64,000 nt of DNA, from contig ADNK01000421.1 in the NCBI GenBank assembly GCA_000320545.1, positions 68,044 to 132,043 on the forward strand, written 5' to 3'. Positions within the stretch are counted from its first letter, which is position 1. Each line of letters starts with the position of its first letter. Below are positions 1-64,000 of the stretch, in pieces. A program made the translations under genes and the position numbers. The notes under the pieces were generated by a model, which saw only the letters and a program-made list of their open reading frames with translations, was not told the origin of the DNA and made no database searches. Origin of the DNA: Bigelowiella natans CCMP2755. Lineage: Eukaryota; Protista; Cercozoa.

Positions 1-786
1 TCCTCCTCCTCCTCCTCCTTCTCCGACATTTGTGGTTGCTTCAATACAATTTCTACGTCTACATCACTCGAGCGGCCTTAATTGATGAGAACATCATTCA
101 TTAGTACAAACCAAGGAGTAGTAGTAGTAATAGTAAACGAAGAACCAATCTACTCACAGCTTTCTTACTTCACGATCATTACTATGTTGATAGTGCTTCT
201 TTTATAAAGAAGACCTAGTTCTAAGAGTTTTGCTCTACGATTGACCATGTCACAGCACGGTTTTCTCTCTCTCTTCTCTAATCCTTTTCAACGAATAATA
301 TTATAAATTTGGCCATCATCATCATCATCAACAACAACAACAACAGCTACTACTTTCTAACTACAAAGGCAAACATACACGCTAGTCCAAAGGATCTGGA
401 ACCAACGACACGACACGTCGCCGATGCCTTCCATAACGCCAACACCTCCTTGTTCAACTCCGTTAGGAAACTTCTTCGTCGCTCATTTGCGCTGGATATG
501 TAAATAAATTAAGCCGGCAAGGTTTGTGTGACGTGTTTCATGCATGAAAGTTCTAAGAAGGGTGACGAGAAACATGAATCCTCGATGATAAACTGAGAGG
601 AAGGAAGAAAACACGATGTCGCGAGACAAATTCCTAGGCGATTCACAATAAATCGTAGAATTTAAACTGAACCTCCCGTCTTGCAATTTAATGCAGGTTT
701 CGGGCTATAGAATGCGTACCATCGTCTAGTATTATCGACGACAAGAACCAGCAGTTTTAAATAATGGATGGTGGCGAACGTGTACA

Positions 787-818
<32 letters not shown>

Positions 819-1963
819 TTACTAACACTACTGTGTAAGCCACTACGGGATCCATCAACTCATCTTTCAACAATACAACCTTCTTTGAGCTAAATTCTCA
901 TTTCGGAGCCAGCTGAACGCTTGTGCTCGCAAAGAAGAAGAAGAAGAAGAAGAAGAAGAAGAAGAAGAGTGTGGAGGTGGCGGGGGTGTATTATTTCCCC
1001 CAACAGCAGCAGCGATAGTCGTACCAGCTTTATCCAGATTTTGCCGTTGCACCGCTGCTTTACCACCACCTGTCATCACCGCGACACTCTCTCTTCTACC
1101 ATCTCCTCCTCCTCCTCCTCCTCTCCCCCCCCCTCCCTTGATTGGTGGTTGAATATATGGTATCTTTCCTCCTTCAAGATGTCTGTTTCTTTTCCTGCTG
1201 CTGCTGCTGCTGCTTTGTCGTCGGTTTCTTTCACAGTAGTTGGAATAGCTGGTAGCTGCAGCAGCAGTATCATCATCATCATCATTCTCCTCCTCCTCCT
1301 TACCCTTTGACCATCTCAAGTCCTTCTTCTTGTTGTTATGACGCTTTTCATCCTCCCCTCCCCTAGATGATGTGATGTTCTTATCGTTACGCTTCTCCTC
1401 TGCTACCGCCAGTTTCCGTGTTCTCATATTCTTGCTATAATCGTTGTTATTGTGACTGTTATTGGCCGATTTTTCGATGATGTTAGTGGTAGAGATAGAG
1501 TGACTGCTGCTGTGTTGAGCTAATCTTTCTTTCCTCCCCCCTCTGTTATGGTACGATTGACCTTCTTGTCGGATTCGAGCACCACTACTACTACTGCTGT
1601 TCCCCTCAACACGACGTCGTGGATTAGAGGAGCAGGAGAAGGAGGAGGAGGGAGATTTCTTGCGTCTTCGTACACTGCTATCAAGTGCACGGTGCTGCTT
1701 TCGATAATGACGCCGATGGTGATGATTATGGTGAGCATTCCTCATACTGCTTCTAGACTTTCCCCCATCTCGATGATTGACATTACGGAGACCATCGTCC
1801 TCGTCGTCGTCATCGTTTCCTTCATCAGCTTCAGAAATCTCTCCATCCTCCTTTTCCATGATTTCGCCTTCCTCTCTCTCCTCCTCCTCTTCCTCTTCCT
1901 TCTCCTCCTTATTAACTTTATTATCTTCAGGCTTCCCGGCCTTGGTTCCACATGGTTTCCGCC

Positions 1964-1996
<33 letters not shown>

Positions 1997-3321
1997 ACTG
2001 GGACTGTTGTCCCTTTGAACCGTTAGAAGCAAAAGAAGAAGATGGAGTGCGACTACTACTACTACTAGTACTACTACTAGTAGTAGTGGTAGTAGTAGTA
2101 GTAGAGCTATTTGTCTTGTGTCTCTCCTGATAACGCCGGCGATTTCTACTGTTACTCTCAACTCCTCTATCATTGACGGTACTAATTGAGGAATGCTTGC
2201 TTCTGTGTGATGATGATGCTGAACGAGGCGGTGATCTGCTTCTATCCCCTCCCCTTTTCCTCCTCTTAGGCTGCTTCCATTGCGAAGATTGGTAGTTATT
2301 GTAGTCAGTCTTCATCATCTTCTCTGCCACCGTTGTGTTTACTGTTACATTTGCTCTCGCACGTGTGTTTGTACATGACGATGATGATGACGAGGATCGA
2401 GGAGCTTGAGAGTGATCATGTTGCTGCTGCTGCTGTTGTTGTTGTTGTTGTTGGTAAACTGTTGAATTATTGGAAGTTGCAGCTGGAACATCTCTTACTG
2501 AGGCGATTCGAAGCAGTAGCTCCTGCTCCTAATTTCGAAATTTACACAAATATCATAATCGGTTATTCTGTTTATGGATACTACTCCGAGGTCCAACAAA
2601 CCATCACTACCACCACCACCACCACCAAGAACAACAGTAACAACAACAACAACAACAACAACAACCTTGTGATTTGGCTTTCCTCGTCTCCATCCAATGA
2701 ACTCAATCTATTGACAGCAACACCATGTAGCGTTAATGCGTCGCACGATCAATTAAAGATTCAAGCGCTGGTGAATAGATTTACTACTACTCCTTGATGC
2801 TACTACTAGACTCATGATGATATTGCTCCTGTAACACTTTTCTGTCCCAGGCAAAACTATCAATACTCAATATTTCTCTCCTGCTAATCTCTTAATTCAT
2901 GAGAAGAAATGTCACGTCGTACGTCGTCTCTGCGGTATCGCTTGAACCCTCTTAAGCCTGATCTGGTTGCATCACCACCAGTAATACTGGCGGCTGCTGC
3001 TTTAACGCGCTCTTTCTCTTTTTCTATCGCATCACTGGACATTATATTCAAGACATAATAATAATAATAAATCGGAACCACAGAGATTGAACGGGACGCA
3101 GCCTCCATGAATAATAACCAGGAATTACCTTCGAGCTTGCATGGCTCTTCTACAATCGGATGCACTTCGAAAGATTACATTGCAACAGTTGGGATTCAGC
3201 CATTCAACTCGACGAGGGAAGGGAACTAAATCACCACACAAATAGATGATAATGATAATTAGAAGAAGAAGGGAAAGGAACTAAATCACCGCACAAATAA
3301 ATAAAAATGATTACAAGGAGG

Positions 3322-3356
<35 letters not shown>

Positions 3357-3968
3357 AAATAGTAGGGATGACGAAAATAACAGTAATGGAATCTTGATTA
3401 AAAACTCATTGGTGTTTTTTTCATCCTTCCATCGTGGAAATTGCAAAATTCGTCGTCGTTTGTAGTTTAGATATCTGTTATCCATACTACCTTCTCTTCC
3501 AGAGAAATACGACCTAACATCTGCTGTTGACATATCATCGACTCCCCTACACAAATATGTAGACTTAAAATCTAATAGCAGATGGTTAGGAATCGTCTCG
3601 ATGGGAAGATTGAAAACCTCATATGGCAAGTGTCGTAGATTCGGTCCGATGACAATTCCACAGAAGGCAGCACATAAAGAGCCTGAGTGTTATCGAAAAA
3701 GCAACCCAAGACGGACACTTTACTACTAATTGAACGACGAGTTTTTATGTTCTGCACGGTGAAGGTGTTGTGAAAAATAACCTGTTTCATCGGGCCAAAG
3801 CACTTGAGAATAGCATCTCTTTTCTGGCAGCGTCTCCTCCTTTTCTGGCAGCACGTGTTCTTCTTCTTTGGAATGCTACCACTCTCCCCATGAATTCCTG
3901 CAGAAATTTGCAATCGTTCTATTATTTTCAACTTCGTAGAAGAATCTAGGGAAACTCCAAAACCATAA

Positions 3969-4004
<36 letters not shown>

Positions 4005-4274
4005 GTTTCTTATCACACCTTTCGCTTCGGGTGTTTTCTTCTCCAAGACTAGCTCATGGTGTAGATCTGCGTTCGTCACGTTGTATTTGGTAAAGCCGAT
4101 GGGTTCCTGAAGCTGTTTTTGTATTCCATATTGATGGTTTTGTCGAATATGAAGACTTTGAATGATGTTCTTATTTCCACTCTGTCCTCCCGTACACACC
4201 GCTCCCTCAATATACTGGTTCTTTTGAGGGGGATGGTAAAGGTGGAATGGGTTCGGTAGGAAGACACGCTTCAT
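1..4274 (-). CDS. Multi-exon gene running off the window edge: NCBP3-like cap-binding domain, long low-complexity R/S/H-rich linker, then a pol-beta-type nucleotidyltransferase (TUTase/non-canonical PAP) domain
   Basis: Spliced translation gives DTCHMRGVDDMSTADVRSYF..PRRVEWLNPNCCNVIF..LLLRIASVRD, matching the NCBP3 motif series. The exon at about 2530-880 includes ORF 867..2330. Phase-compatible GT-AG joins 880/491 and 379/76 give RRSFLTELNKEVLALWKASATCRVVGSRSFGLACRSSDVDVEIV (GSxxxGLxxxxSDxD motif). Confidence 0.7.
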
Positions 4275-5515
4275 GCCATTGCTTTGTCTGGATGCAATCG
4301 ATAGTTAATTCATTCGATGCGAGTGGAGGGAATGTTCAACTCGTGGCAAGATGAATACTCCCACACGCAGCTTCCGACATCACGGAAGTACGACATCAAG
4401 ATGTATTGTCGCAGAATAGAAATTAATTACATTCTGAATATGTAATAATTACAGTGGTTCCGTCACAAGAGACAGATTACATCTTTATTTATAGATCTAC
4501 TTTTCTCGGCTGCCACTGATGAACTCCAGAAACGTAGCTCCAGAATTGAAAAAAATAGAGCTTTTTGAGCGACACAAAAAGGAATGTGACGCATGTGAAT
4601 GAAGGACTCACATTTATTTATTACATCCTTTCCCGAACAGTAGCCGCAAAATAAATTTCTTTAAATCCATGAGTCGTACCATTTGGTATTTTCACCACAA
4701 AGTCCTTCGTATTGTTCGACACAAACATTTTTCTTCGTCGCAGCATATTAAGAATATTTGCATCATAAAATATTTTATGATCATGAAAAAATAGGGGTAA
4801 AATGGGAACATAAATATTCTGGGCAGTCATTGCACATCTTATATATGCAATAATTGGCAAAAATATTCTTCCAAATAGAGCTAGAAAAATCTAGAATTTG
4901 AGCGATGCCTTTGTGGTTTCGCATCCTTCGTTTTCATTTTCATTAAAAATACAGGCTAATTTCATGTAGCCTTCTTTCCATGCTGCTGAGAAAAAGGTCG
5001 AATCCCGCAGCAAGATGGTTCCGCAGTAAATACTGCTACGCTTGTATCCACATACGTGGGAATCTTTCTCCGAGTGGGGAAAAAAAACCGAACATTGGAA
5101 GATACAAACAAAAATAATTATTTTATAAATGAAATATAATAATAACTTTTTTTGGCAAAATTGTGAAAAAATAATTGAAAAATGGCATTAATATTTGTCA
5201 AGAGGATCATGAATGTTTGGAAATATAAGATTAAATTATAACGAAGGAGGCCTACGTTTCTCATTGATGAGACAAATCGAGTAGCCTATATAAGATCTTA
5301 GAGAAAGTTCTTAAGATCGACATATTTCCCAAGAATATGAAAATTTCGATAAAACTCTACAATTTCTGCTATAAATGATCTCACCAAAGTATTTTCCTCT
5401 TGGTTATTTCACTATTGACAGTGTAATTAACGTTTGTCTTTGTCTTAAAAGCTGGAGAGGGCTTTGCCTCCCCTTCTGCCCTTCTAACCACCTTGAACAC
5501 CGCCAACCGGGAAGG

Positions 5516-7444
5516 ATGCAGACGACGGCCGGAAAAGAGAGGGAAAGTTGCAGGGAAGTTGATACAGAGCTATCAATAGTGATTTTGCCGCGGCCCAAGG
5601 TTGCTCGCTTTACATTAATAACGTTTTTTTACCTTCTCATGGTTCATTCCGTATGTTTCGCTTTGGATGTAAGATGAATGTGAATTATGTTTTTGCCCAC
5701 AATTGCATTCAGTGTTGACACGAACTTTCATATATTCAGAAATGCGCCCAGAGAACCCGAGCTAGAGAGCTCCAGCGAGTTCCCACCCCTAGGATTCGGA
5801 GGCGCAAGTTTGAAGCCTCTCTTTCATCCCCCGCGACTCCCCCTCATCACAAACGGGCTCGACACAAACTCAATTGTAAAGATGGTCATTCACCCTCGTT
5901 AGATTGCGATACTTCCACGCAAAGCGATGACAGTGGATGTGACATTCACGAAGATAGAAAAGAGTGTCTCAATTGCCTTTCTATGTATTCACCCCGGGGA
6001 GAAGAAAGCGTTGAGGCTCCAGTCCGCCTTTTAACGAAGCTCTTTGAAGGTCCTACAATTGGGCGTGGAAATACACTGCTATCGGCCGTTATGCAATTTC
6101 TTACATGCACTGATCTTGCACGTCTGTCAACAACTTCAAAGATTTTTTACACGGACCCGATGGTATGGAAAACATGTTGCATTCAATTAAGACTACTCGC
6201 ACCTGATTACAAGCCGGAGACTATCTCATATCAAAATGAAGGATCACCCAGGCTAGATTCCCCCTTCTTCCCTGAGCCCATCATTTTATCGAATGATGAA
6301 AAGCAGAGTACTCTTGAGTCACCGAGTCGCAAGATAAGGGAGGCAGCATACTACCGCAGAGCCGCGAGCCTTCGGTCGAGAGAATTGGCATTTGTTCCAC
6401 CAGGCCGTGGAAATCTCGCATGGCTGGAGAAAAATCCCTGCTTGCGAAGTCGTTTCTTCCCCATTTTAGTGAACTGGCTGGTCGATTTGCATCTAGAAAT
6501 ATTTCGGCTTCATGCATCTCAACGGCGAACTGCACTCGCTCCCGTGCACACAGCTGTCAAATATCTCTACATTTTTCTTTCAAGAGTTGGAGGATGCCAG
6601 AGCCAAGGATTACAAAGGTAACCGAAACGTCACCATTTGATAGTGGTTACTGAACTAATACACATTTTATTTCTTAGGGTTGGGGTTGCTTGTTATGCCC
6701 TTGCTGTTCGCCGCGCATTCTCCGAATCCATATTGCGCAGAATTGAAGTTGATGATGAGAAATTTGCTTACTTCACTGACAACGCTTACACACCACAAGA
6801 AATTCAACAAACTACTGCTGATGTAGCCAAAGCCATCCCAGATACTCCACACTTCCCCCCTCCAACCACATTAGAAGCTTTAGAAGCTTTACTGCGACCC
6901 TCCTTGATGGAGCTCGAGAAAAAGGCTCAAGGAATAGGCCAAGGAGTCTATGATAATCTCCCGAAGATTTCCATGGCATCCAATGAGCTCATTGTCGCCC
7001 ATGCCTACTACATGGTATTTAATCCTAAAATCATATTCCCGCCGCGTCCTCTTCTGATTTGTATGTCTTTTTCAGGTTGACCTCTCAATCCACGAAGACA
7101 ATTTTGCGCGAGAACTTCCATCTTGCCTGGCTGCGGCGTCTTTATTAGCTGCTCATGAAATAGTGACAGGGGAGACCACACCTCCTGATGATGATGCACG
7201 AAAATTAGCGGCAGCTTGTTGCTCGAAAGTCACAGCCCTAACTTGTCTGGCGAAAAATTTGCGAAGGCTGTTTGAAAGGGCACGAAGACGTGAAACTAGA
7301 CAAACCCCTCCACATAGATCTGTAACCGCTTCACACTACTGGACTGTTATCGATCGTTATCGACGGCGACTTCTATCTATTGCAACGGGAACGTCACCGC
7401 CATTGACTTCTGGAAGAAGAGGTCTGGGGAGAATTCGGTGGTGA
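5516..7444 (+). CDS. Cyclin with an N-terminal F-box-like motif; exons 5516-5599, 5740-6617, 6678-7014, 7076-7444
   Basis: Cyclin box ILVNWLVDLH..VHTAVKYLYIFLS..LQRVGVACYALA..YFTDNAYT and C-terminal fold YYMVDLSI..PSCLAAASL. F-box-like LSAVMQFLTCTDLARLSTTSKIF. All introns are GT-AG and in frame. Confidence 0.85.
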
Positions 7445-7779
7445 AATAATTGAAATAGTGCCTATTGTCTAAGGATTAAGTAGGCGGAATAATGGGATAT
7501 TATCGAAACCTTGTTACAGGAACCTCATTACAGGAGTGCAGTCGTGCGAAACAAACCATTAATTAAGTACATGAGCATGACCCACCCCCCCCCCCTCGGA
7601 GGGTAAGCATGCTACCCCTAAAACCACCAAATTAAATTGCATTGTTAAGGTCGCATCTGACTGAAATATAGCAGACAATACAAATGTGACAACTTGATGT
7701 AAAACTACTAAAGAGAAGTAGATCACCGTTATTTTTATTAATGTATTATTTTCCGAAGTATGCGAAGATGATGTACGAA

Positions 7780-8460
7780 ACACACCTAGATACGTATCGT
7801 AGCTCGGTAGTATTGAGTGTGAAATATCGTATACGCACGCATGACTCTAGAACTCATCACTGTGCATGCGATACTGACTAGTAGCTGACATCTCATGCAC
7901 TCGTCTGGACGCTGGCGTACCAGCATCAGCTTTAGGGCTATACTAGCTATATATGGAGCTATGGAGAAGGCTTGCAGCAGGCTAGCAGGGCATGATCTCG
8001 CCAATCTCATGTGTATAACTAGATCAAGACGGATGCATCACATGATGAAAGAAACGAATTTGGTCAATGGTCACCCAATCTAGCACTAGCTCTAGTAGCT
8101 AGCTAGAGCAATCTAGCAATTCATTGTGTAGCAATGCAAATTGCATGCACACTACACTACATGTAGCTAGATAGCAGGCTAGCTTCTAGCTGGCGTGCAA
8201 GGTATAGCAAAGCAAGCTAATGCGATCGATCGAATATCAGTCTATATCAGCAGGTTCATTGCCTCTAGCTATCACATTACATTCGGTACGTCTGAATGTG
8301 TATCTAGATGTACAAAGAGCTAGAGAGCCTGACATTGATCCTCTATCTGCTGGTGATCCCTGCTAGCCTGCCCCTAGCTTCGCTCGGTCTAGCTAGCTAA
8401 CAATCATTGTTATGACTATCATGCATAGCTACTAGATAGTGTATTTCTACTTTTATCTGC
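7780..8460. repeat. CTAG-rich altered island in a convergent spacer; contains a mutated LINE 3' end at about 8025-8146 (-)
   Basis: Dense CTAG/GCTAGC/ATGCAT. 8025-8084 aligns to LINE ends at 15775 and 48790-48865 (AGACGGATG..TCAATGGTCA.CC.AAT.TAGC). Confidence 0.8.
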
Positions 8461-8488
8461 TTCGGTTTCCCATCTTCTAGTCTTATAG

Positions 8489-9013
8489 CTAGTTAACTTT
8501 CACTTTCGCAACCACTGCATGTGAAGATCGAGGTATATTGACGAGCAGGGTCACAACAATTGCAACCAACGCTAAGGCCCAATCTGCAGCATTTCCCAAA
8601 CTTTCTAAATTTTCACGAAACAAATGCTCAAAATGATACTGTGGAGATATGTCCACACGAGAGGAGTGCGCAACGCCTTGAACCTCCTCTGTGAAAACAA
8701 GAATGACATCCAAGAAATCACGAGCTGTATCATACAGAAGCACTGCCCTTTCCAGCGCTTCGATCCAGCTGGACTTTGCCAGTTTATTTGAAATCGAATT
8801 TAAATTCTGATACAAGGCCTTGTAGTGTGACGAGATTGCTTCAATGTTTGTTGTCCCTGTCCCTACTGTCTTGTGCTTTGGCGAAGAATGGAGAATCTCA
8901 ACCCGGAGGGGGGATTCGGAGATAGAAGATAGATATTTTATTGCCTTGTTTGCAGTCTGAACAAGTATCGTTCACATCGTAGACAACACAAATTACAGTC
9001 AAATATATATATG

Positions 9014-9051
<38 letters not shown>

Positions 9052-11681
9052 TGTGTTTGGTGATATACATGAGATCGACATGTCTGCCCACCTTTAGTGC
9101 GGCCGTAGTAATTGAAAGAGCGTGGAAGCGATTTATTGTATCCTTGAACATCTTTCAGAACAGCAACCAAAGATCTTGAGATATATGTTGAGCTAATCAC
9201 TAGACGAGAGCATATATATTTATCATGGTGTGTGTATGTGTATATGTATATGTATAAATGTGTGTGTTCACCGAGGAGATTTCAACATGAACGTTGTTGT
9301 TGTTGCTGTTTCTGCAGCAGTTGGAGTTGAGCGGATTCGCGCAAATTGCCCAGGAGGGAGGGGACTCGCTCAAAGATGAGAACGCGCTTGAAGATGAAGA
9401 GTCTCTTCTATTTACATTCGATTGTCCTTTGCCATCATCATCATCATCGTCGTCGTTGTTGTCCTTATGTGATAAACGACCGAGATGTGGCCCGCTTGAG
9501 CCAGAAGTCAAAATCATTATCTGGAAGTAATAATAGAGGATTGGTTGAGGATGCTGATGATGTGTCGGGAAAAGCAGTGAGTGGCAAATAGCAGGTAATA
9601 ATAATACATCTGTGAGGATTGAATTCATCGGATCTAAAGCTGCTCCTTGCAATGAACCATCTTGCTGCTGCAAAGTGAAGAAAGAAGAAAAAGAAGAAGA
9701 AGAAGAAGAAGAAGAAGAAGAAGATAGAGAGATCAAATCATCTTCATCTTAACCAGAACATCGAAACTAAGCTGGACAATCATTATCATCATCATCATCG
9801 TTATTCTCTATCCAAAGTCAAAATAATACCTTATTTTGAACGGCAACTACCATCGATCCTACCACACGGCTCAGGTGCTGCCTGTGGTAACATATCGCTA
9901 GTCATCATAAGTATCAGCACCCATCTAATATATATATCTAAATCATATATATTTATATCATGTAGCACTAGTACCCATCAACGAGAATAGGCGTATCTGT
10001 GCCAACAGATACAACAAAGACAGGAATGCTTTGTGACGTTTGTCGCAGTTTGCTATTTTGGTTCGAAACGTCATCGTCGTGATCGTCCCAACGGTCTTCG
10101 ATAATGGCGAAATGATCGTGAATCACGTGCTCATGAAAGGAGGACTGAGGGGCACAGACGAAATACAAGAAAAAACGCACAAACGACACACCACCAAACC
10201 AGCTTCTCAATCAATTGACCGCTGGAAATGATAAATATTTTCTTCTTCTGCGATTGTATCTCACAGAGCACAAAATGTTTGAAGTAATATTTGAAAGTTT
10301 CGAAAAAGAAATCCGCCTGGGAATGAGATATTAAATGACTTTAAAGACACACTCTTTCAACGCTGGTGCTGCTTTTGGTTTTCGAATGAAAAGTCCAAGA
10401 AAAGATAGTTATTCTTGAAACTTAGTTTCTGTACTACAGAATCGAGCGTGTAGATGTGCTGGGCGAAAATATCTTGATGATGTTCCCGATGGTGCCTCCC
10501 TTCTTTTTCTGCTTCAATTTCCTTCTTTTTGGCGTCGGTTTGCCGTCATTATATACACAGAAAAGAGAAATAAAGCATATTTAGTTTGATTCATCTAATT
10601 CATACGAGACCAAGCTCCTCCTCCTCCACCTCCTTCTCTTCCTCCTCCCCCTCCTTTCCTAGCATGCATCTAATTATGCACCTGCTGGGCAGAAGAAACC
10701 GCGGTAGCAGCAGCAGCAGCAGTAGCAGTAGTAAGTGTTTTCAAGGACTGGGAAAAGGCGGTTGCGAGCTCCAGATCATCCTGGTTGTTACGTCATCACA
10801 CAACGTCTTCAAACTCAACAACGCATATCAGAGCAATCGATGGAAAGAGGCTTTCAGCTTGCACACATAAACTGAGGGATAAATCTGCACATGCATGATT
10901 GTGGAGACGAATCCATCGCCATGGAGGAGTAGAGTTCAGATCAGCCTTTTTAGGGTGTGAAAAAGGCGCATGATTCCGTTGGTCAGTCACACACCTGAAT
11001 GAATATGTGGTGCGGGCTAATCGACAGCTCCTGCCCGACAGCTTGAAACTCCATCAAGAACCGTCTAGCACGAAAACAGTCGTCGTAGGTGTATAAATAA
11101 CTCGTTTAAAGCTTATCGAATTGACACGTAGATGAAACTGAAGGGAAAACCAAAAAGTAACTTCGGCGATCCTGCTAAGAAATTCGTCGGTGTTCATGAA
11201 AATGGCAGCTCAAACTGAGATATCTTGTTTTGATATTAGGTATAGTTGCCACCCCCACAATCAATGCAATTGGAATGGCGACTGTTGGGTAGTAGTGGTG
11301 GTCAGTGGTAGTATATAGCACCTGAAATAGTCCATGGTAGTTTTATCGAATGGTTTGTAGCTGATGCAATTAGGTATTATTATTGACACCCACAATTATA
11401 CATTGTATAAGAAGCAGAAACAAAAGAAGAAGAAGAAGAAGAAGAAGAAGAAGAAGAAGATTCTCCAACTATTAACTGAAATTTCAATCGCACTGCAGCA
11501 ATACCTGGAATGCGTGGTCAGCACATACAATTCAATCGTGATCTTCTCGGAGAATCGTAGTGCTACCGGTGCCGTAGGAGGGATAATTACCCTATATACT
11601 GCGTCCGCAATCCGATATGCAAGGGAGTTTGCAAGCTTGTTCGCATCAGTGACAGAATTGCTACTGTGGGTTCTGTAGGGT

Positions 11682-11718
<37 letters not shown>

Positions 11719-11775
11719 TTTTCGCGATTTCAAGCTTCTCCAGAATACTTGTGTACCTTTCGCATTTAGCCTACG

Positions 11776-11813
<38 letters not shown>

Positions 11814-11933
11814 GTGGGTCTCACTCAATCCAAATATGATCTGAATATATACGATTATCTGTTTCTTTGGTCGTTTTGACCTGTCTTTCTGTAGCTGAAA
11901 GCTGGCGCTCCGAACCCTTCATTGGTAGTTTCC

Positions 11934-11967
<34 letters not shown>

Positions 11968-13296
11968 TGTACAAAGCTTTTTGTGCAGCTCCAGAGTGAT
12001 GCGTTCTTCCTCCTCATTTGGCGACTCATATTCTTCAATAACGGAGTCGGAAGCGAAAAGGTGGTTAAGGTTGTAAGACGACGACGCTCTTGACGAAGAC
12101 GATGGAGATGTTCCAGCTGTAAAGCCAGAGAATCAAAGTCGGATAGAGCAGAATTAACATATGATTTACGAACAAAGTTGCTAATATGTGAATCCGCCGA
12201 AGAAACTGTGGAAAATGCCTATCATATTTTCGTGGCCAACAACAGGAAATTTATGATCGATGTTGGATGTGTGTATAATTGTCCTATCATTGCTATTATT
12301 ATTATCATCATCAAATATATGCATTTGGACTATCACCAACCAGCAGCTCTGATGTCGAAAAAAATTAAATCCGGGCCTGATATCCCACCCTCACTCGCGC
12401 ATAAACAATCAGCCTGAAGGATACGTGTATTTGCGTACCTCTTATGCATACGTGTGTGTGTGTGTGTGTGTGCGTGATTTCTATCGAATGGACATGATGC
12501 GAAACTTCCTGACCTTGGTCGTTGTCGTCGTGTCTGCTACGTATCCATATTCTGCAGTACTGGGTAGAACCATGGCCCGAGGGTTGGGGTTCAGAATAAA
12601 TATGTTGAAGACTTGCAGCTGCTGCTTATTATGGTCAATGTCCGCATGCCAAGCTACTATTTTCCGTAGATATTTGATTACAGGGCCCGAATCAATTAGC
12701 GTTTTCTGTTGTTCAATGTTCGTAGAGCCCGCTTTTCGTGTGATGACGGATCCCTTCAAAACAGTATACAATCCCGCTAACTCATCACTTCGCGTGCTGT
12801 CTATTACAGACACATCTAATGTGTAGGAAGGGTTTTCCACGCTATTTGACGTTGAGAAAGTCCCTCTGCTCTGAGACTTAGAGAAATGAGACAAGTAGGG
12901 TATATCCACCACCCTTCTCGCAACTTCTCCATACGGACTACTCGATTGTTGAACTCGCTGAGGCAGAATTTGTTGCAGGCTTTGACGGAGAGAAGATATC
13001 ACCCCAGAGGTGTTTAAATCCTTCTCCGAAATGCCAAGTGGGAACACGCGAACGCGGATTGGAACGTCCACACTGCTAAAGCTCTTTATATCGAGCAGTT
13101 GTGCGAGCGATCTTGCACCCTGTGTAAGTATTATTCAGCTCGTGTGCGATGGAATATAAAACGAGATTCCTTCCATAACAACCGAATAACGTATTACCAC
13201 ACTGTTTGTTTCGCTCTTGTAGCACTTGACCTCGGAAATCCAGAGCACGTTGATGGCAAGAAGTAGGGAACACCGATGAATCAGCTTATTTATCAT
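8489..13296 (-). CDS. Multi-exon secretory/membrane protein resembling the At3g28720/At5g58100 uncharacterised family
   Basis: Signal peptide MINKLIHRCSLLLAINVLWISEVKC. Exons include VDVPIRVRVF, LIFFDIRAA, IPVFVVSVGTDTPILVDG-QHLSRVVGSMVVAVQN and SWAICANP. C-terminal transmembrane WALALVAIVVTLLV. The family call is from remembered motif similarity. Confidence 0.6.
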
Positions 13297-14017
13297 TTCT
13301 TGGGCCTACTTCTAAAGGATATAATTCCAAGATCAAGTACGATAGATGTACACAACGCAGAGGGAGATCGATCATTTATCGAAGAAAGTATCTCACGACT
13401 CGGTTCTATTTATTACCGGACTAACGTACGAATCGCCTCAAAAATTTAAATGTCCAAGAATGAAGACATTCCCCGAAACACAGCTCGCCACGCATAAACG
13501 TAAAGACGTGAGACAGGGAAAGAAGAAGCTCTCAAGCGCCATTGATGTAGTCGCATGTGAGAGCTCTGTGCTCCCTGAAAAAAGATAAATGATCATCTAC
13601 CTACGACACAAAATATGACTTGTCGCAGCATAATATTCGGTCCAAACATCGTTTAAGAGAACAAGTTCTCAGCTTTAAAGCGGAATGGAGTTCGATAGAT
13701 AGGAGCGACAAGTAAAATATACTCTTTTATTGGGTAAAAACCGCTTGTGCCTAATACTCAAAAAGAGAAGAGCTGGGTTGATAACACCACCAACTAACTT
13801 GCCGCCCCCCTTTTTTTGGTGGTAGAAAATGGAGAGGAGAAAGAATTCCGTATCCATCGCTCTAAATAACGCATATTTCCCCCATATGACGATCAATCGT
13901 TCAGTGTGGCTTGCTTTGTCACGAATTTATCTAATTTTAAGAGGCTTACTTAGAAGGAGATAAATGTGCTTTTGACATTTAGGGAGCATCAAACCTGTGA
14001 CAACGGTCGCGAGCATC

Positions 14018-15013
14018 ATGCTAAGAAGGCCATATTCAGCCACTAGTTGGTTAGCCTCCGCACTCTTTTTCCTTGCAGGTCATCATGAAGAACAATGTAA
14101 ACATACACACATTTGAGTGGGGGGTAATTTCATTCAGTTTTAATCGTCGTTTTAAATGATTTCTCCACCTCTAATTGGATTTTCTGCAGCTTTATTCTTG
14201 CACACGACAATGTGGTCGCCATCACCCTCGCTGGCCCTTACTCCCTTATCTCGGGCAAGAATTTCCCGATCGATTCGAAGCGCTCCCTCAAATATCGTTC
14301 GGCGAAGTAACCGCGACAAGACTTTCACCACTAGGCCTTCCCTTCACGCGACCCGTAGAAAATGCTTGTGCAGCTGCGAAAAGGAGACTAAGAGCGACGA
14401 CGAAAAAGCCCTCATTGCAATGACCAACTTCGCGAATCGATACAATAAGGTGATGATGATTTGGCGGGCACCACAGCTCCTCGTTGTCACCTCGATCTTC
14501 ATTTACATGTGCAATTGCTCACACACAGGTAGCAGGAACTACTTATTGTTCCGACGTCTCCATTGCTGCGGTGGTAATAAAGGGTTTGGCAGAGCACAAA
14601 GTCACTCTAGGGGCACCGTTATGTCCCTGTCGCCACTATGACGATAAGCAGGTCTCTTTATATGCATCTTACTACAAATAGCAATCACTCGTACAAATAT
14701 AGATCTATTCCTTATGATACGATCTCAGCCGTGATGTAGATATGTACTCTTCGCTGTTCTGCTTTCACAGGCCGAGGCAGAGCAAGGCTATTGGAATTGC
14801 CCTTGCGTGCCAATGAGGGAAAGAAAAGAATGCCACTGCATGCTGTTTCTCACGGTATAATAAGCACGTACATTTGTCTTCTTTATGGTGATAATCACGA
14901 TTTCAAATCGATGTTAACATATCTTCTTACACGTATAGGAGGATAATGCTTTTGCAGGCGATGAGACATCAGTGACTCCAGAAGAAGTTGCCAAAATGAT
15001 CGAAGGAATTTAA
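14018..15013 (+). CDS. ftrB: Ferredoxin-thioredoxin reductase catalytic subunit with a bipartite plastid-targeting presequence
   Basis: GLAEHKVTLGAPLCPCRHY..GYWNCPCVPMRERKECHCMLFLT carries the CPC/CPC/CHC motifs. The N-terminal MLRRPYSATSWLASALFFLAALFL is followed by an S/R-rich transit peptide. Five exons. Confidence 0.95.
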
Positions 15014-15639
15014 ACTTCATTGACTCCTATGTTCCTCCTTCCACACGACAAAGCATCATTACTTTTTATCACCAAAATCTGCACCATTCGGTGCGCAAAA
15101 CCTGTGAAAAGAACTGTCCTTTAGTACGCATGCACACCCTTAACAACCAATACAAAAGCTGAACACTTTTCCTCTCTTGCGAGCGAATCCTTCATACCCA
15201 CCCACAAGACGTAACGTAGTTTCAATCAATTGCTGCTGTAAAGCTTGGATATTATGCAGAAGTTTTCTCGTTGGGTCGTTGTCTTCAGTGATACTTGATA
15301 TTCAAAGCGAAACCATACTTGCTAGCATTGCAGAGTATGTGGTGGTTGGTTATAGTTAGGTGTTCCGAACCAGAAATATATGTACACATATATGTATAGT
15401 TTCTTTGCCGAACAAAATCATGGTTGATGTGGCAAGATAATGCATACAAAATATATATTCTAGATATTTAAGAAAAAAAATTGTCAAAAATAACTTGAGC
15501 GGTGGCTGACCCATTCGACTTGATAGAGCTTGGCCTGAGCGATTGCATGATTGACGGCGGCGAAAGCTTTAGTTGCCGACCTCTAGTCACAGAATGTACC
15601 ATGATATGCTTGCAGCACTGAGCAATAATAGAAAGGCGA

Positions 15640-16317
15640 TTGATCACGTGCTAGCGTGGTGAAATGCTAAAATGCAACTCACGAAATAGAATCGCTGCAC
15701 GTACATGCATGTGTCGATCATTGGCCACTCTAGTGTGCTAGCACTGAACTCATTAGATGGATGTAAGATGGATGTAAGACGGATGTAATGAATCCATTGA
15801 ATTTCCTCAATAGTCATCCCTTTGTAGCTGTGCAATGCAGCGGCTACAGCGCTAATATTGAATCTGTTAGTCATAGCTATGATGCTATGATGTAATAAAG
15901 TGATTAAATCACTGAAGTGATGAGCGAATAATGTTAACATGTCAGCTAGTTCTAGAATAGCTAGACAGCGAGCTAGCGAGGCTGCATATAGATCGAGCAC
16001 TTGAGCAGAATTTCGCAATCGCTACCCAAAAGTTGCATTGTCATATGTAGACTTGCTAGAGTGTGTGCTGCTCTACTGCTGCTGGATTGTCTTGTTCGAA
16101 GCTGGCATTGCTAGATTGGGAAGTACATCTATATAGACATGTTTGATTGCTGCTTGGACTATGCATTTTGCAATGTACAAATTAGGCACTTGATGTTGGC
16201 CACGATCGATCGGCGTGATCTAGCTCATTGCTTGTTGCTTTCTTTACAAAATGAAACTTGTTATTCAAGCTACATACATCTATATGCTTCATCATTGCGC
16301 AGTTGTTATAGCTCTGC
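15640..16317. repeat. CTAG/TGCA-rich altered island in a convergent spacer
   Basis: Frequent CTAG/GCTAGC between the FTR stop and the next gene's stop; contains a LINE 3' end. Confidence 0.7.
15755..15872 (-). mobile_element. 3' end of a non-LTR retrotransposon with a TTACATCC(G/A)TC repeat tail
   Basis: Encodes TNRFNISAVAAALHSYKGMTIEEI, nearly identical to TNRYNLSAVAAALHSYIRMTIETI at 48770-48845. Ends CATTACATCCGTCTTACATCCATCTTACATCCATCT. Confidence 0.8.
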
Positions 16318-16976
16318 TAGTTTGTGTCTGCTGAGCCTCTCGACGATGCCCATGCTGCACCCCCCAATATCTTTGCCGAGGAGGGTGTACTTGGTTTCGA
16401 TGCAGCAGGTGATTGCTGGCCATTGGAAGAACTTGCCTTCATTTGTTTGACCTTCTCTTTCAATGTCTACATGACCATAAAACCCAGAAACAAGAATGTT
16501 ATAACAATTTCTTTAGTAACCACTACATGCGAAAATATTTATAATGTATTTCATCGAAAAAATGTAAGACGCCGATTATTTCGTCGTTTTATTCTCACAA
16601 CAACATCGGTGCCTCCTCTTCAGTATCTTTAGATTCGCATTTGATAGTTCTTTTCATTGGTAAAATGCAAAGTTGCTGAGTAAATACTTGTTGTACAAAC
16701 CTTATTTTCTTTTTCTAGTTTTTCTGTCCGCTCTAAAATGGCGTAAACTTGCGTCTACAAAGATGGTAAGACAGAACGAGAATTGAGTAAGAATTATAAA
16801 CTAAATAGAATGGAATAAGGCAGATAATATCGTGGAAGAAACATCAGAAAAAACTTCTAAACAGCGAAAAATACATTATGGGTGCTGACCTCTATCTTAG
16901 CGTCAACTTTGTCGCGCCGAGATATTTCTGCTTTCTGCAAACATGTAAATACGCAACAGAGACCCACATACGCACA

Positions 16977-17017
<41 letters not shown>

Positions 17018-17860
17018 ACACCAATTAGAAATCCGTGCTGCGATTGGCTGTGAAAGAACGATCATTGACAGAATAAATGAGGCAAAAGACTGGGTTTTAA
17101 TAGCTTCTTCTTGTCACTACTACACCTACCAAGTCCTTGATCTGCGACTTGAGGACCTTCTGATCAACATACCAACACGCTTCTGCGGCCTCCAGCTAGT
17201 AGACAAACAGAATCAAAAATTCACCGAACAAGTTGCGATACGATGAACATTTCAATTATGTTCCACATGACATCGGCTTGGTAAAAAGTCCCCATTCATC
17301 ATCATCCACATCCTCATTTCCATGCTTTCGCACGTGTAAGTAGTGTAAGGCATTCAAGGCGAAGCAAACACTAAAGCTTGGATCGTGAGTGTTTCTACCT
17401 CGTACAGACGTGTATCAAACGACGCCCTTTCAAGCTATTGTTGTTATCGCCATTGGTGAAGCAACAACACAGAACACAAAAGAAATGGAGGAGAATGGGG
17501 GGACAAATCAATCAAGAGCAACATACAAATATATAACAAATACATTAATTGGTAAAGAAATCTTTTGCACAGTATTGCATGGAGATATGTAACAGCGTAA
17601 AAACAAAATATTCTTCCACTGTAAATGTGAAAATATCCTCCTCCTCCTCCTCAGCATCATCGCGATCGCTTGTATAATGTTAGATGATATCAGACAAATC
17701 GCGACAACAAGTCTGATTACCTGGCGCAAGCACGTTTCATGGACGAGCTGTCTTTCCATTTGCTGCAAAACTCCTGACGCATCCTTCGGAATATCCGGTA
17801 TTCCTAGCAATTTTAAACGACGCCAAATGATCAGAAGCAGAGAGCGGTGGGGGGGGTGAG

Positions 17861-17901
<41 letters not shown>

Positions 17902-18046
17902 TGAACGTCTGAAACATCCTGCCTTTTCTCGGAGAGTAAGGTTAGAGGGGGGGGGGAAGAGCTATAGTCGTCGGTACCGCGCACAATCTGGAGCTTACGG
18001 GATATTTTATTCTGATAGTCCCTGAACGGATTGTCATAGGACATCG

Positions 18047-18084
<38 letters not shown>

Positions 18085-18384
18085 ACAATTGTAACAATTA
18101 CAACAACAGCAGCAGCAGCAGCAACAACAACAACGACAAATGAGGAATTGTCTGTGGGAAAATAAAGAGGATTGTCAAGGTGCGGGCGATATTGAAAACT
18201 GAGATTATTATTAACCATAATACACATTACAACCTTTGTAACTTCTCAAACTGTGCGTACAAGGCGTCGTCTCTGTATCCGCCGATTTCTAAAGACCCAC
18301 CCCCGCCACTTGGGCTTGGATCTGTATCAATCAGGACGAGTCGTGAGGTGGATAACTAGTTTTTAAATAAATAGTATATTTTCA

Positions 18385-18434
<50 letters not shown>

Positions 18435-18679
18435 CTGTGCGCGCGCGCGTGTTTGTAACACAGCAATACTAGCCACCTCTCTTCTTCTTCCTCCCCGAGC
18501 TGGAGATTCTTATGGTGTTGATATCTGGAGGAAGCTTGAGACTCATGGCTGCTGCGCTGCTTGACAAAGAAGATCGCGACGTTGGAGATGCAGATAGGGG
18601 TGGGGTTCTGCCAGGCTGAGGATTTTAAGGGAAAAGGAGTATGGAGGGATAGATAAGAGCATAATTACACATAATGCAG

Positions 18680-18713
<34 letters not shown>

Positions 18714-19217
18714 GACTACTACTACTACTATTGCTACTACTACTAATAATAACAACAATAATAATACCGTTGAGGGCCCCGCCTTTGAGCCAGGGCGATT
18801 ACCCAAGAAAACTCCTGTTCTCAGTCGCATTCGAAGGCCTACGCACAAACATCGTTCATAGGTGTACTCACGCACTACTCACTCATTATGCAGCTATGAT
18901 AGTTCACGTGGCGCGTCATCGCACCATCTGGATCATCAACAAGATATCAATGTACTGGTGGTGTTTGATTCTGGCTCTTGGTGTCATAATGTGTTATTAT
19001 TGAGTGATGGATGAACAAGGCGACCGGCAATTTCCTTCTTCTGCTCTGCAACCTCCGCTTGAAGCTTAGCGATGAACCTGTCTCTCTAATGTTTTGAAGT
19101 CGTAGACGTTGTAGCAATGATAGAGGAGGAAGCAGGAAGAAGAGTAGGTTTAATTCAGCACATTATTTGGTCTAAGGGTGTTGCAAAGCGACAAAAAACT
19201 GCACTTTCTTGTACTAT

Positions 19218-19256
<39 letters not shown>

Positions 19257-20469
19257 CGCTGCTGCTACTACTATTACCACTACTACACCACCAACTCCCA
19301 CTTTTCATAAAACAGACAATTTCATTCAACTTGTACGGCACGATAGTGATGTTATGCGTATGGTTTGGGGGAAAATGACCTTCTTTACAATGTAGATTAG
19401 ATGATCCTTTGAATAAGTTGAGTCGATCTTTACGTCTGGCCCCCCTCCATCCCTTGCCTTGCCCCCAGACTTCAGAACAGTAATCTCCTCCAGCAAGTTG
19501 GTGTTCTTTTTGTATAGCTTCTTGATTAGCTTTCGCATGCCCTTTATTTGCTTGTGGTCCTCCTCGCTCCTTGGAGGGATCGCCGATGATGTGTGTGGCC
19601 TCGAGTTGTTCCTTGATGCGAGTACACTCAGTGATCCTCCCGAACCCCGTAGTCTTGAGGCTGCTGCTGAGTCGGAATCGTTTGACGAAACTAGTAGTAT
19701 CATGGAGGGTAAGTTGTCTTAGCTCCAAAGAATGAGAGTGCCAAATAATAATAATTGGCTCATCATCATGCACCACCATAATGGACGCAGAAATCAAACA
19801 CACGAGAATCAATGAGAGTCACGAGAGAGCAGAAAGGAGGTTTTTTTGTAAGACAAGCAAATTGTAAGAGTGCGTGGAGTGGCAGCACGGCTAGGTCACA
19901 GGTTGATAGACTGATTTGAGGCTATCACTCACAACGGTGACGAGCTTTCGCTTTAGGAATGGAAAAAAGGGAACAAAAAACGCTCAAAGAATACCTGGTC
20001 GGGACCACTTGGGGGAGGTGAGTATGGGAGGAGGAGAACCGAAGGAAAAGTCATCAATAGCCGTAGCTCCTAACGTGTCTTCCGATCCTGGGCGTGATGA
20101 TACACGTGAACTACGAATATTCCTCAATTCCTTTATAGCCTCTAATACACTTCCATGAAGCCCTGCTGCAGATGGCTGATTCCCGCTACTACTTCCAGTC
20201 CTCTCAGGTGACGCGTAGTCTCTGTTCTCACCACTACTACCAGCAGCCTGCTCGATTGAGCTGCTGCTGTTAAACTCCGATTTCGCAGAACTTCTAGCAT
20301 CCCCATCGGTGCTACTTTCCTTCCCATCACCCCCATCAAGAGTCCTCAATCCTCCTCCGCCGCCTCTTAGTTTTGAGCGCTTTGCTCTTTCTCCCGAGGG
20401 TTGGCGAGGAAGCGGCGGAGCCTTGGCCTCAGGGAGGGAACCAGTGGCGAATCGGTGTCTTGGTTTCAT
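16318..20469 (-). CDS. Multi-exon hypothetical coiled-coil protein
   Basis: ORFs 19984..20469 and 19326..19703 ([19 protein letters not shown]), exons [16 protein letters not shown] and [12 protein letters not shown], and a last exon ending GSADTN*. No family recognised. Confidence 0.55.
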
Positions 20470-20902
20470 GCTCTACCCCTCCTACTCTTTCCAGTAAATT
20501 AGCTTACGAGGGTGTTTCCCGAAATCTAAGCGGCCTCACGCACCATCATCCGGCACCTGAGTGAAGATCAAGGAGATCACGAATGGGGGGCGCGTCGGGC
20601 GCCACGATCTGGATTACGAGCGTTGGCAAAATAGAGTGAGAGAGATTATCCTCTACGATATATTTGGCCTAAATTTTGATCCAAATAGGAAATGTTCGTT
20701 TGCGGAATCGCCAGTCGAGTTTGTGTTGGCGAAATATGGTCCTTTTACCACCAACTTCTACGAGAAAATGCCTGAAATTCAGGAAAAACCGACGAACGAC
20801 GGTGGTAGTAAGTAGTCGACAACAACCGGCAACACTACTTCCAGCCAGTTACATGTATTCCCGAAACATTTTATTTATTAAGAGCGACAAGATTAAATTA
20901 CA

Positions 20903-20910
20903 TGTCGCAG
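20903..20910 (+). promoter_or_regulatory. TGTCGCAG candidate promoter motif (representative copy)
   Basis: Also found upstream of genes at 4407, 13621, 30877, 40185(rc), 52214, 52551, 57166(rc), 61791 and 61880. Confidence 0.6.
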
Positions 20911-20943
20911 TATAATAACCCCATGTACCTACAGCGAGACACC

Positions 20944-21836
20944 ATGCACCCCTCCTCCACGTGCCACCATCCCCTCCCCCTCCTCATCCTACTTCTCGTA
21001 CCCCTCTCCCTCGCCCGCGTGCCACACAATCATGTGACCAGGGCAAACGGAAGGGTATCACATCGTCCGCTTTCTGCGCCCATTGGAATGAAGCAACCGA
21101 GATTCAATCGAGGATCTCAACAGCGCTTTGAAAGACTGAGCGTCGCTGCTGCTGCTGGTTCTTCTAGGAGGGGGGAAATTCGAAATCTTCTGGGCCTATT
21201 ACTAACTGTGGGCACGAGCGCTGCACCTGGCGGGCGTAGCGTAGCGGGTGAGGGTCCATTAGACCAGGAACCAGTCGTCTCCAAGTTCACCAAGCTTCCG
21301 AGCGGCACACAGATCGCTGACCTGTCCCTTGGTTAAGAGATTAATATCACTTCCTTGAAACCACATCCAGAGGTAGATATTTAATTTTTCTGATTCCCAT
21401 ATAACTATCAGGGAAAGGCAGTGAGATACAGGAGGGAAGTCGTGTTTTGATCGACTACGTCTTCCGCCGTGCAGACGGATACTTCGTAGCATCAACTGAG
21501 AATGGCGAACCCTTCGGTTTCACCGTCGGATCTACAGAAGCAATACCTGGGTTAGACGAAGGTAAGTCGCACACAGTTTCTATTTTATGGGAATCAACCC
21601 GTGTTGTGCTGATAGACTAAAAAACTGTAATTAATGCTAGTGACTGAGACTGATGAATAGTAAACTACAAACATACCGATCATAACAATTCTCTGTACAC
21701 AGGTATTCGCGGAATGAAGCAAGGAGGAACTCGGAGAATTGTTATTCCAATTAAAAATAGGTTGCCTGCTGCTTATGCAAGAACATGCCATTTTGAAGAA
21801 AACACCTACGTCGTCTACGTAGTTAACATCGTCTGA
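20944..21836 (+). CDS. FKBP-type peptidyl-prolyl isomerase, plastid/thylakoid-targeted (FKBP17-1-like)
   Basis: LPSGTQIADLSLGKG..VLIDYVFRRADGYFVAST..AIPGLDEGIRGMKQGGTRRIVIP. Signal peptide, transit peptide and a Tat-like SRR motif followed by a hydrophobic stretch. Confidence 0.9.
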
Positions 21837-22199
21837 ATTCTAAAAACTGTACGTCAGTTTTGTATGCGGACTAGGGAAAACATGCCCAGGACCCATTCCA
21901 ACAGGTGCCTTACTGACGAAACATATTCAAATAGTCTCATCGATGTATAACACAAATCAGTACTGTGAACTTGAACTAACTTTAGTTTCGAATTGATTAG
22001 ATTTCGGCCAAAGACGGCAAATCGAGCGCCAAATGCAACGAAATGACCCGTACGTACAAACCCCCCTCCCCTTAGATATTTTCGAAAATCAAATTGTTAG
22101 GAATAAGATTGGCACAAGTCTTTGTCAACAAGTACACACATAAATTTAGGTACAACTATTTCTTCTTCGAAGTCAGCGCAGTTAGTGTAAAGTGACATT

Positions 22200-22620
22200 C
22201 AAGCTTTTGAGCGTTAGCAGCATGGCGCTACAATAATGTACATACTCGATCTGTGCAGAAATATTGATTTTCAGCAGAGCAGAAGCTTGTGTATAGAAGT
22301 ATATAATACGTATGCCACGTTGACTAGTGCGTGCTTGTGCTAATTTAGCATAGCCACAAATATCATAAACATTTAATTACTTTGCACTAAGGCATGTTAC
22401 ACAGAGCGCGCGCGCATATAGACCTGCCCATAGGATATGACGCAATCATATGTACACCATAGTCTCTGTACTCTGTACATGCATGCCAGCTAGCGAGGAT
22501 CGACACTTACATACACCCATCGCGTTCGATCAACCATGATGCGGCCTTGCTAGCTTGCATGTTCACAATGACAGCGCATGATTCAGCTACCGCTATATGC
22601 TAGCGCGTCGTCAGGGCAAT
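22200..22620. repeat. Weaker CTAG/GCATGC-rich island in a convergent spacer
   Basis: GCATGC, GCTAGC and purine-pyrimidine alternation between the FKBP and saposin stops. Confidence 0.55.
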
Positions 22621-22853
22621 CAGGCTACGGCACCGCCGTATATACGTAATAATATTTCCTGGCTATATGATGAGGCTCACAATGTTGCGACTTTGCGCGA
22701 TTATCTGCAAGTGATTTTAAAACTGCTGTCGGATCGGAGCAGTGTCTACATTGCCCATACGCATAGCATTTGCATTCCTGTAATGATATTTTGGTACATA
22801 TGCCAACAAAAATGGTTTGTTTCTATCTAAGACATCCACGCTCATCCGTCTTA
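22620..22853 (+). mobile_element. Degenerate non-LTR retrotransposon 3' fragment
   Basis: ISWLYDEAHNVATLRDYL, then a frameshifted CLHCPYA*HLHSC (CCHC remnant), ending in CATCCGTCTTA like the other copies. Confidence 0.45.
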
Positions 22854-22859
22854 ATCTGA

Positions 22860-23455
22860 TCAACCCATCAGATTTCCCATCGCTGTTAGGCCTGCTGCAC
22901 CAGCATCTGCTTGGCAAAACCCGACATTCCAGCACATGTTATCGACGGTTTCTCCCTCCAGATAATCCTTGATCATACCGTACAAACTCCCCCTCATTGT
23001 TTCAGCCTGCAGTGCAAACAGACAAATCGTTTTACAAAAATTATCGTTGTCTAACCAAGATATAGCAACGTTGGTGATGATGAGTTTTGTGCCCTGCGGT
23101 TCATCTTGAGGCGTCCTTTGAACAGATATCTTTGTTTTTAACTCTCGACCGATTTTTCGTTTCGAAACATTTCTTCACAGTGTTGTAGCATCATCATCAT
23201 AAGGACATATTCTAACAACCAACCGTTGAGTATAAGATGGAGGTCTGCTCTGCTTCATTCATTACGTCGCGGAAAGCGTAATAGACATCCTATGGAAGTC
23301 ATTTTGGTTTATGCAATACATCGTGAAGTAACGATATCGATCAAGACACAAGAGAGCAACATTGATAATATCGATAGACTTCTCCACGCGAAACGTTCAA
23401 TGCGAGTCAATGGCCAGTGTGTTGTATAGCCCAGAATGATGAATTATGTTTTATA

Positions 23456-23503
<48 letters not shown>

Positions 23504-23716
23504 TGTATTTGTATGTATGAAGTTGTTGCAATAATACGTATCATCAAAAGGGTGAGACTGAATAACACACAACCTCTTCCATCTGTGTATTTCCTATCTT
23601 CGCTTCGATTTGATGCCAGAGCAGTTGACACCCGCAACAGTCTTTGTGATGGAGATATATAGACAACAAATAACGGCGGAGAAGACGACAAGGATAAGAC
23701 GCATAAATCAGTCTGA

Positions 23717-23769
<53 letters not shown>

Positions 23770-25203
23770 TCAATGTTCCTTAACTGGGCGCCATTTAGTC
23801 TCATTGAGGAGGCTCTATGATGCTGTAGGAAAAACACGAACACATCGCGCAGCACAAAAACACACATCTTTGTTATAATTTTAATGAATAGCAGTAACTA
23901 TTAGATAGCATAATCTTTTCACACTCAGCTCTATACATGCATAAGTAAAAATAGAAGTGGTAGTAGTATTTGTAGTAAAATGCAACACCGGAAATTGAGA
24001 AGAAATATCACTGTGAGTCTTTCCGTGATGGGTATGATGGCGGCCATGATGATGACGGTGATGGCGGTGATGGCGGTGATGGCGATGATGGAGACTGCTT
24101 TCGCTCGAAAGAGACCCTTCATCAGCAGTCACAGCGGAGGAAGAAGAAGAAGTTGAAGCTGAAGAACCAGAGGAAGAGGAAGAACCGCCATGCTGTTGAT
24201 GATGGTGATGGTGACGACTCTTGCTGCGGTGACTACGTTTGTTGCTGCTGCGAGAACGATTGTGCTTTATTGAGGATGATGTGCCTATCCTTCTCCTTGT
24301 CTTCGATGTCCTTGCTGCCATATTCTGCCCTACTACGTTCATCGAAGCATCTTCTTTCATTCCGCTAGATGAGTAAGCAGCGACCTCCAGCAGACTGAAG
24401 TTTTTATTGAATAATATATTTACCGTATCACTGGGAAAATTTGATGAATGATGTATTTACTATATAATTAAAAGAGTGTGATAATTCCAAAAATTCTTAC
24501 GTTGAATGCACATCATCGAGCGCCCCTCTTTCACGAATCCCTCCCCCTCTTTCATCAGAATCAACGGAAAAGCTACTGGCAGTGTTGGCATCGTTATTAG
24601 CGACAGCCATGTTGTTGTCTTGATGCGGTAGTTTGATGACATTGCCTGGATCTTTCTCCGCTATTATTATTTCAAGTGAACAAACAACACATCACCTTTT
24701 GTTGTGCATACTAACAATAGAATTGGATATTTTCACCGTTCTTGAACGATATTAGGGGAGGAAGATATTGTCTACTTTCAATTTTCGTAAGATTTAATAT
24801 TCACTCTGTGTCCTCAACGACATGTCCCCCCCCTTATTGCTTTCAATCCCGTCGTCGATTCCCTCACCGTTTAAGGGTTCTCCTTCCTTTCGTCCCCCAG
24901 GGAAGGTATCATCGACTTGAATGAAAATGGAAGGAGGTAGCTCTGGCAATGATCTATAAATAGTTATTATTTATTTTTTAAACTTGTTCTTGATGTAGGC
25001 AGGCATTACTAGTTGATGTTCTGTATAAATAACAAAAAAAAGGAGGAAGCTAGCATGTAATTCCTCTCCATTGCGTTTTTTTAAAAGAGATGTTCAGACC
25101 CAAAGAAGTCCTTTTCCGAGATTATGCTTTCAATCTTCTGAATGCTTAACTGGTATACAATATTTCAAATTAACTTATATTAACATTATACAAAATACAT
25201 ATT

Positions 25204-25237
<34 letters not shown>

Positions 25238-25900
25238 CCTGAAGTCTGAACCTTATACTCTGAACGACAGTCTCCCCCTACTCACTCTGCTATCTACATG
25301 CTGACATGTCAGCCTACCTTCTCTTTGCCAAGAGATGTCAATTCTGATGTATTCGATTTCTTTTCATTACTATGCTCTGCTACAACAAAAGGAAGAATAG
25401 AATCCATTTTTTTGTATCAAATTACCGAGGTGAGACCAATTAAACAAGTTATCATGTTTCTTTCTAAGCCACACCTTTTTGACTCTTGGTAAAGTAGCGT
25501 GCGACAGATTTGAATTTTGGGCTCAGCCAGTTCAATCGATCCGCGGCAATCTTATGTATAGTGTATATAATAACACTTTGCTCACATATGCATGTGTTTT
25601 TTCCCTCCAGATACGTGTTAAGGCATTTACCGAAGAACAAGATTTTTAGAAGGAAACACATTCAGAGAAGTGAAAAACAATTGTTACTTTCGATTCCAAG
25701 GATGAGAGATCCTGCAGAGCGGAATGTATTGCATTTTCTTTCCCTACTCCTCCCGTTGAATGGCTTGGACGCAAATCCGCTACGGTAGCGTTTGAGCCCT
25801 GTACCTGCGAAGTCACCAAGGTGGCCTCTCCACCACTCGCAAGTGAAATCCATATCACCGTAAAAAGAAATCGAAAGTTCATGTTCCACCCCCCCATCAT
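22860..25900 (-). CDS. Secreted protein with a His/Ser-rich region and a C-terminal saposin-B-like domain
   Basis: Signal peptide MNFRFLFTVIWISLASG. Spliced C-terminus CCGCQLLWHQIEAKIGNTQMEEDVYYAFRDVMNEAEQTSILYSTAETMRGSLYGMIKDYLEGETVDNMCWNVGFC. Internal exons are only partly resolved. Confidence 0.65.
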
Positions 25901-26323
25901 CCAGCTCCTCTCTTCCTGCTCACAAGCCAGGCTCGCAAAGAAGGGCAGCCATGCAGCGTTTGAGGTTTGAAAAATTCAAATTATTGTCGAATATACAGAC
26001 GATTTTTGTCTTACGACATGATTCACTGACGTATTCTATTGTCGAAGGCCAATCTCATTGGGCTTTTGAGGAGTTGGGAAGTGTTTGGCCGAGAAGGAAT
26101 TCAATTACCTGTATTAAAGAATGCCATTTTTACTACGCGACATGGATTCGTGCTTAAAAACAAGATAAATCGTAGCAAATAAAGGTCAAACAGTACATTT
26201 CGTTGATAGAATCTTTATCCTCCTCCTGTGTTCAGAAGCGAACGAACTACTCGGCGCTAAGAAAGGGGGGAAGGAAGGGGGTTGCCGATTACAAGCAAGC
26301 CTTGAAATTGGAAGCCGAAAACC

Positions 26324-27910
26324 ATGCAGTACGACACCGAGGATCCCAGCATCATGGCTCATAAGGCCATCACCACGTTGGTTTGGTCGCTTTCAGTGAT
26401 TTCTTTGATTGTGGGGACATATTTAGTTACAAAGCAGCGTACCCACATCGTTGTTAGGACTAGAGGTTATTTATCAATTATCATCACGTCGGTTATCATG
26501 GCCGTATGGACAGCAATTCAATTGACGCGGATCTGGGAGTGGTTAGTTTCATGCTTTGCTATATTTCTCCTCGTACAGGTCGTGATCGCGGTAGTTTCAT
26601 GTGTAATATTTTACCGTACATATGAAATCCTGCACAAACTTGCGATGCAGCAGAAGGCTCAGCACTTGATGATGATAATTGCAAAAACCAAACACGGCGA
26701 TGATGTCGAAGAAGCTGTCGCTGCTGGTGCAGAAGAAATGGAAGAAACTTGGTGTCTCCGCCACATCGATCTTCTCCGTGGAAGGAATCGTTCAATCTAT
26801 ACTGTACTTCAGTTTATTTTGATCGTCGCTGCTTTCTTCGCCAATCCAAGCTCATATCAGTTTGGAGCCGATCCCAGTTGCTCGGTGAACAGTTCTCTGT
26901 ACACGGGAATCTTTCTTGTAGTCTTGTACCTCTTCGTGGCTTCAAGTTTCCGCTTTCTCGATGTTCAAGACAGCTTCCACATGATCGAAGAGATTTCATA
27001 CTGTGCTGTTGGGATAGTGATATCGTTCATTTTGCTCGCCATCATTGCTGCAATAGATGCTGGGACCGATTTGTCGGGGCAGACGGTGCGAGATCTTCAA
27101 GTAGACGTGGCAATAATCCAGCAACTTACTGTCGTTATTTCCATTGTCCTCATGCCTGCTCTGTGGGCACATGAGAAGGAAGATGAGGGCTCCTCTAAGC
27201 GCCTCAAGCCTGATCTTGTGATAGTCCTGGCGCACAAGGAAAGTTTAGAGTTGTTCAAAGCCCATCTTATCAAAGAATGGTCAGTGGAGAATCTTCTATT
27301 CTATCAAGATGTCACGACCCTCCAGATCCAGCGCCGTGAGAGAGGTGCAGAGAGGACCCTTATAAAAATCAAGGATCTCTACGAGAAGTACATCAGCAGT
27401 GACGCGCCATTTGAAGTGAATCTCAGTGGCCCCGTCTCTCAGCCTATCCACAAGTTCTTCAAGAAGGAGATGGTTGCAAAAGCTCTCGAAATCTACAGAA
27501 GCAGCCAAGGCTCTCGCAGGCATAAATCAGAAACCGCTGATTTCCTCGGGATTGTAAAAAAAATGGCCCTTACCGCTGCGAAGGGATCTGACGAAAAGGA
27601 GCAGCAGCATCACTCGAGTATGCAGCTAGTGTCCTTAGCAGACGAATGCTTGCAGCATTTTGATCTAGCGAAGAAGGAAATCTTCAGGCTCCTGAACAAC
27701 GATTCCTATAAGAGGTTTGTTGCCGACGAAGCAACTCAGCGGCACTTCCGCGAGTACAAGACAATGCTATTCCCCGAAAAGAAAACAAGGATCAATAAAG
27801 CACAATCAAGTTTGCAGCGCAGCCGGCATGATGTAACAAAAACAGAGGGAAAACACGCAGTGGAAGTAGAAATTAGTAGTATAAAAGTTCACAGGCTGGA
27901 AAGACACTGA
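26324..27910 (+). CDS. Intronless 7TM-RGS protein (AtRGS1-like architecture)
   Basis: About seven hydrophobic helices, then RGS motifs FKAHLIKEWSVENLLFY, YEKYISSDAPFEVNLS and IFRLLNNDSYKRF in a single 528-aa ORF. Confidence 0.9.
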   Translation: MQYDTEDPSIMAHKAITTLVWSLSVISLIVGTYLVTKQRTHIVVRTRGYLSIIITSVIMAVWTAIQLTRIWEWLVSCFAIFLLVQVVIAVVSCVIFYRTYEILHKLAMQQKAQHLMMIIAKTKHGDDVEEAVAAGAEEMEETWCLRHIDLLRGRNRSIYTVLQFILIVAAFFANPSSYQFGADPSCSVNSSLYTGIFLVVLYLFVASSFRFLDVQDSFHMIEEISYCAVGIVISFILLAIIAAIDAGTDLSGQTVRDLQVDVAIIQQLTVVISIVLMPALWAHEKEDEGSSKRLKPDLVIVLAHKESLELFKAHLIKEWSVENLLFYQDVTTLQIQRRERGAERTLIKIKDLYEKYISSDAPFEVNLSGPVSQPIHKFFKKEMVAKALEIYRSSQGSRRHKSETADFLGIVKKMALTAAKGSDEKEQQHHSSMQLVSLADECLQHFDLAKKEIFRLLNNDSYKRFVADEATQRHFREYKTMLFPEKKTRINKAQSSLQRSRHDVTKTEGKHAVEVEISSIKVHRLERH

Positions 27911-28093
27911 ACAGACACTGTCACATCAAATACAGTCAATACTCAAGAATATGTTCATTTCTGGATTGGATAATGTTAATATAAGTTTCTTCAGATTCTC
28001 GCTTTTTTTTTTCCCCCGTTTATTCTCTATTCAGTGTCCTGTCTCCATTCTGTGTAGACTAATAGACGACGTGTATAGCAGATACTATGTCTA

Positions 28094-28133
28094 TAAGACG
28101 GATGTAATCAATTAACTTAAATTTGCTCAATAG
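28094..28133 (-). mobile_element. Short LINE 3'-terminal remnant
   Basis: The minus strand reads CTATTGAGCAAATTTAAGTTAATTGATTACATCCGTCTTA, matching the ends at 15775-15815 and 48830-48865. Confidence 0.6.
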
Positions 28134-28279
28134 CTACGTCTATTACTACGCTAAAAATTACTCTGCATGTGTCATTCCTCCTGTTGTGACTATCATCCTC
28201 AACAACGATACCATATGCGAATAATTGTCTTTTTACTATTTCTCAAGATTAAATTAATGTAATTAAAGTATGACATTGT

Positions 28280-28665
28280 GTAAGTAGCACTAGGGTACCA
28301 ATGCGCAATTCAAAAAACTGGCTGAAATTGAACACATGCTTGCGCTTATTTTCGCCTAGTTACGTTGTTATGTTGTGGTGCCATGCTACCGCCGCCATGT
28401 GCATGCACGTACGTGACAAAATTGTGGCACATGTAGCTACATGTGCTGTGCTAACCCTGGTAGGCGCACGCGCACACATCATTTCCTTGACCACATTTTG
28501 CATCTTGCTACGATTCACATGCAGGTTGCACAGCCAGCAATAACGCAGCGCACAGTTATCACTGCATAGTAGTCCAGCACATATATAGTGCATTTTACTT
28601 GATGTTTGCACCATTCTCACAACAAATCATTCAGCGCGAGGCTCTCTAGCTCTCGCTGCAAGTGC
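28280..28665. repeat. Altered island (CATG/TGCA/GCAC-rich) in a convergent spacer
   Basis: Strong CA/TG alternation (catgtgcatgcacgtacgtg, cacatgtagctacatgtg) between the RGS and CLAMP-like stops. Confidence 0.55.
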
Positions 28666-28797
28666 TAAAAATCATGCCGTACGTACTCGAATTGTTAGGG
28701 AATGAACATCGTTTTCATAAAACTGTCTCCTACCCCCCCTCAAAGGCAAGCACTCAATATTATTTGGGGAAACCTAATTTTTGTAACAGGAATACTT

Positions 28798-30824
28798 CTA
28801 TAATCCTACTGCTTTTAGGTCTTGTGAGCTCACCTTCATTCCATTCTTCAATTGGCTAGTTAGATCTTCGATTTTTTTGGATAACTGTAAAACAGGATCA
28901 ATTTTTTACTAGTTGTGCATACCACAAACGAAAAAATATAGACACCTCTGACATTTCAACGTCTCCCCCCCCCACCCCCCTCTCTTTCTCTCTCCACATG
29001 TGTGCTGTGCGAGTGTTATGCAGATAATAAAAAAATTTTGCCCGTAATTGATTCTAACACGTTTAGTAAGTGGGGAAAATTGTATTGTGATGGATCAACA
29101 ACGTACTTGCGCCTCTTTTTCTTCCAGGCTCTTCTGCATTCTTTCTTGGATGGTGTCAATCTTTATCTTCAATTGAGTGGCAACCTTTGCTGATTTTGCT
29201 TTACTCTAATAAAAAGTAATGAATTTTAGGCTTTGTGTCACATTCTCCATGTAATGAATAGGAATCGCAGTTTTACTTCGATTAATTTTGTAATGCTCTT
29301 AAAAGTGTCCTTCTTCAGCTCACTTTCCACCTCTTCAGCTGTCTGCATAAATTATGTACACGCCAATGAATTTTCAAAAGGAGCAAAGTTTATTCCTTTT
29401 CCTGTGATCTGAAGCCCACGCAAAAATTAGCATCTCTGTGGAATGTTTGTGGACCTTTTCCTCAGCGCGATCTAGGTTATAATTTTCCTCGGCGTCCTCG
29501 AAATTTAAGCGAAAATGCACCGTTTTTTTATCCTGATGAAAATCCTGAAAACGCAACAGTCAACAAATGTGATGTTTTGAAATCTCAATGAAGCTATTGC
29601 ATACTTAAAGGTATTTGCGCATGCGTCCGTGTTACACAGGTGATAGCAAACATATTTGTTCCCTCGTGTTAACCAAGCTGAATGTTCGGATTACCATACC
29701 TCGGAAAAAGCGGCTTTGAGGAGCGAAAAATGGGAGAACAAATGCTGCTTTGTATAATCGATTATATTCCTTTTTTGCGTGGGTGTGAAGACATCAGGCG
29801 CTTTCCTCTCCTAAACAATATTTTAAGTAAATGTTACTGAAACCAAATACGTCCATATTTATATGTCGTGTAGAAAAAGTCACTTTCAAAATTTTACTCT
29901 ACGGTAGAATTACATATGCACGAAATATAATTTATAATCTCCCAACAGGTACCTTCGCGTCATTGGATTTTGGATCAATTAGTATGCTTTTTAGATGTTG
30001 CATCGCTTGCTCAACTGTAGATTTAGGTTCTGATATTTCATTGCAGGGGGGGGTGGAGAGAACTTAAGAACGAAGGAGCTCGTTGATGGTGAATTCAATA
30101 AGATATTGCATTCTTCGTATCTTCTTGTCATCTACGAAGGAAATATACCTTCTATTATTCCTTTGAGCTGCATAATAAGCTCATAGAATATCTTGGTTTG
30201 CTCTTGGGAGAATTTGAGATCCCTTGATGCACTGCCATTTAGATAGATAGATACCCATTATTTTCAGCATATTGTAATTCAATGCATTTACTTAAAAATC
30301 ATTGTCTAGTGAGTCGCATCACTAATTGTCGCTTAGTACCATAATGTCAGAAAGCTGAAGTCTACGACGAGAGAGTCACGGCATACCCCTGGCCCATCCG
30401 CTAGACCGAATATCTCAGATGATTTCTTTCTTTGTGTAGCAGTCTCATTTTCTTTCCAGATCTCTGCCAGTCGATCCTGTGTTATAAACAATTAGAACAC
30501 GAAGATTACTACGGGTTAGAAGAAGCTGAAATTTTAAATTTATTAGTCCATTACGAAAGTGTCTGTTTTGGGTGCTTTCTCTTCAACTTCCCCAGCGTCA
30601 TCTACTCACAGAAGCAAATATTGAAGGTGTAAATTGGGAGGACGTTTTCTATCAAGTGCTAATTATTATGTTTTCTGCCGTCCTCCACAATCAAACGTTC
30701 GCGCAAATACAGAAGGTAATAATAGCCACTACTTGACCGCGAGTCAGTGTCCCTGCACCCTAATGCTTCTTTCTAAGACAAGGGCAACGAGCCCATAGGA
30801 CAAAACCCATCGCGTACCTGCCAT
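28798..30824 (-). CDS. CLAMP/C1a-32 (CFAP119/C8orf74-like) flagellar protein, multi-exon
   Basis: SLVVDFSFLTLCASRDLKFSQEQTKIFYELI and FTPTQKRNIIDYTKQHLFSHFSLLKAAF resemble family motifs. Coiled-coil C-terminus. Start is uncertain. Confidence 0.55.
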
Positions 30825-31370
30825 TTCGGACGTTTCAGTACTAAGAAAAAAATCAGCGATATTTACAACATTTTGTTGTCGCAGACGGAAAATACGTTCC
30901 TTTCAATAGCCGCAAAAATAAGGCATAAGTTGGACTCCGACTTCCGGTTTTTGGATTCCGGATGGTGTACTCGTAGTTACAAACCCCCCTATGTTTCTTT
31001 TGGTAGATAGTAGGGGAATAATAAAAAATCTGAGTCAAAGAGGTTCAAAACGGCATCCGTTTAATGTTAACAATAGGCCCATATTTGTTGTCGTAATAGT
31101 AAAATGCACTGGCCAAGAAGTTGCACTATCCGATCTGCCACGCGACCTCCATTCCATTAACGATCGTTGTCCCTGCTTCACTGCAGGGATAATGACTTGT
31201 AAACGGACCTTACGCCCTATATCTTTGATAGATCTATCCCAGAGAAGTATATAGCATCCATACTTATGCAAGGTGAGGGAGAAATGAAGACTCTTTTCTT
31301 TTGGTTTCGGGCCTCCTAATCTCTTTTTTGAAAAATTGCTTTTGGTTCTATTTCTCTTCTCACAGCTTTC

Positions 31371-32247
31371 ATGGAGAAGGTTGGTGGAAATGAAGTTGAA
31401 GCAACCGTATCGGAAAACTGTGCCTCGGGATGCGAATATGTTACGAGTGTTGTCAAAGTGGCCTCATACAAGGATCGTGAAGTGTCTTTCTGCGTCGAAG
31501 AGAGATACAAAGTTGATGAACTTATAGGTACTAATGCAAATGAAGATCTGACCCAACGCAACCCTTCCACGTTCCTACTGAAATGAAGTATACCTTAAAA
31601 AAGCCCGACCATTGATGATTCCCATGGTTGGATTTAAAGGAGGTTTAATGTTGTTATCTTAGGTACGGGGTCATACGGGTTCGTGTGCTCAGCAATTGAT
31701 CTAGCGACACACAAGGTTTGGTGCAAGTGGCGACCGCCACTCGACTCTAGTTATCAGTATTGTTTAATAGTTATGCTTCTTCTTGTTCTGGTTCTTCTTG
31801 TTCTTCTTCTTGCGAATGAATTCACATTGTGCCCTGCGACAACTGTGTAGTCCGTTGCAATCAAGAAGATCACCCCGATTGATCATACGGTGTTGCTGCA
31901 GAGAGCGCTACGAGAATTGGTAGTGCATATGTATTGCTGCATCCCTTCATTTCACAGCGATGATACCCACCATTTATTAGTTGAAATAGTAGTTCATAGA
32001 CCATACATATAGGCCCTCACCAATATAATCATTATCATCATCATTCATTATCAACAATAAGGTATTCCTTCGAATGCTCTCACATCCCAACGTCGTCTCT
32101 TGCCAACGAGTCATGCGTCCTAAGGTAATTGGGTGGGGGAAAGGAAATATTCATGGCTGAAAACGGCACATTCGATGCTAAAATGCTAACAACTGTGAAA
32201 TTGTCGCATGTTCAGGATTCGATAGGACATGCATCCATCCTTTTTAC

Positions 32248-32298
<51 letters not shown>

Positions 32299-32895
32299 TA
32301 TATTCATTTATATTTGAATCAGAATGGGATTAGATTCGAGGCTCTGTATTGTATCATGGAGAGGATGGTAACAGTCTGCTTTTGATAGAAGAAAACAACA
32401 AAGAAAAGAAATTTATCATTACATACAAAAACTAATAACATGATCGATCTTATTCTTCGATATCGTGAGCAGCTGTTGCGTAACCGTTTCGTGAAAAAAT
32501 GACACAGTTGTTTCACATAAATTCCATCCGAGTCGCTTATGTATAGTCCTCCTCCTTTTTACTGGATCTTTCTCACACATAATATTTCTAAGAAACAATT
32601 CTTGCTTAATATTGTTTTTTTATAAAACCATCCACATGCACATCATTTGATGCATGGTAGGAAGTCGATCTGTGCACCGTTTTAAGATCCAACCAGCCGC
32701 TCTCCGAACAGCATTGCAGCTACTTTGTTTACCAGGTGCTGCTCTTTCTGTCTATCCTGCTTTCTGCTATGGGGCTGCTTTAGAAGCTGACCCTCTTGCC
32801 AACACTACTACTATCACTAACTATCACTGCTACTACCACTACAACTACTATTTCAACTTCATATACTGCTAGTGTTGATGATGATCGAAATATAC

Positions 32896-32937
<42 letters not shown>

Positions 32938-35152
32938 CAGAATTTTCTGCATCATCTTCACTCCTCTTCAATTTTCTTCTTCTTCATTTTCTCATTATGC
33001 TGTCTGTGCGCGTGTATGTAGTTGCTTTGTGGCCTGCACTATCTCCACTCTGCTGGTGTTATTCACCGCGACATCAAGGTCCATACAAATGCAGCCACTA
33101 GTCCTACTACTATCATCAGCAGTCATCGTATCCTCATCATCCTTATATACGCAGAACATTGCCTTCAGTGCACCATACTTAACATGCATTCATATCTGCG
33201 CGGTATATGCGTTGACAGCCCACCCGTATTTTTTAAAAATATTTTATTTATATCAGCCCCGGAATCTTCTCGTCAACTCCGACTGTGATTTGAAGATTTG
33301 CGACTTCGGTACGTAGCAATTGAAAGAACTCCTACTACCTACTTACTACTACTACTACTACTACTATAGTTGTTGTGGTATTGATGTCCTCACCGTCACC
33401 ACCATGTGAGGGTGCATTGACAAATGATCGTGAGTAGTGGCAGTAGTTTAATCGTGCTGCGAAACCCCATTTCACTTGCTGCAGCACTGTCGCAGAACTA
33501 AGCTGTTTGAAGGAAGAGAGAGACTGAGAGAGCGAGAAAGAGAGAGAGCGAGAGAGTCTTAAAGGCGTCGCATCCGCTGCTGCTACATGTACCCACCCCC
33601 ACCCATGCCCACATGATGATGATCAATCACCACAGGTCTAGCTCGCACAATGGCTGCATCCGCGAAATCTCCGCGATTCGGAGACCGATTTGGCCTGAGG
33701 AGAGGGGGGGGGGGAGGAGGAAGAGGAGAGTATTTGGGCAGGAACCTTCTAAGAACACCACTTCTGTCATCATCATCTTCTTCTTCCTCGTCTTCATCGT
33801 CGGCGGCAGCATCGTCAAGTTCTCAGCAGAGCAAGAATGATGATGGAAAGCACCCGCAACAGCTATCAAGGATAAAACCTGCCTCAGCTAGAGAATTGAA
33901 TGAGGAGAAATCGGGAGGGGGAGGAGGAGGAGGAGGGGGAGCACCAACTGCGAGCAGCAACTATAGTAATTGTTCCCGTGACATCGATGGTGATGGTGAG
34001 GGTGAGGATGATGATGATACGACTGGTGGTGGTAACGATGAGTCTACTGACGATGCGAAACGACAAGACTACAAAGAGGCTCCTGATCCTTCCGATCCCA
34101 TGTCCGGAGAGATAATGACGGTTTGGTATCGGCCTCCTGAGCTATTCCTCACATTAGACTACCAAAGGTACGTGCGTACGTTCGTCGTAGCTGCTGCTAT
34201 TGGCATCTTTTCGTCGCATTAGCTAGAGTAATCATGAGGAGGATTGCTCGCTACATCTCTTGGCCTTCTGATTTCAGAAACATTTGAAATGTGACTTATT
34301 CTCTCCTTCTCCTACTCCTTCCTCTCCTCCCCCCCCTCTCTTGATGCGTAGCTATAATAGTTCCATCGATATCTGGGGAGCAGGGTGCGTAATGGGTGAA
34401 ATAATGAAGCGCCGATCACTCTTTCAAGGTGCCTTTCTATCTCTTTAAACATGCACCGCATTCATTTGATTACGCAAGAAGCTTATCATCAGCAAATTTA
34501 TCAAAACACTTAGGTGAGAGAGAGGAAGACGTGTTGATAAAGATATTGAAGTTCCGCACACCAGTCGAAGGCCTTAGAACAATAATTCCAGAGCTTCGTC
34601 GCAAGCATATAAAAACCGAGGAAGAGGAGGAGTGGGGAGACGATGTCTTCTCTACTCAAACATTTTCTGTTGAAAAACAGATACAGCAGCTTCTACAAGA
34701 AGGTCACCTATTCGTTCCTATATTTTTGTCACTTGCCGCCATAATCACCATCAGCATCATTAGAAACTGTTCAAATCAAAATCATGCTCGGTGTAAGGTG
34801 TGCATGATAATGTCGGTGATGATGAAGAAATCAACTTCCACCTCCCTTCAGAGTAGAAGCAGCCGCGACTATTATCTTATCATCCAATGCGCCACACGTA
34901 CTTAGCCCTGAATGGAGACGAAGAAGAGGAAAAGTCCACGCTAAGTAGCAGCAGCAATAGCAGCACCATCAACTCACTCGAAGGAGGAGAAATGATGCCA
35001 AAACGCACAACGCGCAGTGGTAGCGCCCACACGGCGAGAGGCGACGTAGAAGAGGCCGATGATGGAGCTGGTTGCAGTACTAAAAATCGTGAAGCACTGA
35101 GAAGGTAATGGAACGTTTACCTCTCACCCCTCACCCACTTTCCTTCACCAAT

Positions 35153-35187
<35 letters not shown>

Positions 35188-35768
35188 GATCAGTGATAGA
35201 TGGGCTCAAAAAGGTGAGCAGAGTTGGTTGTTCCTTGTCTTAGGTTGATCAGCTCAATTAATGAAGTAGAAGGTGACGATGACGTGGGGAAGAGAGAAGA
35301 TGGCGAAAGCGATAAGCACAATCCGTCTACTAGCGCTGATGCCACGGTGAATCATATCTGTGACTTCTTCTTCCTCTTCTGTTTGAATAATCTGCCATTT
35401 GCCTGATCTAATACAATGCAGATCAATCACTAAATGTGTGTTGAAGCAGTAACTTTGATTGGTATATCTCCTTATTCTCAGTCTGTATATTCATTTCAGG
35501 TGTCAGAAAGCGCGCTGAACCTGATAGATGATTTACTTCAATTTCGACCATCCAACAGGCCGACAGCAAAGGTCCCCCACTACTACTTCCCTCCTCTCTC
35601 ACTCTTCCTCTTTGTCTCTGATCATCACTCATCTAATTTCAAAGCGGTATATATTCTGACTGAAGTTGATTGCTCCCTGTGTTCTCCCTTTGTCATTAGG
35701 TTGCATTAGCCCGATCATACTTCGACGCCTTTCGGAGCAGGTGTGTACATCACCGCACAAAATGCATC

Positions 35769-35820
<52 letters not shown>

Positions 35821-36421
35821 CACCTGCACATGCTTTCTAGATACTTATGTGATCTGTGCCCTATATGGGAAGATAGGGAGTTCCAAGTAGCCAAATAGCA
35901 CCATGTAATCATTAACATATTAAACACCTGCTAACATCTTCACAGATCCCGGGAAAAGCAGTGGGAGGGACCGCCTCTGTTCTCCTCGAGAGTATTTGAT
36001 TTCGAAAGGCAAAATAGAAGGAAAGGGGCCATCAAAGGCTTTACTTCTGATCGAGCGCTCAGAGGTCAACGAGGAGCTGCTTTTGGCAGCATGCATTACA
36101 CGCATTTACATAGTAGTAGCATAAAGGAGGGAGTCTGTACCGAAGTCCCTCTCGGTTGGGGTTGTTGATCGTGACTTTGTGCCTCGTTTTACATTCCACA
36201 GAAAGAATCATGGCCGAAATCACGCAATACTACAAGAGGATTACGAAGGGTAAATTGCTGCGCTGCGTTAGACCACTACGTGGTTGCATCGTTGAATTGC
36301 GTCATCCTGCGTGATGCGATACACTTTTCTTATGTAAAAAATTGTTTGTATTCTAGATGATGTGGTGAAGTGGCAACAAAAGACGGAATTATCAAAAGCG
36401 CTGGAGGGTATCAGTTTCTAG
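31371..36421 (+). CDS. Atypical MAP kinase (CMGC), many exons
   Basis: [84 protein letters not shown] and LLQFRPSNRPTA. Confidence 0.92.
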
Positions 36422-36699
36422 CGTCTGAAGAGCGAGAAAATCAGCCAGATTGATAGCCTGCCCAGCTCAATAACTTAAGAAATAATAAATTCTAGAGAAT
36501 CCAACATTGTCGATCTTACCACGTGCTACCTACTCTGTATGTGCATCGTAGCTGGTATATAAGAGTGGCAATTAAAGGCCTCGCATAGTATCTATCAAGG
36601 AAATTAGTGATGCGGCGCTAGGCTATGGATAAAGAACTCTCCGCGGTGAACAAGCCTGAAGTCGGTGCTTTGGAAAAGACATACATGAAAACACCGATA

Positions 36700-37350
36700 A
36701 TAAGGCTAGAAGGATTGCATCATTGTCAATTGCTAGCTCGCAAGCATTGACTCTAGCCAGCGCTACGACTGTGCATGTGAGTCTAGGAGTCTACTAAGCA
36801 CGCTAGCACTACTAGAGCACGCTAGCACGCCTAATGAGAAGAGCGCGAAGCATCCTTGTTTAGCTGTCGTCGTCTAGAGCTGCGCATGTTAATTGCATAG
36901 CTTAGCTCAGCCTTGCGATCATGCGCATCCTGCCCGCCGCTGACATGATCAACCGATCTACACATTTTGTGATTCTAAGCTATCGCTTGCTAGCTATAGC
37001 TGCTCTAGTGCTGTTCATTATAATAAACTCTAGATCTTACCATCGCCCTTATAGAAAATATCTAATGACAAACGAATAGTAGTGACTAGTAACGTTGCAG
37101 AGGCATTCACATGTTCACATGTCTAGATGTCGTCAAAGTCACTAGATGTGCATTGCAGCATGCGCGTCTATGAGTACAAACTTTCAAATCTGAGGTGCGC
37201 AGCCAAATAAATAAGCCAAAAATAAACAGGACCTGCTAGCCTGCATGCAAACAAATGCGTAATGCAAATCAGCGATCATTACATACAGGTGACTCTATGC
37301 TTTTACGCGATACGATCCATCTGGGAAATGATGTCTAGATAGCGCGCACT
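36700..37350. repeat. CTAG-rich altered island in a convergent spacer
   Basis: Dense CTAG/GCTAGC/GCATGC between the MAPK and BAR-SH3 stops. Confidence 0.75.
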
Positions 37351-37445
37351 GGCCATGCCAGACGACAGCCTTCTTGGTGAAATTAGCAGGAAATTTATAA
37401 GACGGAATCTCTTCTAGTATGTTGAATAATGCTAATTGGAATAAC

Positions 37446-39657
37446 TTACAACACATGTGGTTGGGTATAATTACAAGGAAACAATCCTGCCATCTTATTC
37501 TCAATTACCCCCATCCACCAACCGCCCTCCTTAATCTCTAGAACTTGAATCATATCGCCAGCTTTGAATGAAAGCTCATCGTTATTTCGGGCTGTGTAGG
37601 GGTACATGGCTATTTCATAGTTTTTAATAACTGTGGCCTCATACTCCTCGGAACTAGGAGCATATAGCCGATGCCGCCTTTCGAAAGAATCACTCGTATC
37701 GAATGGAGGATTATTATATCTGAAAAAGACATACTCGATAAGTAGTAGTACCCTGTTGCACGATCATACTAATTGGCGAATGAAACAGTGGAGGAGTCAT
37801 TATCAAAGCACGTGTAATGTGTGCGCGCGCGCTTGATGCGTCTGCAAAATAGAAAAGACTTTGGCTGCTACTACCACCACTGCTACTAGCACCACTACTA
37901 CTACTACTACTACTAAGTATAAATACATTCGGAGTTCCTCGGGATGATTTTCGGGTGCAGATGCTGTCGAAAATTTCTCCTTGATATCTACAGTGCTGGG
38001 AGAAACTGACGAAGAAGTTTCAGCTTCTAACCGGTCTTCGAGTTCCTGTTGATAATAATATATGACAAGAAAATTATAACATACACACCCCGACTCCTCG
38101 CTATTATCACTCAATATACACTACAACAACAACTACTACTACTGCTACTACTAGTAGTAGCAACCACCTTAACATTTTTCTTCATTGCTTCAACTCTGGT
38201 ACGGAATGTATCAGGCGCCTTCTCCACGACCCCCTTCAGTGTGGCTATCGTATTCTAATAATATATCAATATCAATATCAATATCAATATCAATATATAT
38301 ATATTATATATGAAGGTTTGCTCTTTGTGAAAACAATGTCGCCGCTGGAAAATATTTTGGTGGCAAACGACACATTTCTCTCTTCCTAACCTTCAAACGT
38401 TCCATCTGCTTCTCAGGAGGCACGCAGAATTTCATCTAAGGATGCGAGTAGTGAAATAAAGAATCCATAGAACTTTAATCGTATCTAGAGCTTCGTTTTT
38501 GAAGAAACCTGTACATCGATGACGTAATGTATGTAGTGATCAAGCATCTGTTCCCGGTAATTCATATAATCCTGATAACACACACGCACAGTCGATTAGA
38601 CAGAAAAGGAAATATTTTCACAAATTCCTTAAGGATGGCACCTGAAACATGTCTATGAGATCATCGTTAATTTTATTGAAAACAGATTCAGCCTTCTGCA
38701 TTTTCAGTACCTGTCATCATAAAAGAAAAGAAAGCAAGGATTCAACAATAAATTTTACATCAGTTTACTGCTGCGACAAGAGGAGTCGGCTGACTTTTTT
38801 GTGGTATTTAGATCCTGTTTTCTTGGAGGATTCGACTGATCTTTTGTAGGACATTAAATCGATTCTCTTGTTGTTTCGTTTCTTCACAATCTGATGACAC
38901 ATAACAGACACACCCACACACACGTCTTGTTTCTGTACTATTCCATTTAATTGTGCAATATTCGGGAGATTACTTTCTTTATTATTGGGAAATATTCGAT
39001 ATGAATTCCCACTGCCTTTACGACATTTTCCTCAAGAGATGCAACGTGCTTTCTACAAGACGTTCGTCTCTCCTTTCCTAGATCCAGATAGGTATTTATT
39101 TCCTCCCTTCATATAGGATGATAAAAGATGATCATCATATCATCAATTGTTTGGGGCATTGATATAACAGCCTTTCAACTATTGATCATAACGGACCGGT
39201 GTTTAGAATTTGCATCGAAGAAGTATAGCAAGTCCCCAGCGATCACATTTTGAAGCTCACAGCTTTCTAAATAAAGATGGGATAGATAAATAATACACAC
39301 AAACACACACGAGCGCGCTGGGCGCCTAAATCTACGTGAAAGTTTTACAGACTTTGTAAAGATTTGCAGTAATTGATGACATGATCCTGGAAGGTCTTGA
39401 GAGAAGATTCTGAAATGTAGTACGATCTCAGTTTTAGAAGCTGCTTCCAAATACCCGTGATTTTTTATTACCAACGCCAAGATAGTGCCGATATAGTTCT
39501 TGAAATTCCTCGTCTCCCTCTAAATTAAAATTTTATTGAGCACTAAAAATTTCCCCATAAGGTTAGGAGAACCTCCAAAGTCGCTGCTTGACCCTCCTTG
39601 CATCCATCTTCGCCGTGATGCTTTAAATTTCTTCTTGAGAGATTTAAACGCTTGCAT
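37446..39657 (-). CDS. BAR plus SH3 domain protein (amphiphysin/Rvs167-like)
   Basis: BAR exons DEEFQELYRHY, LKTFQDHVINYCKSL, IVKKRNNKRIDLMSY and AESVFNKINDDL. Terminal SH3 AMYPYTARNNDELSFKAGDMIQVLEIKEGGWWMG..GLFPCNYT*. Confidence 0.88.
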
Positions 39658-40306
39658 GGTGTTCTTTCTACACCCACCCTTTCCTGAGTAAGTGATGTGA
39701 TGAGCGTTCGATTTTCACCTTCAACTTTTATATCCTCTCCTACTTTCTATTATTCCCCTCCTCTTATATACAATTGCTTTGTTGTCCTCCTCCAGCGGCA
39801 AGATTCTACACGAGTACAGGAGGAGGGTGGATCAACTTTAATGAACAGATCCTTTTTGTGAAAGAAAGCATGCGATAAATCGACGACGACAACAAATAAA
39901 ATGCACTATTACGTGGAATTTGATATTTCGAATAATTCCGAGCAAGGCAATCCGTCTGCTGAAACTTTTAATTGATAAAGGAAAAGGAGCGATGATGATA
40001 ATTTGGTGTAGTAATTAGGACATAAATATTGGATGTTTTCGGTTCGGATGGTAACAAAACAAAAAAGATAGAGTGAATGAATAAATAAGTAAAAATGGAT
40101 CATCGTCGCCGTCGTCCTTATCGTCATCATCATCAACAACCGGAAGGCGCATGATCTTGGTGTAAATGCCCTATATTTTACCTCCTGCGACAATCAAATA
40201 TACTACGTCTTACGTGTGTTCTAACATTAAGAGGTGTTGCGCTACTCCTCCTTCCTGTTGCTATCATCATCATCATCATCATCATCATCGCCATCGCCGT
40301 CTACTA

Positions 40307-41760
40307 ATGGGGAACGCAGCTGCAGGGTCCGGCTTCCCGTACCACATCGAGGAGGTGGACCCCACCTATGACAACAGGGTTTTCCAACTTAGAGAGGGAA
40401 AACGCAAGGAAGACGGAGAAAAGGTTTCCATTTTTACTGTGGAGAAGAAGGATTGCTCCCCGGCATTGCTGGCGGCAGCTCAAAACTTCCACAGGCGCTT
40501 AAAAACAATAAGGCATCCACATATCTTAAGATACATTGATGGGGTGGAACTCGAGACTTCCATCCATGTCGTCACAGAACACGTGCGGCCTTTTGAGCAC
40601 CCCCGTCGCAGATCACCAGAAGACATTGAGGTATTATTCTCGCTGAGCTCCTGTGTTTAAGGGACTTCCACAATGTTGTCATCCTCATCGCATGTTTAAG
40701 CAACGAACGATCTTTGTTATCAGGCTGTAGCCCTCGGCTTATTCCAAGTTACAAGCGCAATCGCGTTTCTTAACACGGACCACAAAATGGTTCACGCAAA
40801 TATTTGCCCGTCTTCTCTTTTTATCACAGATGCAGGTTGCAGTGCGTCGAGCTGTATAATAATACACTGTTGTTATTTTCCCGAACAGCAGTAGCTTTAA
40901 GATTTCTTTTCACTTTTCATAGGAGAATGGAAGCTAGGGGGTTTCCACTTGCTCCATCCCCATGGCCGCATCACTGAGATTGTGCGTGATAGCTACACGA
41001 TACTACCTGAGCGCTACAGGTACTACTACTACTACTACTACTACTACTTGGAGCTTGCTTGCGTACATATGCGTAGTTTAACTCGAGCAGCGATGGTAAA
41101 TTCATCTTGGTATTCATCATCATCCTGACACCATGAAAGGTCTCCGGAAGTCAAAGAAAAGAGATGGGGGACGCTGCAAACTATGCCTGTGTGGACAATG
41201 GATGCTTGGAGTCTAGGGTAATCAACGAGTTATTCTACGTTCGTTTAATCTTGGATGAATGAAACACTATCGTCCTCAGGTGCTTGATATACGACATTTT
41301 CCATGACAATTTCAATTCGACAGAGCAGCTCACCCAGTGTTCCAATATCCCAAAGCCACTACTCCCAGTTTATAAACGTAGTAGAATTCGCAGTTGACAG
41401 TTATAAAATATGCTTTATATATACAGACTATCTGCTTCCAGGTTTGCTATCATCCACATCTCGATTGAACCCTAAAAAAGTCCTTCCGAATAAGTTTTTC
41501 AAGAATTTCCTTGTTAAATCGGTCAGTAATCAACACAACATTGCTTCATCATGAGGTGCATTCACGTATACGTATATGACGCGCGAGGTTACAACATGTG
41601 ATAGTAATCCAGTAATTCCACAGCAATGATATTTTACTACAGATATGTTTTTTGGACAATCTGGCGCTGAAGACAGATCAGGAAAAAGCTACATTTTTCC
41701 AACATTTCTCAGGAAAAGTCACGACTCTCCCTCCAGCTCTCGTCAGGTTTTCTATTTTCA

Positions 41761-41837
<77 letters not shown>

Positions 41838-42587
41838 CAAGCAAGCATGTTTAAAATATAGCTTGTATATCTTACATTTATGTGTTGTGTTTTTAGTCTG
41901 TTCGCGTGATGCTAAATTGGCGTGATTTTGTTGTGACTTTTCACCATTCAGACATAGGATCTTGCCGCAGCTTTTGCAAGCTCTTTCTTACGGAGCAGGC
42001 ATGGGCAGTGCATTTGCTGCAATTCTTACCGTAGTGATCAAACTTGGAGAGACTCTCTCGGATCAAGAGTAAGCACTAATGATTCATACGAAAGGGATGC
42101 TTATAGCCTGATTTTTTTGGAATAATAAGCCATTGTCTGTCGCACCATCGTGACCTTACGTTTTGATATCTCACTGATGAAAGTAATGAGTGTGTTTTGT
42201 GTGCATAATGGATTTTCATCTGAAACTATTATTTGAAACTGCTGTATCTCATTGCGAGTGCAATATAAACAAGTGATATCTCAATCCAAGTAACGTGGTT
42301 CCGGTTGCTGATGAAATATGTGGATGTGTATATATCTTAGGTACGAGAAGCTCGTTGTTCCAGCTGTCGTAAAACTGTTTGCTTGCAACGAACGTCAAGT
42401 GCGGGTTCATCTTCTTCGTCATTTACACGAGTAATAATATAGATTCCTCTTGATGTTATCAAGACACTGCTGCCAACCAATCCACCAGAAGCTCATCAAT
42501 CCTTCAGTCGTGGCTAAAACATATTGCATGGCCATCTTCCCCATGTTTGCTTTAAATGAGAGGAGCTGTTACCTTAATTTCATTTTT

Positions 42588-42622
<35 letters not shown>

Positions 42623-42891
42623 TATCATCAGATACGCGAGTCACATACCGCCAGGAGTAGTTGAGAAGAACATACTGCCGCACGTAGCGACGGGTTTCAC
42701 GGATGCAAATGCCGTCCTGAGAGAGCTCACACTCAAAAGCCTAATTCATTTAGCGCCAAAACTCTCCAACGCAGTGATGGATACTACCGTTCTAAAGTGA
42801 GTGTAGATGATAGAAGAAGTGCCATCAAAAATGACGAAAAAGTCCCCCGTTGTATTAAGTTGCCGCTCGGAAATGAAGAATGTTTTATTCA

Positions 42892-42939
<48 letters not shown>

Positions 42940-43222
42940 GTCTAGTGAGGGAAGAGGTGGTTTGCTTCGTTCTTCGCAACAGTAACAACTTTATCTTGTA
43001 ATCACCATCATCATCATCGACTCCTTACAGGCATTTGACCAAGATGCAGGCAGATTCAGAACCAGGAATCAGAACCAACACGATCTACTGCATTGCTAAA
43101 GTTTGCTCTACCTTTGGGGAAGCTAACAGAAGGAAGATATTATTCAGAGGCTTTCTCAAAGGTAATATGAGAAGGATTATATTTGCTGAAACTCTGCTAA
43201 CACACACACACACACACAAATG

Positions 43223-43267
<45 letters not shown>

Positions 43268-45020
43268 CTTTATATTCTAACCATCTCCATCTTCGTCATT
43301 ATCGTCGTCGATGATGTTTAAAGGCCTCCGCGATCCGTTTGGCCCAGCACGTTTAGCAAGTTTAGCATCTCTCCAAGCGTGTGTTTCCCATTTCACTGCG
43401 GATGACATCGCAAAAAGGTGAGAATGTATCATACACCTCTGCGCCATGGTGTATTCATATCAGCATCGATATTATACATAGATTATATGTCTTGTTGTGT
43501 TATTCTCCTAGGATTCTCCCCAGCGCTACGCCTTTAGCAGTTGATGCAAGTGAACCAGTGAGAAATGCATGCATTAAAATGCTCGGAGTTATGTGCAAAT
43601 CCTTACAAAAAGCTTCAGTAGAGAGAGGTTAGACCATCAACACATTCATGCTGTTCATTCGGGGTGCGAAGATTGGTTCTCCTTATCAAGTTTGGTGCCA
43701 TTTTTCCACGTATTATAGTGATAATAATAATAATAATAATAATAACAATATCAATTATTATTATTATAACAGCGAAAGCTTTGGCTGAAAGCAAAGAAAA
43801 TTCCGCAGGTCCCGGTAAGATCAAAAGTATAGGAGGAAATGGGTACGGAGCTGCATCATCATCATCATCCTCCTCCTCTGCTGGCGGTGCTGCTAATCGT
43901 TATGGGGGGGCTGTTCTGAGTACTATGTCCTCATGGGCTTCAGCTGGAATCACAGCTGTCGCTACATATGCTGCGAAGACATCATCGTCTGATACGTCCT
44001 CAACGACCACTACAGCCACGAAGAACTCCACGGCAAGAAATGCTACGAATGCTGCTGCTTCTTCCAGTGTGCATTCGACGGCTGTGGCGTCAAATAGGGG
44101 CGCTACCAAAAAGGTCACCAATAGTGGAAGAGGTGATGCCGGCAGAAGTGCTGCTGCCGTTGGTGCCTCGAAGGCAGAGAAATCAGGGTGGGACGATGGC
44201 GACCTTGACTTGGATTTATTCGATGATGGCAATGACGACGAAAAGGATGGCGGAATTCCAATCGAAGCGGTGTGTTAGTGAAGGAAGGAAGAGCGTGTCA
44301 ATGATTATTTATATCTCCTTACTTTTCTCTGCGCTTTCTTGTGACGATCAGTGTACACTGAACATCTATTCGGTTTTGTTTGTCAGCTCTCTCTAGGAGG
44401 CAAGAAGAAGAAAAACACGGTTAAGGTAATGCACCGTTCTTCGCAAGATTCCATCTTATTCAGCACATGAGAGTCGTTGTTATTTACTAGAAATCGAAAC
44501 GGAGGAATCAAGGAAGGCAAACTAAAAAGCAAATAACAAACGACAACCCCTGGGGGATGAATGCTGATTCTGGCGGGGGAAATGGAGCCATGGATCTCTC
44601 CAAGATGATAAACAACGATGTATCCTCTCTAAACCATGTGTCAATGGTTCTATATAAATGCGATATTTCGACTTCTTCTTTTCATGCGACCACTTCTTTC
44701 ATGATAATGCAAATGAAATATATACAATATATTATCAGATCACTGGAGATCGTGGAGGAGATTCGTTGGACGACATGCTAAGCTCGCTCAACACAAGTCA
44801 ACAGAATGAAAAGAAGGCGCAACCCACTGGTGGTGGCTGGGGTGAGAGCGGGACGGGAAACTTAGATGATCTATTGGGAAACAATTCCAATGATGCTGGA
44901 GGTATAGGAGAGAGCGTTTTACTCGGCAACGAAACAGGGGCAGCTCAAGGTGAAACCGGCGGTGGGGGTGGTGGTGACGAAGATTGGAATTCATTCATGC
45001 AGGAGGCGCTAGATTCCTAG
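40307..45020 (+). CDS. SCYL1: SCY1-like pseudokinase with HEAT repeats
   Basis: MGN..FPYHI..KVSIF..RLKTIRHPHILRYIDG, GEWKLGGF, GFTDANAVLRELTLKS, DSEPGIRTNTIYCIAK, LRDPFGPAR and an acidic GW-containing tail. Confidence 0.92.
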
Positions 45021-45079
45021 TGGCATCTTCACCAGTACATGTGGAATGTCATGCCATTGTACATTCATATAATTCAGTA

Positions 45080-45900
45080 TATCAGATCGCTTTCATGGCT
45101 TCATCCGAAACATCATGAAATCGCATCGATCGCATGAATGACCTCATTGCAAATGGTTCGTTTGCTCGTGATCGACTGATTTGCGCGACGCCACACTCTA
45201 GCACTGCTAGATCGACTGCTGCTCGTCGCCGCGTGTCATGACGATGCCCCATTTCATTCCCTGCTGTTCGTGGTAGCAAAAATTGCGAAAACGCGCAACG
45301 TGAAAATTTGTTGCCCACTGACAACCACTACTAGATCGAGCTAGACCAGCTGCTGACAACTGAATGTTGCTAGAATGACACATATGCATGCTGTGGCACG
45401 TGGTGAAAATCACGACAGGCACATCTAGCTAGCCACGTAGCACTAGCTAGTCTAGTAGTGCTAGCTAGAGCAGCTCTAGAGCTCTAGAGCTGACAGAGAT
45501 CGGAACATGCGCTAGCATAGAATGTTGTCTCATGGACGCACTGTCTAGCCATGCTAGCGCGCATGGCTGGATGGCTAGCTAGCTAGTCTAACAGCGACAG
45601 ATACGCTCTGCTTCAATGCAGCATGACGCTTAGCTAGATACACTAGTGTAGTCTAGTGGTAGTGCGAATGTGCCGCTACGCAGATCAAGCGATGCGGACG
45701 TAGCGTGCGCAGGCTAGCAGGGTCACTGTCTAGCTATGCACTGGAATGGTCTAGTGGCGTCTAGGCGTGTAAAAGCCATGCTGCTCGGCTCATCGTCTAG
45801 ATCGTGTTGTGTCAGAAAATAAATCTAGTGATGTTTGCGCAACAATGTGTAAGCGAGAATCACATCATCCCAGATGACAAAGATGTTCACTAGCTAGGAT
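45080..45900. repeat. CTAG-saturated, TpA-depleted island in a convergent spacer
   Basis: Hand count of about 23 CTAG in 45421-45800. In 45121-45420, 7 of 8 TpA are in CTA/TAG context. Confidence 0.85.
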
Positions 45901-46135
45901 GGGCGGGTGTGGGAGTTCTTCACTGGCTCCACTACGCTTAATCATGTACAATATGAATTCCCTTTGTTCATCTGCCATCAAGCATGGCTAATCACTTGAA
46001 TTACATCGTGGTGTTGACAAGGAGACGTAGGAACGTATTCCAACTCGCTACTTATGCACTAGATAACATCATTTTCTATTTATTTTCTATCGGTTTACAA
46101 TTTTTGACTAAGGCACAGTTTCCGAAGAGAATGGT

Positions 46136-46151
46136 GGTGTTTAAGAACACC
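46136..46151 (-). terminator. Histone mRNA 3' stem-loop (H4)
   Basis: GGTGTT-CTTA-AACACC followed by ACCA, 33 nt after the stop; 6-bp stem and 4-nt loop. Confidence 0.85.
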
Positions 46152-46184
46152 GGATGTAGTAGCATTGAGAATGCTGTGAGCAAT

Positions 46185-46502
<318 letters not shown>

Positions 46503-47045
46503 TTAGTAACTTGTTGTGTTGAGTTATGATTCCTTTTGCTTCAACTCATTTCACCACAATCGGAGCTTGAACGTACGTTAGTAAAAACTCATACTTATTT
46601 CTGCAAATAATTAAAAAATAAATTCATATCTATACTATACGACATCATATTGTCTGGGGAAAAACAAAAATTAGCCTATAAAACATGGAAGCTTTGTCTT
46701 AACAAATCATTTCCAGAAGCCTTATTGCTATTCCGTAAAATTAATTAACGAAATAATTTAGCGGAGTTCACACCAATTTTTGGTCTAAAATGACCTACAT
46801 TATTTATTGAAAGGATTATGACAGTTTTGACTACATCAGGACCCTAACGAGTTAACGTTCTAAATGAAGGCGAATTCTACGGTTTGTAGGAGGTTAAGCT
46901 TAAATACTTAGTAAAAGGAAAGGCGTTTTCTAATAAAAGTGTAAATTGTGCGGTGCAACAGCCCTTTCACTGATCCATCCTTCAATTTGTTCAAGCAGCC
47001 CCATCATCATAAACCAAACGTTCAAAGAACTCATACTTATCAATC

Positions 47046-47474
47046 ATGTCCGGAAAAGGAAAAGGAGGCCGAGGAAAAGGCAAAGCCGTCAAGGCAACCA
47101 CCCGCTCTGCTCGTGCAGGACTTCAGTTCCCTGTGGGACGTATCTCTCGATTCTTGCGCAAGGGACGCTACGCTACCCGTGTTGGAGGTGGAGCTCCTGT
47201 GTACCTCGCAGCTGTCCTCGAGTACCTCACCGCTGAGATCCTCGAGCTTGCAGGAAACGCTGCTCGCGACAACAAGCGATCCCGTATCATCCCTCGTCAC
47301 GTTCAGCTTGCTATCCGCAACGACGAAGAGCTTAACAAGCTTCTCGGAGACGTGACCATTGCAGCAGGAGGTGTTCTTCCAAACATCCACGCAGTTCTTC
47401 TTCCTAAGAAGAAGGCTTCCACTTCTGCTCCTAAGAAGTCCAAGAAGAGCAAGAAGAAAAAGGGAAGAAAGTAA
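47046..47474 (+). CDS. H2A: Histone H2A, intronless, with a Lys-rich C-terminal tail
   Basis: [51 protein letters not shown]. Confidence 0.99.
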
Positions 47475-47516
47475 ATTGCCCTCTTGCTTACACACAACAA
47501 GAACAAAACAACAATC

Positions 47517-47532
47517 GGTGTATCATTACACC
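47517..47532 (+). terminator. Histone mRNA 3' stem-loop (H2A)
   Basis: GGTGTA-TCAT-TACACC followed by ACCA, 42 nt after the stop. Confidence 0.85.
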
Positions 47533-47779
47533 ACCAAAATCTTCGGAACCCTGTGTCAACTTCTATTAGCATATATTTAATCCTTACACTGTGTGAAAAT
47601 GGAGCCATCTTGCTCCCATGATCATGCCCATTCTCTCGACCTATAATGTATGGCACCAACTCACAAATCCCATATCTATGAATGCATCGTCTCCAAAATT
47701 ACTTAGGCAACGAGAGTCGCGTTCTCCCGTTATCATGATAGTTAATACCCGCACCAAGCCCATAAGGGAGTGGTAGCTT

Positions 47780-48250
47780 CTCGCAAGCGTGCACTGTAGC
47801 ACTGCTAGACTGTCTCCATGCTAGCATGTCCTATAGTACGTTATTAGTAGTGTCGTCCACGCACACGTCATGTGTAGAGAGCTCTAGAGCTGTGTGCATG
47901 GCGGCTAGATCGATGGCAACACGTCTGTGATACGTACGTGCATGCGATGCGCTCATCGAAACCAAACTCTATAGCTAGACTGGTAGTAGAGTTAGCGCAT
48001 GCGCATGTGCGTGCATGCGATGCGCATCCTCGTCACACACACATCTCTAGCTACGCTGTAGCTAGCTAGTCAAGATCTCTAGATCGTAGCATACGTACAT
48101 ATCTAGATATGCATGCATGCTAGCATGGCACACGCTAGCACGCAGCACGCCGTCGTACGTCCGTATACTCGTCTCGTAGCTAGGTAGATGTCTCTAGGTC
48201 TAGCTAGCAGCTAGAGATGCACACATGCTAGGCTAGCGTGTATAGCATAG
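47780..48250. repeat. CTAG/GCATGC-saturated island
   Basis: For example gctagctagt, gcatgcatgctagcatg and tctagctagcagctag; abuts the LINE fragment. Confidence 0.85.
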
Positions 48251-48280
48251 ATGTCTCCTTTCAGTCGTTTCCTTTACTAA

Positions 48281-48865
48281 GGAGACATTGAAAAGGAAAC
48301 TGAAAGCACACAACAAAACAATCATGCGGAACGCCGAATTGAACTTCAAAACTAATTGGAAGAAAGAGGGAACCAAGGCCATGCATTTGAAAAAACTTGA
48401 TTTCTTGCCTGGCTCTCGGACAACAGGAATCACATTGAAGCTGCCAAGCATTGCCACATCATGGATGCGCGCCATCTGTGGTGTTGGCAATCTTGGTGCA
48501 TTCATGCTGTCCAGAGGACAACGCACAAAACTGGAAGCAACATGCGATGTGTGCAACACATTGCAAGACATGGACCACATTCTGCAATGCAGGAAATACG
48601 GACCACAGCGACTCAGAATCAACAAACAACTGACAGCGATCATGGATCGCAATGACGAGACCACGCGTCTCACAACCGCAGAGAAAACAAGTCGAGAAGC
48701 TGCGCGCAAAGCGCGCCATGCTAGACCAAAACAGGATGCATTTTCATGCATGCGCCATGTGACCAAGGAAACAAATAGATACAATTTAAGCGCTGTAGCG
48801 GCTGCATTGCACAGCTACATTAGGATGACCATTGAAACAATTTAAACATTTCATTACATCCGTCT
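48281..48865 (+). mobile_element. 5'-truncated non-LTR retrotransposon: ORF2 C-terminus with CCHC zinc knuckle and 3' end
   Basis: ORF 48288..48845 contains TCDVCNTLQDMDHILQC. The 3' end CATTACATCCGTCT is shared with other copies in the window. Confidence 0.8.
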
Positions 48866-49254
48866 CATAGATTATGAGATTTCTAGATTTGTTTGTCACA
48901 AAATCCGCATGCATGGATTGTCGAAGGAAGACAATTAATAAATCAAAACAAAATTACTCATACGTACGCTACGGCGCTATATATATCTATTTTCATACAT
49001 GCTCATGCATCATTCTCTATAATATTACATGTGCACAATTCATATAAGGAATATAAAATGCATCAAAATTCTTGCATGCTTACATACTGAGTAGTCGCAT
49101 CGGATCATATGCTAGTGCATCTACCCCCTGTAAGCATGCTAGCATGTACAAATCCGAAGTATCCTAGATGTTGCTTGCTCTAGTTCTTAATGATAAAGCT
49201 GGGATGTTCTTAAACTGGCAACGGTCCATTAATTCGCAGTTCTTTAGATTTTAT

Positions 49255-51926
49255 CTACAGCGAAGAACTGATGATCCGTTTTGCGTTTTGCTTCATTACC
49301 TTGATCGCATCTACATAAAAATAAAAGGCACTGTGGAGACGATACACATACAATATACATACTCTATTTCATGTACCAATCCTGATACTATTTGAAAGTC
49401 CATTACCTCTCATCATCTCGTCGATGATCTGCTTAGCAGGCTGAACGTTTTTGATGGCCCCAGCAACCTTTTATGAGGGGAAAATGGAAATTTGTTGGAC
49501 ACACTTCAGATTCGCTGATATATGATAATGATTATCAATGTAAAAGGAGACTAAAAGCTTATTCAGCTTCGCAAAGAAATTAGCACCTGTCCCATGAGAA
49601 GTGGCATAGCATCAACTTGTTCTTCGAACGTCAACTCACGACCAGACTTCTTCAATTCTTCAAGGTCCTTTTCGTAAGGTAGCTTTCCCTTTGCGCACAG
49701 CTCCTTAATCTCCTCGGAACTACAGTATGGGAATAACATCTCACAGTTGCTTTTATGCACACATAACAGCACATGTAGTACCGATTAGTCTCCCAGTCCA
49801 TGACAAATTTCCCCTTCTTTATGCGCAGGGGTCGGCCAGTATAGATTAGTGTTCGAATCGTATCTGAGGGACAGATAGTCACATCAGGTAAGAGTTGTAT
49901 ATGCACACTGCATACTATATTCTAACGGATTATTCAAGAATTATTATCGGAAATTCGTTTCTTTAGTTATTATCATCCGTAAATATCAATCACAACATAA
50001 TGCAAAGGAAAATTGTAGCCGTAGTATTTCCATAATTTAAACCCCATAAACGCATATATTTCGCGGGTTTTAGTCGATCAAAGTTGACACTGGAAGGACG
50101 AACAATTTTGAAGATTACATTAAATGCACTCCACACCATTGTTGATATTTTCATATTCCAGACTCACCATGATATCCGCAGTCAACAACTCCTTTCTTGT
50201 GGCGTGGGGGTGCACCTGAGTCGCGAGTTGAATAGATATATTCGTAAGAAAGATTTAAAACAAGAAAATGAATAAAAAGCACCACATGAACCACAAACGT
50301 ATCCACACATCATCAAATACTCACCTGCTTCCTCTGACGCAACGAATCTAGTTCCAACCCATACGGCCTCAGCTCCAAGAGCAAGAGACATTGCAAGACC
50401 TCTCCCATCGAAGATTCCTCCTAATTGATGTGAAGCATAAAACTTCTTCAAAACATCTCGTGCATATAAACATCGTTTCTTCAACTTTTCCTTGCCCGAC
50501 TACCTGCAGCAACAACATAGATAGGCTGCCCCGTCAGCTTTGACTTATGGCCTTTGCACAAGTCCACCACTGAGGGAATCAAAATGCTAGTTGCAACGTC
50601 CCCTGAATAGTTAGTAAGAACTCTCATTAGCTTCACAAAGAAGAGATGCATCGAAAGTCTTTAGAGAATCAAATACCTGTATGACCACCTCCTTCACCGC
50701 CTTGCGCACAAATGATATCAACTCCTGCCGCTAGGCAGTACTTCACATGCTGTGCAACAACACAACACGACGAGATCCTCAGCCAGATGGAAGGCAATAA
50801 GTAGTTTATAACAGCATCGGTAAGATGTTTTAAGAGCATTCTAACATAACGTCATGGAACCACTTCTCGATATCTATGCACGTAGGAGTTGTCACGTCAT
50901 ATGTGATAAACCTTTGGAGAGCCAATCATGTTCATGACGAGAATCCCAGCTTTGTGGCACTTTTCCACCACCCACTTTGGAGGTACACCGACAGCGGAGA
51001 CAAAGAGCTTTGCTCCGGATTCGATAATAATATCCATCAACTCTGGCAACTTCCCATGAGTATAATCGTAGTTAGTCTTGCGAGCTCCAGCGCCAACCTT
51101 AAAACAGATATCGGGAGCAAGAGCTCATGAACTGTATTCTTCATTTATACAGATACAGAATTGCCAACTAGAACTATCTATTCCTTATCCAAGAATAATA
51201 ATACGTAGGTTATTCACTTATATGGACAACATCCTTGTGTTTCAGTTGTCTGTCGACTGATTCTCACAAGTACATAGTCTGTACAAGTAAGCGCCCAGAT
51301 GACAATAGCTATCTGGCACGATTTGGAAGCCCTGAAGTCACCACTGATAGGCGCGCAGGGGGCAAAACGTGCATGTCATGCTCACTTAGTTACGCTGATG
51401 TATCCTCCAAAAAAAATGTGATAAAATAAATTATATGGCAGTCGAGGAGTCAGTAGCGATCGGGTTGCGACGACACTCACATCCGTCACGCCTTCTTCCC
51501 TCTAAAGCGCAGTAGTTACACAACCTTGGGGAGGAGAAGATCAACTCCAAAGGGAGCACTCTTGTCAACAAGATCCTCTTTCAGTTCATCGATCGTCTCT
51601 TTGAGCTAACACACACAAATTCATGATTAGTCCGATCGAAATCAACTTACTTTCTCAGGAAACTAGAAGTGTGTGCTGAACAATGCTGTGAGGTATCTCA
51701 CCATTTCTGGGGTGTAATTGACACCGCCAATAACTCCAAGGCCACCAGCATTAGTAACTGCAGCAGCAAGAGCGGGTCCAGCTGCCACATTCATGCCAGC
51801 AAGCATGATGGGATGCTTGATACCTACACCAGATCATTTCAGCTAAGGATGCTCCGATGTCAGGCGTTATTTGAAAATGTACTCACCAAGAAGCTTTGTG
51901 AGCGGAGTAGCGATTGTTTCGGACAT
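49255..51926 (-). CDS. Nitronate monooxygenase / 2-nitropropane dioxygenase family FMN oxidoreductase
   Basis: TPLTKLLGIKHPIMLAGM, AAAVTNAGGLGVIGG, PFGVDLLLP, ICAQGGEGGGHTG and VVAAGGIFDGRGLAMSLALGAEAVWVGTRF. Confidence 0.95.
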
Positions 51927-52623
51927 TGTCAACGGCTTTTGCAACGTATCTGCCAAGAAGTTATAGTTAGACACAAGTGCGGTTGTGCTTCATAACTCGT
52001 TACCTCCTTACCTTTCAACAGTGCTGCTGGATTTTTAGGGGTGCGGAAGGACAGCCTCTTATAAGACCAAAGTCTATCCTAATGGCTCAATATTATTAAA
52101 TCCAGGTAGAACGCAGGGCATTTTCATACATTTGTCTCGCCTCGATCCTGGCTGTATGGTGCTGACAGGATACTACAATGATCTGTATGTGATCACCGAC
52201 AGCAACTCATGCATGTCGCAGATACTAAATCACTGTAATTTTATGTGTAATCGAGATAGCTGACCACTGCCACTTGCTGCTCAGAGTAGACGTGCAGGAG
52301 GACGTGAATGGGAGTTGCGACTTAATAAACAGCTCTCACTATATCAAGGTACCCCTCCTTTACTGAAGCGATCTCATGGAAATCTCGGGAGATATTATTT
52401 ATTCCTTCTCGAACTTTGCCGGCGGAGTCGGCTGATTGCGCCAAGAGATGGAGGAACTTTCTCCTTATTCGGCGAGCCGAGTCTCGGAACTTTCTAGCAT
52501 GAGTGAGACGTCAGTGCATCGCATTTCAATGTGAAACAGCCGTAAAACCTTGTCGCAGATCATTATTATCATCGGTTTTTCGTATCTGCACTCCCAATCC
52601 CCCGTGCCAGCCCCTTGGGAAGA

Positions 52624-53721
52624 ATGATGGGCGAGGGAGAGAAGGTTACCTATGAACCAGTCCAGGATGAGGGGAAGGGTTATGAGACCCGCGGAAAGAG
52701 GAGTAGGAGTCCTACACTAACTGAGGTTGAAGCAAAAAAGAGACAAATGACTATGCAAAGTAGCGATGGATGTAGCGTCGCTCCGACTTCAAGACCACGA
52801 TATCAGCTTCTTCGTTCAATGAAGGAGACATTGAAAGGTAAACTATACCTTGCACGGCAAGTATTCGCTGATGGTCGCGAAGAGCTTGTAGTTATCAAAA
52901 TTAGCAACTTGGAATCAGACATTAAGACGCTAGAGGATCCCATGATGGAAGCTAGTATTCTGAAGCATCTGCAGCGCGCGCGTGACTGCCCGGGTAAGCA
53001 GCATGTATGCAGGATTATGGATGCTTTTAAAACGGAGGTTATCGTTGACAAGAACTCAAAGAAGAAGTGTAAGCAGCTCTGGACTGTCCTAGAGTTAATC
53101 AAGGGTTCTGACGTGTTCGACCACGTTAAGAAATACGGCTGTGGAGGCGAACTTGCAAGGGCATTGTTCAGACAAATTGTAACGGGGGTGAGATTTCTAC
53201 ACAAATGTGGAGTGGCACATATGGACATTTCGCTAGAAAACATTATGGTCACACGCAGGCCTGGTGATGATGCGACTCTTGTGGTGAAATTGATTGATTT
53301 TGGGATGGCTGTCGACGTCAACACAACCGACCTAGGAGGGGTCCGTGGTAAACCGTTGTATGTTGCTCCAGAAGTCTTGCACGCTTATACCAATAACCTT
53401 CACAAATTGGTGGATGGAGAGAAGAATCTTGAACTAGATGCACGTGCGGCAGACGTGTATTCATTAGGCGTCATCCTATTCATCCTCGCGACCGGTGGGA
53501 CTCCTCCCTATGAGAGTGTGGACGAGGAAGACCGTGCTTTCGTTTACCTCTGGACAAGGGGCAAAGACGGAATCAAAGACCTACTTGAAATGTGGGAAAA
53601 ATCAATGAGTGAGGATGCCCTGGATCTTGTTAGCAACATGCTCTGCCCAGTAAATCGCCGATGGACCTTAGCTGACATTGCGAATCATCGCTACGTCAGT
53701 CGTAACAACGACAAACCTTAA
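52624..53721 (+). CDS. Intronless Ser/Thr protein kinase (CAMK-like, HxDxSLEN type)
   Basis: VVIK, VAHMDISLENIM, KLIDFGMA, GKPLYVAPE and ADVYSLGVILF in one ORF. Confidence 0.92.
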   Translation: MMGEGEKVTYEPVQDEGKGYETRGKRSRSPTLTEVEAKKRQMTMQSSDGCSVAPTSRPRYQLLRSMKETLKGKLYLARQVFADGREELVVIKISNLESDIKTLEDPMMEASILKHLQRARDCPGKQHVCRIMDAFKTEVIVDKNSKKKCKQLWTVLELIKGSDVFDHVKKYGCGGELARALFRQIVTGVRFLHKCGVAHMDISLENIMVTRRPGDDATLVVKLIDFGMAVDVNTTDLGGVRGKPLYVAPEVLHAYTNNLHKLVDGEKNLELDARAADVYSLGVILFILATGGTPPYESVDEEDRAFVYLWTRGKDGIKDLLEMWEKSMSEDALDLVSNMLCPVNRRWTLADIANHRYVSRNNDKP

Positions 53722-54479
53722 TAATGAGAACAAATAATTGTGAAAAATGACACGCCGATAAAGTGAACCTCTAGACCTGTTGACGACACAAGTCCAACCG
53801 GGGATCGAGGTCCAAATAGCGGCAAGCACGCAGCAAAATCTTGACCTAGAAGACAGAACAAAGAAGCCGACGACACATGTTGACACACACATAATACGTT
53901 GGGAATCTAACCTGTCGTCGACGCAACGGTGGTACATTAATTCAAAGTTTATTCTACTTAATTAATGATTTACACCGCCTTGTGACCAGATAAAATAATT
54001 TATGAACGAATTACACAAAATACATAGTGTGTACCCATTATCCGCTACTTTGAGTGCCCTCTCTTCCTACATGCCGGGTGGTGACGATAGTAGAACCCGT
54101 ACTTTCTCGCCATCAAATCTGTGGTCTATCAGATATTATGCTTCCTTCCGCTGAGAAAAAAAGATAAAAAATAAAATCATATTCGTCACTTTTGAGAATA
54201 TGCTTGGAAGTTTAAGACAAGCCTAAGACTTTGATTCGGCGGCGGTTCTCCGGCTCGCTGCGTAGTTGAATTTGTAGCGATGTATGTGGACGGTTATTTC
54301 TTATGTCCCCCCGATGTCGCTGCCACGACCTGCTGGCTCAAGGTGCCATCGCACATTACAGGGGAATGTGCTTACAAAACGTAGATGTGAGAACGTAGAA
54401 ACAATAACTTGTTTAACGCCACATCATCTAATGTCACGATTCGTAAGATAATTGACCGACTGCATGGTGGCACAACTGA

Positions 54480-64000: not shown

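Follow-up and report, generated by a model that had tools for sequence, protein, structure and literature searches.

The window, that is, the whole stretch of 64,000 nucleotides of Bigelowiella natans CCMP2755 that was analysed (contig ADNK01000421.1, within an assembly of 91.4 Mb and 3736 contigs), contains an RGS and a kinase ORF and abounds in repeats of dinucleotides and of the trinucleotides TAC/GTA. Positions 7850–8460 form a CTAG island with 21 copies of this tetranucleotide in 611 nt. On one side of the island, ORFs on the plus strand end by 7444, and on the other, ORFs on the minus strand end near 8489. Judging by ORF orientation, the island is probably the spacer between two convergent genes; a Pfam search of the flanking ORFs returned no match. 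No other genomic copy of 7800–8460 was recovered, at a search sensitivity that also missed the kinship of the relic embedded in it. By its sequence, this relic (8026–8139) is a genuine, old and decayed fragment of the 3' tail of a non-LTR retrotransposon (LINE). The sense strand is the minus strand, with the 3' end of the element at 8026; the assignment was inferred from the orientation of the reverse transcriptase (RT) ORF in a related element, L062. The 3' part of the relic (8026–8079) and its continuation (8121–8139) are separated by a CTAG-rich block (8080–8120). Elsewhere in the window, the same tail is present as a 5'-truncated reference copy of subfamily A on the minus strand (15772–15885; nhmmer E = 7e-35), with tandem 11-nt terminal units just upstream, as a short 5'-truncated copy of 44 nt, also on the minus strand (28092–28135; nhmmer E = 9e-7), and as part of a full-length, young ~592-bp unit of subfamily B on the plus strand (48275–48872), which is 96.5% identical to the B consensus and has both ends in common with many copies.

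Genome-wide, a 161-nt query around 15775 yielded 1034 first-look candidates, with the scored matches being 82–88% identical over ~112 nt. The copies share a sharp end, (TG)TAAGACGG (also written (TG)TAAGACGGATGTAAT), from which they extend over 112 to >478 nt. Because one end is fixed and the other variable, the pattern, read on the opposite strand, corresponds to 5' truncation as in non-LTR retroelements. At the one locus at which contiguity with the tail was examined (L062), an ORF of 638 aa with an RVT_1 domain (Pfam, E = 1.9e-12; the sole Pfam domain matched) lies on the strand opposite to the tail-first reading and is contiguous with a tail at 20–507; a comparison of this ORF with solved structures gave no match. 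The element (L062:2–1918; G000:C1920:60000–61918) is a 5'-truncated LINE with a TpA rho of 0–0.2 and no CTAG, which adjoins a CHD/SNF2-type gene at L062:2912–6469. Its ORF is open through the tail, presumably following the erasure of TAA/TAG stops. The subfamily B unit (loci L033–L061 and window 48275–48872) gave 1453 first-look candidates, the scored copies being 89–99% identical and fixed at both ends, and has ~490 nt of 3' sequence in common with the RT-bearing LINE at 71% identity. Based on this sequence comparison, it seems to be a non-autonomous partner that was active recently, either SINE-like or a deletion derivative. The arrangement resembles that of known LINE/SINE pairs, in that a fixed-end unit of ~592 bp shares its 3' sequence with an RT-bearing LINE and the truncated LINE tails end at the same terminus.

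Several minor features of the tails were recorded along the way. The last 11 nt of the tail (TAAGACGGATG and variants) are often tandemly repeated at the 3' end (window ~15753–15785, L020, L025 and L037), partial tails occur in short arrays beside full copies (L037:1303–1358, 1386–1488 and 1496–2100), and several copies adjoin stretches of (TG)n, (TA)n or (GA)n (L007, L012 and L070). The TpA within the GTAG/CTAC motifs of the tail is almost never mutated, being kept in 34/34, 33/33, 42/47 and 39/42 cases, and the GTAGC...GCTAC segments (window 48795–48822 region) pair in a predicted hairpin; this retention might be due to selection for a stem on which retrotransposition depends. When the tail RNA was folded, the GUAGC/GCUAC hairpin appeared, with an energy no better than that of shuffled sequences (z = −0.35).

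Polarized against the consensus, the insertions in 97 family copies peak at 8 bp, with 15 insertions of this length versus 4 each at 7 and 9 bp. Of the fifteen, 12–13 have the structure XXXX-CTAG-XXXX, in which a 4-bp target is duplicated around CTAG, and one more carries CCAG in place of CTAG. Because these scars are private to single copies, with the consensus lacking them, and because the 8-bp peak is found among insertions only, the deletion spectrum having none, they represent insertions rather than deletions in the other copies. In the sample from which scar statistics were drawn (246 kb of the 91-Mb genome, with copies biased to the best-scoring ones), an exact 4-bp flank duplication accompanies 191 of 966 CTAG, with ~4 expected. 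The corresponding figure for the window is 41 of 239, and there only microsatellite tetramers rival CTAG in the proportion of flank duplications. Within the island, the CTAG of exact scars start at 7982, 8113, 8320 and 8363. The 172 scar targets conform to a loose, symmetric M-N-N-K rule (77% versus 24% of background 4-mers, p = 1e-52) and are enriched in CTAG (28-fold), CATG (14.5-fold) and AGCT (9.6-fold). Furthermore, the density of new CTAG inside family copies climbs with copy age (0.59, 0.88 and 1.95 per kb), with ~7 per kb in the flanks. Since no target is favoured more than CTAG itself, a scar makes further scars more likely, which accounts for the runs and islands. The cleanest anchored case, L027:1726–1757, is a palindrome of 32 bp made up of nested CTAG scars (4 × 8 bp), which sits in a tail copy of subfamily A and is bordered on either side by sequence that matches the consensus.

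When cut-and-paste elements excise, the footprint left behind consists of the target duplication and a few terminal bases of the element, as in relatives of Tc1/mariner. The CTAG scars are similar in that a fixed short filler stands between two copies of the target and in their stereotyped, strand-symmetric preference, but differ in having a 4-bp duplication of loose M-N-N-K sequence rather than TA and, unlike excision footprints, they occur nested within one another and accumulate into islands. A canonical footprint of this kind would result from a 4-nt staggered cut, with CTAG being supplied by the two ends (CT...AG) of the excised element, and our best guess at the agent is a putative cut-and-paste element that has CT...AG termini and duplicates 4 bp of its target. 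A scan of the 246 kb for a donor (CT...AG ends, inverted, 4-bp duplication) yielded two candidates, both probably due to chance, which tells against the footprint, as does the lack of such insertions among the de novo indels cited below.

The scar could alternatively be the product of host break-and-repair, whereby a break with a 4-nt stagger at M-N-N-K, mainly in the spacers behind genes, would be filled in at both ends and joined through a templated CTAG. We regard this as possible yet doubtful. The exact 4-bp duplication does imply a 4-nt stagger, the targets are strand-symmetric with palindromes (CTAG, CATG and AGCT) favoured, the insertions cluster in what appears to be a convergent-gene spacer, and the 246-kb scan did not deliver a donor. 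Nevertheless, no repair route that adds a fixed tetranucleotide is known, whereas stereotyped footprints combining a target duplication with terminal bases are known for cut-and-paste elements. Moreover, none of the 21 de novo indels from published mutation-accumulation lines followed over 3132 generations is an 8-bp CTAG insertion (Mettrop et al., 2026, doi 10.64898/2026.01.13.699255). A further, similarly tentative reading of the sequence pattern is that a host-encoded or domesticated nuclease or transposase cuts M-N-N-K with a 4-nt stagger behind genes, in which case the self-seeded CTAG islands would be either a by-product or a functional mark; on present evidence this seems unlikely. The literature searched contained no description of an 8-bp CTAG scar, and neither CTAG nor micro-insertion is mentioned by Mettrop et al. 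(2026). The repeat family and this locus add the polarity of the insertion, its age trend and its target rule, together with the rejection of a link to TpA described below; the nature of the agent is an interpretation of them.

Against this background, the structure of the relic can be read in some detail. That a LINE 3' end lies at this site, as the first-pass annotation had proposed from sequence strings that are all present where it placed them, is borne out by profile searches. A profile of 35 tail copies, built before the old subfamily described below came to light, matches 8026–8083 when the window is searched with nhmmer (E = 2.6e-4, 16.5 bits), and a second profile likewise detects the relic (E = 3.9e-5, 18.9 bits). 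The best-matching single copy, in L046, led to an old subfamily, recognizable by GATGYAATGATGAA, of which 13 matches were obtained in the genome; the profile of this subfamily spans the whole of 8026–8139 (E = 2.9e-7, 25.8 bits) and places a 45-nt insert between CCTAAT and GTAGC of the tail. An Rfam search of the window gave no match. The 3' part (8026–8079, minus strand) covers tail positions ~5–55 and its match begins exactly at the sharp terminus of the family. In alignments to L046 and L064–L075, it carries a 4-nt insertion, TCAC, at 8038–8041, where its own subfamily has GATGYAATGATGAA; this insertion is not a CTAG scar. In the continuation (8121–8139, minus strand), a few extra letters are followed by GTGTAGCAATGCAA, compared to ATGTAGCTGTGCAA in the tail.

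When the block 8080–8120, which was delimited without the use of the LINE profile, is cut out, all three profiles cross the junction and reach 8139, with scores rising from 16.5 to 22.2, from 18.9 to 25.5 and from 25.8 to 33.4 bits, and E values ranging from 4.3e-6 to 1.3e-9, the latter for the subfamily profile. The homology therefore runs on to 8139, with the reservation that the right-hand anchor (8121–8139) is short, at 14–19 nt, and that the gain of 6–8 bits follows the removal of a block chosen by ourselves. By contrast, plain pairwise or consensus alignment of the right-hand half gives no signal over shuffled sequences or other island segments, as nested scars defeat ordinary gap models. 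Accordingly, the alignment originally drawn for this locus holds to ~8079 and, as written, is no better than chance beyond ~8083: on its right-hand side, 145/300 and 76/300 dinucleotide shuffles, and 75% of 306 segments from other CTAG islands, score as well.

These figures bear on the view that the relic is nothing but a 5'-truncated tail of ~55 nt (8026–8079), while the CTAG block, the match to GTAGCAATGCAA and the rest of the right-hand sequence would be pre-existing island DNA with a chance resemblance to the tail. Short truncated copies do exist, the 44-nt copy at 28092–28135 being one, and the failure of plain alignments on the right-hand part counts in favour of such a view. However, the nested block begins exactly on the CAAT of the tail, after its removal three profiles, each built independently, gain 14 further positions in register and 5.7–7.6 bits, and copies of the same subfamily in L065 and L072 display a similar junction sequence, which together render the shorter version decidedly improbable. 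The longer relic, ending at 8139, might be followed by an additional remnant of the tail at 8140–8147 (minus strand), where ATTGCAT stands for ATTGTAT, another TA-to-CA change, in a short match colinear with the consensus and the L046 copy that is not significant alone and needs a deletion of ~16 nt. The AAATTGCAT anchor at 8139–8147 could possibly belong to the tail given the same assumed deletion.

Judging from the tail sequence on its two sides, the CTAG-rich stretch 8080–8120 is an insertion inside the LINE relic. It had previously been taken for an insertion of 19 bp; its position inside the LINE holds, and its content proves to be 41 nt of nested 8-bp scars. Once a single extra T at 8096 is set aside, five exact XXXX-CTAG-XXXX units can be peeled one after another from 8076–8120, leaving a bare CAAT (8076–8079), the derivative of TAAT in the tail on which the block was seeded. 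From the outermost inwards, the peeled targets are AGCT, CTAG, AGCA, CAAT and CAAT, among which AGCA departs from M-N-N-K. In 3000 permuted blocks, in which the six CTAG were kept fixed and the other 21 letters permuted, five removals were never obtained, the maximum being three. The nested parse requires the one assumed extra T, and exact peeling without its deletion removes one scar only. With this proviso, 8076–8120 provides a fully resolved five-step example of nested CTAG insertion and, if a nuclease or transposase is indeed responsible, the relic would be a letter-by-letter record of five successive insertions. Because the derived CA is present in each half of the CAAT scars, the TA-to-CA change came before the insertions; the same order, with the TA change preceding the scar, is found in L004 and L013. 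At the other end, a CTAG scar with one mismatch, ATAA-CTAG-ATCA, may span the 3' junction of the relic (8015–8026); it is uncertain, since with 21 CTAG in the island, chance alone would be expected to produce about one 3-of-4 match of this kind.

The second mark borne by the relic is the loss of TpA. Relative to the family or subfamily consensus, TAAG became CAAG, GTAA became GCA, TTAA became ACGA and CCTAAT became CCCAAT, and, relative to the A type, TATG became TGTG, with GTAG being retained. Altogether, 4–5 of the 5–6 ancestral TpA were lost (three to CA, one to TG and one to CG), the sole survivor being that in GTAG. The TA-to-CA changes at 8025/8026 and 8036 and the change of CCTAAT to CCCAAT are as the first reading of the locus described them. 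Eight TA are present within 8023–8146, six in CTAG and two in GTAG, and 8026–8083 contains no TA outside CTAG. Among the 97 family copies, transitions amount to 11.2% per base at TpA versus 2.4% at other A/T, the loss of TpA per copy ranges from 0 to 100%, and TA-free tracts of 1.5–3 kb have sharp borders. Hypermutation of TpA to TpG/CpA has been described for integrated foreign DNA in B. natans (Mettrop et al., 2026). Judged by the substitutions, the loss in the relic matches this published process, so that the TpA part of the phenomenon was already known; the changes would have arisen either in the copy itself, mutated as a repeat, or in a mutated source lineage from which it was inherited. 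The likeness extends to TpA transitions in both directions, to their occurrence in tracts and to the presence of reverse transcriptase sequences among TpA-poor DNA. The difference is that the published study caught the process live in two integrated viral regions only and recognized it by composition elsewhere, whereas here the ancestral state is read site by site from a retroelement consensus, which adds a confirmation of the same kind in retroelements.

The base following TpA has a modest influence, editing being 8.7% where G follows the A versus 13.7–17.1% for A or T. An absolute protection of CTAG from TpA editing was considered and rejected, as this effect of the 3' base is only about two-fold. 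A spectrum limited to strictly private substitutions, which displayed no TpA excess, was also set aside: it filters out recurrent changes at the same TpA, and the excess is seen when all differences are counted. Fungal RIP resembles the process in that it, too, inactivates repeated or foreign DNA through hypermutation by transitions at a particular dinucleotide. However, RIP changes C to T at CpA and thereby creates TpA, whereas the changes seen here run the other way, eliminating TpA and raising G+C; RIP as the process was rejected on the consensus polarity, which runs from TA to CA/TG.

TpA hypermutation and CTAG insertion are separate processes. Non-CTAG TpA depletion shows no correlation with the number of CTAG across 483 windows of 500 bp (Spearman −0.016); the 2-kb LINE stripped of TpA in L062 lacks CTAG altogether; TpA is at an ordinary level in CTAG-dense flanks and is retained by the copies inside them; and TA-containing tetranucleotides make up 15.7% of the 172 scar targets versus 17.3% of background 4-mers (p = 0.69). 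The first-pass annotation had instead envisaged that islands are transposon relics remodelled by one TpA-centred system, through TA-to-CA changes, GTAG-to-CTAG changes and CTAG-rich insertions at TA. It is true that TA-to-CA changes and CTAG insertions coexist in the relic, that the seeded site is a former TpA and that 7 of 15 polarized targets overlap a present or former TpA, but given the above observations, the intact GTAGC of the tail at 8128–8132, which makes a GTAG-to-CTAG substitution unneeded, and the mostly unique, non-repeat nature of the island DNA, this model is largely refuted and as a whole hardly credible. Its expectation that, in an alignment of genomic copies, indels would be enriched for CTAG and centred on TpA came true in its first half, as the 8-bp peak in the 97 copies attests, and not in its second. 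Nor are the islands transposon relics overall. The LINE-derived part of this island amounts to ~114 of roughly 610 nt, the search of the genome, at its limited sensitivity, gave no second copy of the island, the non-CTAG TpA rho of the island is ordinary (0.84 versus 0.76 for the window), and young copies lying in CTAG-dense DNA are almost unscarred (0.6 new CTAG per kb compared to ~7 per kb in their flanks).

Taken whole, the locus is best explained, with a probability of about 0.8 in our estimate, as a decayed LINE tail lying in a unique CTAG-rich spacer and marked by both TpA hypermutation and nested 8-bp CTAG insertions. Under this explanation, TpA-to-CpA/TpG hypermutation would have stripped the relic of 4–5 TpA. 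An 8-bp insertion, consisting of CTAG and a duplicated 4-bp target, would have struck the former TAAT, by that time CAAT, and insertions of the same kind would have struck their own products four more times, building the 41-nt block. As every insertion would make new preferred targets, such self-seeding would be how the islands thicken.

A family with more than 1000 candidate copies supplies an ancestral letter for each position and thereby turns two compositional oddities into countable events. The CTAG-rich sequence comes down to one stereotyped 8-bp insertion, which nests in its own products, accumulates with time and selects its targets by a symmetric rule that has nothing to do with TpA. 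This narrows the candidates for the agent to an enzyme that cuts M-N-N-K with a 4-nt stagger or to an element with CT...AG ends, and counts of scars in dated repeat copies offer a ready assay.

Further observations concern the two mutational processes beyond the relic. In full-length alignments of subfamily B (e.g. L044, L052 and L047 against window 48275–48872), two adjacent sites read CACA in some sub-lineages and TGTG in others, and many further sites differ by TG versus CA, a pattern which suggests that an ancestral TA was mutated on opposite strands in different lineages, in strand-coherent events. Among the de novo insertions listed in Table S2 of the mutation-accumulation study (doi 10.64898/2026.01.13.699255), 7 of 15 end in ACA (e.g. 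TGACA, CCAACA, TACA and TACACA), a regularity that the main text apparently leaves undiscussed. Finally, two segments of the window, 45150–45900 and 58000–58500, combine a low non-CTAG TpA rho (0.39 and 0.11, respectively) with a high number of CTAG (31 and 8), so that here the two processes overlap.
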